Counted from the stretch's first letter, positions 1 to 64,000 are shown. The stretch: DNA of 64,000 nt from Myxococcota bacterium (GCA_965140415.1 OZ223209.1:3936001-4000000), one strand, 5' to 3'. A program made the numbers and translations. Notes: generated by a model from the letters alone, not told the origin.

Positions 1-420
1 TATGAAGAAGTGGATGATGTTTTTATTGAAACCATTCACATGGTTGGAGCCAATGTCAACTTCGCCTATCGCTGGACGCCGTCGCAATACGCGGTTCCAA
101 GCCTGGGATTCGGCCTGCGCGCCGGGTACGACTTCGGTTCGGGCTTTAAAGACGGCTTCGAAATTTACGGTCGCATTCCGATCGGATTCACCACTTATGT
201 TATCAACCATTTCGGCATTCACTTCGAACTCGGTATCGGTTACGGTATCACCGGCATTATCACAAAGGACATCACGCTTACCGATCTGGTCGCAAACGAA
301 GTATGCAAAGAGGTCAATACCCAAACTCAGGGTCTTGCCGATTGCCAGGAACAAGATAGCGGTTTGAGAATCTCCCATGGATTCCTGATCGATCTCTCGG
401 TTGGCTTCCGCTTCCCCTGA
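1..420 (+). CDS. C-terminal part of a probable outer-membrane beta-barrel protein (5' truncated by window edge)
   Basis: Frame is open from base 1. Alternating hydrophobic/Gly/aromatic strands (GFGLRAGYDF, FGIHFELGIGYG). Ends LSVGFRFP. One Cys pair in a loop. Confidence 0.55.
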   Translation, partial: YEEVDDVFIETIHMVGANVNFAYRWTPSQYAVPSLGFGLRAGYDFGSGFKDGFEIYGRIPIGFTTYVINHFGIHFELGIGYGITGIITKDITLTDLVANEVCKEVNTQTQGLADCQEQDSGLRISHGFLIDLSVGFRFP

Positions 421-543
421 TAGAAGCTCCGATTCAGGCAATGACAACACAAGGTTCGCACCAGCAGTGCGAACGCAGACTGCTGACGCCTACAACCGCC
501 CTGTCAAATACATGCAGGCTGATCACACATAAAGGCCAAGAGA

Positions 544-1140
544 ATGAAAGAGTTCTGGAACGAACGCTATAGCGGGAATGACTATGCCTACGGAGAAAGT
601 CCGAACCGTTTTTTCGAACGGGAACTTCCCCGATTTTCTCCCGGTCATGTGCTTTTACCCGGTGAAGGCGAAGGACGTAACGCCGTCTGGGCCGCTCGAC
701 AGGGCTGGCAGGTATCCGCCCTAGATTACAGCGAAGAAGCCAGAAAGAAAGCGCTGGCTTTAGGCAAAAAGTACAACGTCGCAATTGACTACTCGGTTAC
801 GGATCTACTAACCACCTCCCTGCCTGAGAATCACTACGATCTAATCGTTCTGATTTTCCTGCATCTTCCCAAAACCTTTCGTTCTGCTTTCCACGAGAAA
901 GTGATCCGTGCCCTTAAACCGGGTGGACATTTGCTGGCCGAATTGTTTTCCACGGAGCAATTGAAGTACGGCACCGGCGGCCCTCAGAAAGAGGAAATGC
1001 TGGTAACAATGGATGAATTGCAGCGCGATTTCAGCTCGCTTCAGATTTTGCAGTTGGAGCAAACGGAAACGGAATTGAACGAAGGCGCGTACCATAAGGG
1101 ACAGGCAAACGTGATTCGTTTGATCGCTCAGAAGCCCTAG
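544..1140 (+). CDS. Class I SAM-dependent methyltransferase (TehB-like)
   Basis: FWNERY...YGESPN N-terminus, motif I LLPGEGEGRNA, and ALKPGG. Confidence 0.88.
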   Translation: MKEFWNERYSGNDYAYGESPNRFFERELPRFSPGHVLLPGEGEGRNAVWAARQGWQVSALDYSEEARKKALALGKKYNVAIDYSVTDLLTTSLPENHYDLIVLIFLHLPKTFRSAFHEKVIRALKPGGHLLAELFSTEQLKYGTGGPQKEEMLVTMDELQRDFSSLQILQLEQTETELNEGAYHKGQANVIRLIAQKP

Positions 1141-1199
1141 AAACAATAACCACCGCTTGCAACTCAACCCCTTTGATTCACACAAGATACTGGAATTTC

Positions 1200-1228
1200 T
1201 TGCGTCAAGGCAATGGAATCGCTATGCT
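1200..1228 (+). promoter_or_regulatory. Putative sigma70 promoter
   Basis: TTGCGT-17 nt-TATGCT, about 50 bp upstream of ATG 1278. Confidence 0.45.
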
Positions 1229-1277
1229 TCATTCGATTGTAGTAGCTGATTTCACAACTCTTTCACAGGAAATCGTC

Positions 1278-2636
1278 ATGAATTCTCGAGCCTTCTTCGT
1301 TCTGCTGGTTCTGCTCGCCTTTTCTTTCACGGCCTGCTCGGACGATTCAGAACAATCTCCACCTTCCGACACCGACATGGAGTACGAACTTGATGGAGAC
1401 AGTGAAGCTGAACAAACCACAGATGGTGACAGCATCACCGACGGCGATATGGAAACGGATGTAGAACAAGCACCGGACGGAGACACGATCGTCGATGGCG
1501 ATCTGATCATCGATGGGGATGGCTGCATCGATGGTGACCTGTTCCCCGATGGAGATGCAGAGGGTGATGAAGAAGTACCTGTTGATGGCGACATCGAAGA
1601 AGAAGTGGAAGTAGATGGAGATTCTCCCATTGATGGGGATGTTATTATCGACGGCGACACAATCGTGGATGGCGACAGTGTTATTGATGGTGACCTCCCT
1701 GTAGACGGAGACAGCGTTATTGATGGCGACACGACCCTGGATGGCGACATTCCCGTAGATGGAGATCAGGGCATCGATGGCGATATCGATGGTGACATTG
1801 ATGAAGACATAGAAGAAGAAGTCCTGAGTTGCGATCTGGTTGAGGGATTGAACAGCGACTTTATTGTCGATGGAGAAGCACGTAGTTTTTATTTGGCGCT
1901 ACCCGAAGGCGAAGGACCGCATCCGGTGATCTTCAACTGGCATGGCTACACCGACACCGCCGCCAACATGCACGTGTTTTTAAGCCCGTACATCAACAGC
2001 GAAACCTATTCCTTCATTCTCGTCACTCCCGAAGATACCAGCATGGAGCCTTTGAGCGGTCTGGATTGGGAGATTTTAACGACGACCACCGCCAATAAAG
2101 AAGCGGCGCTGTTCGATGCCATTATGGAATGCCTGGACAGTGAGTATCTGGTGGATTGGGACCGGTTGCATTCCGTGGGAGTTTCGGCTGGCGGCATCAT
2201 GACCGATCTGCTGGGCACTTTGCGGGGCGATGTTCTGGCTTCGGTCATTTCCTTTTCCGGCGGTTATCTTGGAAATCCCGCCAACGCCAATCAAACAATG
2301 AATATGGTCGCCTGGCCCGACTTTACCGGCAGTCATCCCTACGCCCAGCTTTTCACGCATGGCGGAGTGACAGATACCTTCGATTTGTCCGTAGTCACGA
2401 TCCACTTCGACCAGATGGCCGAAAACGACGTCATCTATCTCAACGATCGCGGCCACGATGCCATTATTTGCGACCATGGAATTGGCCACGATGTACCGGA
2501 AGCGCTGCGCGGCACCACCGTTCTGGAATTTTTGCGCGACCATCCCTACAACGTTACCGATAGTCCTTATGTCGAGGGACTCCCGGAGAGCTTCCCGGAC
2601 TACTGTGAATTCAGCGAAAAAACTACCGAACGTTGA
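1278..2636 (+). CDS. Lipoprotein: DGD-repeat linker plus C-terminal alpha/beta hydrolase (PHB-depolymerase/LpqC-like esterase)
   Basis: ATG 1278 after AGGA. Lipobox FSFTA-C. Acidic DGD repeats. Hydrolase motifs IFNWHG, GVSAGG (GxSxG), HGGVTD and GHDVP. Confidence 0.8.
   Translation: MNSRAFFVLLVLLAFSFTACSDDSEQSPPSDTDMEYELDGDSEAEQTTDGDSITDGDMETDVEQAPDGDTIVDGDLIIDGDGCIDGDLFPDGDAEGDEEVPVDGDIEEEVEVDGDSPIDGDVIIDGDTIVDGDSVIDGDLPVDGDSVIDGDTTLDGDIPVDGDQGIDGDIDGDIDEDIEEEVLSCDLVEGLNSDFIVDGEARSFYLALPEGEGPHPVIFNWHGYTDTAANMHVFLSPYINSETYSFILVTPEDTSMEPLSGLDWEILTTTTANKEAALFDAIMECLDSEYLVDWDRLHSVGVSAGGIMTDLLGTLRGDVLASVISFSGGYLGNPANANQTMNMVAWPDFTGSHPYAQLFTHGGVTDTFDLSVVTIHFDQMAENDVIYLNDRGHDAIICDHGIGHDVPEALRGTTVLEFLRDHPYNVTDSPYVEGLPESFPDYCEFSEKTTER
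1392..1796 (+). repeat. Coding DGD repeat array, mostly 6-aa period with acidic interruptions
   Basis: DGDTIV DGDLII DGDGCI DGDLFP ... DGDSVI DGDTTL DGDIPV. Confidence 0.9.
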
Positions 2637-2758
2637 GTCGTCTACTAACGAAATAATGCTGCACCAGCCGACTCATTCTCAGGGTCGGATAACGACTTGG
2701 CATTGCATGCAATTCGCCGATGTGCTTGTAAATCTTTGTGCATTGCGTTATGAAATCC

Positions 2759-2787
2759 TTGACGCATCTCCCTGCAAACGCTAGACT
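2759..2787 (+). promoter_or_regulatory. Putative sigma70 promoter
   Basis: TTGACG-17 nt-TAGACT upstream of ATG 2835. Confidence 0.6.
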
Positions 2788-2834
2788 ATTTCAATTGAAA
2801 GCGTACCGCCACGCCCATTCAACATGGAGATATC

Positions 2835-4136
2835 ATGAAAAAGTCCAATTTGCTGTGTCTGTTGGTTTTCGCCCTGATGTTGTTCTTGATTCCCGCCTGC
2901 GGTGGAGATGACGGAGATAATGGCAATGACCCCGATGGAGATAGCACCTCCGATGGCGATTCCGTACCGGAATGCACCTGCACCAGCGACAACGATTGCC
3001 CGACCGGGTATTACTGCAAATTCTATACGGATTACCCGAATTGTGGTGAAAGCTGTATGCCTCGTTTCGTCGATGGCGACACCACGACAGATGGAGATTC
3101 TCCGCTGCCGGATGGCGACAACACAGTCGATGGCGACAACGCAGTCGACGGTGACAACGCAGTCGATGGCGACAACTCGACCGATGGCGACGTAATCGTC
3201 GATGGTGACGATCCAGTAGTTGATGGCGATGATCCGGTTATCGATGGCGATGATCCGATCATCGATGGTGATGACCCCGTTGTCGACGGTGATGACCCCG
3301 TTGTTGATGGTGACAACCCCGATAGCTGTAACCTCATCAGCGGAACCAATTCGAATTTCATGGTCAACGGTATGAGCCGCACCTTCATTCTTACCGTTCC
3401 CAATGGCGCCGGTCCGCATCCGGTCGTCTTTAACTGGCATGGTTTCGGCGATACCGCAGCAAACATGAACGCATTAATGAGCGGCTACGTCAATAGCCCC
3501 ATTTTCTCTTTTATCCTTGTCACACCCGACGACACCAACATGCAACCACTGAGCGGTATGGACTGGGAGATCCTGACCACCAACGAAAACAACAGGGAAA
3601 TCGCTTTATTCGATGCTGTCATGGATTGCCTGGACGCTCAGTTCGACATCGATTGGAACCACATCCATTCCATCGGTTTTTCCGCAGGTGGCATCATGAC
3701 GGACTTATTGGGCACCATGCGCGGCGATTTGCTGGCCAGCACGGTCTCGTTTTCCGGCGGTTACTTTTCCAATCCGGCAAACTCCAGCCAAACCATGAAC
3801 ATGGTCACCTGGCCTAACTTCGCCGGAACACACAGCTATCCGCAACTCTTCGCACATGGTGGCACAACCGACAGCTATAGCCTGATGATCACGACCATTC
3901 ACTTCGATCAAATGGCCGCCAACGACACGACTTTCCTGAATCAGCGCGGGCACGACGCCATTTTGTGCAATCACAACAGCGGTCATTCCGTGCCGATGGG
4001 AGTGCGCGGTCAGGCCATTCTGGAGTTCTTCCGCGATCATCCGTACACCGTGACCGATTCACCTTACGCAAGCAGCGGATTGCCGGAATCGTTCCCGGAT
4101 TATTGCAGTTTCAGCGGCAAGAGCAGCCGTCGCTGA
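2835..4136 (+). CDS. Lipoprotein: Cys-rich module, DGD-repeat linker and alpha/beta hydrolase (paralog of 1278..2636)
   Basis: GGAG RBS. Lipobox LIPA-C. VFNWHG, GFSAGG and GHSVP motifs. C-terminal domain is colinear with the upstream paralog. Confidence 0.85.
   Translation: MKKSNLLCLLVFALMLFLIPACGGDDGDNGNDPDGDSTSDGDSVPECTCTSDNDCPTGYYCKFYTDYPNCGESCMPRFVDGDTTTDGDSPLPDGDNTVDGDNAVDGDNAVDGDNSTDGDVIVDGDDPVVDGDDPVIDGDDPIIDGDDPVVDGDDPVVDGDNPDSCNLISGTNSNFMVNGMSRTFILTVPNGAGPHPVVFNWHGFGDTAANMNALMSGYVNSPIFSFILVTPDDTNMQPLSGMDWEILTTNENNREIALFDAVMDCLDAQFDIDWNHIHSIGFSAGGIMTDLLGTMRGDLLASTVSFSGGYFSNPANSSQTMNMVTWPNFAGTHSYPQLFAHGGTTDSYSLMITTIHFDQMAANDTTFLNQRGHDAILCNHNSGHSVPMGVRGQAILEFFRDHPYTVTDSPYASSGLPESFPDYCSFSGKSSRR
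3072..3314 (+). repeat. Coding DGD repeat array (6-aa units then 7-aa DGDDPVV units)
   Basis: DGDNTV DGDNAV DGDNAV ... followed by DGDDP[VI][VI] x5. Confidence 0.9.
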
Positions 4137-4165
4137 CGGGATACAATCCACATTGATTTCTTCTG

Positions 4166-4192
4166 GGAGGCGGCCTTTAAGGCCGCTTTCTT
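4166..4192 (+). terminator. Probable intrinsic terminator
   Basis: GCGGCCT-TTA-AGGCCGC stem followed by TTTCTT, 30 bp after the stop at 4136. Confidence 0.6.
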
Positions 4193-4283
4193 ATTGCGTT
4201 TTCACCTGAATATCTGATAATCTGCCGACGTAATGGTTTGCATACAGCAATTAAACCGACATTCAGTATCTGGAGGTGTTCCG

Positions 4284-4904
4284 ATGAAACGAACGAAACT
4301 TTTTTCCTTTATGATTATGGCACTGTTGACTCTGGCTCTGTGCGGCCTGTTTACAGCCTGTGGCGGCGATGACGACACCACGATCGACGGCGACACCGCC
4401 GATGGCGACACAGCGGATGGCGACACCACAGACGGCGATACCGTAGACGGCGACACCGTTGACGGCGATACGACCGATGGCGACACGGCAGATGGAGACA
4501 CCGTTGATGGCGACACGACGGACGGCGACGCCGACGTGCATCCGATTTACGGTCAGTGGAGCTTCGGTGTGGAAGATCAGGGAACCACGCTATATATCTT
4601 TACCGAGTTTCTACAGGACGGCACCTATCGCAGTTGCGGCGGCGCTGCCGATTCGACCGTAGCCTGCTTTGAAGGCGCGACAGCCGATCTGCTGGTAGAC
4701 GGAACCATGACCCTGGTTTCCGATACGGAAATTCAACTAAAGGACGAAGGCGGCCAGTATCCCTGCCCCAGCGATCAGCTTGGCAATTACAGCATCGCCT
4801 TTTCCGATGACGACAATACCGTGACCTTGACGCTGATCACCGATGACTGCACCAACCGTTCCAGCAGCACGGATGGCCGCGTCTTCACGCGCGCAGTGGA
4901 ATAA
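4284..4904 (+). CDS. Lipoprotein with DGDT[AVT] repeats and a C-terminal lipocalin-like beta domain
   Basis: GGAGG RBS before ATG 4284. Lipobox LFTA-C. HPIYGQW motif typical of lipocalin-like starts. Four Cys in the domain. Confidence 0.7.
   Translation: MKRTKLFSFMIMALLTLALCGLFTACGGDDDTTIDGDTADGDTADGDTTDGDTVDGDTVDGDTTDGDTADGDTVDGDTTDGDADVHPIYGQWSFGVEDQGTTLYIFTEFLQDGTYRSCGGAADSTVACFEGATADLLVDGTMTLVSDTEIQLKDEGGQYPCPSDQLGNYSIAFSDDDNTVTLTLITDDCTNRSSSTDGRVFTRAVE
4386..4535 (+). repeat. 10 x 15-bp coding repeat (DGDTx)
   Basis: DGDTA DGDTA DGDTT DGDTV DGDTV DGDTT DGDTA DGDTV DGDTT DGDAD. Confidence 0.92.
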
Positions 4905-4942
4905 ATCGGCAACAATCGCGGTACACAGCAAGGGAAGACAAA

Positions 4943-6118
4943 ATGCAGGCGGTAGAACTTGTGAATGGCGTTCACTGGGTGGGAGCGATCGACTGGAATC
5001 GCTCTATTTTCGATGAATTGATGCCGCTGCCCGATGGCACCAGCTACAATGCCTATCTGGTTCAGGGCAGTGAAAAAACGGCGCTGATCGAGACTGTCGA
5101 GGAGGATTTCTCGCACGAACTGTTCGGGCGCTTGGAATCGCTTGGAGTTTCACGCATCGATTACATCATCGCCAATCACGCCGAGCAGGACCACTCCGGT
5201 TCGCTGCCTCTTGTGATGCAACGCTACCCCGAAGCGCAACTAATCACGTCGAAAAAGGGCGTGGCAGCGTTGTCTGACCTGCTGCAACTCGACGCATCGC
5301 GCATGCAGGCGGTTGCCGATGGCGACACCCTGGATCTGGGCGGTCGCACTCTGGAATTCATCGATTTCCCCTGGGTACATTGGCCGGAAACCATGCTGAC
5401 TTTCTTAAAAGAAGACCGGGTGCTGTTCCCCTGCGACCTGTTCGGTTCTCATTTCGCGACAGCGGAAATGAAACAGGAACTGAACGGGCGTTTGTATAAC
5501 GCCTTGAAACTGTACTACGCCCAGATCATGATGCCTTTCCGCAAGGTCATCGAAAAGAATCTGGTTAAAGTAACCGAGCGCAAGCCGGTGATGATCGCCC
5601 CCAGCCACGGTCCGGTCCATACCAACCCGGACTCCATTATTTCGCTATATCAGCAGTGGGTCGGCGATCAGGTTCAGAATCGCGTGGTGCTGCCTTACGT
5701 CAGCATGCATGGCTCGACCAGCCACCTGGTAAATGCCCTGATCGAAGCGCTGATGGCGCGCGAGATTCCGGTGGAACCATTCAACCTGACTCATGCCGAT
5801 ACCGGCAAACTGGCGGCAGCGCTGGTTGATGCCGCCACCATCGTCATCGGCTCACCCACCGTATTGGGCGGACCGCATCCCATGGTTTCCTATGCCTGCA
5901 TTCTGGCCAACCTGCTCAAACCCAAAACACGCTTTGCCGGAATCATTGGCAGCTATGGCTGGGCCGGACATCTGGTTAAAGACATCCAAGCTCTGATTCC
6001 CAAACTGAAGGTCGAATTGTTCGAACCGGTATTGTGCAAGGGCCTGCCAAACGATGACGCCTACACGGCCATCGAACAACTGGCCGACACCATTGCAGAA
6101 AAGCATCGAAGCCTATAA
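4943..6118 (+). CDS. fprA: Flavodiiron protein (FprA family; O2/NO reductase)
   Basis: GTSYNAYL, NHAEQDHSG, VHWPET, CDLFG and PSHG diiron motifs. Flavodoxin domain SMHGST, GSYGW. Confidence 0.93.
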   Translation: MQAVELVNGVHWVGAIDWNRSIFDELMPLPDGTSYNAYLVQGSEKTALIETVEEDFSHELFGRLESLGVSRIDYIIANHAEQDHSGSLPLVMQRYPEAQLITSKKGVAALSDLLQLDASRMQAVADGDTLDLGGRTLEFIDFPWVHWPETMLTFLKEDRVLFPCDLFGSHFATAEMKQELNGRLYNALKLYYAQIMMPFRKVIEKNLVKVTERKPVMIAPSHGPVHTNPDSIISLYQQWVGDQVQNRVVLPYVSMHGSTSHLVNALIEALMAREIPVEPFNLTHADTGKLAAALVDAATIVIGSPTVLGGPHPMVSYACILANLLKPKTRFAGIIGSYGWAGHLVKDIQALIPKLKVELFEPVLCKGLPNDDAYTAIEQLADTIAEKHRSL

Positions 6119-6152
6119 ATCGGTGCACGCTTCCAAACCAAGGAGCCACCCG

Positions 6153-6422
6153 ATGAGCACACACACCCGACCTGCAAGATTCGTTTTCGTGATCGTGATG
6201 CTGCTACTGTGTGTGCTTCTGCTTCTTCCAATGGCTTCCTGCAAGAAAAAGCAAGCCGCCTCTTCTGCGGCGAAACCCCAGGTTCAACAGCATAAACCGG
6301 AACCCATCTTGGATTTCAACAGCAAGAAATCGGCGATTCAAAAGTCCAAAGAAGTATCGGATACGATCGAGAAGTCCTTCCAGCAACAGGACCAGGCCCT
6401 GCAACGAGCCATTGGAGACTGA
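6153..6422 (+). CDS. Small putative lipoprotein
   Basis: AGGAG RBS before ATG 6153. Hydrophobic stretch, PMAS-C-KKK, then helical C-terminus. Confidence 0.6.
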   Translation: MSTHTRPARFVFVIVMLLLCVLLLLPMASCKKKQAASSAAKPQVQQHKPEPILDFNSKKSAIQKSKEVSDTIEKSFQQQDQALQRAIGD

Positions 6423-6437
6423 AAGCGCTTAGGCAGG

Positions 6438-7103
6438 CTACGCTTCCGGCGCCGTTAGATTTTCTGAAAGAGCGCCACACACGGCGGCTGTCGTCCAGTC
6501 ATGATTCAATTCGAACAAACTCGTTAGAAAATCGGCATGGCTGCGCCCATTTCGATAGTCCGGTTCACGGGGCGGATGCGGCAGATAGCGCTCGATGGAA
6601 GAAAGGTCAGGCTGCACCAACAGACACGCGGAAAAATAGGCAGCGTCACGCAAGATACGCAAACTACTGCCGGCAAATTTGCGATCTTTGCTTGTCAGAT
6701 CGGAAATCCCTTGAACGGAAATCCCTTCAATTCCGATTTCACATAAACCACCAAGCAGCCAGGCGGAAAACCGGTCGAGCAAGCGACGTACATCCCCCCT
6801 CTTCTCAAGCGGCACAACCGCCGATACAATCACGTTTCCCGGATCGAGCACGACGGCACAGCCACCTCCGTCCCGACGCAAAAATGAAACACCATCGTGT
6901 TGTATGGAGTCTAAAAAGACTTCCTGCTGCACCTGGCTGCCTCGTCCCAATACGACCATGGTTCGCTCAGGACAAGAAACACCTAGCTGCGCCTTACGCG
7001 TTGCACGAAAAAGCTCGATCAGTTCATCATCGTAGTCGTAGCGGGAGATCGAAAGCAGGCGATCTTCACCTTCGACAGTTCCCGGCTTGCTTTCCTCGCT
7101 CAA
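6438..7103 (-). CDS. Lipoate-protein ligase A family protein (catalytic domain only)
   Basis: VVLGR, RRDGGGCAVVLDPGN, SDL..DRKFAGSS, PPREPDYR. TTG start overlaps the upstream TGA. Confidence 0.85.
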   Translation of the reverse strand: MSEESKPGTVEGEDRLLSISRYDYDDELIELFRATRKAQLGVSCPERTMVVLGRGSQVQQEVFLDSIQHDGVSFLRRDGGGCAVVLDPGNVIVSAVVPLEKRGDVRRLLDRFSAWLLGGLCEIGIEGISVQGISDLTSKDRKFAGSSLRILRDAAYFSACLLVQPDLSSIERYLPHPPREPDYRNGRSHADFLTSLFELNHDWTTAAVCGALSENLTAPEA

Positions 7104-7822
7104 TGCCCCACCAGCTTGCGGTAAAGCTTTGGCGGCAACAGGCGTAAAATCACCATACCCAGCCACATTGGAAGGGGGAAATTGATATTCAACTTGCCGC
7201 GCTCTGCACCATCCAGAATGCAACGCGCCGCTTTTTCCGCCGTGTAGAGGAAAGGCATCGGGTGCTTGTTACCCTGGGTCATGGGCGTATCGATGAATCC
7301 CGGATGTACGGTAAGAAACTGCAAGCCCGCTCTGCCATAGGTCAAGCGCATCGCTTCGAAAGCGCTGCTGATGGCTGCTTTACTTGAACCATACGCGGCA
7401 GAATCCGGTAGACCGCGATAGGCCGCCAGACTGGAGGTCGCGACAAAGGTTCCGCTGCCACGTTCTTTCATGCGCTCAAATAGCGCAGCTACGAAATGCA
7501 GCACACCGAAATAGTTGATGGCAAAGGTACGTTCGTGCAGCTCGATATCGAAGGCCTTATGGCTGTCCATCAGTCCGTATCCCGCATTCAGAAAAACGAC
7601 ATCAGGCAGTTCATTCAGACCGTCGCAGATTTCCTTCACGCGCGCCTTGTCGGTGACATCGCAGGCAATCGGCACCAGCATCTCCCCCAAGTCTTCGCGC
7701 AGGATCTCTAGCCGGTCGATGCGCCTTGCCAGCGCAAATACACGATGTCCACGCTTGACGGCCAAACGCGCCATCTGCTCGCCGATTCCAGAACTCGCTC
7801 CAGTAATCAGGTAAACCGCCAC
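7100..7822 (-). CDS. Short-chain dehydrogenase/reductase
   Basis: TGASSGIG, LNAG, YGSSK (YxxxK), HPGFIDTPM. GTG start after GGAGGAG. Confidence 0.92.
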   Translation of the reverse strand: MAVYLITGASSGIGEQMARLAVKRGHRVFALARRIDRLEILREDLGEMLVPIACDVTDKARVKEICDGLNELPDVVFLNAGYGLMDSHKAFDIELHERTFAINYFGVLHFVAALFERMKERGSGTFVATSSLAAYRGLPDSAAYGSSKAAISSAFEAMRLTYGRAGLQFLTVHPGFIDTPMTQGNKHPMPFLYTAEKAARCILDGAERGKLNINFPLPMWLGMVILRLLPPKLYRKLVGH

Positions 7823-7873
7823 GACTCCTCCTTTCACGGCACGTCAACCACCCGCGCCGTTGCTCGATATCTT

Positions 7874-8188
7874 CTAGACCGATTCAGGATCGATTACAAA
7901 AGTTCCCGATTCCCGCTCGGTCACACGCACCCATAAAGATTTCCGCCCATCCAGTTCCGGTCGTTCACCCCGCAAGCGATTGAAATCGGTCGCATCTACG
8001 AATCGTTGCAGCAATTCGTATTCCGCTTCCTCCGACTCCGTTAAGCCATCCTCGCCTTGCAAGGCTTGGGTCGTCAGTTCTCGAATTCTCATGCGCGCAC
8101 TGGTTTCAACGCAATGCTCGTCCAAATGCAGGCGAACGGCAAACACAGTGTCCTTCATCGGGTACCTCTCCTGCATGTAACGTGTCAT
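7874..8188 (-). CDS. Hypothetical protein
   Basis: ATGA overlap with the mutM stop. Plausible composition (HCVET, TDFNRLR...PELDG). Confidence 0.65.
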   Translation of the reverse strand: MTRYMQERYPMKDTVFAVRLHLDEHCVETSARMRIRELTTQALQGEDGLTESEEAEYELLQRFVDATDFNRLRGERPELDGRKSLWVRVTERESGTFVIDPESV

Positions 8189-8988
8189 TTCTCCAACGGC
8201 TGACAACGAGAGCAGACGTGCGTTCCTCGTTGCATAACGACCAGGCGTTCAATCGGCTGCTTGCAAACCGGGCAGGGTTCTCCTTCCCTGCCATACACAC
8301 GCAGAAAGTCCTGCATCTTGCCGCCGGGATAAATCCAGTCCAAGCTGGTTCCATTGTGGCGGATGCCCTCGCGCAAGACGCTGCGAATCGACCGCACCAG
8401 CCGCGCCGTTTCCTCTGCCGTCAAGGATATCGCCAACCGTTCCGGGTGCAAGCCCGCGCGAAAGAGGGACTCATCGGTGTAGATATTTCCCAAACCGGCA
8501 ATCAGCGATTGATCCAGAAGCAAAGGCTTCAACTTGCGACGTCGTCCGGCAAACAGAGCGAGCAGTCTTTTGGCCGTAAACTGCGGTGACAAGGGCTCCA
8601 AACCCAACGTCGCCTCATAACGCTCCGGTTCCGTCTCGTAACGGATACGCCCGAATTTACGAGCATCGATAAAGTGAAGTATTCTGCCGTTATCCAGTTT
8701 CCACACAGCACGAACGTGACTGCGTTCCTTCTCCGGCGGCTCCCAACTTAACCGTCCGCTCATACGCAAATGAATGAACAGGGCCGCGCCGCCTTCCATG
8801 CTGAACTTCAACTGTTTCCCCCGTCTGCCTAACGCCAGGAAACGAGCGCCTTTTAGCAGCCGTTGCAGGCTGGTATAAGCCGGTTGACATTGTTTAGGCC
8901 AGTACGATTGAAACGATACAACACGCCGCCCTTTGACATCGGGATGAAATTGATTGGCGATGGTCTGCACTTCGGGCAATTCCGGCAT
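8185..8988 (-). CDS. mutM: Formamidopyrimidine-DNA glycosylase (Fpg)
   Basis: MPELPEV, HLRMSG, DARKFG, AGLGNIYTDE, and C-terminal zinc finger CPVC...CSRCQ. Confidence 0.97.
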   Translation of the reverse strand: MPELPEVQTIANQFHPDVKGRRVVSFQSYWPKQCQPAYTSLQRLLKGARFLALGRRGKQLKFSMEGGAALFIHLRMSGRLSWEPPEKERSHVRAVWKLDNGRILHFIDARKFGRIRYETEPERYEATLGLEPLSPQFTAKRLLALFAGRRRKLKPLLLDQSLIAGLGNIYTDESLFRAGLHPERLAISLTAEETARLVRSIRSVLREGIRHNGTSLDWIYPGGKMQDFLRVYGREGEPCPVCKQPIERLVVMQRGTHVCSRCQPLEK

Positions 8989-9041
8989 CGTCGTCCTTCC
9001 GAAATTACGGACGGGGGTAAAAATCGCTTACGGAAATTCCT

Positions 9042-9701
9042 CTAGCGGATCAACTTGTTGCAATAATCCTGGAAAACCGCTTTGCCATCGTCGAAATATT
9101 TCGTAATTTCCACACCAACACCGGCATTCATTCCCAATCGTTCCGCAACTTGCTGATTTGCCACGAACACGACCTTGCCCTCGACCCGAATCGTGCGGTT
9201 GATATCGGCCAACTCGATTTCCACGTCGATAAGCGATTTCATCTCCAACGGCTCTTCGGTCTGGATATACAAACCGCCGATACTGATGTTGAGCGTGTAA
9301 GCATCCATGAATTCTTGCGGCCCATTGAAGCGAACGCGGAAAACCTTTTCGAAACGGGGCTCTTTACGCAACTCTTTAAAGGAGCCTTGAAGTTTCTCAA
9401 GTAGCTGTTGGTATTCGGCGTTGTAGTCGGTAAACATGATGCCCATGTCGAAACTGGCATCGAAACCGGTAGGACATTCAGGGCGATAACTCCAGCGTAC
9501 CTGACCTTCCGTTCGAATATCCGTTGGCTCCGAACGAATCACCAGATTCAAATACGTTCCCGGCTTGTAGACCGTACGACTATTGATGGCAACCCCGCCT
9601 ACCGACAGGTTGCGAATAAAGCCAACATAGGGCGTTCCTTCCGGTCCGAAAAACACCTGTATGCGATTTGGAACCCGTTGTTGTGAACGTTTTTCATGCA
9701 T
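9042..9701 (-). CDS. Tandem PilZ-domain protein
   Basis: RSQQR + NLSVGG and RKEPR + NISIGG motifs, GVGVE ending. GGAGG RBS. Confidence 0.85.
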   Translation of the reverse strand: MHEKRSQQRVPNRIQVFFGPEGTPYVGFIRNLSVGGVAINSRTVYKPGTYLNLVIRSEPTDIRTEGQVRWSYRPECPTGFDASFDMGIMFTDYNAEYQQLLEKLQGSFKELRKEPRFEKVFRVRFNGPQEFMDAYTLNISIGGLYIQTEEPLEMKSLIDVEIELADINRTIRVEGKVVFVANQQVAERLGMNAGVGVEITKYFDDGKAVFQDYCNKLIR

Positions 9702-9778
9702 GCCGACCTCCCCGATCAATACGCTCTTGAACTTGCAAACTCTGTATGCAATACCCCATTGAGATCTGAAACTACCGT

Positions 9779-9807
9779 AGCTTATCCCGGTAGCAGGAAG
9801 CTGTCAA
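9779..9807 (-). promoter_or_regulatory. Putative sigma70 promoter for PilZ gene and possibly the mutM block
   Basis: Minus strand TTGACA-17 nt-TAAGCT. Confidence 0.6.
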
Positions 9808-9835
9808 CTTCCCGGCGTGTCAATCCGTACTTGCC

Positions 9836-10720
9836 TCATGTACTTACCGCGCCCCGAGCCAGAAGCAACAAGCCCAGCATAATCACCACCGATCCGGCAA
9901 GCCGCCAGCCGGTATTCCGTTCGTGAAACAGCATAGCGCCCCATAGAAGCCCGGAGAGCAGCAATCCACCACGCTTCAATGTAATGACGTAGGCTACATG
10001 CGGCGCGACGTGCACAGCCGCCATTTGGCTGACGTTCATCAGCACCTGAATGATACCAATCAGCACCAGCGGCTTCCACAATTGGACAGCAGCTCTTTTT
10101 ACCGGGGTTTTCGTAATCACCAGCAGCGGAATGAAAAAGAGCGTGATCGTTACATTCGCCAGCGCCGGATAATAAGTCGGACCGATTTCATTCATGCATA
10201 ACTTGTCGATATTGGCGGTAATACTCCAGATCAGGGCGACCATCAGCATCAACCGCGAACCGGGCTCATATACAAACGCCCGCAGCATATCGACGAAACT
10301 TCTTCCCGGTGCACGTTGCAACAGCAAACAACCCACAACCACCACCACAATCGACAACGCCCCTTGAAGGCTCACCTGTTGATCGAGCATCACATACGAG
10401 GTCGCCATCATCATTACGGGAGTCAACGATAGCAGGGGGATATCCCGTGACAATTCTCCAACCCGCAACGCCTTGAAATAGAGGCTTACTGCGGCAACCA
10501 GTAATGCACCGCCAAGGGCAAGGTAAAAAATGACGATTGGAGTGATTGTCGGCAGCGGCTCGCTTCGAACAAGCAGATATGTTCCAAAGAACGGCAGGCT
10601 GAACAGCGAAGCCGCCCAGGTAACGAGCAGGTAGTTCGTACCGTCCATCACTTTTTTTGCAACGGCGCCCTGTGTTGCGGTGAAAAATCCGCAGGCAAAA
10701 GCTAATAGAATCCACAACAT
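9836..10720 (-). CDS. EamA/DMT family transporter
   Basis: About 10 hydrophobic helices, YFKAL..GELS, NIDK, LFHER. Confidence 0.88.
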   Translation of the reverse strand: MLWILLAFACGFFTATQGAVAKKVMDGTNYLLVTWAASLFSLPFFGTYLLVRSEPLPTITPIVIFYLALGGALLVAAVSLYFKALRVGELSRDIPLLSLTPVMMMATSYVMLDQQVSLQGALSIVVVVVGCLLLQRAPGRSFVDMLRAFVYEPGSRLMLMVALIWSITANIDKLCMNEIGPTYYPALANVTITLFFIPLLVITKTPVKRAAVQLWKPLVLIGIIQVLMNVSQMAAVHVAPHVAYVITLKRGGLLLSGLLWGAMLFHERNTGWRLAGSVVIMLGLLLLARGAVST

Positions 10721-10755
10721 GGAAGTGCTTGCTATTCGAAGTGGAGGGAACTCAC

Positions 10756-11676
10756 TCAGGCCACCGGCTCATAGGGGTCCAGAATGACGGAAAACGGGTC
10801 CGTGCGATGCAGGTAAACCTCGTCCAACATCCCCACCAAAGCCCGAATGGTGCTCATATCCCGATCCTGGGAACGATGCGCCTTGCTGAATCGCGCCATC
10901 ACGTGACGGCACTCCCAGCCGTTTCTGGCTTCCAGGGTGGCATCCCAGGTTTCGGTAACGGGCAGAGGGTCCGTTCTTCCCAATAGTTTGAAGGGCCAAT
11001 ACTTGTTCAGACCGTAGTAGACGTGCGATACCCGATGCGCCGGAGTTCCATCCAAGGTGGCGCTTGCATCCGCCGCCAGACGCACACCAGCGGTCGTAAA
11101 ACGTGACGCAACCTGGTGTTCGGGATGACCGGTAAAACCGTTATGCGGACAGAAGGTAAAAATCAGATCCGGGCGGAATTTTCGAATCGCCTGCGCGATA
11201 ACGATCGTGGGATCTTTCTTGCGTTGCCAGATGCGAGCCAGTTCCGGGCGCGACGGGAAACTTTCCACTGGCAGCGAAGCATTGAAGTAGCTCTCATGCT
11301 GCAATTCGGCCCGGTACAATTCGGCGGCGATCTTCATTTCTTTCTGGCGAACGGTCCGCAGATCCGGCAAACAGCCTTCCTGGCGGCAGCACTCACCACC
11401 TTCACCTTCCGTTAACACCAGCATATACAATGGGTTACGATACATCAGGCTGGAACGCAGCAGAATCGAACCCACCATGGTTTCATCGTCTGGATGAGCC
11501 GCCACCCACATCACCCGCGCGCCATCGAGCAGCAGTTTTTCAATATCCGCCCCTTTCGGGCGCACCGGAGCGGTCGCACAACTCGTCAGTACGGAAGCAC
11601 TGCCCGTCAAGGCGGAAGCCGCCAATAAACTCTTTGCGGAATGAAGAAGAAAATTACGGCGCGAATAAGACTGCAT
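10756..11676 (-). CDS. PIG-L family Zn-dependent deacetylase with Tat (lipo)protein signal
   Basis: SRRNFLL twin-Arg motif, VLTS-C lipobox, AAHPDDE, RQKE, GHPEH. Confidence 0.85.
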   Translation of the reverse strand: MQSYSRRNFLLHSAKSLLAASALTGSASVLTSCATAPVRPKGADIEKLLLDGARVMWVAAHPDDETMVGSILLRSSLMYRNPLYMLVLTEGEGGECCRQEGCLPDLRTVRQKEMKIAAELYRAELQHESYFNASLPVESFPSRPELARIWQRKKDPTIVIAQAIRKFRPDLIFTFCPHNGFTGHPEHQVASRFTTAGVRLAADASATLDGTPAHRVSHVYYGLNKYWPFKLLGRTDPLPVTETWDATLEARNGWECRHVMARFSKAHRSQDRDMSTIRALVGMLDEVYLHRTDPFSVILDPYEPVA

Positions 11677-11904
11677 GGAGCACCTCAACTCAATTCAAGA
11701 CGTAACGGTTTCCCGTTTTCATCAAAGCAAAAACGCAAACCTATTGCTATGATAAAAAGCGGGATAGTCCTTAACTTGCTAATATTAAAGTTCAAAACGG
11801 CCTTTAATCTACCGTTTTAACTTGACACGAGCGACCCTTTTGGTCAAGACTTTAGGTAGTTTTTCCCAATACCTCGCCCGGGAACCATTTGATAGGAGGA
11901 GTTT

Positions 11905-12537
11905 ATGCAAATGAAGAATCTGAAATCGCGTCATTTAATGTTTCTCAGCCTGTTGATTGTTTCCTTCGCTTTGACTCCGATGTTCGCCTGCGGCAGCAAA
12001 GGTCCAAAACCGACCGGCGAAGAAAAAGTAGTGGAAACCAGCCGACCGGACAAAGCCGAATGGATGGGCAAACCGACCTGTCCCGAAGGTCGCGTATGCG
12101 CCCAAGGTTCCCGTACTCATTCGAAAAAACTGGAGCACGGCAAAACCGATGCGCATCATGCCGCATTAAAGCAATTCGCCAACGACCTACAAACCAAAGT
12201 GAAAAGCCTGTATGAAGCCGGACGCCAGGAAGACGGCGGAGACAGCGGAGTGCTGACCGAAGCGTACAAAGAATTGTATGCCGCCGCCAGCAAGCTGAAC
12301 ATCAGCAACGTCAAACTGGAAGATTTCTGGTGGCGTAAACTGAAGGTGCTGGAAGGCGATCAAGAATACCACTATTATTACGATTACTTCATCCTCGTCT
12401 CGATTTCCGAAGCCTCCTGGAAAAAGCAGGTCCAGGCGCTGATCGACGCAGCCAAGAAAAAAGCGGGCGAAGCCAACCAGCAGGAACTGGTGGACGCCAT
12501 GGACGACTTCGCCAAGGGCATCTTCGAAGAGGAGTAA
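11905..12537 (+). CDS. LPP20-like lipoprotein
   Basis: AGGAG RBS. Lipobox MFA-C. Trp near the N-terminus, helix 'AALKQFA', 'TKVKS', 'DFWW', 'YFILVSIS' pattern. Confidence 0.6.
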   Translation: MQMKNLKSRHLMFLSLLIVSFALTPMFACGSKGPKPTGEEKVVETSRPDKAEWMGKPTCPEGRVCAQGSRTHSKKLEHGKTDAHHAALKQFANDLQTKVKSLYEAGRQEDGGDSGVLTEAYKELYAAASKLNISNVKLEDFWWRKLKVLEGDQEYHYYYDYFILVSISEASWKKQVQALIDAAKKKAGEANQQELVDAMDDFAKGIFEEE

Positions 12538-12580
12538 TCCTGCTGCTTTCCAAGTCATGTTCTGATTCGCGGGGGGAACA

Positions 12581-13534
12581 ATGAGGCCGGTACGGGTTGT
12601 GTTGGTGTTGTGTGTGCTTCTTTTATGGGCTTGCAGTACCACCAGCGTCAGTACCCGCCTGTTGCTTCCCCCACGCGCTTCCGTTTTCCAGAAACCACAA
12701 ACCATCGTCATCACCCCATTCTCAGGTCCACGCGGAAAGCTGATTACCGATAAAGTGCGCGCAGCCATCGTCAACGGCGGCCATCATACGTTGATTGCAC
12801 AAGGCAAACAGAATGCAACGCGCATCAAGCAGCTCGAACGCGCATTGGCGGCGGGCGAATCCGTTGACATGGGAAAGAGTGTAGCGGGCGCTGCAACGGT
12901 AATCGTCACCGGAAACGTGCATAAAGACGATTATTACATCGAGCGCGAAACGGAACTTGTGCGTAAGTGCCGGAAAACCAACAAGGACGGCAAATGCATC
13001 CTGGAAAAAACGGTGGCCGTTCATTCCATCAGTGAAACCTGCACCAGCGAAATCAACGGTCGGGTGATCCGGGTTGCCGATGGCAAAGTGGTTTTCGAGC
13101 GCAATAGCAGCGGAACGAAAACCTATTACGATTCACGTGAAAACCGCCAACCCCGCTCTCAGCGTAAGCAGATCTGCAAGCGGGCCAGCCTGCAAGCCAT
13201 CGAACAGTTTATCCCTTTTATTACGCCACATTACGCTACCGTGAACCTGCGCTTCCGAAACATCGAGGACCGTGCCAACGATACCGAGCGGGCCATTCAT
13301 TTTGCGGAAGTCAAGCAGTTCGGAAAAGCCCGCAGCCTGTTTGAAAAGGTTATCACCGATGAAAGCCTGTCGCCGGAGGATCGGGCCTGGGCACGTTATA
13401 ACCTGTCGGTGGTGCTATGGGTTCAGAAACAATACCAGGATTGTTTGACCCAGTTGGACCAGGTAATCGGTGAATTGGGCAACGACGGAGATGTACAGTC
13501 GATGTACAGCGAATGCAGCGACTACCTGCACTGA
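12581..13534 (+). CDS. Lipoprotein with CsgG/TolB-N-like alpha/beta domain and C-terminal TPR
   Basis: Lipobox LWA-C. IVITPFSG, GRVIRVADGKVVF, and TPR-like ARYNLSVV. Confidence 0.55.
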   Translation: MRPVRVVLVLCVLLLWACSTTSVSTRLLLPPRASVFQKPQTIVITPFSGPRGKLITDKVRAAIVNGGHHTLIAQGKQNATRIKQLERALAAGESVDMGKSVAGAATVIVTGNVHKDDYYIERETELVRKCRKTNKDGKCILEKTVAVHSISETCTSEINGRVIRVADGKVVFERNSSGTKTYYDSRENRQPRSQRKQICKRASLQAIEQFIPFITPHYATVNLRFRNIEDRANDTERAIHFAEVKQFGKARSLFEKVITDESLSPEDRAWARYNLSVVLWVQKQYQDCLTQLDQVIGELGNDGDVQSMYSECSDYLH

Positions 13535-13574
13535 TCACGCATTCGAATCGATTCATCCAGCCAAGGACCGAAAC

Positions 13575-14951
13575 ATGCCCCAAGCACGCAGATTCGACAT
13601 TCATCCGTTCATGCTGGCTCTTTGTATTGCAATTCTATGCGCCTGTTCCACTCCAGGACGTCCGTTGCCGCCGGGAACGATAGAAGCCTCGTCAACACCA
13701 TTGCCGAACTGGACAGGCGGCAATCCGGGCGAATTATGCCCATCCGGTCAACGCTGCGTGGTCGGTCAATTTACCGACGCGACCAGTAAAGCCCAGGCGC
13801 TTGAAAGCGCCCGCACAAACGCATATCTGCAATTGGCGCAGCAAGCCTTTCCCGTACAACTGATTCAGCGTTATCAAAGCGAGCGCACGAGCGACGACGT
13901 ACAAGTAAGCGAAGCGCTGCAAGCCGAGGTGCTGGGCCACCTGACCGGAGCAAATAACCTGGAACAAGCCTGGATTCAACGCATACGGCATGAAGTGAAC
14001 GGTTCCTATCCGGTTTATGATGGCTGGGCTTTGGTCGCGATTGACAGCCACACCTTGCAGGGGCTTTATCAAAAAGAAATCCAGCGGACGAAAACCGAAG
14101 TTTCCACCATGTCGAATTCCCTACAGAAACTCTCCCGACAGGCGGAGATCGATCCACCTCATCTGCTTTCTGCCATGACCGAACTGGAAGCGATGAGACA
14201 GCGACTGCCGAAGTTGCAACCAATCCCCGAAACAGAACGCCTGGCTCGTGACATTCAAACGAAGCAGAATCACTTTATGCAGCAACTTCAAATTCGGCAG
14301 ATCTCGACGGAAAGAAAGGGAGAAACCAACAACCTAAAGCTATCCGTTAACTTTAATAAACAAGCCCTGCCCTCTTTTCCCCTGTCGATTCAAAGCGATT
14401 GCCTGCCCAATGACCTGAAACAAACGACCTCACCTTCAGGAGAAGTGCAGATCGCCGTACAAGCGCCCAGTTACTTCCAAGGATGCACCGTACATTTGCA
14501 ATCGGAACTGCTGCCGCCATGGTCGCAAGAACTGCTCATCAAACCTGCTTTTTCCTGCCTGCAAGTAAATCTGATACCGAAATTGGATGGCTGGAATGGC
14601 AACTCGCTGAATCGGAAGATCAAACAGAAAAAGGACCAATTGACCGAACCGTTGCTCAACCGGGCCGCTGCCTGCCAATCTTCCTCCAAAACGGGACTGC
14701 AAGTCATTTTGACTTTGGCAGGAGAACTCTCCAAGCCACGCCGTGTAGGAGGCAAAGTACAGCAATGTAGCGGACAAGCGACACTTCAAGTCACCATTGC
14801 CGATTCAACGGGAAAGATGTTACAGCAGCAATCCCGTTCGGTTCGCATTCAGGCTTTAGGGTTGAATTCGAAGCAGATCGTAAACAATGCAGCAGAAAAC
14901 TTCATGAAGCAACTTGCTCCGATCCTGCGAGAATGGGCGGATGGTTTGTAG
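13575..14951 (+). CDS. Lipoprotein with LPP20-like N-terminal domain and Ig-like C-terminal regions
   Basis: AAGGA RBS. Lipobox LCA-C. PNW..C..CVVG..ALESARTNAYLQLA. Confidence 0.55.
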   Translation: MPQARRFDIHPFMLALCIAILCACSTPGRPLPPGTIEASSTPLPNWTGGNPGELCPSGQRCVVGQFTDATSKAQALESARTNAYLQLAQQAFPVQLIQRYQSERTSDDVQVSEALQAEVLGHLTGANNLEQAWIQRIRHEVNGSYPVYDGWALVAIDSHTLQGLYQKEIQRTKTEVSTMSNSLQKLSRQAEIDPPHLLSAMTELEAMRQRLPKLQPIPETERLARDIQTKQNHFMQQLQIRQISTERKGETNNLKLSVNFNKQALPSFPLSIQSDCLPNDLKQTTSPSGEVQIAVQAPSYFQGCTVHLQSELLPPWSQELLIKPAFSCLQVNLIPKLDGWNGNSLNRKIKQKKDQLTEPLLNRAAACQSSSKTGLQVILTLAGELSKPRRVGGKVQQCSGQATLQVTIADSTGKMLQQQSRSVRIQALGLNSKQIVNNAAENFMKQLAPILREWADGL

Positions 14952-14984
14952 AGATTGACCCGATGGGAGTTAGCGATGTCTTAT

Positions 14985-15145
14985 TGTAGCGGCGAGGCGT
15001 GAGCCCGCCGAAAAACACAAGTTGGTTTCAGGGTGGCGCGGGCTAAACCGCTGGTTTGCCCGTGTTCGAGGGCCACATGGGCAAGCTTCGTTTCTCTCCG
15101 CTTGGTCCATGCCACACGTCGGCGGGCTAACGCTCCGCCACTACA
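14985..15145. repeat. Nested REP/REPIN-like element (GTAG-type outer pair, GTGG-type inner pair)
   Basis: 14985-15011 and the reverse complement of 15119-15145 match at 23/27. Each starts with GTAG followed by a GC hairpin. Inner inverted pair 15033-15064 and 15074-15115 starts GTGGC and ends TTGCCC[GA]TG. Confidence 0.7.
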
Positions 15146-15188
15146 GAAAATCAAAAGATCGCATCACTAAGAATGATTATTAAACAGT

Positions 15189-16931
15189 CTAGAACGGATA
15201 GTAACCTGTAATACACAATCCTTCACCGGTGCCGAAACCGATATCGTAACAAACGTAGTCACCGCGACAAGTCGTCGAATCCCCCAGCGTGCAGATTCGA
15301 ATGCAGAGATTTTCCACTTCGTAGTAGTTGTATTCGATTTCCAGGCAATAACTGTTTTCCGGACAACTGAGAATCGGATTATTCGTATCGCAGACCTGAG
15401 TACACATGCCACGCGGCCAGATAATGTTGGGTGAAGGAAATTCAAGCAGACAGGTTCCCGATTCGCACTCGTAGGCATCCTCACAAGAACCGCCGATGTG
15501 GCTGAGATTGCAACTCATCGTATTGGGAATGCAGGTATTCCAGCCTACAACATTTCGGCAGGCCGAACCGTTGGGGCAATCGGCATGACTGTCGCAACCG
15601 GGCGAGCAATACTGATCGAACGTCTCCGAATTGTTGATGCAGGCGGCTCCACCTTCGCAATCCTCCTGACCCTCGCACCAGTCGCAGTATCCGCCACCGC
15701 TGGATTGCAGTTCGCATTCCCCAGTCTGCTGATTGCACACATAGCCTTCCGAGCATCCTGTCTCGGTGCAATCTTCGCTTGAAGGCTCGCATACTCCGCT
15801 GGTTGTATTGCAGCTAAAACCGCTATCGCATCCGGTATGCACGCAGTGAGTCGGATCGACTTCACACTGGCCACTGTTCCAGTCGCAGTCGTACCCCGGA
15901 TTACAACCGGTATTGCGGCAGTTATCCTGTGATAGTTCACAGTCCCCCGTCTGCTCGTTGCAGGTAAATCCCTCGTCGCAGCCTGTGACGACGCAATGAG
16001 TCGGGTCGTAGTCGCAACTTCCCGTTTCCTCATTGCATTGCGCACCAGCCGGGCAACCGGTAACGTGGCAATGATTGCCTTGATACTCACACTCTCCAGT
16101 GGACTCCGAACAGACCATGCGCTCGGGACAAGTTACGCTTGCGCAGCGATCGCAATATCCGCTGGCAGGACGGCATTGTTTACCCAGGCGCGATCCGTTT
16201 TCCGCAAAGATATCGCTGCAACCATATCCCACCGGGCAGAGCGTTTCATCGTCGCAGATGCGCCCGCAGTAGAATTCTCCGCTAAGATCCTGAAGGCACA
16301 AGTTAAACAGCGCCCCTTCCGAATTGCAATCGGCATCCCGTTCACAGGGTTCGCATAAAGCACCGTTTAAATACTCGATATCCCCATCGATGACGTCTCC
16401 GTCCGAAAGATCGCCATCTAAACTATCCCCGTCGGAATCCGTCCAGGGAGTGCATTTCCCATCCTGACAATAGCTGCCATCCGGACAATCTCTGCTTTCC
16501 GAGCATGAAATCGAAGAGGAATCGCCGTCTGTGGGTCTTTCCGTGCATATGCCTAACGTGAGATCGCAGTATTCATCCTCAAGACAATCGTTATCATCTT
16601 CACATCCGGTTGGATCGTCGGTATTTGGAGGCAGGCAATAGCCATCGACGCAGTCGTAGGATTCCGGGCATTCTTCCCAGGTGGTGCAACCTTGTGCAAG
16701 CTGACACTGACCATCCAGGCAGAATTCATCGATCAGGCAATCACTGGCCGTGGTGCAGGTGCGTTGCGTTCGGCAGCGATTGTTGGCGCAGAACTGTCCC
16801 GCCTCGCAATCCTCATCCTGATTGCAAGCGGACACAGCCTGATCGGCTTCCTCTTCATTGCAGCCGACCACCACAATAAGGAGGGAAATTCCCAACAGCA
16901 AGCAAAGCCAGGTAAAACGAAACCCGTTCAT
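15189..16931 (-). CDS. Extremely Cys-rich repeat lipoprotein with a short DGD linker
   Basis: Lipobox VVG-C. Several CxxxxDCxxxxxCxxxxC modules, DGD tract, six 25-aa four-Cys repeats. Confidence 0.8.
   Translation of the reverse strand: MNGFRFTWLCLLLGISLLIVVVGCNEEEADQAVSACNQDEDCEAGQFCANNRCRTQRTCTTASDCLIDEFCLDGQCQLAQGCTTWEECPESYDCVDGYCLPPNTDDPTGCEDDNDCLEDEYCDLTLGICTERPTDGDSSSISCSESRDCPDGSYCQDGKCTPWTDSDGDSLDGDLSDGDVIDGDIEYLNGALCEPCERDADCNSEGALFNLCLQDLSGEFYCGRICDDETLCPVGYGCSDIFAENGSRLGKQCRPASGYCDRCASVTCPERMVCSESTGECEYQGNHCHVTGCPAGAQCNEETGSCDYDPTHCVVTGCDEGFTCNEQTGDCELSQDNCRNTGCNPGYDCDWNSGQCEVDPTHCVHTGCDSGFSCNTTSGVCEPSSEDCTETGCSEGYVCNQQTGECELQSSGGGYCDWCEGQEDCEGGAACINNSETFDQYCSPGCDSHADCPNGSACRNVVGWNTCIPNTMSCNLSHIGGSCEDAYECESGTCLLEFPSPNIIWPRGMCTQVCDTNNPILSCPENSYCLEIEYNYYEVENLCIRICTLGDSTTCRGDYVCYDIGFGTGEGLCITGYYPF
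15696..16145 (-). repeat. 6 x 25-aa (75-bp) four-Cys coding repeat
   Basis: Consensus CxxTGCxxGxxCNxxTGxCE, e.g. CHVTGCPAGAQCNEETGSCDYDPTH and CVHTGCDSGFSCNTTSGVCEPSSED. Confidence 0.88.
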
Positions 16932-16992
16932 CGTTTTTCTTTCGAATACCCTTCAAACAAGGCGAACGTGTTATCGAAAACATCTTTACTGT

Positions 16993-17021
16993 AGTGTAAC
17001 AAAGCACAGATCGAGGGTCAA
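16993..17021 (-). promoter_or_regulatory. Putative sigma70 promoter
   Basis: Minus strand TTGACC-17 nt-TACACT with TG at the extended -10. Confidence 0.6.
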
Positions 17022-17103
17022 ACGGATGATCGTCTATCGGGTTTCATGAAACTCTATAAGACAACTCGATGCCACACGTCTTCCACGATTTCTTCACTCG
17101 ATC

Positions 17104-17502
17104 TCAATCGATATGAATAACCGCCGTGTTGTCTTGAACTTCTACCGAATAGACGGTGATGTCGTTTTTGGCCGACCCGCCCTGCAACTGACCCGAATAA
17201 TTGAATGTGGATTTGCCGACGCTGCAACATTGCACGTTGCCTTCGCCGGATAAAGGATCGAGCCTGCGCCCACCATGCGTGCAGCGGTTTTTAAAGGCAT
17301 GCAGTTCGTTGTCTTCGCCGCGCAGCAGCAGGACTCTTACCGGTGCATTCTTTCCTTCCAGGCGAATCGCGCCGCCATTGGAAGCCAATTCCGGCACACG
17401 CTGCAAGTCGACGGTAATTGCCCCGTCTTCATAACGCCAGCAACCTTCATTGGTGGGAACCTGAGTGTCGCAAATTCCAAATAGACGTTTGAAAATCCCC
17501 AT
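17104..17502 (-). CDS. Rieske-like [2Fe-2S] ferredoxin with atypical second ligand box
   Basis: AFKNRCTHGG first box. Second box reads QCCSVGKSTF. AGGAGG RBS. Confidence 0.75.
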   Translation of the reverse strand: MGIFKRLFGICDTQVPTNEGCWRYEDGAITVDLQRVPELASNGGAIRLEGKNAPVRVLLLRGEDNELHAFKNRCTHGGRRLDPLSGEGNVQCCSVGKSTFNYSGQLQGGSAKNDITVYSVEVQDNTAVIHID

Positions 17503-17547
17503 GTTTTCCTCCTGTCTTCAAAATAAACGCCGTCTTGCCTTTATATA

Positions 17548-18663
17548 CTATTTCTTCTTCGGCTTTGGTTTTCCAACCGGTTTTCTCTTGGAATCTCCAG
17601 CAGGCTTACCGGAAGGCTTCCTTGTCGACTTCTCTACAGGCTTTCCGCTGGGTTTTCCCGCAGGCTTGCCTGGCTTACCTATAGGTTTTCCCGCAGGTTT
17701 TCCTTTTCCTCGTTCATGGCGAGGTGTTCGGCGCTCCGGTCCGGAAGAGGCACGCTTGCTATCGTCATCCTTCTCCGTCTTTTCGGCACGTGCACCAAAC
17801 GGTTTCCCTTTGCTTTTGGGATTATTGCGTCCCTGCCGTTTCATCGGCGCTTTCTTTTTTCCAGCAGCACTTGATTCCGGTTTGTTGTCGTCTTTAATGG
17901 CAAATGTGGGTTCCGATTTTTTACGCGACGACCGATCCGTTTGATACAGGCCCACCATTTCATAGAGCTGAAGTATTTCACTGGGTGTCAGGGGGCGAAT
18001 GTCTCCTGGGAACATCTCCTCAATCGTCAGCCCGGCAAAGGATACCCGCTTCAATTTCAACACCTGACCGCCAACCGCTTCGACGATACGTCGAATTTCA
18101 CGATTGCGCCCTTCCGTCAGCGTGAACAGGTACCACATGTTCTTGTCCGTTTCGCGCAACGGCTCCACATCTAGCACATGGGCGACGCCATCCTCCAGCA
18201 ACACGCCTTCTTTCACGCGATCCAGCTGGGCTTTGCTCAGGCTTCCCTTGACCTTGACTTCATACTCCTTGACGACACCCGTGGAAGGATGCGTCAAGCG
18301 GTGCGCCAGTTCGCCGTCATTGGTCAGCAGCAAGGCACCTTCGCTATGAAAATCCAAGCGACCCGCTGTGAACAAACGGCGCGTCTCTTTGACCAGGTCG
18401 AAGACCACCGGCCGACCATGTTCGTCTGAAGCGCTGGTAATATATCCCGGCGGCTTATATAACAGCAGGTAAATCTTTTTCTCGAACTGAATACGCTTGT
18501 TTTCCACTTCGATCTTGTCGCGATCCGGATCGGCACGAGTGCCCAGTTCGGTGACCACACGATTATTGAGCTTCACCTTCCCGGCGGAAATCAGTTCTTC
18601 CGCGCGACGACGAGAACAAATCCCCGCCTGGGCGATCAGTTTCTGCAAACGTTCTTTAGCCAC
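17548..18663 (-). CDS. rluB: rRNA pseudouridine synthase (RluB/RsuA family) with Lys/Pro/Gly-rich tail
   Basis: ERLQKLIA..G..SRR S4 domain, YKPPGY, GRLD, LTNDG, EGRNREIRR. Follows scpAB. Confidence 0.92.
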   Translation of the reverse strand: MAKERLQKLIAQAGICSRRRAEELISAGKVKLNNRVVTELGTRADPDRDKIEVENKRIQFEKKIYLLLYKPPGYITSASDEHGRPVVFDLVKETRRLFTAGRLDFHSEGALLLTNDGELAHRLTHPSTGVVKEYEVKVKGSLSKAQLDRVKEGVLLEDGVAHVLDVEPLRETDKNMWYLFTLTEGRNREIRRIVEAVGGQVLKLKRVSFAGLTIEEMFPGDIRPLTPSEILQLYEMVGLYQTDRSSRKKSEPTFAIKDDNKPESSAAGKKKAPMKRQGRNNPKSKGKPFGARAEKTEKDDDSKRASSGPERRTPRHERGKGKPAGKPIGKPGKPAGKPSGKPVEKSTRKPSGKPAGDSKRKPVGKPKPKKK

Positions 18664-18665
18664 CG

Positions 18666-19943
18666 CTATTGCTCCTCTTCGTCCTCTTGTGACGATTTAC
18701 TCGTTTCCTGTTCGGACGACACCGATTCCGGTTCTTCTTTGCCATCATCCTGGGCGCTCAGGCTTCCTTCAGGGTTGGCAATCACTTCCACCTCGGCAAC
18801 GGCCTGACCCGGCTCCTGCTCGTCCTGCTCGTCATACGGTACGCGCCCCAAGACTTCGCGCATACGCTGATCCACGGTTTCCACCGCTTCATCCAACGCG
18901 TCCGCCGCTTTAGCCAGTTCCGCCGCAGCCTCGCTGTCATCGGCCTGTATTCCCGCCAGGCGATAGATCGGATCCTCCTCCTCTTCCATGCCCTGCACAG
19001 GCTCTTCCCCGCTTTCCTCGCGGCCATAGGTGGATTCGACCTTGATCTGATGCTCTTCGGTCAATTCCTGGAACTCCTGTAAGGTCGGTAGATCGCGCAA
19101 CGACCGAAGGTGAAAGGTTTCCAGGAAATCCTTGCTGGTACCGTAAATCAAAGGACGACCCGGCTCTTCGCGCTTACCGAGAATGCGAATGAGTTTTTTA
19201 TCCAACAACAAGCGTAGTACACCGCCGGAATCCACACCACGGATATCCTCGATTTCCGCACGGGTAATGGGCTGGCGATACGCCACGATAGCCAACGATT
19301 CCAAGGCCGGACGCGAAAGCTTCAACGGCTTTGTACGCAGCATTTCCTGAATGTAGGGAGCACATAACGGATCGGAACGGAACTGATACCCATTACTGAT
19401 TTCAACCAGATGAAACCCCAATGAAGGGTCCGCCCATTTATGGAGCAGATCGGACAATACTTCGCGGATTTCCGATGCCTGCGCCTGTGGAATGGCTCTC
19501 ACCAAAGCCCCTTTTCCAAGCACCCGACCATTGACGAAGATCAGTCCTTCAACAATCTGCGTTAATTGCTCTTTCGGAATTTCCCAGCTTTTCTCGGCAG
19601 TTGAGTCACTATCGGCAGAAGCCTCCTCATCCGTCCATTCTTCTGCGGCAAGCTCAATATCCGACATCGCTATCAAGTCATTTTCATCTGCGGATTCCGC
19701 CTCTCGATCGGTTTCGGAACCGTTTTCATCGTCGGTATCAGCAGTCTCTTCCTTATCCAAATCATTTTCATCTGGATTCTCTTCTGAATCCGTTTGCTCT
19801 TGCTCTTCTGCTGCTACAGATTCCAATTCCGGCAAATCTTTGGACTCCGGTACCGACTCATCCGGTATCTCTATCGAGCGATCCGGCTCCGTATCAGCCG
19901 TTTGCTCCTCGATGATATCCGTCTCTTTATTATTATCGCTCAT
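18666..19943 (-). CDS. scpB: SMC-Scp complex subunit ScpB with long acidic extensions
   Basis: LSRPALESLAIVAYRQPITRAEIEDIRGV, PGRPLIYGT, LRDLP. Confidence 0.95.
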   Translation of the reverse strand: MSDNNKETDIIEEQTADTEPDRSIEIPDESVPESKDLPELESVAAEEQEQTDSEENPDENDLDKEETADTDDENGSETDREAESADENDLIAMSDIELAAEEWTDEEASADSDSTAEKSWEIPKEQLTQIVEGLIFVNGRVLGKGALVRAIPQAQASEIREVLSDLLHKWADPSLGFHLVEISNGYQFRSDPLCAPYIQEMLRTKPLKLSRPALESLAIVAYRQPITRAEIEDIRGVDSGGVLRLLLDKKLIRILGKREEPGRPLIYGTSKDFLETFHLRSLRDLPTLQEFQELTEEHQIKVESTYGREESGEEPVQGMEEEEDPIYRLAGIQADDSEAAAELAKAADALDEAVETVDQRMREVLGRVPYDEQDEQEPGQAVAEVEVIANPEGSLSAQDDGKEEPESVSSEQETSKSSQEDEEEQ

Positions 19944-19960
19944 CGCCTCTGCTCATGCTA

Positions 19961-20812
19961 TCAGGAGAATAATTCCCCATTGCTATTGCCATTTTCCTGT
20001 TCTTCCAACGTCACGCGCCGCAGGATTTCCTTATCTTCCGGCGCATCCTTTCGACGTGAAAGATAAATTTCACCCAAGGACGCCGTTTGGAAAATCCGCA
20101 AAACCTTCATGCGAGCCAGTTCCAAAACAGCCAAGAAAGTAGAGATCAGTTCCGGGCGAGAATAAATGTTGCGGAACAAATCCTTAAATACCACTCGACC
20201 GGCTTCCTTTAGCTCCTTCAGTACGTCTTGAATTTTGTCCTCTACCCGTACCGTGTCGATCTGCACCTGATGCGGCGCATGTAACTTGACTTTATCCAAT
20301 ACATCCTGGAAGACTTCGATCAATTGGAAAACCGAAACTTCCCCAATTTCCACCTCTTTATCCGGTAATTGGGCACTACGATCCGGAGGACGCACAAAGA
20401 CGTCGCGTGTCAACATGGGTTGACTGGACAAGCGCTCTGCGGCATCTTTATACTTCTGATATTCCAACAGACGCCGCACCAGTTCTTCTCTTGGATCTCC
20501 TTCTTCCGTATCCTCTTCTTCCTCTTGAACGTCCACCGGCAACAGCATGCGGGATTTGATATGTGCCAGGGTTGCCGCCATCACCAGGAAGTCGCCGACA
20601 CGATCGAGATTGAGTTGCTCCATCACAGCCACATAAGCCAGGTACTTCTCGGTGATCTCCGCTATCGGAATATCGAAGATATCCATCTCATGCTGACGTA
20701 TTAAATGCAGCAACAGATCCAGGGGACCGGAAAATTTTTCAAGCTCTATCAGGAATGAATCTTCGCCTGCTTCAACAGGCGTATCCTCTTTAAGCGTTTT
20801 GCTTTCTTGCAC
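19961..20812 (-). CDS. scpA: Segregation/condensation protein ScpA
   Basis: FSGPLDLLLHLI, FLVMAATLAHIKSRMLLP, TFLAVLEL. GTG start after GGAGG. Confidence 0.95.
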   Translation of the reverse strand: MQESKTLKEDTPVEAGEDSFLIELEKFSGPLDLLLHLIRQHEMDIFDIPIAEITEKYLAYVAVMEQLNLDRVGDFLVMAATLAHIKSRMLLPVDVQEEEEDTEEGDPREELVRRLLEYQKYKDAAERLSSQPMLTRDVFVRPPDRSAQLPDKEVEIGEVSVFQLIEVFQDVLDKVKLHAPHQVQIDTVRVEDKIQDVLKELKEAGRVVFKDLFRNIYSRPELISTFLAVLELARMKVLRIFQTASLGEIYLSRRKDAPEDKEILRRVTLEEQENGNSNGELFS

Positions 20813-21105
20813 TACATTCGCCTCCTCCCAAATTGAGCGTTTGTAACCTACAAGCGCCCCAATTGCAAGCGCATAATACAACTCGCACAACGTATCTTAC
20901 TTGACTTCTAAAGTATTTTGGGCTATCGCAAAGAGGCTGTTCGGTAAATTTAAAGAAATTCGAAACCTTTGCCCATCAAGACGTGAATGGGTCCACATGT
21001 GGAGTTCATCCGATTGGAGAAAACGAACGCCTTGATGATTTCGATCTCTTTAATTGCCGGACGAAGGGAAGTATCGGGAAAACCATAAAAATACTGGAGG
21101 ATCTC

Positions 21106-22074
21106 ATGAAGCTGCGATTGCACATCGGCTTTCGTCTTTTTGTCCTGGCTATCACCCTAATCGTGCTAAGTGCCTGCGGTTCTTCCGTTATTCGCATCAC
21201 GGAAATGGAAATGGGAACTTTGAAAAACCTGCAACGCGCCACGTTCGAAGACAATGGAAGTGAAGCCGGTTTCAGTATTTGCGGAGATCTGGTTGCTTAT
21301 GCCAGCAATAAAGACGGCAACTGGGAAATTTACACGATGGAAAAAGGCAACCGGAGTGCCATCCGTAAAACCTCCAATTATTCCACAGACTTGTTCCCGA
21401 CTCTTTCTCCCGATTGTGAAAAGCTGGCCTTTGCTTCCGACCGGGAAGGCGAATTCAACATTTACGTGATTTCCGCCAAGCAGGCCTCTGCCGCCACCCG
21501 CCTGGGTGCCGGTACCAATCCGGTCTTCTCCTCCGACGGACACTATGTCTACTATCAGAAATGGCTGTCAACGGAACAGGCCGCCACCATCTGGCGTTAC
21601 GATCTGGAAACGAACCAGCATTCCCAGGTCGTGACCGGCATTCATCCGGCACCCTCTCCCGACAATAAATACCTTGCCTATACCAAGTACAATCAGAACA
21701 CCTGGCTGGCGGAAATCTGGATGCTGGAACTGGAAACTCAGCGTGAAATGGAACTGGTCAATTCCCGGGATTACCACCTGGTCAAGCCGGTCTGGTCGCC
21801 GGACGGAAAGAAGCTGGCATTTACCCGTTTCAGCGATTACAGCCCATACGATGATTACTACTATAATTACTACTTCACTTATGGTTGGTACTACGATGGA
21901 GAAATCGCCGTTGTAGACATCAATGGTTTGAACTTCAGCGTGCTGACCGACAACCCGGCCAACGATGTCGCTCTTGCCTGGTCGGAAGACGGAGGCATGT
22001 ATTTCCAAACCTACCGGGAACTGTCCATGGACATCTTCACGTTCACCCCGGCATTTGTTAAATTATCGAAGTAA
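21106..22074 (+). CDS. TolB-like PD40-repeat beta-propeller lipoprotein
   Basis: GGAGG RBS. Lipobox LSA-C. Repeated P..SPDGKKLAF and ASDREGEFNIY motifs. Confidence 0.85.
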   Translation: MKLRLHIGFRLFVLAITLIVLSACGSSVIRITEMEMGTLKNLQRATFEDNGSEAGFSICGDLVAYASNKDGNWEIYTMEKGNRSAIRKTSNYSTDLFPTLSPDCEKLAFASDREGEFNIYVISAKQASAATRLGAGTNPVFSSDGHYVYYQKWLSTEQAATIWRYDLETNQHSQVVTGIHPAPSPDNKYLAYTKYNQNTWLAEIWMLELETQREMELVNSRDYHLVKPVWSPDGKKLAFTRFSDYSPYDDYYYNYYFTYGWYYDGEIAVVDINGLNFSVLTDNPANDVALAWSEDGGMYFQTYRELSMDIFTFTPAFVKLSK

Positions 22075-22145
22075 CAAGTTTCTGAGTTTGAACCTCCTAC
22101 CATAAAAGCCGGCCAGCCGTAACACCTCGCGCTGTGCCGGCTTCA

Positions 22146-22174
22146 TTGACTTGACCGCAAAAGCCTGTTATCAC
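22146..22174 (+). promoter_or_regulatory. Putative promoter of the radical SAM operon
   Basis: TTGACT-17 nt-TATCAC with TG at the extended -10. Confidence 0.45.
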
Positions 22175-22232
22175 CAGTGACGTATGTTTCAATCCGAATC
22201 GGAAGCCAGCAAGCCTGGCAAATGGATTTAAC

Positions 22233-23633
22233 GTGAAGGTATTACTAGTCAATCCGCCGCGCCTTGCTCCAAAGGAGATGGCCAAAAAGGTCCATGCACC
22301 ACAAAACCTGCTGTACCTTGCAACCAGCCTTGCCCAAAAAGGTGGGGAGGTGTCGATTCTGGATGCCAATGCGGAAAACCTGAATGAATCCGGCATTATC
22401 CAACGCATTGTGGACAGTGATGCAGAACTGGTCGGTTTCCCGGTCTTTTCGGATATTTTACATCCGACGGCGAAATTGATCGCCGCCACCCGGTCACGCT
22501 GCCCGGACATCAAGATTCTGCTTGGCGGCATTCACGTCACCGCAATACCGGAGCAAACCGCCCAACAAATCCCCCAGGCGGACTATCTACTTTCCGGCTA
22601 TGCGGAAGACAGCATCTGTCAATTGGTACAAGTCCTTGAAAACAATAGCAACCTGGACGAGATCGCCGGGTTGACCTATCGAAAAGACGGGCAAATCCAC
22701 ACCAGCCGCGTCGGTTCAACCTGCCCGGATGTCAACGCCTTGCCAATCGCCGACCGTAGTTTTGTACGAAAGCATATCGAGTCCGGGCGCTACTACCAGA
22801 TCTTCAATACACTGCCTTTCGACAGCATCGTAACGGGTCGCGGCTGCCCGCACCACTGCCACTTCTGTTACAATTCGGTGCGGGATCGCGTCCTGCTGCG
22901 TTCGGCGGAAAGCATTTACGAGGAAATCCTGTTGCGTTACCGCGAGGGAGTCCGTTTTCTGGATGTGGACGACGACAACTTCATGGTCAATCGAACCCGT
23001 GCCCGGAAAATCTTTTCCTGGATTCTGCGCGACAATTTAAAGTTACAGCTTTTCGTAAAATCCCGTACAGACACCATCGACAAGGAAATCCTGCAACTCG
23101 GGCGCAAAGCCGGAGTGAACATGATCAGTTTCGGCATCGAGTCCGGTTCCCAGCGAATGCTCGATGCCATGAATAAAGGCACCACGGTGCAGCAAAATGC
23201 ACAAGCCATCGCTCAAGCCCGCCGCCTGGGCATGTACGTACATACCGGCTTCTTCATCGGGTATCCAGGGGAAACACGGGAAACGATCAGTCAAAGCATT
23301 GCGTTCGTGCAGCGAAGCAAGCCGGATGCGTTCTCTGTCGATATTCTGAAACCCTACCCTGAAACCGTTGTGTATCGACAAAGCCAGCAAGAAGGCAATC
23401 TCATCGGAGACTGGAACGCAGAAAATCCCCAATGGCCGTGGGTCAAGCTGCCTTGGACGGCGAGTTACGAAGATCTGCTGAAAGAACGGTATCGTTTCCT
23501 GCGGCAATGCTATCTACGCCCTCATTATGCCTTTTCACTGCCTGCGCAAATTCTGCGAACCGCAAATCTTCGCATGGCGCGCTATGCCACAGAATCCCTG
23601 TTGAACCTCCTTAAAAACCGACTTCCTTTCTGA
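22233..23633 (+). CDS. B12-binding radical SAM protein
   Basis: KVLLVNPP, GGIHVT, GRGCPHHCHFC, DDDNF, GIESGSQRML, FFIGYPGET. Confidence 0.93.
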   Translation: MKVLLVNPPRLAPKEMAKKVHAPQNLLYLATSLAQKGGEVSILDANAENLNESGIIQRIVDSDAELVGFPVFSDILHPTAKLIAATRSRCPDIKILLGGIHVTAIPEQTAQQIPQADYLLSGYAEDSICQLVQVLENNSNLDEIAGLTYRKDGQIHTSRVGSTCPDVNALPIADRSFVRKHIESGRYYQIFNTLPFDSIVTGRGCPHHCHFCYNSVRDRVLLRSAESIYEEILLRYREGVRFLDVDDDNFMVNRTRARKIFSWILRDNLKLQLFVKSRTDTIDKEILQLGRKAGVNMISFGIESGSQRMLDAMNKGTTVQQNAQAIAQARRLGMYVHTGFFIGYPGETRETISQSIAFVQRSKPDAFSVDILKPYPETVVYRQSQQEGNLIGDWNAENPQWPWVKLPWTASYEDLLKERYRFLRQCYLRPHYAFSLPAQILRTANLRMARYATESLLNLLKNRLPF

Positions 23634-23731
23634 ATTCCAAGCGCGAGCACATCACCCCAAGATAATCATTGCCTACTCACCGTGATTGTGAGAAAAATGA
23701 CGATGAACGTGATACGAATTGATTCGAGCAC

Positions 23732-24787
23732 TTGCTGAACCGGAAACGAGAAGGAAGCGGTGTTGTCTTGAAATTGAACGTCTTACGAAAACTCGGACGA
23801 GAAGCAAAAGTTGCCGCCCGCATTCTGGAAAGCCACTACTGGGGCAGCAAACGCCCCCTGTTCGTCAGTTGGGCGATTACCAGTCGTTGCAACATGCACT
23901 GCCGCTATTGCGATACGCATGAGTATCATGGCAAAGAACTCCCACTGGGAATCAACCTGTCGCTGGTCGATCAGATCGCACAGGCAGAGACGTACTGGCT
24001 GCATTTCACCGGCGGAGAACCGCTGATCTATCCGGGAATCGAGAAAATTTTCAAACGCGCCTGGCAACAGGGGTTGCGCACAACGTTGGGCAGCAACGGG
24101 CTGCTCGTTCCAGCCAAACTCGATGCGCTGCAATACGTTCACAGTCTGTCGCTTAGCCTCGACGGTCGCCGCGAAATCAACGACGAGCTACGAGGCCAAG
24201 GCGCCTACGACGCCACCTTGCAGGCAGCAAAACTCTGCAAGCAAAACGATATCCCGATCAAGTTCACTGCCGTCTTGACCAAGCACAACTTGCAGGAAAT
24301 CGACTTCGTACTGGATATCGCATCGCAATTCGAGGCAAGAGTCACCTTTCAACCCGCTCACGAAAAGAAATTGTGGAGCGATCAATCCAACCCGACCCTA
24401 CCCGATCTGGGATTGTACCGGGATGTCATCGATACCTTGATCGAGCGGCGCAAGCAGAATCAACCTGTTGGAAACTCCATCGCAGCACTGGAACACCTGC
24501 GACATTGGCCGGAACCGACTCCCCGCACCTGCGTGGGCGGAGTGATATTCTGCCGATTGATGCCCAACGGCGACGTTCTTCCTTGCCTGCGGGCGGAGAA
24601 GGAACACACCTCGAAACTCAATGCAACACAATTGGGTTTCAAACGAGCCTTTTTGGGAGTGGACAGCGTCTGGTGTCATAACTGCTGGGCCAGTGCCCTG
24701 GTGGAAGCCTCACTGGTACTCGATTTGAATTTCGACAGTTGGATCAAAGCGGCAGACGGTCGCCTGGTGGAACACTTTCACAAATGA
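23732..24787 (+). CDS. Radical SAM protein with C-terminal Cys-containing (twitch/SPASM-like) domain; start may be 23768
   Basis: ITSRCNMHCRYC, FTGGEP, SLDG, C..G....PNGDVLPC, CHNCW. Confidence 0.9.
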   Translation: MLNRKREGSGVVLKLNVLRKLGREAKVAARILESHYWGSKRPLFVSWAITSRCNMHCRYCDTHEYHGKELPLGINLSLVDQIAQAETYWLHFTGGEPLIYPGIEKIFKRAWQQGLRTTLGSNGLLVPAKLDALQYVHSLSLSLDGRREINDELRGQGAYDATLQAAKLCKQNDIPIKFTAVLTKHNLQEIDFVLDIASQFEARVTFQPAHEKKLWSDQSNPTLPDLGLYRDVIDTLIERRKQNQPVGNSIAALEHLRHWPEPTPRTCVGGVIFCRLMPNGDVLPCLRAEKEHTSKLNATQLGFKRAFLGVDSVWCHNCWASALVEASLVLDLNFDSWIKAADGRLVEHFHK

Positions 24788-26259
24788 TGACATTGAGATC
24801 AAAACTCCGCTTCACTCGCTCTGCTAAATCCGATGTTTCCGGGCATCCACTGGCGGTGTTTATCCGCGTGCCTTCCTGGCTAGGGCGCACGGAGCGCCAT
24901 CCGGAAAACTGCGAAGCACCCATCGATTTAGGAATCGCTGCCGCTCTCGTGGAGCAGGATGGCTGGTGGGCGGACATTCTGGATCTGGAAACGGGCAGCT
25001 ATACTCTTGAATCGGTTCGCACCTGGTTTACGCTTCACCAGCCGGAACTGGTCGTGCTTAGCGGCATTACTCCTGCGGCTGAAAACATGCTGCTTTTAGC
25101 GAAAACGGCGAAAGCGATCAAGCAGGATTGCTGCATCATCGCCTGTGGCCAACATGCCGATGCCCTGCCTGAATCGCTGCTGTTCGAGCAGTCGCCAATA
25201 GACCTGTGCGCCAAAGGCGAATTCGAGGAAACAATTCGCGATCTGGCTCGTGCATTGTGCACAGACGCGACGATTACGGTTGCAGGAACCCGCTCGTTTC
25301 GCCAGGGAAAGGTCGTCACGCATGGACGTCGCCCGTTGATACAAGATCTGGATGCCCTACCCTTTCCCCTGCATCGCTTTTTTCTGAATCGCCATTACCG
25401 CTACCTGCACCCCATGACGTTAGTGGGACGCTATCGCTGGGGATTCATTCAGGGCAGCCGGGGCTGTCCTTACCATTGCCTGTATTGCTCCAAAGCGCTG
25501 CGCACCTCCTTCGGGCATTCTATGCGTTCCCGCTCGGCGGCCAGTATCGTGGCGGAGATACGCCACCTGCAAAGCCAGGGTGTCAATGTACTCGTATTTA
25601 CGGACGATTTCTTCAATCACTCGAAAGAGCGTGTATTGGAGCTATGCGAAGAAATCCGCAGGAACGACATTCGCATCCACTGGACCGCCCAGGGGCGAGT
25701 ACGCCCGACTGACCCGGAACTTTTTCAGGCTATGAAAGTCTCCGGTTGTTCGACGTTCAGCATGGGCGTGGAAAGCGGCTCCCCCCGCATCCTGCAAACC
25801 TTGAAGAAAAAAGCCGAAGCAGAAGAAGCAGTAGCAGCTTTTCGATATGCACGCGAAGCAGGCTTGTTGACCGTCGGTTTTTTCATGGTGGGATCGCCAG
25901 GAGAAACCGAAGACGATTTCCTGCAAACCAAACAATTGCTGCACCGTCTGGACCCGGATATTTTGCAGGTCGCCTTTTTCACCTGCTATCCGGGGGCGGA
26001 AGCTTATCGCCTATATCGTGAGCGCTTACCAGAAGACTGGCGCGCTTTTCAACACTATGAAACCCTAAGTAACCTCAGCGCGGTTTCCGATGAACGGGTT
26101 CGGCAATGGCAACGCAGCCTGTATCGGGATTTTCTGCTGCGACCGAGTTATGTACTGCGCTACTTGCGCCTGAAGCACATCAACCTGCTTCTGAATCTCG
26201 ATACGGAAGGCTTTCTGGCGCTTCAAGCCGCACGTTTTCTTTTTTCGCGAAAATCGTAA
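24784..26259 (+). CDS. B12-binding radical SAM protein
   Basis: ATGA overlap with the upstream stop. CGQHA, GEFEET, SRGCPYHCLYC, GVESGSPRIL, FFMVGSPGET. Confidence 0.92.
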   Translation: MMTLRSKLRFTRSAKSDVSGHPLAVFIRVPSWLGRTERHPENCEAPIDLGIAAALVEQDGWWADILDLETGSYTLESVRTWFTLHQPELVVLSGITPAAENMLLLAKTAKAIKQDCCIIACGQHADALPESLLFEQSPIDLCAKGEFEETIRDLARALCTDATITVAGTRSFRQGKVVTHGRRPLIQDLDALPFPLHRFFLNRHYRYLHPMTLVGRYRWGFIQGSRGCPYHCLYCSKALRTSFGHSMRSRSAASIVAEIRHLQSQGVNVLVFTDDFFNHSKERVLELCEEIRRNDIRIHWTAQGRVRPTDPELFQAMKVSGCSTFSMGVESGSPRILQTLKKKAEAEEAVAAFRYAREAGLLTVGFFMVGSPGETEDDFLQTKQLLHRLDPDILQVAFFTCYPGAEAYRLYRERLPEDWRAFQHYETLSNLSAVSDERVRQWQRSLYRDFLLRPSYVLRYLRLKHINLLLNLDTEGFLALQAARFLFSRKS

Positions 26260-26269
26260 AGGTCACTCG

Positions 26270-27487
26270 ATGCTGCTTCCTCCACAACCCAGACGACGCA
26301 TCGCGATGTCACGGCGTAAATACGCCGCCCTGCTGCAAGCCATGACCGAGCCCGCCGACCCACACGATATCGAACGCTTCGAGTCCCAATTTACTCGCTG
26401 GACTCCCGGCTGCTCCGTATGCGCCACTTCTTCGGGAAGCCAGGCCCTTTCGCTATTGTTGACACATCTTGGTGTACAAGCCGGGCAACAGGTGCTGCTT
26501 CCTGCCTATACCGATGAAAGCGTGATCGGAGTCTTGGGACGCTTACAGCTACAACCGGTATTCGTCGATATCGATCCAGAAACTCACACTATAGACCTCG
26601 ATCTGGCCGCAAAACGAATCGGAAGCGATACGCGAGTGTTGATGGTCACGCATCTGTTCGGCAATCCAGCCGATATGGACGGTGCAATCAAGTTGGCCAA
26701 ACAACATAATCTGCTGCTTATCGAAGACTGCGCCCACGCCATCGGCACAATGGCGGAGGGAAATCCTGTTGGGACGATGGGAGACGGTGCTCTGTTCAGT
26801 TTCAGTTCCACCAAACCTTTCGGTACCTTCGGAGGAGGACTGGCAGTAACGCGCCACCATGACATTGGCCTGAAGATTCGACAGGAGATGCTGGGCAAGT
26901 CGGTGCAACCTACCAAAAAGCTCGTCTCGGAGGTGCTGTTTACAGAATTGATCGATCTGGTTACGCATCCACTGCTTTTCAGTGGTGCGCCTTACGGCTT
27001 GTTGAGGCTATTGGATCGCTTGCAGGTGGAACCGATCGATTTATATAAACACCTACATAACAACATGCCAAAACACACCGATACACAGTGGTCGGCCTTT
27101 CAAGCCCGGCTGGCTATGCGTCTACTCGATTTTCTACCCGCCGACATCGAATTGCGCATTCGGCGCGGCGAAGAAGCAATAATAGTACTGGGAGCGGATC
27201 GGGTTATCCACTCCAACCGTCCCGGCGACAAACCCGTTTTCTACTTTCTTTTGGTTCGCAGTAACAACCGGCGGGCGCTGGCACGCTACCTGCTCAAGCA
27301 TGGCATCGATACCGGACACAGCGTCATGAGGCACTGTGCAACCTTATGGGGCGACGACAAAGCTTATCCGGAAACGGAACGCGCCATCTGCGAAACAATT
27401 CAAATTCCACACCACGAACGCCTTAGTAACGAGGCTTTCGCCCGGATACTGGAAATTACACGTCAGGGAATAGAAGCAACCGATTAG
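26270..27487 (+). CDS. DegT/DnrJ/EryC1/StrS family PLP aminotransferase
   Basis: SSGSQAL, PVFVDIDP, THLFGNPADM, IEDCAHA, FSFSSTK (PLP Lys), GGG. Confidence 0.88.
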   Translation: MLLPPQPRRRIAMSRRKYAALLQAMTEPADPHDIERFESQFTRWTPGCSVCATSSGSQALSLLLTHLGVQAGQQVLLPAYTDESVIGVLGRLQLQPVFVDIDPETHTIDLDLAAKRIGSDTRVLMVTHLFGNPADMDGAIKLAKQHNLLLIEDCAHAIGTMAEGNPVGTMGDGALFSFSSTKPFGTFGGGLAVTRHHDIGLKIRQEMLGKSVQPTKKLVSEVLFTELIDLVTHPLLFSGAPYGLLRLLDRLQVEPIDLYKHLHNNMPKHTDTQWSAFQARLAMRLLDFLPADIELRIRRGEEAIIVLGADRVIHSNRPGDKPVFYFLLVRSNNRRALARYLLKHGIDTGHSVMRHCATLWGDDKAYPETERAICETIQIPHHERLSNEAFARILEITRQGIEATD

Positions 27488-27508
27488 GAAACAATTACAA
27501 CGTTTTCA

Positions 27509-28681
27509 TCAAACCATTTTATGGGTATCAAGACCTTCCGTTCGTTTTTCGAACAACCAGCGTAAACCACGTTTACATGACAGCGGCATCGCAGCGGTGG
27601 GACAGACATGATGGCAGGCATAGCAACGAATGCAGGCATCTCCGATGATCAGCCCGGACGGCTTCAGGCGGATACAATCGACCGGGCAGACATCGATGCA
27701 TTTACGGCAGCGATTGCATAAGCTCGGATCGTGTTTCACATTAACGACATGACCTCTCGTCCAATAATGCAACCAGGTAATCAATCGAGTGCGTTCTTCC
27801 CAGTCACGCTTCGGCTTGACGAAGCGTACCCGCGCATTTTCCAGGGATTCGCCGAGAATTTCTATATCTTCCTGAGAGCTTGGACCCTCACCGCGTTTCG
27901 CGGCGAGGCTGCACAAGGGAACCTCATGCGGATCGAAACCGACCATCAAGGCACTTGCAAAATCGACCGCAGTCAGATCCTCTCCGGCAAGCACCAAACC
28001 TGAAGACTGCGGCTTTGGGCCCACACCCGGACCGCGTCCCGAAAGTCCCCAGATACCGTCTACAATTGCTCCGTGCAGAGGTAATCCGATACGCAGTAGC
28101 GCAACATACAACTCCATGATGCTCTGGCAGAACTCATCCACTCCCGTTGCTCGGTTGTGCAACTCGCACTTGGTCGCTCCCGGAAGCAAGCCAATCAATC
28201 CTTTCACCGCACCGGTCAAGGTGGTGAACGTGTGTGTTTTCAATTTAGGGAGTTGAATAATGGAATCCACTTCAAACAAAAGACGTGGAACGAATACGGA
28301 AAAAGGCCGCTCACTATCCACCTCGATTTTCCGAAACGGACCTTCATCGAAATTGACGGTGCACCCGCCTGCGCCCCGAACGGCATTCGCCATGCCACTG
28401 GCTTGCATGACCTCATCGGTAAATCCTACGATTCCCGAACTGTCACCCACCAGCACTTCGCAATCTCGCTTGATAAGAAGACGTACAAGCGCCGCGACGA
28501 AATCCGGGTGCGTGGTATTGCATTCGGAAGGTGAAGTCCCCTTCATCATATTCACCTTCAGCAGTACCCGTTTACCTTGTAAACGCGCTCCCATGCCGGT
28601 TAAGTTCAGCACTTCTGCTAAAGCACCTTCACAATTCGTGTAGCTGCGTTGAATTTGGCAGGCAACAGTATAGCGGCTCAT
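27509..28681 (-). CDS. DUF362-domain protein with C-terminal 2x[4Fe-4S] ferredoxin
   Basis: VLLKVN, TTHP, PKLKTH, TGAVK. CNRCRKCIDVCP and CIRCYACHHVCP. ATGA overlap with the upstream gene. Confidence 0.88.
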   Translation of the reverse strand: MSRYTVACQIQRSYTNCEGALAEVLNLTGMGARLQGKRVLLKVNMMKGTSPSECNTTHPDFVAALVRLLIKRDCEVLVGDSSGIVGFTDEVMQASGMANAVRGAGGCTVNFDEGPFRKIEVDSERPFSVFVPRLLFEVDSIIQLPKLKTHTFTTLTGAVKGLIGLLPGATKCELHNRATGVDEFCQSIMELYVALLRIGLPLHGAIVDGIWGLSGRGPGVGPKPQSSGLVLAGEDLTAVDFASALMVGFDPHEVPLCSLAAKRGEGPSSQEDIEILGESLENARVRFVKPKRDWEERTRLITWLHYWTRGHVVNVKHDPSLCNRCRKCIDVCPVDCIRLKPSGLIIGDACIRCYACHHVCPTAAMPLSCKRGLRWLFEKRTEGLDTHKMV

Positions 28682-30882
28682 GGCGCAGTTCCCTGCATCC
28701 GCCAGGCCAACCAATAGGAACGAATCCCCAACACGGACAGAAACAGGCACACGAGCAAGCCAATGAGTGCCAGTGTGCCACCAATCAGGAACGAAAGAGG
28801 ACTATAGCTGTAAACAATCTTATGCCTGCCTTCCCCAACCGGCGTAAGCCTGAAAGAACCGTTCGCCAAAATCGTCTCGGCAGGTTCACCATCAATAGTA
28901 GCTTCCCAACCAGGATATTTGTTGTCAACCAACAACAGGTACGCGGGTTGCAAGGCATTGACTTCCACTTCCACCCGACTGGCGCGATACTTGGATATCG
29001 TCGCTGTTCCAAGTTCGACCGGTTCTTTGGGGCAATCGAGAAGTTCATGCCCGGCGGCATCATCCTGTGTTACAATCGCACAACTTTGTGGTTTGAAGTC
29101 CATTGCCGCCACCCTTTGATACGCACTGGCAATATCCTTGACAACATGCGCTCCAGCAACAAGAAACGCTCGTGGCAGCACGTTTGTATTTTCATAAATG
29201 TAATATCCAAACTTGGGAGCATAACAATACTCTTCGGGTTCTGACACAAGCAAACTCAAGCCGGGAACATCCACGGGTTCGCCGCATAACACATAGCGAA
29301 CATTCAGCATGTTCAATGCAGGCAATCGCAGACTGTGTTCTTTATCCAAAAATCGTATACGATAATCAAACAGGTTATCGGCGTAAACGCCCGGTTCGAT
29401 GGCATTCATCAATCTGGCGTATCGTCCAAACAGCAGCGAATCGTACCCCTGAGCATCAGCCAGGTTGAACACCATGTTGAAATTACACTGTATTGCAGTC
29501 GTGCGATATCGCACGAACCGATCCAACATTTTTCCCTTCTGCAACGTTTCAACACAAGGAAGGATTGGAGCCACGGTTTTAGGAATGGCAGATTCATTGA
29601 CCAGCGCACTAGAATACGAAGGCATGTACAAATAGAGAGGACCTATTAACAACAACAATAACAACTGAGGTATCCAGCGAGAAAAGCGTTCGATTCCGAA
29701 TGCCATAAGAATGGGCACGAAAACCGAATATGGAATGTAAATGAAGTTCTCTTCGATTTTGAAACGATCGTAGTACGGCAAAAGATAATATATAACTTTG
29801 TAAAATAACCCGCCATTGCTGATCAGCAGCGCCAGTAATGCCAAGACAAGCATGCTCAGTGGTACCCACTTGCGCTGCAAACCTCCTATCAGAGCCAGAA
29901 CAAGAACGATACTGCACAAATCTTTGCCGTGATAAACACGACCGAGCATCACATCGAGAATTTCCCTGAGCATCAATCGCGTGGACATAATGCCATCGTA
30001 AACATATTGACGAGTGGACATTTCTACAAGTTCGGTAGCCGTAAAAATCTGCAATGCGCCGATTAACGCTCCTAGAATGAAAATTGCCATCACCCGCCGA
30101 AACAGCACCAAGGCCTCGCTTTTACCCTGCTCATCCCACTTATGCCAAACAGCGATCAGAGCATAGATACCCCAGAACAACCATGCATTATACGTTACTT
30201 GAATATCACCACCATAGAATCCAGCACCGAAAAAGAAAGCAGCCAATGCAACCCATATCGGACTTTTTCTTTTCAGCGCCAGAACGAGAAAGAATAGAGA
30301 CACCACTCCCAAGCTACGCGTTTCCAGATTGGCAGGAGAACCGATAATGTCATTCTGAATCGTTTCCCAGGCAAAATAGCTTGCAGCCGCCACAGATCCG
30401 GCCAATCCGATCTTTTCTGATACGCACATTCCATATATTGCCAAAGTGGAGACAATCACAAGAAAAATGATCGCCCAGGTCATCGCAGTTAAAGTATCGG
30501 GGATCCATAAGAAAAGCAGCGTAGTCAAAGCCAGGGCTTTGCTCTGGCAATTGGCTAATAGCGGATATCCTCCAGCAGACCAGGGATTCCAGAGGGGAAA
30601 CTCTCCTTGACGCAATTGCTGCCGCGCTTCATTGGTCCATGCGTAGTATTGCTCCGTCTGATCCTCGAAGGCGCTGAGTTTATAGACCATCGAACCGGAA
30701 AGCATGATCACACGCTCCCCGCTGGCCACCGGCCACAACATATTCAAACAGAACCCCACAAGGAAAGTGATACCGACCACATGTCGCCATCCCGATTTCC
30801 CAAGAAATTCCGAAAACTTTGATATTACTCGAAAGAAAGTCATCTCTTTTTGCGCTATCCCATTCGACTTCAGTACATGCAA
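28678..30882 (-). CDS. YfhO-family multi-pass membrane protein (GT-C glycosyltransferase-like)
   Basis: GEFPLWNPWSAGGYPLLAN, many TM helices, QGYDSL, LNVRYV, YENTNVLPRAF, YPGWEATIDG. Confidence 0.85.
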   Translation of the reverse strand: MHVLKSNGIAQKEMTFFRVISKFSEFLGKSGWRHVVGITFLVGFCLNMLWPVASGERVIMLSGSMVYKLSAFEDQTEQYYAWTNEARQQLRQGEFPLWNPWSAGGYPLLANCQSKALALTTLLFLWIPDTLTAMTWAIIFLVIVSTLAIYGMCVSEKIGLAGSVAAASYFAWETIQNDIIGSPANLETRSLGVVSLFFLVLALKRKSPIWVALAAFFFGAGFYGGDIQVTYNAWLFWGIYALIAVWHKWDEQGKSEALVLFRRVMAIFILGALIGALQIFTATELVEMSTRQYVYDGIMSTRLMLREILDVMLGRVYHGKDLCSIVLVLALIGGLQRKWVPLSMLVLALLALLISNGGLFYKVIYYLLPYYDRFKIEENFIYIPYSVFVPILMAFGIERFSRWIPQLLLLLLIGPLYLYMPSYSSALVNESAIPKTVAPILPCVETLQKGKMLDRFVRYRTTAIQCNFNMVFNLADAQGYDSLLFGRYARLMNAIEPGVYADNLFDYRIRFLDKEHSLRLPALNMLNVRYVLCGEPVDVPGLSLLVSEPEEYCYAPKFGYYIYENTNVLPRAFLVAGAHVVKDIASAYQRVAAMDFKPQSCAIVTQDDAAGHELLDCPKEPVELGTATISKYRASRVEVEVNALQPAYLLLVDNKYPGWEATIDGEPAETILANGSFRLTPVGEGRHKIVYSYSPLSFLIGGTLALIGLLVCLFLSVLGIRSYWLAWRMQGTAP

Positions 30883-31142
30883 AGCCTGGAAAATCCGGTT
30901 TCAACTATCGGAAGTTCATATTCCAAGCGAATCTTATCACAGACAAAGCAAAAGCAGCAACGAGCTTTGCCACCTTTGAATAAGGAACATTCACCTTCAA
31001 TCTCTTGGATAGAAGAGAAACAAGCTACACTTTCACGCATAAGCACGTCCTTCTCCTTTCCCGAGCTTGACTTTTTCCCATAAGTTTGACAAGGTTCCTT
31101 CACGAAAACGGCTGAAACCTGAATCAGACAGGAGCGTGCGGA

Positions 31143-32117
31143 ATGCAACCCGTTCTCTTTACTATTCCTTTCGTGAATCTTCCCGTATACGGCTATGGCG
31201 TTATGCTGGGCCTGGCCTTCGTCGCCGGCTGGTATTTAACGGCCTATCTGGCAGAGTGGTATGGCCACAAACCGGAAAACTTTTATATGGCGATGACGCT
31301 GGCCGCCATTTTCTCAATCGTCGGTGCGCGTGTCTTTCACATCCTTTCCAATCCAGATGAAGGCTGGACGCTATGGCGAATGATTAACCTGCGTCAGGGC
31401 GGCCTTGTGGCCTACGGCGGCTACATTTTCGGCATCGGCTCAGGTGTGATTTACTGGATGTACCGCAAACTCAACATCTGGTCGCATCTGGATATTGCCA
31501 CCCCTTGTTTAGCTCTAGGTCTTGGACTCACCCGCATGGGATGCTTTCTCAGAGGCTGCTGCTACGGTGTCCGTACCGAATCCGCCGCCGGAATCAGTTT
31601 TCCGCCGGGAAGCCTTGTTGTGGAGCAGCACAGTCACCGTGGCTGGCACCTGTTGGAAAACGGCTGGTCCACTCCTGTCTTTCCCACCCAGTTATTCGAA
31701 TCGAGTTGGGGATTCTTCCTGTTCGCCCTGACTTTGGGATTGTTGATACTGAAAAGACGGAACAACCGTTTGGCTACACAAGCTGCGGAAAACGCAGAAC
31801 ATCGTGAAGATGTGGACGTAAAGCAAAAGACACCACGTCCAGCAGACGGCATTATCTTCATGTCTTTTGTCGGCCTGTATTCCTTTTTCCGTTTCCTGAT
31901 CGAATTCATTCGCGATGATGGAGGCAGAGGAACCGTGGGTCCGCTATCGACAAGCCAGTTTATCGGCCTGATCCTGGTCGGCATCACGGTATTTTTCGTA
32001 GTCTACTGGCTACCCCGCCATCCCTTCAAAGAAACGGCTGAAATCCCGCAAAGCCGAGCAGCCAGACGTCGCAAGAGTAGCAAACAGGTAAAATTGAAAT
32101 CGAAAAACAAGCATTAA
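31143..32117 (+). CDS. lgt: Prolipoprotein diacylglyceryl transferase
   Basis: YGVM, GAR, GGLVAYGG, RMGCFLRGCCYG, PTQLFES, RFLIEFIR. Confidence 0.93.
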   Translation: MQPVLFTIPFVNLPVYGYGVMLGLAFVAGWYLTAYLAEWYGHKPENFYMAMTLAAIFSIVGARVFHILSNPDEGWTLWRMINLRQGGLVAYGGYIFGIGSGVIYWMYRKLNIWSHLDIATPCLALGLGLTRMGCFLRGCCYGVRTESAAGISFPPGSLVVEQHSHRGWHLLENGWSTPVFPTQLFESSWGFFLFALTLGLLILKRRNNRLATQAAENAEHREDVDVKQKTPRPADGIIFMSFVGLYSFFRFLIEFIRDDGGRGTVGPLSTSQFIGLILVGITVFFVVYWLPRHPFKETAEIPQSRAARRRKSSKQVKLKSKNKH

Positions 32118-32151
32118 GGTCTTCGGTCCGGTAGCGAGGAGAAAAACGACC

Positions 32152-32883
32152 ATGGCCTCCCCGAAATTGCATCTGGTGAAAGAAAATGAGTCGCAGGACA
32201 CGTATCAGCCGGATGCCTCGGTTTGCTATTTGATCGAACCCGACCCCGAATCGAATTCGGAACAGAGACTCATTTCGAAACTTGGGGGACTCCCCTACTG
32301 GCCGGCATCCCACCCGTGGCCCTGCTGCACCGGATGTGGAGAACCCCTAACCTTTATTTTCCAGGTTCGTACAGACGATGTCATGCGCGTTCAATTCGGA
32401 CCACCACGGATGATCTGTTTTTTTTACTGCTACAACTGCCATCCCTGGTGGGACGTGGAAGGCAAAGGCTTTCTGCTGACCTATTTGCCATTCAATGCCA
32501 ATGAAAAGCTACTCGCAGCCAAGCATAGCCCACTGGATACTGGAGCGGTTCCAGTCCAACAAGCACTCAAATTCATTGAGGAATCGGACTATCCTATTTC
32601 GCAAGAACTGGAATCGTTCCCGGAAGATGAAAACCAGAGAGAGCTATTCCGACAATCGTTCCCGAATAGAACAGAAAGCAAAATCGGCGGTTTTCCATCC
32701 TGGCTGCAAAAGGCAGACATTCCACGCTGTCCCAAAAGCCATCAACCGATGGAATTCATCGGCCAACTCAATTCCAATCGGAAATGGAATGTGATCTTTC
32801 CCGACATGGGACGAGTGTTGTTTTTCAGAAATCCCGAGGCAGATTCATCCCATTCTAATTCCATTGTCATTCAGAGTGAATGA
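32152..32883 (+). CDS. DUF1963/YwqG-like protein
   Basis: SKLGGLPYWP...CTGCGEPLTFIFQ and a second SKIGGFPSWLQ...MEFIGQL...FPDMG. Confidence 0.7.
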   Translation: MASPKLHLVKENESQDTYQPDASVCYLIEPDPESNSEQRLISKLGGLPYWPASHPWPCCTGCGEPLTFIFQVRTDDVMRVQFGPPRMICFFYCYNCHPWWDVEGKGFLLTYLPFNANEKLLAAKHSPLDTGAVPVQQALKFIEESDYPISQELESFPEDENQRELFRQSFPNRTESKIGGFPSWLQKADIPRCPKSHQPMEFIGQLNSNRKWNVIFPDMGRVLFFRNPEADSSHSNSIVIQSE

Positions 32884-32967
32884 AACCACCTCCGTGAAAA
32901 GTCTTTGCCGCATCTTGAATCATCTGCTATTTTCAAGTTATGTATGCATTGTGAAGAGGAAAACAGT

Positions 32968-33456
32968 ATGAACGTGCTCGAATTGAAACCGGAAGCAGAT
33001 TGGCGAAACGCTTTAACGGAACTCGCGAATGAGATGCGAATGGCCGTTTCCTTGGTCGATCCAGAAGGCAAACCGCTATTCACGGTTGGAAACCTGAATC
33101 CGTTATGTTCGCATATCCGTCACAAGGAAAGCGATCGGGATGCCATTTGCGGTGAAACCTCACGCGATATGACCCAACTGCTTCACCAGACCGGCGAAGC
33201 GGTAACCAGTACCTGTAGGGGTGGTTTGTTGCGCGTTTCCGTTCCGATCTTCGTAGACAAGAAACTCATTGGACAGGTGGCAGCCTGCGGCATCTCCGTA
33301 CAGGGAAAGCCGTTTGAATCATCCGCTCTTTCCAAACAGCTTGGTTTGACTGATTCCGAAATCGATTCGTTGATGCAGGGTGTAGAGACTCGCAGCGAAA
33401 CGACCGGAGCCGTTTTGGCCGAGCGCATTACGGAAGCGCTGCAACTGATCCATTAA
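32968..33456 (+). CDS. Stand-alone PocR ligand-binding domain protein
   Basis: Three spaced Cys (NPLC, AIC, TCRGG), SVPIFV..LIG..AACG. GAGGA RBS. Confidence 0.75.
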   Translation: MNVLELKPEADWRNALTELANEMRMAVSLVDPEGKPLFTVGNLNPLCSHIRHKESDRDAICGETSRDMTQLLHQTGEAVTSTCRGGLLRVSVPIFVDKKLIGQVAACGISVQGKPFESSALSKQLGLTDSEIDSLMQGVETRSETTGAVLAERITEALQLIH

Positions 33457-33541
33457 GGCAAGTTACTTGTAACAGCGAAGAGTAGTTAACTTCGCATTAC
33501 AGGTACAAACGGTTGGCAATCTGTCTGATTTGTATGATTGA

Positions 33542-34345
33542 CTACATTGTAAAATTACGTACGCGATCCGTTACATCCACTCGTCTTCCCAGAACGCCTC
33601 TAATATGACCGTTCGTTTTTAACGGGGCCACCATAATGTGCACAACACGTCCTTTGGATTTTACGTCTTGAGCAATGGTTTCACCGCTTAATCCCTTCGT
33701 CAAGAAATCGAGTAATAACAGTCTCTGTTCTTCATCCAGGCTGTCAATTTCATCGATGGATTTCCCGATGGCGTCTCCCCAGTTTCGGCGACTATCGGAA
33801 TTCTGAAGAAACACTTTAAGATCCAGATCCATCGCCCAGAATTCATGCGGAAGACTATCCAGTAAGCCGTGTAAGAGCGATTCCCGTTCTTTAAGTGATA
33901 CCGTTCGCTCTCGTATCATCTGCTCAAGCCGCTGCTGGTATCGCAGATTTTCTTCCGACAAGCGCTTGTTTTCGTCTCTCAAGGTTTTGACTTTGGCTGC
34001 GTGAGCGACGACCTGGCACATATGTTCCCCGGAAACCGGCTTGCTTAAATAATCGTAAACCCGCCCCCGCATGGCCTCAATCGCGGTGGAAACCGTCGGT
34101 TCCCCTGAAATTAAAATGATTTCAATTTCTTCTGACCGCTCGCGAACCGCCCGGACAAGGTCCATCCCGGTCATTCTAGGTAGAATCACATCGGCTACAA
34201 CCACATCGATCGGTTGTTGATCCAACAGTTGAACTGCCTCTTCTGCGGATCCGGCGGCGCTCACCACATGACCTTCATCTTCCAGAAATTCTTTAAATGT
34301 AATCCGAATTCCTCGTTCGTCATCTACAATCAAGACCCGCGCCAT
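33542..34345 (-). CDS. Response regulator: REC, coiled coil and PAS, with no output domain
   Basis: VLIVDDE, ADVILPRMTG, DYLSKP. PAS ends in DVTDR just before the stop. Confidence 0.85.
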   Translation of the reverse strand: MARVLIVDDERGIRITFKEFLEDEGHVVSAAGSAEEAVQLLDQQPIDVVVADVILPRMTGMDLVRAVRERSEEIEIILISGEPTVSTAIEAMRGRVYDYLSKPVSGEHMCQVVAHAAKVKTLRDENKRLSEENLRYQQRLEQMIRERTVSLKERESLLHGLLDSLPHEFWAMDLDLKVFLQNSDSRRNWGDAIGKSIDEIDSLDEEQRLLLLDFLTKGLSGETIAQDVKSKGRVVHIMVAPLKTNGHIRGVLGRRVDVTDRVRNFTM

Positions 34346-34566
34346 TCATTCACCTATCATGTATTAACAATGCCGGAACTTCTTTAATTAACTAGGATAT
34401 ATCATTTCCACACACCCTCACAATCTGGCATAATTACAGAATACCGAGGGAAAGTCGAGGATAAAAGACCACTACTTGCTCTGTTCATTCCCGATCCCCT
34501 CTGTTTTTTTCATCTAGACGATATGAGAAAGAAGGATTCTACACTTGTTCAATACAAGTTTGGATG

Positions 34567-35322
34567 TTATGGCGTCCACGCACACCGGCCGCAAAACAGA
34601 AAATACTCCTGGTTTCCCTTTGGTCCTTTTATCGGCGCTTTCGCGGCAGGTTCGCAACAAAAACCTCTTTCCGTAACGAAATCGGAAATCCCCTGAACGG
34701 CACTTAATTGCAGGCTCTCCTCTCGCACGACGCCACCTTTACCAACATGCTCCTTGCCGACTTCGAATTGAGGTTTGACCATCGCCAATAAGCGCGCACC
34801 TTCGTTCATAAACGGCACCAGATACGGAATCACTCCCTGCAAGGAAATAAAAGAAACATCCACAACGATCAGGTCGATGTGCTCCTCCGAAATCGTCTCT
34901 CGTGTCAGCTTTTTCACGTGGAACCCTTCGCGGCAAATCACACGCTCATCGTTTCGTAAGGACCAGGCCAATTGATTCGTTCCGACGTCAATGGTGTATA
35001 CCCGCCTAGCTCCACGTTGCAGCAAACAATCGGTGAATCCTCCCGTAGAAGCTCCAATATCCAAACAACACCACCCGGAAGGATCGATATGATAATGGTC
35101 CAGCGCTCCGGCAAGCTTCAACCCGCCTCGCGACACGAAGGGACAGTTATCTCCTTTCAATCGGATCTGCGCATCTTCCGGTACAGGGGTTCCCGCCTTG
35201 GTTTCGGCATGCTCACCCACCACGACCAATCCGGCCAGAATCAGCGCTTTCGCACGTTCCCGACTGGGAGCCAGCCCTTGTTCTACCAACAAAACATCCA
35301 AGCGTTTCTTAGCCGTTTTCAT
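34567..35322 (-). CDS. tlyA: TlyA family rRNA 2'-O-methyltransferase
   Basis: KKRLDVLL, FVSRGGLKL, DIGASTGGFTD, DVSFISL, KPQFE, GNQEY. Confidence 0.95.
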   Translation of the reverse strand: MKTAKKRLDVLLVEQGLAPSRERAKALILAGLVVVGEHAETKAGTPVPEDAQIRLKGDNCPFVSRGGLKLAGALDHYHIDPSGWCCLDIGASTGGFTDCLLQRGARRVYTIDVGTNQLAWSLRNDERVICREGFHVKKLTRETISEEHIDLIVVDVSFISLQGVIPYLVPFMNEGARLLAMVKPQFEVGKEHVGKGGVVREESLQLSAVQGISDFVTERGFCCEPAAKAPIKGPKGNQEYFLFCGRCAWTP

Positions 35323-35511
35323 GATTTCCTAAGCGAATCCGTGAACAGTTGTAAGCAATAATCACGAGAAAAGCGAAATAAAAGCATCCTGTTCACAGAC
35401 TTTGTAGTAAAGATGTGATTCCGACGTTCCAGGACCAATCTAAAAATTCAGAGAAGCCCATTTGTTTGAAACCTATGGTTTTATCCAGGCAATCGAACGA
35501 AGGCGGCGCTT

Positions 35512-35745
35512 TTACTCCTCATCAGCTTCCAATTCAAAGGGAATGCTTTCCTCTCCACCCAGTTCTTTCATGATCAATTCCACTTTGCGTTCCATTTCCT
35601 GTAACCGTGTCGCTCCCTCTTTGGCGAGATCGACACCGGAACGAAACGCTTCCAGCGATTTTTCCAGGCTCAGATCGCCGTCTTCCAGTTGATCCACGAC
35701 TTTTCCAAGTCGCTCAAGAATCTGTTCGAAAGATGCCTTTGCCAT
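35512..35745 (-). CDS. xseB: Exodeoxyribonuclease VII small subunit
   Basis: SFEQILERL..VVDQLEDGDLSLEKSL..F..G. Confidence 0.92.
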   Translation of the reverse strand: MAKASFEQILERLGKVVDQLEDGDLSLEKSLEAFRSGVDLAKEGATRLQEMERKVELIMKELGGEESIPFELEADEE

Positions 35746-35763
35746 ATCCGATCCTTTCCAAAC

Positions 35764-36936
35764 TCAGGTGGGATCGCCCGGATAGATCGGGGAGATCTGC
35801 CGCAAACGCTTTACGATCGGTGGGAGTGTCTCCAGCACATAATCCACATCCTGCTCCGTGCTGAAGCGCCCCAGAGAAAAACGCAGAGAGGCGCGAGCCA
35901 ATTCTGCCTTCATACCCAGCGCAGAAAGAACATGGCTCGGCTCGGTGGAACCGGAAGCGCAGGCGCTACCGGAACTAACGGCAATACCCGTCATATCCAA
36001 AGAAAGCAACAGTGCTTCGCCTTCTACGTATTCGAATGACAGGTTCGACGTGTTGCACACACGCCCTGAAACCGCACCATTCAAGTGGACGTAAGGAACC
36101 TGTTGCATGATTCCCTCTTCCAGCTTTTTTCTCAGCGCATCGATGCGCTCGGCATCCTGTTGCAGGTCTTCCTTGATGATGCGGCAGGCTTCCCCCAGCG
36201 CAATGATTCCCAACACGTTTTCCGTTCCTGCACGTAAACCGAATTCCTGATGACCACCATGCAAAAGATTTTGAATGCGGATTCCCGGTCGCACGTACTG
36301 CCCACCGATTCCCTTGGGAGCATAGATCTTGTGACCGGCGAAACTGAGAATGTCCACATCCAGTTCCTGTACATCGACCGGAATCTTTCCCAATCCCTGC
36401 ACGGCGTCGGTATGAGTGAGAATCCCCTTTTCGCGACAAAGCGCGGCGATTTCCTTAACGGGAAAAATCACACCCGTTTCATTGTTCGCCAACATAACCG
36501 AAACCAGCACGGTCTCGTCCGTAATCGCCTCGGCAACCTGCTCCACTCGCAATTGCCCGTTACCGTCAACAGGCAAATAGGTAACTTTCGCCCCTTCCTG
36601 TTTTTCCAGCCAGTCACAGGTACCTAAAACCGCAGGATGTTCCACGGCGGTCGTAATGATGTGGTTTCCTTTTTCGCGATTGGCAAAAAAGGCACCTTTA
36701 ATCGCGTGATTGTCGCCCTCCGAACCTCCGGCGGTAAACAGGATGTTGTCGGGGTCTGTATTGATAGTAGCAGCGATATTTTCACGCGCTTCCGTTATGG
36801 CCTGTCGAGCCATACGTCCATAAGCATGAAAAGAAGAGGGATTACCGAAACTATCTTTTTTCAGGTAGGGAATGGCGCGTTCCGCTACGCGAGGGTCAAC
36901 GGGTGTCGTCGCGTTATAATCCATGTAAACCTGCAT
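35764..36936 (-). CDS. nifS: Cysteine desulfurase (NifS/IscS family)
   Basis: YMDYNATTP, GNPSS, EHPAV, NNETG, HTDAVQ, GHKIYAPKG, SSGSAC. AGGAG RBS. Confidence 0.93.
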   Translation of the reverse strand: MQVYMDYNATTPVDPRVAERAIPYLKKDSFGNPSSFHAYGRMARQAITEARENIAATINTDPDNILFTAGGSEGDNHAIKGAFFANREKGNHIITTAVEHPAVLGTCDWLEKQEGAKVTYLPVDGNGQLRVEQVAEAITDETVLVSVMLANNETGVIFPVKEIAALCREKGILTHTDAVQGLGKIPVDVQELDVDILSFAGHKIYAPKGIGGQYVRPGIRIQNLLHGGHQEFGLRAGTENVLGIIALGEACRIIKEDLQQDAERIDALRKKLEEGIMQQVPYVHLNGAVSGRVCNTSNLSFEYVEGEALLLSLDMTGIAVSSGSACASGSTEPSHVLSALGMKAELARASLRFSLGRFSTEQDVDYVLETLPPIVKRLRQISPIYPGDPT

Positions 36937-37071
36937 ACCCATTTCTCCTGGTCCATACTGAGCGTGGGATTTCACACTCAGATTCAACGATTGATAAGCA
37001 TTCGATCCAATTGGCAATGTAACAGAAAAGACCGACGGGAACAATGGCGCTTTAGATACGCTCTCGAGATG

Positions 37072-37911
37072 TCAGAGCTTCTTAATAGCTGCCCTAGCCT
37101 TTTTGGCCGAACCGGTTTTGGGGAAGCGATCGATACATTCTTCATAGAACAGCTTTGCGTCGTCCTTCATGCCAAGCGACCGGAAACATTCACCAAGCAT
37201 ATACAAAGCATCATCTACCGCATCGCCTTTCGGATATTTATCCGCCACTTTCTGAAATTCCATCACGGCCTGATGATAATTCTTTTCCTGGTAATAACTT
37301 TCCCCGATCCAATACTGGGCGTTATCGGCCAGTTTGTCATCCCCATGCTTTTTCAGAAAAATCGCCATCAAGCGACGTGATTCAACCGTATTCTTCTGCT
37401 TGACGATCAATGCCTTCGCTTTGTCGTACAACCCTTTCGGGTCGTCGTCAGGCACCGCTTCGATCGGCGTTTCTATGATCTGCTGAGTCTGCTGTTTCTT
37501 TTGATCGGGAGAAGCTACTCCCAGCTTGGCTTCCAATACGAGCACCCGTTTTTCCAGATCCGCCACTTGCTTTTGTAGTTTCATATCCAGTTGATCGAGA
37601 TTGAAACCGTTCTTTTCGATCATTCCATTCAGCATTTTAAGGTCGCGTTGAATACGACTGAGCTCCAAGTGGTCACTGGCGGTCGTCAGTCTATTGTTGT
37701 GCATCGTCTTATCCAGATCCTTACGGACGGTAGACATCTGCTCGTCGTTCTTTTCGACGTAACCGTTCAAATTCTGCTGCACACTCTCCAACTCGGTTTT
37801 CAACGCGATGATATCCTGCTTCATCACGTCGCCATCCTTATTGGTTACACAGGCCGAGAGCAATAACAGGCAGAATCCAATAACCAAAACGTAAGACGCA
37901 ACTCGTTTCAT
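37072..37911 (-). CDS. cpoB: Tol-Pal system protein CpoB/YbgF (lipoprotein form)
   Basis: Lipobox LSA-C, coiled coil, TPRs LADNAQYWIGESYY. Directly downstream of pal. Confidence 0.9.
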   Translation of the reverse strand: MKRVASYVLVIGFCLLLLSACVTNKDGDVMKQDIIALKTELESVQQNLNGYVEKNDEQMSTVRKDLDKTMHNNRLTTASDHLELSRIQRDLKMLNGMIEKNGFNLDQLDMKLQKQVADLEKRVLVLEAKLGVASPDQKKQQTQQIIETPIEAVPDDDPKGLYDKAKALIVKQKNTVESRRLMAIFLKKHGDDKLADNAQYWIGESYYQEKNYHQAVMEFQKVADKYPKGDAVDDALYMLGECFRSLGMKDDAKLFYEECIDRFPKTGSAKKARAAIKKL

Positions 37912-37932
37912 GGCTTCCTCAACTCGGTCCAT

Positions 37933-37977
37933 AAAAAAACGGACGCCCCTTTCCTGTTCTGAAAAAGGGGCCATCCG
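37933..37977 (-). terminator. Intrinsic terminator between pal and cpoB
   Basis: Minus strand CGGATGGCCCCTTTT...AAAGGGGCGTCCG followed by T7. Confidence 0.7.
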
Positions 37978-38004
37978 ACAGTTTCACGTTATACCGAAGA
38001 ATAA

Positions 38005-38667
38005 TTAGCGCGACAGCGTTTCCGCACGACGGTTCTTCGCCCAAGCATCTTCGTTGCTTGCCGAATCAACCGGACGTTCCTCACCGTAGCTGATGACCTT
38101 GATCTTGCTGCGCTCCACGCCCATGTCGCTCAAGTAGTTGCGAACCGACTCGGCGCGCTTCTGTCCCAGCGACAGGTTGTATTCCAACGAACCACGCTCA
38201 TCGCAATGACCTTCGATGGTGATCGCTGCAAAGCCACGCTTTTTAATGCACTCGGCGTTGTCACGCAACTGACGCTGCGCGTCCGAAGTCAGGTAGTATT
38301 CGTCGAAATCGAAATTCACGGTTTGCAGTTCGCAACGCGGTTCGGTGCAACGATTGTTTTCACAGATCTCATTGCTACCGCAATCGGCGTTACTCTGGCA
38401 CTCGTATTTACACTTGTTGTTGACGCAAATCTTGTTGTTGGAGCAATCCTCATTGGAAGTGCACTCGGGTGGAGGAGGCGGCGGAGCTTTGCGAATACAG
38501 CGACCACCTTCGCACTCGCGACCGGCAGGGCAATCTGCGCTCGTTTCGCACTCCGGCTTCGGAGGAGGCGGCTCCTTGGTGCAGGACAACGGCAGCATGG
38601 ACACCAGCAGCAACGCGGCGGCTCCCATCAAAAGGAAAAGAGAACCGTTCCGATTCGCTTTCTTCAT
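38005..38667 (-). CDS. pal: Peptidoglycan-associated lipoprotein with three N-terminal Cys-rich repeats
   Basis: Lipobox PLS-C. OmpA-C motifs VNFDFD, IEGHCDERGSLEYNLSLGQKRA, SYGEERP, KNRRAE. Confidence 0.9.
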   Translation of the reverse strand: MKKANRNGSLFLLMGAAALLLVSMLPLSCTKEPPPPKPECETSADCPAGRECEGGRCIRKAPPPPPPECTSNEDCSNNKICVNNKCKYECQSNADCGSNEICENNRCTEPRCELQTVNFDFDEYYLTSDAQRQLRDNAECIKKRGFAAITIEGHCDERGSLEYNLSLGQKRAESVRNYLSDMGVERSKIKVISYGEERPVDSASNEDAWAKNRRAETLSR

Positions 38668-38829
38668 CTGTTCCTCCTCTTTCTCGCTTCTGCAAAAATC
38701 GTTTGATATGCTGGGTATTCACAAAGGCTTATAGACCTTTTGCTTATTGGGTTGCCCGCAGCCTCACACATCCCAGCGGACCTTGCTTTTTCCCGCATGA
38801 AACTTCTCTAGTTCCTAGTGGTTAGGCGT

Positions 38830-38862
38830 ATACTAACAGTCTGAATCCTCGTTGTCAACGAG
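38830..38862 (-). promoter_or_regulatory. sigma70 promoter for pal with a perfect palindrome over the -35
   Basis: Minus strand TTGACA (38858-38853)-17 nt-TAGTAT (38835-38830). CTCGTTG-T-CAACGAG at 38848-38862. Confidence 0.7.
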
Positions 38863-39111
38863 AACCATCAGACCCTAACCTCCCTAGCTTAAAGAACATT
38901 CCACTTCTCGAACCCTTTTATCCTTTGCACCATTTCCTGTCAAGAGGAAAACGCTTGAGAAAGAGGATAAATACACTCGATGTATCTTTCTTCACCGTTC
39001 TATTTCCCATTTGAAGATACGCAAAAGCAATCTCCTGCCAAAATTTCCATTTTTTAAAAAAAAGAAGAAACATATCCTGTCGTTTATAGGTTCAATCGAA
39101 GCTTTTTTCTC

Positions 39112-39140
39112 TTGTCACCCGTGAACTGATTCGTTACACT
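39112..39140 (+). promoter_or_regulatory. Putative sigma70 promoter for the S1-domain gene
   Basis: TTGTCA-17 nt-TACACT with A/T tracts upstream. Confidence 0.6.
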
Positions 39141-39214
39141 CCAGCACGCCTTACGAGCCTTGAGGCTCTTCTGTAAACAGATCGACGAATTTAGCGTCAC
39201 CTAAGGAATTAACG

Positions 39215-40861
39215 ATGACCACGAATGAAAACGACCAGCAATCTTTTGCAGACCTTTTAGATGCCAATCCCGACCTCCCCGGCGACAACCCGATTTATCC
39301 CGGCGATCAAGTGACGGGGCACGTAGTCATGATTTCCGATGAAACGGTATTCATCGACTACGGCGGAAAAGCCGAAGCCTGGGCCAGTCGCGCGGAATTG
39401 ACGGATGAAGAAGGCAATCTGACGGTAGCTGAAGGTGATGAGATCGAGTTGACGCTATTGGAATACGGTCCCAGTGGAGCCCATTTAGGCAAACATTTCC
39501 AACGCGGCTTAGGTCAGGATGGTCTTCGCCAGATCGGACAAGCCTATGAGAGCGGTATTCCCATCGAAGGTCATGTCGCCAAAACCATCAAAGGTGGATT
39601 CGAAGTGACGATCGCCGGCGCACGCGCCTTCTGCCCCATTTCCCAGATCGACATCGAATTCGTGCAGGAAGCGGAACTCTTCGTCGATCAAAGCTACCTG
39701 TTCAAGGTGGTCGAATACGAAGCCGACTCCAAGCATCCGAATGTCGTGGTGTCACGAAGGGAAGTGTTGCAGGAGGAACGAGACAAACAGGCTGAACAAA
39801 CCAGAACGCGGCTGGAAATCGGAGCTGACTTCGAATGCGTGGTTCGTAAACTGATGCCGTACGGCGTGTTTGTCGATATGGGTGGACTAGATGGCTTCAT
39901 CCACATCAGCGAACTGGCAAGACGCCGCGTCAATGCTGCTGAAGAAGTGGTTTCCGTCGGTCAGCATGTCACTGCCCAGGTGATCAAACTGGAAACGGAC
40001 GACCGAGGACGTGAAAGAATCAGCCTGTCCATGCGCGTATTGGAATCGGACCCCTGGGAAGACGGACTGCCCTTCACCGATGGCAGCACTCTGGTGGGAA
40101 AGGTGATGCGCCATACCGATTTCGGAATTTTCGTCGAACTGGTTCCCGGTGTCGAAGGTCTGCTGCATCGCAGCGAAATTTCTTATGACCGTGACTTCGA
40201 TGCCAGCTCGGAATATCCGGAAGGCAGCGAGATCGAACTGAAGGTGCTCTCCATCGATCTGGAAAAACGCCGCATTTCTCTTTCGAAGAAAGCCTTGCAG
40301 ATGCAAGACCTTCCCGAAGCAGAACTTCCCGAAAACGACAGTGATTCTCGAACACGTACTCGAAGCGGCAACGTGATTCGACGTCGTAAGGACCAGACAC
40401 AAGAGGAAGAATCACCAAATCAACCTGAAGTGCAGGCCGCCCCGGAAGTTCCCGAAGCCAGCTTCGACGAAGATATGGATCGTTGGGAACAAGCCATGCA
40501 AAAAGAAGCCCCCAAAGCACCGACACCACGGGTGGGACTGGTAACCCAGGGAATCATTGCCGATCTGATGCCTTACGGCGCGTTTGTCGATCTGCCTGAA
40601 CTGGGCGACCGCATGCGAGGACTGGTTCACAATACCGAACTGGTCGCAACGGAAGGCAATCCGCAGCAGGGCTTGAAAGAAGGTGATCCTTTGGAAGTGG
40701 AGATTATCCGCATCGATGAAAAAGGTCGACTGAGCCTGTCTCACAAAAAGGTGCAGATGCGAAAAGAACGCGAAGAATACTCCAAGTTCATGAACAAGCA
40801 GGGAAAAAGCACCGGCACCAGCATGGCGGATCTGCTGAAGGGAATTAAACTCGATAAATAA
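39215..40861 (+). CDS. Ribosomal protein S1-like multi-S1-domain RNA-binding protein
   Basis: SFADLL N-terminus, S1 repeats (YGVFVDMGGLDGFIHISEL, FGIFVELVPGVEGLLHRSEI), C-terminal TSMADLL. Confidence 0.85.
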   Translation: MTTNENDQQSFADLLDANPDLPGDNPIYPGDQVTGHVVMISDETVFIDYGGKAEAWASRAELTDEEGNLTVAEGDEIELTLLEYGPSGAHLGKHFQRGLGQDGLRQIGQAYESGIPIEGHVAKTIKGGFEVTIAGARAFCPISQIDIEFVQEAELFVDQSYLFKVVEYEADSKHPNVVVSRREVLQEERDKQAEQTRTRLEIGADFECVVRKLMPYGVFVDMGGLDGFIHISELARRRVNAAEEVVSVGQHVTAQVIKLETDDRGRERISLSMRVLESDPWEDGLPFTDGSTLVGKVMRHTDFGIFVELVPGVEGLLHRSEISYDRDFDASSEYPEGSEIELKVLSIDLEKRRISLSKKALQMQDLPEAELPENDSDSRTRTRSGNVIRRRKDQTQEEESPNQPEVQAAPEVPEASFDEDMDRWEQAMQKEAPKAPTPRVGLVTQGIIADLMPYGAFVDLPELGDRMRGLVHNTELVATEGNPQQGLKEGDPLEVEIIRIDEKGRLSLSHKKVQMRKEREEYSKFMNKQGKSTGTSMADLLKGIKLDK

Positions 40862-40867
40862 CGAAGT

Positions 40868-42925
40868 TTACGGCTCGCCAGCCGCAGTCACACGCAGTCC
40901 CAGCCAGGCCGTAAATCCTGAAGCGGGATAACCGTGGCGCGGCTGGTAATCGGCATCCAGGATATTGTCCGCTTTCAGCCAAATAGAAAAACCATCGGTG
41001 GGAAGTAAGTCGATCCGCGCATTCCAGACATAGTAAGGGTCCAATTCTCCCCATTTTCCAGTATCTTCATCCTGGTAATCCTGCCCACCTACAGCCTGAA
41101 ACCGGGTGGTCAGTCGCAGCCAGCGAAATGGTTGTTCGCGCAACCCTATAAAACCCTTATGTGTCGGATGATACTCCAAACGGTCGTCCGGCGAGTCCGC
41201 ATTGAGACGCTTGCTATAAAGATAGGCGTACCCGCCTTCCACTCGCAAGCCGAAATCGAAATTGAAGGCTACGTTGGCCTCCGCCCCGGCCAAGCGAACC
41301 CGGTCCACATTCTGAATCTGCGTCGTTCCATCGCCCAATTTGGCTTCTGCAATCAAATCGACCACTTCCGACTCGAACCCTCCAACCTGCAACAAAAACC
41401 AGTCCATAGGCGTCCAGTTCACATCCAGTCCGAAGGTATACGCCGTTTCCGCCGAAAGATCCGGGTTGGTTTCCCGCGTTCCGAACGCACTGGAATAGCG
41501 CTCGCTCAATGTCGGCATACGACCACGCCGTGCCGCAACCAACTCAAGCGTGACATCGGGATGAGGCGACACGTTCACTTCCAATGCCGGGCCGAAAAAC
41601 AGATCCGTTTCCGCTTGCAGGTTGTCCGGCACATCCAGCAGACGCTCCACTTCCGTCAGCAGAGAAAGCGAGGTCGATACGACCCGGTTCCATACGGCTT
41701 CCAGTTCCAACCCGGACGAAAACACGAAGCGCGACAGAGGCGGATCGTCCTCTTCCCCTTCCTCCCGACTCTCGTGTCGATCCTCGCGGGCATCGAACCA
41801 ACTCGAAAAGGAAAGTGCATCGATTCCGGTCGGATGAGCGCGCACGGACAAGTCCAGGCGTCCACCCAAAATGCGGTCGTCGTGAGTGGAAGTAAAGGCT
41901 CGTGGACCATCCTGCGTACTGTAACTGTCGTCGTCGTAACTATCCAAGGTGTTCGACAAGAACGCCCCGTGAAAGGTTTCTTTTACGTGAATGCCGTGAG
42001 CGTATTCTCCGCTATGACTCAGCACCACATTCAAGTCCCGCCAGTCCGACCAGCGCCAGAATCGAGGCGTCCTGGAATAGATGTTTCTAGGAACGCCATA
42101 GGCGCCCTGAAAATAGGTAGCTTCGGCCTGAATACGATGTCCTTTCGCCGGGTCGAGAGAAATTTTCGCCAGCACGTGACCGCCTAGGCGATCCGAGTTA
42201 TCCCGCAGCCCGCCCTTCTCGTTGCGAGCTTCATCAAACGATCTGGACAAACGAAAACCGTTCGAGTGCTCGAAACCGGCGGTTAAAAGGAAGTGAACCG
42301 GCGACAACGTATCGCTCACTGCGAGGGACACCAGTTGATCGTCCAACATCCCGAATTGCAGATTGGCATCCAAAAATGGACCGCTACCCGGTTGCCGGGT
42401 AATAATATTTACGGCTCCCCCCAGTCCGGCGGGTCCATAACGAACACTTCCCGCACCTTTAAGCACCACGATGCGCTCTACAACTTCGGAAGGCACTTTG
42501 CCTAAATCGATCTGGCCGGTATATGGAGCGAAAACCGGCAGACCATCCACCAATACCATCACCTGGCGCTGATCGAATCCCCGCAAAATAAAAGTCTTCT
42601 CTCCACGAGAACCGGTCGATGCCTGAACGGCAGGCAGGCTATCCAATGCATCCACGACTTTTACGGCTCCAAGCTCGCGAATCGACTCGCGATCCATCGT
42701 CTGCACCATGACGCCTTCATGCGGCAGACGTTCGGAACGCACCGTTACCGCTTCGATACTGGCAACATCCTCACCGGATTCCTTTTCGCTTACCTGTGTT
42801 TGATCGAATTCCTCACTTGTTTCTGCTACGGCAACGGATGTGCAGACGATAACCGACATCAAAGCGACGATAGCAGCCATAATGCTTAAGATGCGACTCT
42901 GGAATCCAGGCTTCGTCATCCTCAC
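40868..42925 (-). CDS. TonB-dependent outer-membrane receptor (plug plus barrel)
   Basis: Signal peptide, TonB box EAVTVRS, LRGF..RQVMVLVDG, ERIVVLKGAGSVRYG..GLGGAVNIIT, NPDLSAET, DNILDADY. Confidence 0.92.
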   Translation of the reverse strand: MRMTKPGFQSRILSIMAAIVALMSVIVCTSVAVAETSEEFDQTQVSEKESGEDVASIEAVTVRSERLPHEGVMVQTMDRESIRELGAVKVVDALDSLPAVQASTGSRGEKTFILRGFDQRQVMVLVDGLPVFAPYTGQIDLGKVPSEVVERIVVLKGAGSVRYGPAGLGGAVNIITRQPGSGPFLDANLQFGMLDDQLVSLAVSDTLSPVHFLLTAGFEHSNGFRLSRSFDEARNEKGGLRDNSDRLGGHVLAKISLDPAKGHRIQAEATYFQGAYGVPRNIYSRTPRFWRWSDWRDLNVVLSHSGEYAHGIHVKETFHGAFLSNTLDSYDDDSYSTQDGPRAFTSTHDDRILGGRLDLSVRAHPTGIDALSFSSWFDAREDRHESREEGEEDDPPLSRFVFSSGLELEAVWNRVVSTSLSLLTEVERLLDVPDNLQAETDLFFGPALEVNVSPHPDVTLELVAARRGRMPTLSERYSSAFGTRETNPDLSAETAYTFGLDVNWTPMDWFLLQVGGFESEVVDLIAEAKLGDGTTQIQNVDRVRLAGAEANVAFNFDFGLRVEGGYAYLYSKRLNADSPDDRLEYHPTHKGFIGLREQPFRWLRLTTRFQAVGGQDYQDEDTGKWGELDPYYVWNARIDLLPTDGFSIWLKADNILDADYQPRHGYPASGFTAWLGLRVTAAGEP

Positions 42926-44065
42926 TTACTGCTCCTCTTCAACAAGCTCAGCGAATTCCTTAACCGCCTGTTCGATTTGCTGCAAGAAATCATGTTTCTG
43001 GCTATCAGTGGCAGGGAAACGCAACTCAACCGGGTTGGTATAACCGAGTCTGGAAGTCATATGCTCGACCAATCCAAGCCGAACCGATAACACCCATACA
43101 CCACCCCGCATCGGCAAAGTGCGCGCAAGAACGGGCCAATGCCCTGCTCCCTGACGTTCCACTCGCCCGATTTCATCCACGATGAAAACATCCGCCTGTT
43201 TCTGAGACAACAGATGTTCACCGGCCTGCTGTACGGCGGACTCGTTCAGGCTCCACGCCTTGGGACCATGTTCCACCTTTTTTCGAGCCAGTTCGAAACA
43301 GCTTCCGTCCGGTAACAGTTTAAGATCGTAGCCGATGCGTCGATCAGCCTGCATGGCCGATGGCTGGATGAATCCGCCCACCGACAATCCCCGTGACTGT
43401 AAATGCGTTACAAGATCTTGTAAAAAGCGGCTTTTCCCACTACCGGGTTCGCCCGTCACCACAAACAACATCGCGCTTTTCCGTTTCGCCATCCACACAT
43501 CCAGATTCTGTGCCACTTCATCCGCCAGATCCGCAGCATGAGCGACCATCCGCGCCAGGCGATCCAACATCCCGCGCCGCTCTCCATTGGACTTTTCCTG
43601 CCAACCTTTGATCATTTGCGGCAACAGTTGAATTCCCAAGGCCATTGCCCCGCCTGCCCCCGCAAAACCGACGCGAGAGAAAACCCGCACAAGGAAATCA
43701 GGACTGATCTTGCGCGATAACGCCATGATGAAACTAACGAAAGTCGCTGCTCGTATCACGATAAGCAATCCAACCTGCAACCCATCCAAAGAGATTGGAA
43801 TACCGGCAAATGTTTCGTATTTCTTTCCTAAAAGCAGCCCGCTCATTGCTGCCAGAAAAAGACCGATGAGCCAAAACCGACGATTTCCGATGCTATAGAG
43901 AACGGATCTTTCTGTAAAAGCAAACAAAGTAACGACTAGCAGAAGACCTGCGGTCGCCAACCACAGGTTTTTCGGTGCCTGCAAAACGATTGCAGTGGCA
44001 CCAACGGTCAACAGCAACCACAAGGGACACTGCCGCTCGCGCTTGGGCCTATGAGAGGGCATCAT
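42926..44065 (-). CDS. Fusion of EcfT/CbiQ-like membrane domain and P-loop NTPase (THEP1/DUF2478-like)
   Basis: TM region with ISLDGLQVGLLIVIR, ISPDFLVRVF..VG, ALGIQLLP. Walker A GEPGSGKS, VGGFIQ, RIGYDL, Walker B FIVDEIG. Confidence 0.75.
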   Translation of the reverse strand: MMPSHRPKRERQCPLWLLLTVGATAIVLQAPKNLWLATAGLLLVVTLFAFTERSVLYSIGNRRFWLIGLFLAAMSGLLLGKKYETFAGIPISLDGLQVGLLIVIRAATFVSFIMALSRKISPDFLVRVFSRVGFAGAGGAMALGIQLLPQMIKGWQEKSNGERRGMLDRLARMVAHAADLADEVAQNLDVWMAKRKSAMLFVVTGEPGSGKSRFLQDLVTHLQSRGLSVGGFIQPSAMQADRRIGYDLKLLPDGSCFELARKKVEHGPKAWSLNESAVQQAGEHLLSQKQADVFIVDEIGRVERQGAGHWPVLARTLPMRGGVWVLSVRLGLVEHMTSRLGYTNPVELRFPATDSQKHDFLQQIEQAVKEFAELVEEEQ

Positions 44066-44678
44066 CCAACTCCCTCCTTAAAGCCTGCACACGCAGACCG
44101 AGCCGATATCCCAGCCAACCGGCGACCGCCCCAAACAGGAACGTAAACACCAGCGCCAGAACCAGAGCCCAGACCGCCCATTCATCCCCCAGTTGCAGCC
44201 AACCGGCTCCTCGTTTTAACAGCATGTAGTACATGCGCAGAACATCGATACCATAAATCACACTTGTGAAGAAAAGCCCCTGCCCGATGACCATCACCGA
44301 ATTGACCGCCCCGGCCAGAGAGGCACGTAATGGTCCCAGTTTCCCCGAAGTGCCAGCAATCAGTTCCAGAATCAGCGCTTCGATAAAAATCCCGATCATG
44401 GGCCAGAGAATCGCCACTCCGGGAGAGATGAGCTTTAACAACATGCAAACGACACCCGCCCGTATCATGAGTCCACGCATGGGAAAGATAGTCAATCCTG
44501 CCAGCAGAATCACCGAACCGATGGCAGACATCAACACGCCGGAAAAAGGCACTCGAAGTACATGCAGAAGCATACCCAGAGTAACCTCTAATGAGCCCCA
44601 TAGAGCCCCGAAGACCGTCGCGTAAATCCATACTAGGCTCAAAGGCTTTGCTGACTGGACAACCGCTGTCGATGGCAC
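44049..44678 (-). CDS. ECF S-component-like membrane protein (about 6 TM)
   Basis: 209 aa, almost entirely hydrophobic. FGALWGSLEVTLGMLLH..PFSG and LKLISP..PMIGIFIEALILE. Confidence 0.65.
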   Translation of the reverse strand: MPSTAVVQSAKPLSLVWIYATVFGALWGSLEVTLGMLLHVLRVPFSGVLMSAIGSVILLAGLTIFPMRGLMIRAGVVCMLLKLISPGVAILWPMIGIFIEALILELIAGTSGKLGPLRASLAGAVNSVMVIGQGLFFTSVIYGIDVLRMYYMLLKRGAGWLQLGDEWAVWALVLALVFTFLFGAVAGWLGYRLGLRVQALRRELDDALS

Positions 44679-44813
44679 TTTTTTCCCCTTTTCACGAAAA
44701 CATCGCCAATCAGGGATAACAGCCCCGAGCGATCAGGGTCAAGTTAAATTGCAGGGTAAGGATTGCACTTTAACGGAATAGATCGATAGCCGCTCGTTAT
44801 CCGTAGTAGAAAC

Positions 44814-44841
44814 TTGCGCGTTATGCACAACTGGCTATAAT
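44814..44841 (+). promoter_or_regulatory. Putative promoter for sucCD
   Basis: TTGCGC-16 nt-TATAAT. Confidence 0.45.
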
Positions 44842-44959
44842 GCCTGCATCGACAGGTTTTTAATGACGAGAGCATGCGCAAAGCGGCAGGAAGCGTTGAC
44901 ACGGCGTTTCTCTCTGTTTTGTGCTGATCACGATTCTCTACCAACAGGAGAAAGATCGT

Positions 44960-46132
44960 ATGAAGATCCACGAGTACCAAGCCAAGGAGTTGTTCCGCCG
45001 CTACGGCGTAGCGGTGCCAGACGGAGAAATGGTCGATAAGGTGGACGACGCCGTGAAAGTCGCGGAGCGCATTGGAGCACCGGTTATGGTTGTCAAAGCG
45101 CAGATCCACGCCGGTGGTCGAGGCAAAGGCGGGGGCGTGAAACTGGCGAAAAGCCTGGATGACGTCCGCAGCCATGCCGAAGCGATCCTTGGCATGAACC
45201 TGGTGACCCACCAGACCGGTCCTGAAGGGAAACAGGTCAATCGCCTTCTTGTTGAAGCCGGTAGCGATATCCAGCGCGAATTGTACCTGGGTATGGTGCT
45301 GGATCGCAGTAGCCAGACCATCGCGGTGATGGCTTCTACCGAAGGCGGCATGGAAATCGAAGAAGTCGCCGCCAACACCCCGGAGAAAATCTTAAAGGTT
45401 TTCGCTCCGATTTCCTTTGGTTTGCCCGGTTATCAGGCCCGACAACTGGCTTTCGGTCTCGGGTTGGAAGGCAAACAGGTTGGCCAGGCCGTCAAGCTGA
45501 TTCAGAACCTGTTCAAGATGTTCGTCGAGTTGGACTGCTCCCTGGTGGAAATCAATCCACTGGTCGTCACCGCCGACGATCAACTACTGGCGCTGGACGG
45601 CAAAGTCAATTTCGACGACAACGCCCTGTATCGCCACAAAGATATCGAAGAGTTGCGCGATGCTACCGAAGAAGACCCCATGGAGCTTGAAGCTGCGGAA
45701 CATGGCCTGAGCTACATCAAACTGGACGGCAACATCGGCTGTCTCGTCAATGGAGCCGGGCTGGCCATGGCGACGTTGGATGTCATCAAAGCCTATGGCG
45801 GCGAACCGGCAAACTTTCTGGATGTCGGGGGCGGCGCAAACGCCAAACAGGTGGCCAAGGCATTTACCATTATTCTTTCCGATCCCAATGTGGAAGCCAT
45901 CCTGGTGAACATCTTCGGCGGCATCATGCGCTGTGACGTCATTGCCGAGGGCGTCATCGAAGCGGTAAAAGAAGTAAAACTGAGCGTGCCACTGGTTGTC
46001 CGGTTGTACGGAACGAAAATGGAGGAAGGTCGCCGCATGATCAACGAATCCGGCCTGCCAATCATCTCCGCCGAACGTTTGGACGATGGCGCACGCAAGG
46101 TCGTCGCAGCGGCGAAAGGAGGCAACCAATGA
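44960..46132 (+). CDS. sucC: Succinyl-CoA synthetase beta subunit
   Basis: [54 protein letters not shown]. Confidence 0.98.
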
Positions 46133-47007
46133 GCATCCTGGTACATGAAAACACACGGGTTGTCGTTCAAGGAATCACCGGCAAGACAGGTCAATTCCAC
46201 ACGCAACTGATGCGCGAATACGGCACAAATATTGTAGCCGGCGTTACCCCCGGCAAGGGCGGTCTCGATTTGGAAGGCGTTCCGCTGTTCAATACCGTGG
46301 CCGAAGCGGCCAAGCAAACCGGGGCCAATGCCTCGGTGATTTTCGTTCCTCCCCCCTTCGCAGCCGATGCCATTCTGGAAGCGATGGACGCTGAATTGGA
46401 ACTGGCAGTCGCCATTACCGAAGGCATTCCTACCCTCGATATGGCGCGTGTGGCCGACCGCATGAAGGACAGCAAGACCCGTCTTATCGGGCCGAACTGT
46501 CCGGGTGTGATTACGCCGGAAGTTGCCAAACTGGGCATCATGCCCGGCGCGATCCACAAACCCGGTCCCATCGGAGTGATCAGCCGTTCTGGAACGCTTA
46601 CATATGTGGCGGTTAACCAATTGAGCCAGATCGGGCTCGGGCAGTCGACAGGCGTAGGCATCGGCGGCGACCCGATCATCGGATCGTCATTTATCGACGT
46701 GCTGGACCTGTTCGAAAAAGACGGAAAGACAGAAGCCGTGGTCATGATCGGCGAAATCGGAGGCGATATGGAAGAAATGGCCGCCGAATTCATCCGCGAT
46801 CATATGAGCAAACCGGTGGTCGGCTTTATCGCCGGACAGACCGCACCTCCCGGCAAACGCATGGGACACGCGGGTGCGATCGTCTCCGGTGGCAAAGGCA
46901 CGGCAGCCGCCAAAATTTCCAAGCTTGAGGAATGCGGAGTCAAAGTGTCCATGCTTCCCACTCAGATCGGCCAGACCATGGCAGAGCTGATCGGCTGGAA
47001 AGGTTAA
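46129..47007 (+). CDS. sucD: Succinyl-CoA synthetase alpha subunit
   Basis: [38 protein letters not shown] (phospho-His). Confidence 0.98.
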
Positions 47008-47044
47008 GCTCCTTTTAGCACCATTTAACAACATGAAACAGCAT

Positions 47045-47079
47045 GAGCCTCCGGTTTGCACTGGAGGCTCTTTTTTTTT
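47045..47079 (+). terminator. Intrinsic terminator after sucD
   Basis: GAGCCTCCGG-TTTGCA-CTGGAGGCTC followed by T9. Confidence 0.9.
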
Positions 47080-47129
47080 CAGATCCGGGAGTCCTTGTTC
47101 AAGACGTCGATTTCTGTTAGGCTCTATCC

Positions 47130-48251
47130 ATGACGGTATATACTCGACAGTATCCAATTCGAATTGTGTGGTTGTTGCTTGCCATTCTGGTGTCGTTCCC
47201 CCCTCAAGCTTTTGCCCAGGATAAGCTTAGCCCGCTTAAGCAGATCTCCCGCCTTGGAACGGGTGAATGGGGCGCGGATATCGACGGCGTCCCCTTTTTC
47301 AACCGTCCTCAGGACATTTTCGATGATGGAACGGTGCTTCTCGTTGCCGACACCTATAACCACTGTATTCGAAGAGTGTCCAAAACGGACGGGAAGACGA
47401 AAACCATTTTGGGAACTTGCGGTCAAGCCGGTTTCGAAGGGATTGAAGACGGCATGATTGGGAACACGTCATCAGTGCTTCTCGATCACCCGGTATCCCT
47501 TGCGTTGGATAACGTTGGCAATTCCCTTTTTGTCATCGATAGTGGAAACCGGCGTATACTGCAAGTTGTCGGAGAATCCTGCCAGGTTCTGCTTCTTAGC
47601 CTTGAAGACAACCGATTCAATCCCGAATCGATTGTTGCCATTCGCAGCGATTTGTCCGGCGGCGCGTATTTGACGGATGCAGGTAATCATCGGGTCTTGC
47701 ACCTGAAGATAAATTACCCGGATGAAATCGTAGAAGGCGAATTTCTGGAAGCAGAATTGACAGTGCTTGCCGGAAACGGTCTCGCCGGTTACACACCCGA
47801 TCAAAGAGACGCGGCGCTATCGCGCCTGAATACACCTACCGACGTTCTACCCTTCTACAACAGCAGCGGCCTGGCAGCCATCTACCTGCTCGATTCGAAA
47901 AACGCCCTGCTGCGTCGTCTACTGCCCGGAGAACAAACTCCCTGGCTGATTTCCAACCATGCTGGATCAGACAACATCAATACTGCTCAACTCACGTCTG
48001 GCGCAGCACAGCTTTACCAGTTCAAGCGTCCCTACCGGTTAAGCGCGTTTTCCAGTCTCGGTAAAACGACATTGCTCGTTTCCGATCCCCCGGCAAAAAG
48101 AGTGATCGGAATCAACGATTTCCGCTTCGTCTCAATTCTGCTGGATGAACAGGAACTGCAAGGCCCCCACGGCATGACCGTAGATGAAAACGGCGACTTG
48201 TGGATCTTCGACGACCCCGGCTATTTGATACGATTCCGGCTTGATCCCTGA
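47130..48251 (+). CDS. Secreted NHL-repeat beta-propeller protein
   Basis: Signal peptide ending AFA-Q. FNRPQDI..VADTYNHCIR, IDSGNRRI, TDAGNHRV. Confidence 0.8.
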   Translation: MTVYTRQYPIRIVWLLLAILVSFPPQAFAQDKLSPLKQISRLGTGEWGADIDGVPFFNRPQDIFDDGTVLLVADTYNHCIRRVSKTDGKTKTILGTCGQAGFEGIEDGMIGNTSSVLLDHPVSLALDNVGNSLFVIDSGNRRILQVVGESCQVLLLSLEDNRFNPESIVAIRSDLSGGAYLTDAGNHRVLHLKINYPDEIVEGEFLEAELTVLAGNGLAGYTPDQRDAALSRLNTPTDVLPFYNSSGLAAIYLLDSKNALLRRLLPGEQTPWLISNHAGSDNINTAQLTSGAAQLYQFKRPYRLSAFSSLGKTTLLVSDPPAKRVIGINDFRFVSILLDEQELQGPHGMTVDENGDLWIFDDPGYLIRFRLDP

Positions 48252-48259
48252 AATCTCCA

Positions 48260-49921
48260 TCAATAATCGAAGCTCGATCCACCGATAAACTCTCGTAGAA
48301 TCGAGGTCGGCGGCACTTCGTGCGGGAACACCGGAATGAACAGATCCAGGAATTTAAACAAGCGGTAAGCCTCTACATACGCTTCGTCATGTGGCGGAAC
48401 TTCCATCAAGTATCGCTTCAGGTAAGGCTTCAACACCGCCTGCTCGTATACCAGCGCCGTATCGAACATCACATCCGCTTCTTCCTGGAAGGGGAAAATA
48501 TACTTGTTCTCTCCATCACGAACAGAGGGCCACATGTGTATCGTCTGAGAGGCCAGATAACCTCTAAACAAGCGGTCGCGTACAATGCGCCGTAACAGGC
48601 GCGCATCGGAGGTGAAAATCCGATTGCTGCCATCGATGCGCAGCTGGGTCAATGCGGACAGATAGATTTTGAATTTCTCATTATTGGAAACAAGCGATGT
48701 CAATTTGGGATTCAAACCGTGAATGCCTTCGACAATCACTACCTGGTTCTCTTCCAATTTCAGCACCTTGTACTTATCTTTTCGGCGCTCGCCGCGCACA
48801 AAATCGAAAACCGGGGTCTTGACTTCCTCTCCATCGAGCAATTGGCGCAGGTGGTGATTGAACAAGTCGAAATCCAGTGCTTCCAGACATTCGAAGTTAT
48901 AGGATCCATCCTCGTTCAAAGGAGTTTCGGAGCGATTGACATAGTAGTTGTCCATGGAAATCATCACCGGGCGTATACCGTTTACCTGCAACTGAATCGC
49001 CAGACGCTTGGTCGACGTGGTCTTGCCTGAAGACGAAGGTCCGGCGATGAGCACCAACCGCACCTTATCGCGTTTCTCCGAGATCTCATCGGCAATACGA
49101 ACGATCTTCTTTTCCTGCAACCCTTCACTTACTTTAATGATTTCCGAAATCGAGCCGTCGATACATGCCTGGTTCAACTGGCCGACATTGAGCACTCCCA
49201 TCATTTCATTCCACTTCTTGGTTTCCCGATACTGGCTGAACAGCTTGGGCTGAGGTGGCAACTCAACATGCACCTCGCCCTTTCGATTGGGAAAACTCAA
49301 GACGAAACCGGGTAGTTTAGGCAATAGCGAATAAAGCTTGCAACTACCGGTGCTGGGAGCCATGGGACCATAACAAAGAAACCGGAAGTCGCCCATCACG
49401 ACCCAGGGTATTTCAGGGATATTTCGCTGGCGGATCAATAGCACTTTTTCAGGATAATTGTTTGCGGAGAAAAACTCCTCCGCTTCCTCGCAGGTTACCA
49501 GCGATACGCGAATCGGCCAGTCGGCTGCAACGATTTCCTGCATCCGGTTTTCTACAGCAGCCAGCATCTCGACCGTCAGGGGACCGTCATGGGTATTGGC
49601 ATCGAAATAATATCCATCTGCCAATGACTGACCGATCTCCAGGCGAACTTTCGGATACAGATCGTAGAAAGCCTTATACAAGAGCATCTGAACGGTGCGC
49701 CGATATATATTGGCGCCTTCCTTGCTGCTGTAATCGACGGTGTTTACCGTGCAGTTGGACACCAGCGGTCGATGCAAACTCATCATGCGATTATTGATGA
49801 TACAACCGATCGGATCAAGCTCTCCTGGATGAGGATAGCTCTCCAACAATTTGGCTGCGCTGGTACCGGTTTTGGTTTTTACTTCCTGACCGTTCAGTTG
49901 CACAACAATCCGCTTGCTCAT
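48260..49921 (-). CDS. Nucleoside (uridine) kinase-family protein with ThrRS-like N-terminal domains
   Basis: GANIYRR, IAGPSSSGKTT, DNYY, EGIHGLNP, RLLRRIVRD, SILREFIGGS. Confidence 0.88.
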   Translation of the reverse strand: MSKRIVVQLNGQEVKTKTGTSAAKLLESYPHPGELDPIGCIINNRMMSLHRPLVSNCTVNTVDYSSKEGANIYRRTVQMLLYKAFYDLYPKVRLEIGQSLADGYYFDANTHDGPLTVEMLAAVENRMQEIVAADWPIRVSLVTCEEAEEFFSANNYPEKVLLIRQRNIPEIPWVVMGDFRFLCYGPMAPSTGSCKLYSLLPKLPGFVLSFPNRKGEVHVELPPQPKLFSQYRETKKWNEMMGVLNVGQLNQACIDGSISEIIKVSEGLQEKKIVRIADEISEKRDKVRLVLIAGPSSSGKTTSTKRLAIQLQVNGIRPVMISMDNYYVNRSETPLNEDGSYNFECLEALDFDLFNHHLRQLLDGEEVKTPVFDFVRGERRKDKYKVLKLEENQVVIVEGIHGLNPKLTSLVSNNEKFKIYLSALTQLRIDGSNRIFTSDARLLRRIVRDRLFRGYLASQTIHMWPSVRDGENKYIFPFQEEADVMFDTALVYEQAVLKPYLKRYLMEVPPHDEAYVEAYRLFKFLDLFIPVFPHEVPPTSILREFIGGSSFDY

Positions 49922-49978
49922 TGTAACTCCTTGAGGAATTCCCGTTCACCCATCGTTTAAGCAACATCCACCATTTCG

Positions 49979-51616
49979 TTAGGAACCGAATTGACTGGCT
50001 GCCAGCCATTTGGGAGAGGTAATGGGAATCAGGAAATAGAATTTCGATCCGATATTCAACTTGCTTTCCACCCAGACCCGGCCACCATGCAATTCGACAA
50101 ACTTCTTGACGATGGCCAGCCCCAACCCCGCGCCTTCATACTTTTTTGTCATCGAACCATCGGCCTGCTGGAATTCTCCGAAAATCCGTTCCTGGTTTTC
50201 CAATGAAATACCGATCCCGGTATCGGAGACGCAGAACTTGGCAAAATCGCCTTCTTTTGTAACACGAACGCTGATCTCGCCATTGTCGCCCGTAAATTTC
50301 AAGGCATTGGAAACAAGATTGAACACAACCTGCTTGATCTTTCTCTCATCGGCAGTAACAGTCGTGATCTTTTCATCGACATCCACCGTTAAAGCGATAT
50401 TGTGTTTTGTGGTTTTTTCCTTCATCAAATTCAATGACAAGCGTATCAGATCCAGAACAGAAAATTCGCTTAACTCCAACTCCATCTTTCCCGCTTCAAT
50501 TTTGGACAGATCGAGGATATCGTTGATCAGCGACAACAGATGACGACCCGATTCCAGAATATCCTGGGAATACTCCTTCTGTTTGTCGTTTAAGGGACCA
50601 AACAACTCATCGCGCAGCACTTCGGAAAAACCGATGACAGCGTTTAGCGGCGTACGTAATTCGTGGCTCATATTCGCCAGGAACTCGGATTTATGCCGAT
50701 TGGCATCCAATGCGCGCCGGGTTTGAAACTCGAGCTCTTCCTTGATCTCAGTCAACTCAAGATTCTTGCGCGCCATTTGTTGCGCCAGGTTCTTTAACTC
50801 GGTGATATCCTGCAAGAATACATAAGCAGAATCAGAACCACGATACGAACTGACGCTACCAAGCATAATCCTTCCGCCGATGCGGAACTCGCGATTCTTC
50901 GAAACGATATCCTCTCCAACCGAGCGGCAGATATGTGAAAAACTCTTGCCGCCATCCTGGAACAGTTCCTTGATGTTGTTGATCCTTCCAAGACGATTTA
51001 CTTTAAGAAAATCCAGCATCGCCTGGTTGAGGTAGGTTAAATCACCTCGATTGTTGCAGCAAAATAGCGGATTGGGAGCCTCGCGAGGAAATTTGGAGAG
51101 TCTCACCATTTCCTGCTCGCTACTGAGCAAGTGGTGAACGTCTTCGGCATGAAGAATCAGCGCCCCCAAATACCGGCTAAGATGTCCGGCGGCAAAGGAC
51201 CATTGTTCTTCATTGTCCCACTCGTTTTCCGAAATGAGCGTTACGATTCCATAAGGACGGTTTCGATCGAACAGGGGAATCAATATTCCGAAAAGCTGCT
51301 TAACCGCTCCACCAGAATTTACCTCCCGCGAGCAGAAACGGCACTCCTTTTTGGCCAGAACTTGCTGAAATTCCAGCTCCGGATCATGCAGATCTTTTTG
51401 GGAAAGGAACCCCTGAGCAAGTTCTCCAATAGACGCTACCAGTTGAATACGCTGTGCCTTCTGAATGTAGATGGTTCCCTGCTGCAAATCAAGACGCTCG
51501 ATAATCGTGGCAAGAATCCGCGCAAAACTTTTCGAATTCTCGACGATTTGCAGTTGCTCGACCAAAGCAAGCTGCAATTCAATCAACAGGTTCAGGTCTG
51601 GTGCCTTTGTACTCAT
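49979..51616 (-). CDS. Cytoplasmic sensor histidine kinase (GAF-like, PAS-like, HisKA, HATPase)
   Basis: FLANMSHELRTPLN, NLVSNALKFT, DTGIGI, GAGLGL. Confidence 0.92.
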   Translation of the reverse strand: MSTKAPDLNLLIELQLALVEQLQIVENSKSFARILATIIERLDLQQGTIYIQKAQRIQLVASIGELAQGFLSQKDLHDPELEFQQVLAKKECRFCSREVNSGGAVKQLFGILIPLFDRNRPYGIVTLISENEWDNEEQWSFAAGHLSRYLGALILHAEDVHHLLSSEQEMVRLSKFPREAPNPLFCCNNRGDLTYLNQAMLDFLKVNRLGRINNIKELFQDGGKSFSHICRSVGEDIVSKNREFRIGGRIMLGSVSSYRGSDSAYVFLQDITELKNLAQQMARKNLELTEIKEELEFQTRRALDANRHKSEFLANMSHELRTPLNAVIGFSEVLRDELFGPLNDKQKEYSQDILESGRHLLSLINDILDLSKIEAGKMELELSEFSVLDLIRLSLNLMKEKTTKHNIALTVDVDEKITTVTADERKIKQVVFNLVSNALKFTGDNGEISVRVTKEGDFAKFCVSDTGIGISLENQERIFGEFQQADGSMTKKYEGAGLGLAIVKKFVELHGGRVWVESKLNIGSKFYFLIPITSPKWLAASQFGS

Positions 51617-51654
51617 TACACAAATCCATCAGCTTGCTGTCAGCCTGCCTGGTT

Positions 51655-52032
51655 TTACGGCAGAAATTTTTCTACTTCGTTTGCAAACTCGCGGGTATCG
51701 ATTGGTTTAGGAATGTAGCCATTAAATCCATTTTGAAGGAAACGTTCTTCGTCCCCTTTCATGGCAAATGCTGTAAGCGCAATAATCGGGATCTTTTTGG
51801 TTTCACTTTTTTCGCGCAACAAACGAGCTGCTTCCAGCCCGTTCAAAATCGGCAGTTGGATATCCATAATCACTAGATCAGGGCGATGCAAACGGGCAAT
51901 ATTAATTCCCTCTTCTCCATCCGTGGCGACCAGAATAGTATGCCCCTTCAGTTCGAGCAGATCTCTACAAAGCTTCAAGTTTTTCGGATTATCCTCTACG
52001 ATCAGAATCGTGCTAGGCAGTTTCCGCAACAT
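51655..52032 (-). CDS. Single-domain response regulator (DivK-like)
   Basis: ILIVEDNPKN, MDIQLP, IPIIALTAFAMKGDEE, GYIPKPI. Confidence 0.92.
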   Translation of the reverse strand: MLRKLPSTILIVEDNPKNLKLCRDLLELKGHTILVATDGEEGINIARLHRPDLVIMDIQLPILNGLEAARLLREKSETKKIPIIALTAFAMKGDEERFLQNGFNGYIPKPIDTREFANEVEKFLP

Positions 52033-52261
52033 CTCCTCCTTCACTGCGTAACATGAGCAGCAATTTTGCTATTTTACCATCTTGCCATGGCACTTCAAAA
52101 GAAAATCTGGCGATTAGAGCGGAATTCAGTTGAAATTGGCATCAATCCAGCGGAATCAGGAAAATAGGCAGCAAAGCCGACTTTACCCACTCAACTTCCA
52201 AAATCTGATGTATCACTGCAATGACATGGCAAAGTATGCAGTGTACATCAATATTCAAACA

Positions 52262-52765
52262 TCAATGATCCGCTCCGGTAACCTCTTCGTGAGGAAGTCG
52301 AAGCTTAAAATCTTCATTGTGCATGAAACACATGGCAACTTTGCCATCTTTTACTTCGCAGGTTCCGAAACGAAACGTAACATCTATGGTTGGTGTACCT
52401 TTAAAATCCGTCGAGAATTCATAAGGTAACTCAAACTCCAAGCCGTTCTCAACGGCTTTCTTGGCATCCGCTTTTCTCAATGTTGTTTTGGGCAGCAGAA
52501 TTCCTGGCTGCACTTTGACAACAAGCTTTACTGGAAACTCAAGATTGATCTTTCGCCCTGTTTTAGGCTTAACACTGATCGCCACTTTCCCCTTGTTTTT
52601 TTGTGGTGATGGCATGTCAATATGCAACTGATAATTCGGGTTATTTCGCACAGACGCAGTATCTTTACTGGTTTCAGTTGTATCTGCCCAAACAAAGGAC
52701 ATCGATAAAACCAAAAGAAGCACGGACAAACTTGCAGTAGAAACAATTGATTTTACAAACAGCAT
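52262..52765 (-). CDS. Secreted protein resembling the DsbD N-terminal Ig-like domain
   Basis: Signal peptide VWA-D. KINLEFP and FGTC-x9-C in a terminal beta hairpin. Confidence 0.5.
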   Translation of the reverse strand: MLFVKSIVSTASLSVLLLVLSMSFVWADTTETSKDTASVRNNPNYQLHIDMPSPQKNKGKVAISVKPKTGRKINLEFPVKLVVKVQPGILLPKTTLRKADAKKAVENGLEFELPYEFSTDFKGTPTIDVTFRFGTCEVKDGKVAMCFMHNEDFKLRLPHEEVTGADH

Positions 52766-52814
52766 GACAACTCTCGTTTATTTGTTTTGCATGATGGTTT
52801 TGGAAACTTGGGAT

Positions 52815-53249
52815 TTACTGAATCGGGATTGTACGAGCTTTGCGCTTGGGCAAACGAATTTCTAAGAGTCCGTTATTTAAAGAAGTTGCGACTCCTTCTT
52901 CTTCGATTTCGCCGGACAAGCGAAAAGAACGTTCGAAATGCCCATAGTAGCGCTCGGCCTGGTGATAGGTTGCAGTGCTTTCCACACTTTCCGGTCTTCG
53001 TTCCCCGAAAACAGTCAATTCAGCTCCTTTGAGAACGATATGAATTTCCTTCTTTTTCAGACCGGGCAATTCACCATAAACCAAGTAGGCTTCATCGGTT
53101 TCAACGATATCAAAAGCGGGATCCCAGTTGATGTCGGTTCGAACTTCGCCAAAAGTTTCCATCTGGGTCAACCCATGCTTGACAAGTTCGTTCATCCTAC
53201 GCCGAATGTCCATCAACGTTTTATAAGGGTCGTAATTGTTTCGGCCCAT
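52815..53249 (-). CDS. Hsp20/alpha-crystallin small heat-shock protein
   Basis: PAFDIVET, ELPG, GER, ERYYGHFERSF, NGLLEIRLPK. Confidence 0.93.
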   Translation of the reverse strand: MGRNNYDPYKTLMDIRRRMNELVKHGLTQMETFGEVRTDINWDPAFDIVETDEAYLVYGELPGLKKKEIHIVLKGAELTVFGERRPESVESTATYHQAERYYGHFERSFRLSGEIEEEGVATSLNNGLLEIRLPKRKARTIPIQ

Positions 53250-53307
53250 TTTTAGAACCCCTTCCTCATCTCCGTTTGTCACACGTTCATAGCTTGCTTT
53301 CGCAATA

Positions 53308-53337
53308 AGCATAGGACCATACATCACCTGGTGTCAA
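53308..53337 (-). promoter_or_regulatory. Putative promoter for Hsp20
   Basis: Minus strand TTGACA-18 nt-TATGCT. Confidence 0.45.
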
Positions 53338-53340
53338 GAG

Positions 53341-53850
53341 CTATTCACTTGATTTTCCCAGGGATTGCAGCATCCTTTCACTGATCCGTTTGCGAACTCG
53401 CAACTGGTAACGGTAGGCTCGTTCGATAATCGTCTTCAATTCCGGATCGGAAGCATGATCGGTAATGTTTTTAATGCGCTGTTCATCCAGGTAGTCAGTC
53501 AAAGGGAGCTCTTCCCGCTCCGCCTGCGCTTCGAACTCGGCTAAAGGAATCACCTTCATTTTGATGGAACGGATGTTTTTCTCCGGCAGCTTCTGTCGTA
53601 ATCGATCCAATATCGCAGGAATGTGAAACTGCAATTCATTCATCCAGGCAGAGGATTCTACCGCCAGCACCAGCACATCTTTACGGACGCGAAGCGGCAC
53701 AGTGTGTTTGGCAACCATATCTCCAACGGTTTCAGTCCAAACGGAGCGCACCATGAAGCTATTCAGCCGCCCGCGAAAGCGCAGATAGCCAGCCATGCGC
53801 TGCAAGACTTTCGAAGCTGTTTCCACATTGTGATAACGCACACTCACCAC
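53341..53850 (-). CDS. DUF721/DciA family protein
   Basis: W..TVG..VAKHT.P......LVLAVESSAWMNELQF....IL..L. Confidence 0.85.
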   Translation of the reverse strand: MVSVRYHNVETASKVLQRMAGYLRFRGRLNSFMVRSVWTETVGDMVAKHTVPLRVRKDVLVLAVESSAWMNELQFHIPAILDRLRQKLPEKNIRSIKMKVIPLAEFEAQAEREELPLTDYLDEQRIKNITDHASDPELKTIIERAYRYQLRVRKRISERMLQSLGKSSE

Positions 53851-54006
53851 GACACCTCACACTGCTTTCCACCTGATAATAAGACCTGCAAAGGGAATGG
53901 TTTTATTTCTCAATTCCGAAAAAAACTCCGCTTTTAATTTCGATGATTAAAACACCCGAACTTAAAAAACGTACAACGATGAGAAAACCTTAAACTGGGA
54001 TAACAA

Positions 54007-56160
54007 TCACTCGCTTTCATCCTCTTCATTTGAACCGGATTCGGCAATGGGGAAATACACGAAGAAAGTCGAGCCTTCATCGACTTTGCTTTCGACTTTG
54101 ATATCCCCGCCATATTGATTGATGATGCGATAAGCCACATTCAAACCGATACCGGTTCCTCTTCCACTGGGCTTGGTGGTAAACAATGGAGCGAATATCT
54201 TGTCCAGATTCTCTTCTGTAATACCACAGCCGGTATCTTCGACCTCGGCAACTACCATGAGATCGTCGTAAGTCCGTAAACGTAACAATAACGAGCCCTT
54301 GCCTTCCATGGCATCAATCGCATTGACGATCAGATTGATGAAAATCTGCTGGCATTGTCCCTTGTTTCCACGAACCGCGGGCACCGGCTGGAAATCGCGC
54401 TTGACGATAATATCCCCGAAACTGCGAGTGTGATAGGCTAACTCCAGGGATTCCTTGATCACTTCGACCAGATCCACCGAGCCAACCTGATCGTTTTTGA
54501 CGGTTCGGGCGTAATTGGACAGTTCACGCACGATCTCCGCCATACGGTTAATGTACTCGATCATATCGCGTGTGGAAGATTTTACCTTGAGTTGGTTGTT
54601 AATATTCTTCAGGATATATTGCGACTTTAACAGAAGCGCCTGCAAAGGATTGTTGATTTCATGGGCGACACCAGCCGCCAGGATACCGATACCAGCCAAC
54701 TTTTCAGATTGAACCAGCTGAAACTGCATGGAACGCATTTCACTGAGCGAACTTTCAAGTTCATTCGTACGCTCCTGAACCCGCTTTTCCAGATTGCCGA
54801 CATAGCGCCTTAGTTTGCGCTCCATCTTTTTGTAAGCAGTAATATCATGCAACACACCGATGATGTGCGGATCATCATGGAAAGAAGCCAATTGGGCTTT
54901 ACATTCCACGACTGATTTCGAACCATCTTTGCGCTTCATCATAAATTCTACCGGAGGAGAACCTTTTCCCGACCGAATTTGATTCCACCATTGCAACACC
55001 GCACGATCATCGCGAGTAACAATCAAGTCCAAAAAGTTCTTTCCAATCAATTCGTTCCTATGAAATCCCGTAATCCTGGCAAAAGCGCGATTGATAAAAA
55101 TCAGCTTTCCGTTCTGAGTGATGAAATAACCTTCATTGATTTCCTCGATCAACTGCCTGTACCGTTGCTCAGTCTCATCCAAATCTTTGCTACGCTCTTC
55201 AATGATCTGCTGCAAATCGTTGGTATAGCGCCACAGTTGCTCCTGCAAATCCCGCTTTTCTGAAATGTCCAAGCCCATTCCCAGGATTCCAACGATTTTT
55301 CCCGATTCGTATTGAATCGGAAGCATCGAAAACGCAACCAGGACTTTACGACCATCCATGGCTTTAAATGGAACTTCCGCTTCCCAACGTCGATTGATCA
55401 GTTGTGGTGCTTCGTTAGGATCAAACAGAATGGGCTGCTCCGCTTCGTGATCTCCCAATTCGGCCAGCTTTCGCCCAATCAACTCGTTTATAGGGTAACC
55501 CAGCGCTCTCCTGACCGATTCGGAGCAACTCCGAATCGCGAAATCCCGATCCAATACAAAAATCAAGAAATCACCATCATATGCAAGCACCGTCCGAATG
55601 AAGCTCTGTAACCGATCCAGTTGCTTCAGAGATTCTTCCGCCGCAGCCTGGCGAATGGCCAGTTCGGATGGAGGGGGTGGCTGCATATTGGTTTCTGCTA
55701 CCGCTTGAGATGTATTGGCCGATAGTTCCACCTCGGTGTCAGACCATTCGGAATCGAAACTAGGAGCGCCTCCACCGAATAACAAACTGGCTTTGTTAAA
55801 TGCCGCCGATAACCAACTGTCATACAAGGGGAATTGGAAATCGAAAAATTGTTTAAATTCATCAGGCTGGAGTTGATCGACAAACTTGTACTTCAACAAC
55901 GTGAGCGCCTGAAAATATGGCAGATATCCTCCAGGATCGTATGGTTCAGACGCCAGACATGGAGGAAGCTGATGCAACATGCGGGCAAGCAAATCCAATT
56001 CGTGACGTATTAGAGATTCCTTTAATGAAATCAACAACAGACGAGCATTCTTGCGCGTCATTCGACTTGAGGATTCCGAAGTACGTTCGAAAAAGCGCTG
56101 CAAATGCACGGTCAGTGCATCCAGATCGCGTTCGATAATTTCCTCTATCTTCACAGGCAT
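54007..56160 (-). CDS. PAS-PAS sensor histidine kinase (NtrB-like)
   Basis: Two PAS domains ending DISE and [49 protein letters not shown]. Confidence 0.92.
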
Positions 56161-56356
56161 AGGAAAAGTAAGCTAAATCCGTTAGTTAGATGTATAAGCA
56201 AAACCAATCGTCGTTGGATTATACATTAAAGTCGAGCTTTGTGAAGTATCAAAAAGAATTACGAAAAACTCCCCCATCGATGAATTCAAGAAGCGAATGC
56301 GTACTTGACCCCATCAATGGAGGAGTTGAACGTTCTGGTAATGAAAGAAAGATCGC

Positions 56357-59248
56357 TTACTCGCAGGTTGCCTTCAGTTCGATCTCGTCGAAACGCCCTG
56401 AATTACCATTGCCATAATGGTACAATTGGATTTTGGAAGCCTGCACCGCCGCGTGATGATAAAACGGCATATCCTGCTGGATCAATCCATCGTCCAGGTA
56501 CACATCTGCCGTTTTCGCATCCCAATCAAACACCAATCCGATTTTAAACCAACGGTTGGCAACACACGTATTCAACGCCACATGTCCATTGGCGTTTTCC
56601 TGTCCTAGGAAAAACTGCAAACCCGTAGTTGTAATATTGAAATGAGCGATGATCTTTTCGTTGTTCTCGGAATCCGGCCCATAGAGCAGAACATAGTTTT
56701 TGAACTGACTGCTGCTCAGGCATTCATCGGTCTGAACCCAGAAGGACATCGCGCATGGCTGGTACGGATTAAAGCTTTTTTGTAAACCATGATAGTGAGC
56801 GCTGCTGACCGTTTTCGTCAATAGCAGGCTATTGTTGCTGCCATCGGCAGCCGTCGAAGAATCGACCTGGGCGGAGAAATCGGTGCCGATTGTCTCCCAG
56901 GCATCCATCGTTCCATCTTCAAACCCATCTCCGCTCCAAGGCTGCGGCGGTTCTACATATTCTGCCGTCACCTCACCAGATGCTAGTGCAGATTCGAACT
57001 GTGACCAGGCTTGCGAATCTTCTTTCAAATAGTGATCCAGCCAAGGCACAATGTATTGCAAAGCTAAAGGAGTCTGAGCGCCTGAACCGATTGTGCTTCC
57101 TTGATGGTTGCTGGGAATAGGTGTTCCGTAGAAACAATGGTCATAGTAATATTCCGCGTTTTCACAAGTAGTCAGTCCAGGACCACTCGGATCGCTATAG
57201 CCGCAGTGATCGCCTTGATCGATCGTCACACGGAACTTTCCTTGGTCACCGGGTAAGTTGTCGTAGATCGGCTCGGAATGAACCACTGGCGGCGTAATGC
57301 AATCCTCACCCGCATCCAAAATCAAAGCCGGAATCGTCACACCCGCAGCAGCATTGATCGGCCACGTACCACTGATCGGATCGGCGTCTGACAAATCTCC
57401 CAATGGTGCGAGAGACACGATTGTTACTGGAACCTGATGATTTCCACTGTCAGCCAATGCATTGGCCGCTGCATTGAAATCCGCTCCCGCACCGGTAGAG
57501 TGTCCCATCAAGGCGGAAGCTTGTCCCACATGCCCATTGAACATGGAGGAGGAATCCGAACCGAGTTGCTGCATCTTGTCCAGCAGGAAATTCAAGTCGA
57601 TGGCATAGGCATCGACATCAATGGTAGCATTCGAACTCAACTTGTTCGCCAAGACCACGATGTATCCTCTCGGCACCAGTTCTTCCCACAGATAGGCATA
57701 ATCCGCGTAGTTTTGCTGATATCCATGTCCGAATACCACAACCGGAAAAACACCGTTTGCCACAGCAGCAGTTGTTCTGGCACTTATAGCCGGATAGCGA
57801 ATCTCGGCAGGAAAGCCGCCACTTCCATATTGGCTGTCATCGAAAACAACACTCGTTTCCCCAATCGCGTATTCGACCGGTTCAAGATCTCCATCAACTT
57901 GATCGCCATCCGCCAGATCACCATCAACCAGATCGCCGTCTACAACATCCCCGTCAACCCAGTCACCATCCGTCAGGTCACCATCGATGAAATCTCCATC
58001 GATCAGGTCGCCATCGACGAAATCCCCATCAATTACATCGCCATCGATCATGTTACAATCCTGCAACTGTTCGAATTCGTCGAAATATCCGACAGAGTTA
58101 CCCGAATAATGCCAGATGTTGATTCGTCCCACCGATTCGGCAGCACGTTTAAAAGAAACTGCAACTTGCTTCAACACACCATCCAAGTAGACATCCAAAG
58201 TCTGGTTTTCCCAGTCCGGTTCGACTTCCACGTGGAACCAGGTGCTTGGCACACACGCACCCAGGTTGTGATAGACAAACGCATCGTCCATCACACGCAG
58301 TTGCCCGGCGTTGATCACGAACCAGAAAAAAGTACCACCGCTATCCATATCGGTAAAGCTGACTCCGCTTTGATAACCTGTCGCTCCTGGACAAGTTTCC
58401 GTGTACACCCAAAATCCGATGCGGCAGGAAGCGCAAGCATCGAAAGAAATGTTTGCACCGCTGTCGTTGCCGTTGTCCTCGTTTTTTTCAAGCCGGAATG
58501 CATGCTCTGTACCATTCGCCCCCAATGTATCAATTGCACTGAGCGTATAGCGGGAATTCGCAGACCAGTCGTCTACATTTCCATCTTCGAAGTCATCACC
58601 AGGATAAGAACAGGAGCAACTACAATCCGGCACCACGAGTTCGTCATCGCCGTCTACCGGCGTGTCACCATCTATCGGAGTATCACCGTCTACCGGCATG
58701 TCACCATCCACCGGAGTGTCACCGTCTACTGGCATGTCACCATCTGCCGGATTGTCACCGTCGACTGGCATGTCACCGTCGACTGGCGTGTCACCATCTA
58801 CCGGCATGTCACCATCCACCGGCATGTCACCGTCGACTGGCGTGTCACCATCTACCGGCATGTCACCATCCACCGGCATGTCACCGTCGACTGGCGTGTC
58901 ACCATCGACCGGCATGTCGCCGTCTATCGGCGTGTCACCATCCACCGGAGTGTCGCCATCTACCGGCGTGTCTCCGTCTACTGGCGTGTCACCGTCCACC
59001 GGAGAGTCACCGTCCACCGGAGTGTCACCGTCGACTGGCGTGTCACCATCCACCGGCGTGTCGCCATCTACCGGCGTGTCGCCATCTACCGGCGTGTCTC
59101 CGTCTACCGGCGTGTCACCGTCAATTGGAGAGTCATTGCTAATTTCCTGATCTCCATCGGAAGGGTTGTCGTCATCCCCACCGGAACAACTTGCAAGCAT
59201 CATCGTGCAACATAATGCGAGAATCCACAACCCCCATGTCGCTCTCAT
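56357..59248 (-). CDS. Large lipoprotein: DGD stalk, lectin-like domain, DGD linker, alpha/beta hydrolase (chlorophyllase/cutinase-like), second lectin-like domain
   Basis: AGGAG RBS before ATG 59248. Lipobox MLAS-C. VVVFGHGY, GHSTGAG, AGEDC, GDHCGY. Two homologous FEDG..W...FWV...DW...DVYLD...FDE domains. Confidence 0.82.
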   Translation of the reverse strand: MRATWGLWILALCCTMMLASCSGGDDDNPSDGDQEISNDSPIDGDTPVDGDTPVDGDTPVDGDTPVDGDTPVDGDTPVDGDSPVDGDTPVDGDTPVDGDTPVDGDTPIDGDMPVDGDTPVDGDMPVDGDMPVDGDTPVDGDMPVDGDMPVDGDTPVDGDMPVDGDNPADGDMPVDGDTPVDGDMPVDGDTPIDGDTPVDGDDELVVPDCSCSCSYPGDDFEDGNVDDWSANSRYTLSAIDTLGANGTEHAFRLEKNEDNGNDSGANISFDACASCRIGFWVYTETCPGATGYQSGVSFTDMDSGGTFFWFVINAGQLRVMDDAFVYHNLGACVPSTWFHVEVEPDWENQTLDVYLDGVLKQVAVSFKRAAESVGRINIWHYSGNSVGYFDEFEQLQDCNMIDGDVIDGDFVDGDLIDGDFIDGDLTDGDWVDGDVVDGDLVDGDLADGDQVDGDLEPVEYAIGETSVVFDDSQYGSGGFPAEIRYPAISARTTAAVANGVFPVVVFGHGYQQNYADYAYLWEELVPRGYIVVLANKLSSNATIDVDAYAIDLNFLLDKMQQLGSDSSSMFNGHVGQASALMGHSTGAGADFNAAANALADSGNHQVPVTIVSLAPLGDLSDADPISGTWPINAAAGVTIPALILDAGEDCITPPVVHSEPIYDNLPGDQGKFRVTIDQGDHCGYSDPSGPGLTTCENAEYYYDHCFYGTPIPSNHQGSTIGSGAQTPLALQYIVPWLDHYLKEDSQAWSQFESALASGEVTAEYVEPPQPWSGDGFEDGTMDAWETIGTDFSAQVDSSTAADGSNNSLLLTKTVSSAHYHGLQKSFNPYQPCAMSFWVQTDECLSSSQFKNYVLLYGPDSENNEKIIAHFNITTTGLQFFLGQENANGHVALNTCVANRWFKIGLVFDWDAKTADVYLDDGLIQQDMPFYHHAAVQASKIQLYHYGNGNSGRFDEIELKATCE
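57884..58048 (-). repeat. 11 x 15-bp coding repeat (xDGDx)
   Basis: IDGDV IDGDF VDGDL IDGDF IDGDL TDGDW VDGDV VDGDL VDGDL ADGDQ VDGDL. Confidence 0.92.
58644..59129 (-). repeat. 27 x 18-bp coding tandem repeat (PVDGD[TM])
   Basis: Uninterrupted 6-aa period, 27 units counted. Confidence 0.95.
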
Positions 59249-59531
59249 CGCGTTTCTCCTTGAATTACTATAACTTCTCAAATTATTAAATTTTTTACGC
59301 TCCCTATACGGTAAATCACAGAAGAAGCCTTTCCCTGCATGGCACACGACATCAATGCAAGGAAAATTGAGTTTACCCATGTTCAACTAATCGGCAGTTT
59401 GTTCTGAATAATCAATAAAATCGTTATTATTCAAAAATGTAGGCAGGGCGAAACACAGTAGAAGAATTGCAGAATACACAAGGTTTGATGTTGCTTGAAC
59501 TTGGTATTGAAATAACCAATGAACCGTTGAG

Positions 59532-59912
59532 TTATCGATGCCTCGACAACCAAGCTAGAGCCTTATCCATGTCTTTTGTGACCATTGCATTGAACTCGGA
59601 GGATTCACTCAGCGCCTCAAACATTCGCCCAATTCCATAGGCAAAGGTGCTATCTACAACCAAAGCAATCCGTGCGCCTACCAACATATTTCGGAATGGA
59701 TACATTTCTGAAGTGATCTGCCTGAAATCCTCCAACCCTAAATCTGTTTCCTTTGTCATTCTGGCATCGTAAACTTCTCGCAAGGGCAATTTTAGATGAG
59801 GGTCAGCAAACAGAACTTTTGGATACTCAAAAAGATCGACTTTAGAAAGGAATTCCGGCACATCGATCAATACGATTCCAGTCTCTTCCTGAATTGTATA
59901 CTTCAATCCCAT
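59532..59912 (-). CDS. STAS/SEC14 (SpoIIAA-like) domain protein
   Basis: VYDAR, RIALVVDSTFAYGIGRMF, ALAWL. GAGGT RBS. Confidence 0.7.
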   Translation of the reverse strand: MGLKYTIQEETGIVLIDVPEFLSKVDLFEYPKVLFADPHLKLPLREVYDARMTKETDLGLEDFRQITSEMYPFRNMLVGARIALVVDSTFAYGIGRMFEALSESSEFNAMVTKDMDKALAWLSRHR

Positions 59913-60062
59913 ACCTACCTCGTGCAGTCAATCAGCGACCACTAAGTATCAGAAATTGGGTTGCACTTCAGATTCAACGTACTACAGGAACCGGACAGAA
60001 AATGTCCTATTGATTCATTCTTCTAGAAGAAATTAGAAAAAGCGTTGACAATTGAGAGCCAG

Positions 60063-60734
60063 TCAAAGTCGTCTGTTTAAACTGGCAATATAGTCACGGA
60101 TAGCCCTTTGGCCACCATCATGAAAGCGAATGAATTCAACACCTACGCCTGGAGAAGCATGCAGTAATTCGGCCATCTCCGTATTGATTACGTGCACGAC
60201 TTTAGCCTCGGCATGAATCACTTTCAACAAATCGACAAGTACCAGATGCAGGGCAACGACGGTGTTGATCGGCGGAGGGTTCCGAGTCCGCACGAACATG
60301 CCACCATGACGGATGTTCTGTTCATATTCGATGGCCAGATCCCGCTGAGTAGGAAACGCGACTCTCAAAACATGTCGAGTTCCAGGAGAATGTGCAAACT
60401 CCTGAAATCCTTCAATAACATTCTCAATTAGATTAAGATACTTCCCGTCCCTGTGAAGGATTTCCAGTCCAAGATCTTTTCTTGCCCCTAAATCGTGCAC
60501 TCCCAGATCATTGCCGGACCAGCAAACTCGCCCTTCCATCATAACCCGTTTTTTCTGTACAGGAATCAACACTTTAAGTTTGATATCAGGGTCAAACAGA
60601 GTATCCGCGCTGATGCACATGCCCTTTAAAGAAAGGTTCTTAACTGAACCAGAGAGGCTTGGAACCTCCGGACCGAAAAGTACCTTATTCAACCAAGGTA
60701 ACCGCCTTTGCCTTCGCATCTCCGGAGAACTCAT
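60063..60734 (-). CDS. Tandem PilZ-domain protein (paralog of 9042..9701)
   Basis: RRQRR..VLFGPE..NLSLKG in the first domain. NIRHGGMFV...PGVGVEF in the second. AAGGA RBS. Confidence 0.8.
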   Translation of the reverse strand: MSSPEMRRQRRLPWLNKVLFGPEVPSLSGSVKNLSLKGMCISADTLFDPDIKLKVLIPVQKKRVMMEGRVCWSGNDLGVHDLGARKDLGLEILHRDGKYLNLIENVIEGFQEFAHSPGTRHVLRVAFPTQRDLAIEYEQNIRHGGMFVRTRNPPPINTVVALHLVLVDLLKVIHAEAKVVHVINTEMAELLHASPGVGVEFIRFHDGGQRAIRDYIASLNRRL

Positions 60735-60912
60735 CGGAATTCCTTTCCGTGCACGATTCGGCATCTTTCTGTTTCTAGTCCATCCAAATAAACGATCACA
60801 TTCACGGGGAAAAAATGCCATAAATAGCAAGGCCGCCGTATTGAATTGCAATAAAAGAAAAACTCGAAATAATATCAAATAGAAAGCAGTCTCAGAATTG
60901 GAGGAAAAACCA

Positions 60913-61449
60913 ATGCATACACTGATCGTTTATCAAAGCTACTATGGTTCCACAGCCCAAATGGCGCGTTGGATCTCTCAGCGCATTGGCGGAATCGCCA
61001 AACCGGTTTCCGAAGTCACATCCATTGATGAATACGATCTGATCATCATTGGGACACCGATTTATTGCGAGCGCCCATTAGATGAAATCCAGCAATTCGT
61101 TGAACGTTATCGTGACGGTCTCTCGAATAAAGCCACTGCGGTTTACGCCGCTTGTCTGGATACAGAAGAGATCATTCTGGGTGGAAGACACGTTGGTCCG
61201 ATCACTTCGCTACAACCACTAGTAAACAAGCTCCCCTCTCCGCCATTATTGGTACAGGGGCTACCAGGAGAAGTACTGGCCGATCGTTTGACCCAAAAGC
61301 ACCGCGCAGATCTGGAAGACTATTTATCCGTCGTTTCCACGGGTTCCAACGTTCCCGGCATACACAACCGAACTTACATGGACAAAAGCCGGGTATGGCG
61401 TTTCGCCGAACGGGTGCAGTACTTGTTTGACAAACACGCTAAACGATAG
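60913..61449 (+). CDS. Flavodoxin-domain protein (HemG/Flavodoxin_5-like)
   Basis: TLIVYQSYYGST..MA..I, YDLIIIGTPIY. GGAGG RBS. Confidence 0.8.
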   Translation: MHTLIVYQSYYGSTAQMARWISQRIGGIAKPVSEVTSIDEYDLIIIGTPIYCERPLDEIQQFVERYRDGLSNKATAVYAACLDTEEIILGGRHVGPITSLQPLVNKLPSPPLLVQGLPGEVLADRLTQKHRADLEDYLSVVSTGSNVPGIHNRTYMDKSRVWRFAERVQYLFDKHAKR

Positions 61450-61813
61450 ACCCAGCGTCATTGCATTGCCGTAATTGATTTTCGTCTCACTACTAACCCC
61501 ATTGGTTGTTTTCCTACTGTTCGTAATGCAACCCAAATTGACCTCGACAATTACGGTTGAATATTGTAGCTTGAAAGGGAGGGATGATTTGGAAGACAAC
61601 TACGTTCGAGGTGGCATCCGCAGTAGATAGCAACTGCTGATGAAAGAAGCGAGGGAGAGTTTCGTGCGTAATACTGGCCCTCGTCAGCGAGTGTAAAAAT
61701 CAGAAGCTTCTTTAAGTCATGTACCTTCTTTGGCAACTTTTCCTTCATTAGTCGCCATTCGAAGTTGAAGACAAAAGGTTTGCCAAACGAGATTCGTTAA
61801 TAGGATTGCAAAT

Positions 61814-64000
61814 ATGGCCACTGTTCTGATTGTAGACGATGAAAAAGGAATGCGACATTCACTGGGTCGTTTCCTCCAATCGGACGGCCATGAAGTTCAC
61901 GCCGCCCCCAACGCACATGATGCACTGAAAATCCTGGAAAGCCAAGCCCTGGACATCGTACTCTGCGATATTATAATGCCCAGGATGTCGGGAATCGAAC
62001 TGATGCATCGCATCAGCGATCAATACCCCGAGATCAAAGTGATCATGATTACGGGAGAACCGACCTTGGAAACAGCCCTGGAAGCGGTACGCGCCGGGGC
62101 TTTTGACTATCTGACCAAGCCGGTGGATCGCAGCACGATTCGAAAAATCGTGCAAACAGCCGCACGCATCAAACAGTTGGAAGAGGAAAATCGGCGCTAT
62201 CAGCAGGATCTGGAACAACAGGTATCTGAGCGCACAGCCCAACTTCTAAGCTATACGGAACGGCTGAAACAACTTTCCGAGCAAACACGTCGCTTTGCCA
62301 CTTGCAGGGACTTGCAACAACTTGCCAACAAAGTAATGGACACGCTCTCTAGGAGCATGAATGCAGCCGGGGGCAGTTTCTACATTCGAAACAACGGGCA
62401 ACTTAAGCTTCTGTTCGCACTGGATGCAGGACATCAACAATCGACGGTTTCATTGCCCCCCTCCCCCAACAGCGTCATCGGCAAAGCCATGCGCGACAAG
62501 CAGGCGTTTGTTGTGGAAAGCCTTAAAAAAGAGGCAAACCTGCGCGGGTCCGGTTGGGGTGGATACGAAAACGATTCTCTGCTCATTCTGCCATTAAAAA
62601 ACGAAAAAAAGAGTATCATCGGTGTGCTGGCCATTCACGATAAAGAAACGCCTCCCTTTACCGAACAGGATCTGGAACTGGGGCGCATTGTCGAAGCTCA
62701 TGCAGTAGATGCAATCCGAAACATCGAGTTAAGCCGTGTTGTAACGGAAAATGAACGAAAATATCGAGAACTGGCGGAAAATTCCCAAACCGGAATATAC
62801 GTGCATCAACATGGTAAACTGGTTTACGCTAATCAGCGAATGGCCGATATTCTTGAATTCGATTCCAACTCACTGAAAGAATTGATGGCAGCAGACGTTC
62901 AAACATTCGTTCATCCCGATGACCGTGCCATGTTCGAACAATTCAGCCACAACCAACTGCGAGGAGGAGATGCGCCTCAAACTTTCGAGTTGCGGCTCAT
63001 TTCCCGTAAGGGACAGATCATTTGGGCGAACGTCGCCTCTTCGGTAGTCACGTATAACAGCGAAAACGCGATCATGGGAAACCTGATCGATATTACCGAC
63101 CGCAAACGTGCAGAAGAAGTGTTGCTGGAAAGTGAAAAACGCTACCGAACGTTGTTTGAATCCGCTGGAGATGCCATCTTTCTGATGGAAAACGATCGTA
63201 TCGTCGATTGCAACAACAGCACCTTGCGCATGCTGCGGGCGACTCGCCGCGATGTTTTGGGGGCAACAACACTTGCTTTCTCCCCTCAATTACAATCAGA
63301 TAGCGCTCGCTCTGAACGACTGATTTCAGAAAACATCAAACGTGCACTGGATGGTGACTCCGTTTCATTCGAATGGCGCTTCGTTCGTCTGGACGGCACG
63401 ATCTTCGATGCCGATGTCACCATCAACCGGCTTTCCAGTTCCGAACAGGATTTCTATTTACTGGCGATCATCCGTGACATCACAGACCGCCGCATTGCGG
63501 AAGAGGCGGTTAAACAAAGCGAGAAACGCTACAGACTGCTGGTAGAAAACGCACCTATCGGAATTCTCTCCATGGATCGGCACGGCAATATCACTAGTGC
63601 CAATCCGGCGCTGGTTCGGATTCTCGGTTCTCCGTCTTTGGAAGACACGCTCAAAATCAATATGATTTCCTATACAAGAATGGTCAACAGCGGGCTTTCC
63701 GAAGAAATCGTTCGCTGTATGAAGGAAGGCGAGATCATTCAATCCGAACATCCCTACACATCCAAGTGGGGAAAAAAGCTGCAATTGCGCTATTACATCA
63801 CCCCTATCAAAGATGAAACGGATACCATCAACGGCTGTTTGGTATTGGTGGAGGACTTTTCCGAATTCAACGAAGCGCAACTTGAACGTGACAAGTTAGA
63901 GGAACAACTGCGTCAATCGCAGAAAATGGAAGCAATCGGACGTTTAGCTGGTGGTGTAGCGCACGACTTCAACAACCTGCTGACAGGCATCTCAGGCAAT
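61814..64000 (+). CDS. Hybrid sensor kinase: REC-GAF-PAS-PAS-PAS-HisKA (3' truncated; absent from the ORF track)
   Basis: ATG 61814 reads MATVLIVDDEKG..CDIIMPRMSG..FDYLTKP. Same frame at the window end reads QSQKMEAIGRLAGGVAHDFNNLLTGISGN (H-box). Confidence 0.9.
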   Translation, partial: MATVLIVDDEKGMRHSLGRFLQSDGHEVHAAPNAHDALKILESQALDIVLCDIIMPRMSGIELMHRISDQYPEIKVIMITGEPTLETALEAVRAGAFDYLTKPVDRSTIRKIVQTAARIKQLEEENRRYQQDLEQQVSERTAQLLSYTERLKQLSEQTRRFATCRDLQQLANKVMDTLSRSMNAAGGSFYIRNNGQLKLLFALDAGHQQSTVSLPPSPNSVIGKAMRDKQAFVVESLKKEANLRGSGWGGYENDSLLILPLKNEKKSIIGVLAIHDKETPPFTEQDLELGRIVEAHAVDAIRNIELSRVVTENERKYRELAENSQTGIYVHQHGKLVYANQRMADILEFDSNSLKELMAADVQTFVHPDDRAMFEQFSHNQLRGGDAPQTFELRLISRKGQIIWANVASSVVTYNSENAIMGNLIDITDRKRAEEVLLESEKRYRTLFESAGDAIFLMENDRIVDCNNSTLRMLRATRRDVLGATTLAFSPQLQSDSARSERLISENIKRALDGDSVSFEWRFVRLDGTIFDADVTINRLSSSEQDFYLLAIIRDITDRRIAEEAVKQSEKRYRLLVENAPIGILSMDRHGNITSANPALVRILGSPSLEDTLKINMISYTRMVNSGLSEEIVRCMKEGEIIQSEHPYTSKWGKKLQLRYYITPIKDETDTINGCLVLVEDFSEFNEAQLERDKLEEQLRQSQKMEAIGRLAGGVAHDFNNLLTGISGN

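Follow-up and report, generated by a model that had tools for sequence, protein, structure and literature searches.

The described systems closest to the locus considered here are the group I ECF transporters that have a tandem ATPase of their own, such as the YkoEDC-like transporters, in which a Trep_Strep/ABC_cobalt S component is combined with a CbiQ T component. As far as the text of PMC11109136 available to us goes, a small-xxx-small motif, AxxxA, in helix 1 of the S component makes the contact with EcfT. S-fold proteins can also work without an ECF ABC module; according to the accessible part of PMC6072759, BtuM and BioY do so in Gram-negative hosts where uptake of the vitamin concerned depends on a TonB-dependent receptor as well, the BtuM organisms are devoid of an EcfT homologue, and facilitated diffusion by toppling is discussed for solitary S components. 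For a complex cofactor, BtuB with BtuCDF exemplifies how an outer-membrane TonB-dependent receptor is paired with an inner-membrane importer that depends on nucleotide. THEP1 of Aquifex aeolicus (1YE8) and human NTPCR (2I3B), lastly, are soluble stand-alone NTPases. We know of no cofactor-handling or motor role for THEP1-family proteins.

The window, by which we mean the whole 64,000-nucleotide stretch analysed, carries an operon of three minus-strand genes that shares elements with all of these systems. g1 (44049..44678, 209 aa, GTG start) encodes an S-component-like membrane protein, g2 (44065..42926, 379 aa, ATG start) joins a T-like domain to a P-loop NTPase domain, and g3 (40868..42925, 685 aa, GTG start) encodes a TonB-dependent outer-membrane receptor. 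The ORF coordinates bear out the tight coupling described in an earlier note made from the sequence: the end of g1 overlaps the start of g2 by 17 nt (44049..44065), an arrangement suited to translational coupling, and g2 and g3 abut (42926/42925). ATGA-type 4-nt or overlapping junctions are also found in four related loci (L002-L005). In the source gene call (P0006) g1 is a 174-aa protein starting at M36; since residues before M36 are conserved in homologues of 204-209 aa (F23, A25, W27, G28, L30, E31, T33 and G35 are invariant), we prefer the GTG start. The operon is flanked by a convergent S1-domain gene and by divergent sucC/sucD, the intergenic region upstream of g1 (44679..44920), common with sucC, being without a recognisable riboswitch. 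Thus neither an ABC ATPase, EcfA included, nor a periplasmic binding protein is present among the three ORFs and their flanks, as the note had stated. The receptor and the missing ECF ABC module recall BtuM and BioY, from which the locus differs in that its S-fold protein is accompanied by a T-like scaffold and an NTPase, and the module is not a solitary S component. Compared with BtuB and BtuCDF, it is without a type II ABC permease, in addition to the ABC ATPase and the binding protein.

The AF2 model of g1 (pLDDT 88.1, pTM 0.81) shows the six-helix S fold, and its best Foldseek match in the PDB is an ECF S component, 5EDL (YkoE; probability 1.00, TM 0.52/0.55), though with an E-value of only 0.15. 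TmRibU and ThiT come next in the ranking, and BtuM is not among the top matches shown. A Pfam search of g1 matched no family; one of ten members of the g1 family matches Trep_Strep (PF09605, 4.5e-7), and Trep_Strep occurs in 22-28% of the members of the ESM Atlas clusters nearest g1. We assign g1 an S-component fold with moderate confidence, on the strength of the predicted structure, in agreement with the S-like character proposed earlier. Its helix 1 carries A20-x-x-x-G24, an AxxxG variant of the T-contacting motif, with G24 at least 90% conserved and the adjoining A25 invariant.

Residues 1-195 of g2 (43481..44065, minus strand) are supported as a truncated relative of EcfT/CbiQ, with homology holding at the level of the family. 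A profile of 61 T-family members finds the EcfT chains of the PDB (5d3m_D, 4.5e-6; 4hzu_T, 9.8e-5; 4huq_T, 1.1e-4) over EcfT residues 23-220 of 265, and 26 of the 61 match Pfam CbiQ at E<=0.1 (best 1e-21); the window domain by itself reaches 14 bits, under the 25-bit cut-off (E 0.18, residues 18-132). Foldseek returns 7nnu_D and 7nnt_D (probability 1.00/0.99, TMt 0.34-0.35). The domain consists of four TM helices, a hairpin and two coupling helices, and lacks the last ~45 residues of EcfT; in contrast to the group I T components, it ends after the second coupling helix without the C-terminal TM. All the peptides on which the EcfT-like and NTPase assignments had been based (ISLDGLQVGLLIVIR, ISPDFLVRVF, ALGIQLLPQM, ADLADEVAQNL, GEPGSGKS and FIVDEIG) are present in g2. 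The ABC-docking Arg motifs, already described as unclear, are indeed degenerate both in the window type and in fused forms. Instead of two Ala-Arg-Gly motifs the coupling helices of the window protein end in 'ERRG' and 'AKRK'; G165 is invariant, with the preceding Arg kept in only one of six orthologues, and a strict x-x-R-G-G motif occurs in 11 of 60 stand-alone T proteins and in none of 90 fused forms. The T domains of ABC-linked relatives keep both Arg motifs, 'A.R.R' and 'ALRG', at the ends of these helices.

Structure prediction of g2 with g1 gives an interface with an ipSAE of 0.74, against 0.00 for the best of three controls. Of the solved complexes, 58 of 80 attain the ipSAE mark, and of mismatched pairs 2 of 110 do, counts that apply only roughly to a complex modelled, as here, from self-built alignments; moreover, as ECF complexes have already been solved, the pass may mirror likeness to known complexes. 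Repeat runs share at least 86% of contacts, with a partner pLDDT of at least 79. The predicted interface pairs g2 136-156 and 170-192 with g1 12-34, 53-65 and 73-94, taking in the invariant A177, L180 and A181 of g2 and F23, A25 and G28 of g1. It includes g1 residues 17-26, around the AxxxG motif, and places S helix 1 on both T coupling helices, much as would be expected from group I transporters.

Directly after the second coupling helix begins the THEP1-type NTPase domain (g2 residues 196-379; 42926..43480, minus strand). Pfam matches residues 201-305 to NTPase_1 (PF03266; E 2.5e-18, 66.9 bits against a cut-off of 23.9) and to DUF2478 (E 2.6e-10, 40.5 bits), and the closest folds are 2i3b (E 6e-8, TMt 0.67) and THEP1 itself, 1ye8 (E 8e-6, TMt 0.63), both in line with the family assignment of the note. 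With NTPCR and THEP1 the domain shares the fold, the Walker A motif (GEPGSGKS) and the 'DEIG' Walker B (FIVDEIG), and differs from these soluble proteins in its fusion to a membrane transporter subunit; against the NCBIfam equivalog PRK13695 it scores 58 bits, under the 156-bit cut-off, and is not an equivalog. The LSGGQ signature is absent from g2, as had been noticed. G205, G208, G210, K211, D297, E298, I299 and G300 are invariant across eight homologues, and Walker A plus DExG are retained in 14 of 15 S+T+NTPase and 51 of 64 T+NTPase representatives; judged by these residues, the NTPase looks active.

g3 combines a Plug domain (79 bits) with a barrel domain (TonB_dep_Rec_b-barrel, 76 bits), both over the Pfam cut-offs, as expected of TonB-dependent receptors, whose barrel has 22 strands. 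Its best NCBIfam match, TonB-B12 (TIGR01779), reaches 110 bits against a 600-bit cut-off, and NF007926 gives 84 bits against 836; with scores so far under the BtuB cut-offs, g3 is not a BtuB equivalog. FecA is the closest solved receptor by sequence (3e-16, over the plug and early barrel only). The receptor is a recurrent partner, as TonB-dependent receptor homologues adjoin 17 of 34 NTPase-linked loci.

The unit is conserved beyond chance, since g1 lies immediately upstream of g2 in all five full-length genome_contigs loci and 40 separate loci carry the module. The NTPase is fused or adjacent in 34 of the 40, and the T-like domain adjoins or is fused to S in 35; S was not detected in the remaining five, the exceptions listed being L051, L089, L098 (contig end), L057 and L085/L087 (canonical CbiQ-type). 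Among the 150 best of 324 T-domain representatives, T+NTPase accounts for 64, T alone for 60, S+T+NTPase for 15 and S+T for 11, so that 26 of the 150 are natural S-T fusions. Within the phylum, 38 of 401 genomes encode the T-like domain.

The distribution of the ABC partner is informative about the origin of the NTPase. No ABC gene lies within 3 kb in 30 of the 34 NTPase-linked loci, and the window genome has no orthologue of the tandem ABC ATPase (EcfA/EcfA'), its best match being 35% identical over half of the query. A tandem ABC-ABC ATPase does stand beside S and T-NTPase in the other four (L064, L080, L081 and L083), and more distant relatives of the T clade (L062 and L085) retain the group I arrangement of ABC-ABC, S and T. 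The window type, with its degenerate motifs, has lost the ABC gene. The co-occurrence in four loci indicates that the NTPase was first added to an ECF transporter that was still complete, and did not start out as a plain replacement for its motor. The idea that it stands in for the ABC ATPases therefore holds in part: it agrees with the ABC-less operon and the degenerate motifs, and it conflicts with those 4 of 34 loci, EcfA in homologous operons having been named beforehand as evidence against it.

As to the cargo, the phyletic pattern points to the molybdenum cofactor (Moco). Of 401 genomes of one phylum, related and so not independent, 68 lack MoaC; the module is present in 32 of these 68 against 6 of the 333 with MoaC (G003 and G215 are named as holding both). 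MoCF_biosynth is missing in 20 genomes, 16 of which carry the module. By a rule chosen post hoc, no MoaC and at most one MoCF_biosynth match, 41 genomes form a Moco-loss set; the single match is allowed for what we take to be CinA-type proteins. When molybdoenzymes are called by PF01568 at E<1e-10 or by PF02738, they are found in 25 of the 26 genomes of this set with the module and in 2 of the 15 without it, and these two genomes are 82% and 81% complete. MoaC alone gives a less clean separation, with PF01568 matches in many of the 36 genomes that have neither MoaC nor the module. Among 13 module genomes MoaE was found in none and full-length MobA-like matches in nine. The module tracks loss of Moco synthesis while molybdoenzymes stay, and the window genome itself follows the pattern: it retains molybdopterin enzymes and a MobA-like gene, with no match to MoeA_N, MoCF_biosynth, MoaC or MoaE, no MogA and no MoaA over cut-off. 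Its ThiC argues against a general auxotrophy for cofactors; ThiC was the only control pathway, in this genome only, so that lineage-wide cofactor auxotrophy would still be compatible with the data.

We propose that the three genes form an ECF-derived uptake route across two membranes, whose likeliest cargo (at a probability of about 0.55) is the pterin cofactor of molybdenum (or tungsten), Moco/Mo-MPT, or one of its late precursors, and which would serve bacteria that keep molybdoenzymes after losing de novo Moco synthesis. By analogy with its family, the TonB-dependent receptor would carry the cofactor, free or taken off a carrier, into the periplasm, where g1, judging from its fold, would bind it. 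Helix 1 of g1, through A20-x-x-x-G24, would dock on the two T coupling helices, as the complex model and the natural fusions suggest, and g1 might then topple as in ECF transporters and free the cargo inside. The NTPase, located where canonical EcfT docks into the ABC ATPases, may be the nucleotide-dependent element of this cycle. MobA-like, MocA-like and XdhC proteins, whose genes are present, would complete the cofactor and load apo-enzymes. Because NTPase and tandem ABC ATPases coexist in relatives, we regard a gate, or a chaperone handing off a labile cofactor, as the more likely function of the NTPase than like-for-like replacement of the ABC motor. In the window type, which has no ABC gene, the NTPase may fill both roles. 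The oxygen lability of free Moco counts against the proposal. Somewhat short of even odds, in our estimate, is the stronger proposition that the module represents the first bacterial importer dedicated to a Mo/W-pterin cofactor (Mo-MPT or metal-free MPT), with ECF S and T components working without ABC ATPases and a T-welded THEP1 NTPase driving or gating transport and handing the cofactor to MobA, MocA or XdhC. Our literature searches found no Moco or molybdopterin salvage importer of this kind. The available portion of Peng et al., 2018 (PMC6147048) reports several hundred organisms with 'orphan' molybdoproteins and an incomplete Moco pathway, and offers no uptake explanation for them; if true, our proposal would account for these organisms and would supply a first cellular role for the THEP1/NTPCR family.

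Other readings of the machinery deserve consideration. The earlier note saw an ECF-derived importer that takes its substrate, plausibly a corrinoid or metal chelate, from the TonB receptor and is energised or regulated by an NTPase of another class; read as a motor, the THEP1-type NTPase would have taken the place of the ABC ATPases. The absence of ABC genes from the operon and most NTPase-linked loci, the fusion point exactly after the second coupling helix, the degenerate Arg motifs of ABC-less forms and the conserved Walker motifs all speak for such a motor, as do single-chain S+T+NTPase proteins with neither ABC nor TonB-dependent receptor genes within 6-7 kb (L091, L095, L096 and L118) or ~7 kb per side (L084; L086 lies at a contig end with one side readable). 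We nevertheless consider it unlikely, as the four loci with both enzymes indicate that the NTPase is not functionally redundant with the ABC pair, and the clamp of an ABC dimer would seem beyond a single monomeric NTPase. For the corrinoid part, Rfam has no match at gathering score in the whole window and none at E<=10 in 44500-45100, no riboswitch of any type, cobalamin and Moco included, appears in the window or in 31 related loci, the B12-binding radical SAM genes lie ~18 kb from the operon with unrelated genes between, and g3 falls far under the BtuB cut-offs. Alternatively, an ABC ATPase encoded elsewhere might still serve S and T-NTPase, leaving the NTPase as merely a regulator. Canonical CbiQ accompanied by ABC ATPases is encoded at two loci of the window genome, one a CbiQ + ABC pair at 4.286 Mb, and ABC-linked relatives exist; yet the docking motifs are unconserved among window-type orthologues, a search of the genome gave no orthologue of the tandem ABC ATPase and the single-chain forms occur alone, which makes this arrangement quite improbable.

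Returning to the cargo, import of the metal itself, as molybdate or tungstate, would share the phyletic link to molybdoenzymes, but we hold it to be very improbable: molybdate would be useless without MogA and MoeA, the module is concentrated where MoCF_biosynth and MoeA_N go unmatched, and a ModA-like protein (73.7 bits) is already encoded in the window genome. S components and TonB receptors usually carry organic micronutrients, not free oxyanions. The ModA-like protein would itself be unexpected if the metal came inside the cofactor, and would suit import of metal-free MPT. It is also rather doubtful, though a little less so, that the cargo is some other micronutrient and the link to Moco loss a by-product of lifestyle or common ancestry in cofactor-scavenging lineages. 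The dependence among genomes, with one family (f48) supplying 10 of the 26 module genomes of the Moco-loss set, the single ThiC control and the absence of a Moco riboswitch leave room for it, as does the near absence of Mo-related neighbours (none among 39 Pfam-scanned ORFs of related loci, from 155 candidates in the first 23 loci plus later loci). Against it, within the Moco-loss set molybdoenzymes are absent from 13 of 15 module-less genomes and kept in 25 of 26 module-bearing ones, a cofactor-specific pattern, and four within-genus contrasts (g54, g117, g58 and g64) agree with the link. In the window genome, XdhC adjoins a second NTP_transf_3 gene. The only physical Mo link among the related loci examined, which also speaks against an unrelated micronutrient, is the MobA-like gene adjoining the module in L031; in genome G273 this gene sits immediately upstream of S-T and has the same orientation.

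The three genes are tightly coupled on the minus strand, as the earlier note had described: the ECF S-component-like gene g1 (44678..44049, 209 aa) overlaps by 17 nt with g2 (44065..42926, 379 aa), which encodes a truncated EcfT/CbiQ-like T domain fused to a THEP1-type NTPase, and g2 abuts g3 (42925..40868, 685 aa), the gene for a TonB-dependent receptor (TBDR). Since the flanks are a convergent gene for an S1-domain protein and the divergent sucCD, the operon consists of these three genes and includes neither an ABC ATPase nor a binding protein, the absence of which had been noticed before; all the peptides quoted at that time are located in the translation of g2, which has no LSGGQ signature. 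The source's gene call starts g1 at M36 (174 aa) and thereby drops 35 residues with eight family-invariant positions (window 44573-44678). We prefer the GTG start at 44678, because homologues of 204-209 aa conserve residues before M36. Scanning for sigma-70 promoters gave scores no better than shuffles. Rfam found no riboswitch in the whole window at gathering score, upstream of g1 at E ≤ 10, or in 31 related loci; tmRNA and tRNAs were the only matches across these scans.

The g1 model (pLDDT 88.1) finds as its best PDB match the ECF S component 5EDL (Foldseek probability 1.00, TM 0.52/0.55, E 0.15), with RibU and ThiT next, in agreement with the S-like character claimed for the first gene. 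The g1 profile gave no match to PDB sequences at E ≤ 10, and NCBIfam assigned no family to the S-like proteins, ABC-linked ones included; the Pfam family Trep_Strep, which we take to be the 'MptD family', is matched by one g1 relative and occurs in 22-28% of the members of the Atlas clusters nearest to g1. Taken alone, the N-domain of the window's g2 reaches Pfam CbiQ at E 0.18. A profile of six such N-domains collected 324 representatives (50% identity) at E ≤ 1e-3 among 1.84 billion proteins; CbiQ is matched by 26 of 61 aligned T-domain members (best 1e-21), and the profile of these 61 finds solved EcfT chains with E-values of 4.5e-6 to 1.1e-4, aligning to residues 23-220 of the 265 in EcfT. 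Together with the Foldseek match of the AF2 model of g2 (pLDDT 80.7) to EcfT of the folate ECF complex, this upholds the EcfT/CbiQ-like assignment. The NTPase starts at the point where EcfT would run on into its last hydrophobic segment, which is seen in the canonical CbiQ of the window's genome. The C-domain of g2 is a THEP1-type NTPase, as the THEP1/DUF2478-like label had implied: it scores 66.9 bits against Pfam NTPase_1, its structure matches 2I3B and 1YE8 in Foldseek, and homologues share its Walker A and DEIG residues without exception. In public annotation, the names of these proteins go no further than 'nucleoside-triphosphatase' or 'hypothetical'. Both the Plug and the barrel domain of g3 exceed Pfam cut-offs, as expected for the TonB receptor claimed; among solved structures, FecA and BtuB are nearest to it in sequence, with the match limited to the plug, and it falls far below every NCBIfam equivalog cut-off, BtuB included.

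g1 and g2 form one unit. In genome contigs, g1 stands upstream of g2 with overlapping junctions at 5/5 full-length loci, which were found by an alignment-based query, a single-protein query having found none. When the best 150 T representatives were sorted with our own HMMs, 64 were T+NTPase, 60 T alone (some of them fragments), 15 S+T+NTPase and 11 S+T. The modelled complex of g2 with g1 scored 0.74, a mark that 58 of 80 solved complexes attained but also 2 of 110 mismatched pairs; the best of three controls scored 0.00. Contacts agreed by at least 86% between runs, with partner pLDDT of at least 79. Because ECF complexes are among the solved structures, we take this score to show likeness at least. 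The predicted interface sets g2 coupling helices 136-156 and 170-192 against g1 helices 1-3, and invariant residues of both families fall within it.

In the window's phylum, the T profile detects one locus each in 38 of the 401 genomes, and it matches 9 of 301 genomes in the phylum of another locus, L003. A uniform tally of contexts (28 fetched, the genome-contig loci and 40 metagenome loci) yielded 40 distinct loci, several of which end at contig ends. An NTPase is fused or adjacent in 34 of them, with an ABC gene within 3 kb in 4 and an adjacent TBDR in 17; the 6 loci with no NTPase nearby include 3 with ABC and 1 with TBDR. For four genomes whose modules, that is, the T-like domain with its partners, have no adjacent NTPase, three encode an NTPase on another contig and the fourth, G305, has none. 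The expectation that homologous operons would be free of EcfA ATPases therefore holds for 30 of the 34 NTPase-linked loci and fails for four: L080, L081 and L083 combine ABC-ABC, S and T-NTPase (L083 with a TBDR also), and L064 likewise has ABC-ABC and S but encodes T and the NTPase separately. At the loci with both ABC and NTPase, the two coupling helices of T still terminate in 'A.R.R' and 'ALRG'; the same positions are degenerate in the ABC-less window type, and among the best 150 representatives 11 of the 60 stand-alone T proteins show the strict motif, against 0 of 90 fused forms. The window's T does carry an R-G near the canonical register, with the Arg not conserved among orthologues, so that the description of g2 as having no clear Ala-Arg-Gly motifs was apt.

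Elsewhere, the window's genome encodes a canonical CbiM-CbiQ-CbiO set and a second CbiQ/ABC pair; no tandem ABC orthologue was found in it. In this second pair, L065 (G000:C1:4284825-4288406), a canonical CbiQ accompanies a single ABC ATPase, preceded by a SAM methyltransferase gene and with no recognisable S component in that place. The T-domain tree, computed without rows L092, L098, L089 and L051, has an unresolved backbone with the clade combining ABC and NTPase in a polytomy, and the ABC label needs 2 changes on it; such a tree would allow for an ABC-linked ancestor with later ABC loss. The NTPase appears to be an add-on to the ECF set. The earlier note's 'different NTPase class' is thus correct as anatomy, a THEP1-type domain fused to T, but that it energises the importer is a conjecture. 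As the NTPase occurs alongside ABC ATPases in relatives and most ABC-less forms keep it, whether fused or in trans, we favour a role in gating or hand-off over that of a pure motor. Whatever the cargo, this family is a case of an ECF-type S/T pair that persists in the absence of the ABC ATPases by which such transporters are defined; intermediate forms possessing both these and the new NTPase bear on energy coupling in ECF transporters, and the uncharacterised THEP1/NTPCR NTPases gain a concrete context.

As to the cargo, among the molybdenum cofactor (Moco) synthesis families searched the window's genome has no match to MoeA_N, MoCF_biosynth, MoaC or MoaE, nor does any match to MoaA exceed the cut-off. 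ThiC, the sole pathway control and confined to this one genome, is present. So are molybdopterin-enzyme domains, a full-length MobA-like gene, an XdhC gene adjoining a second NTP_transf_3 gene, and a ModA-like protein. One molybdopterin oxidoreductase frame (G000:C1:5908182-5910020, PF00384 and PF01568) contains a single in-frame TGA and may encode a selenocysteine formate-dehydrogenase-type enzyme.

Across the 401 genomes, all of one phylum, with related genomes not independent, MoaC is missing in 68, of which 32 have the module, versus 6 of the 333 MoaC-positive genomes, three of these six being the weakest T matches; MoCF_biosynth is missing in 20, and 16 of these have the module. We defined 'no synthesis', by a rule set after the data were seen, as the lack of MoaC together with no more than one MoCF_biosynth match (41 genomes), one match being tolerated because this domain is found in CinA-type proteins too. 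Molybdoenzyme families are then matched in 25 of 26 such genomes with the module and in 2 of 15 without it. The 25 comprise 11 detected by PF01568 (E < 1e-10), 10 genomes of one family, f48, with 2-4 PF02738 matches each, and 4 others; the exception with the module, G036, is 86% complete, and the two without it, G223 and G378, are 82% and 81% complete. Three further module-less genomes have weak PF01568 matches only. Four genera contain both states, always with the same direction. MoaE is missing in 13/13 module genomes tested, and MobA-like genes are found in 9 of the 13, the 9 with DMSO-reductase-type enzymes; in G273 such a gene immediately precedes S-T in the same orientation. The sulfite-oxidase family was found in 0/13 f48 genomes.

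A salvage route for the pterin cofactor, complete or close to completion, would be expected to give this pattern; a molybdate importer would not. The corrinoid or metal-chelate cargo proposed earlier from the B12 enzymes nearby fared less well, and we dropped corrinoids for want of support: no riboswitch was found, g3 is below the BtuB cut-off, and the B12-binding radical SAM genes lie about 18 kb away in an unrelated cluster. The case for Moco is itself limited by the absence of a Moco riboswitch from the module loci scanned and by the retention of the ModA-like gene; besides, free Moco is a labile compound. The general view is that cells do not take up Moco, as PMC9026282 states for most organisms. 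Our literature searches returned, among the matches listed, no bacterial Moco importer and no description of an S/T-THEP1 system. On balance, we consider an importer for Moco/molybdopterin salvage the leading reading, with a probability of about 0.55. That some genomes encode molybdoenzymes while lacking the Moco pathway is a recognised puzzle, and for these 'orphan molybdoprotein' organisms Peng et al. (2018; PMC6147048), in the portion available to us, proposed new biosynthetic components or Mo-independent enzymes; salvage is an answer to the puzzle as posed there. A conserved, widespread gene set, with its 324 T representatives, tracks this genotype, and the puzzle thereby becomes open to bench test.

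The neighbours of related loci were uninformative on cargo, as judged by Pfam on 39 ORFs; the sole recurrent one is a META-domain gene directly 3' of two single-chain S+T+NTPase fusions at metagenome loci (L095:2363-2845, L118:8104-8601). At a third fusion locus, L091, a DUF364/DUF4213 'heavy-metal chelation' gene lies directly 5'. In two genomes of one genus, T-NTPase and the TonB receptor are separated by a conserved ORF of about 629 aa (L052:5519-7405; L053:5540-7423, 628 aa); that of L052 matches no Pfam family, and the ORF may encode an additional part of the importer. The T-NTPase and TBDR locus L057:7548-8681, from a genome of the window's order, has no S-like gene upstream at E ≤ 1e-3, and its S may be diverged or encoded elsewhere. 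Within the window, the cluster at 22233-27487 encodes three radical SAM enzymes, two of them B12-binding, and a DegT-type aminotransferase, beside genes on the other strand for a DUF362/ferredoxin protein and for a membrane protein of YfhO-like type; it has the look of a small cluster for modification or biosynthesis and is unrelated to g1-g3. Lastly, the minus strand at 56357-59386 encodes a 1009-aa protein with Cementoin-type repeats near its N-terminus and a PET-hydrolase/chlorophyllase-like alpha/beta-hydrolase domain.
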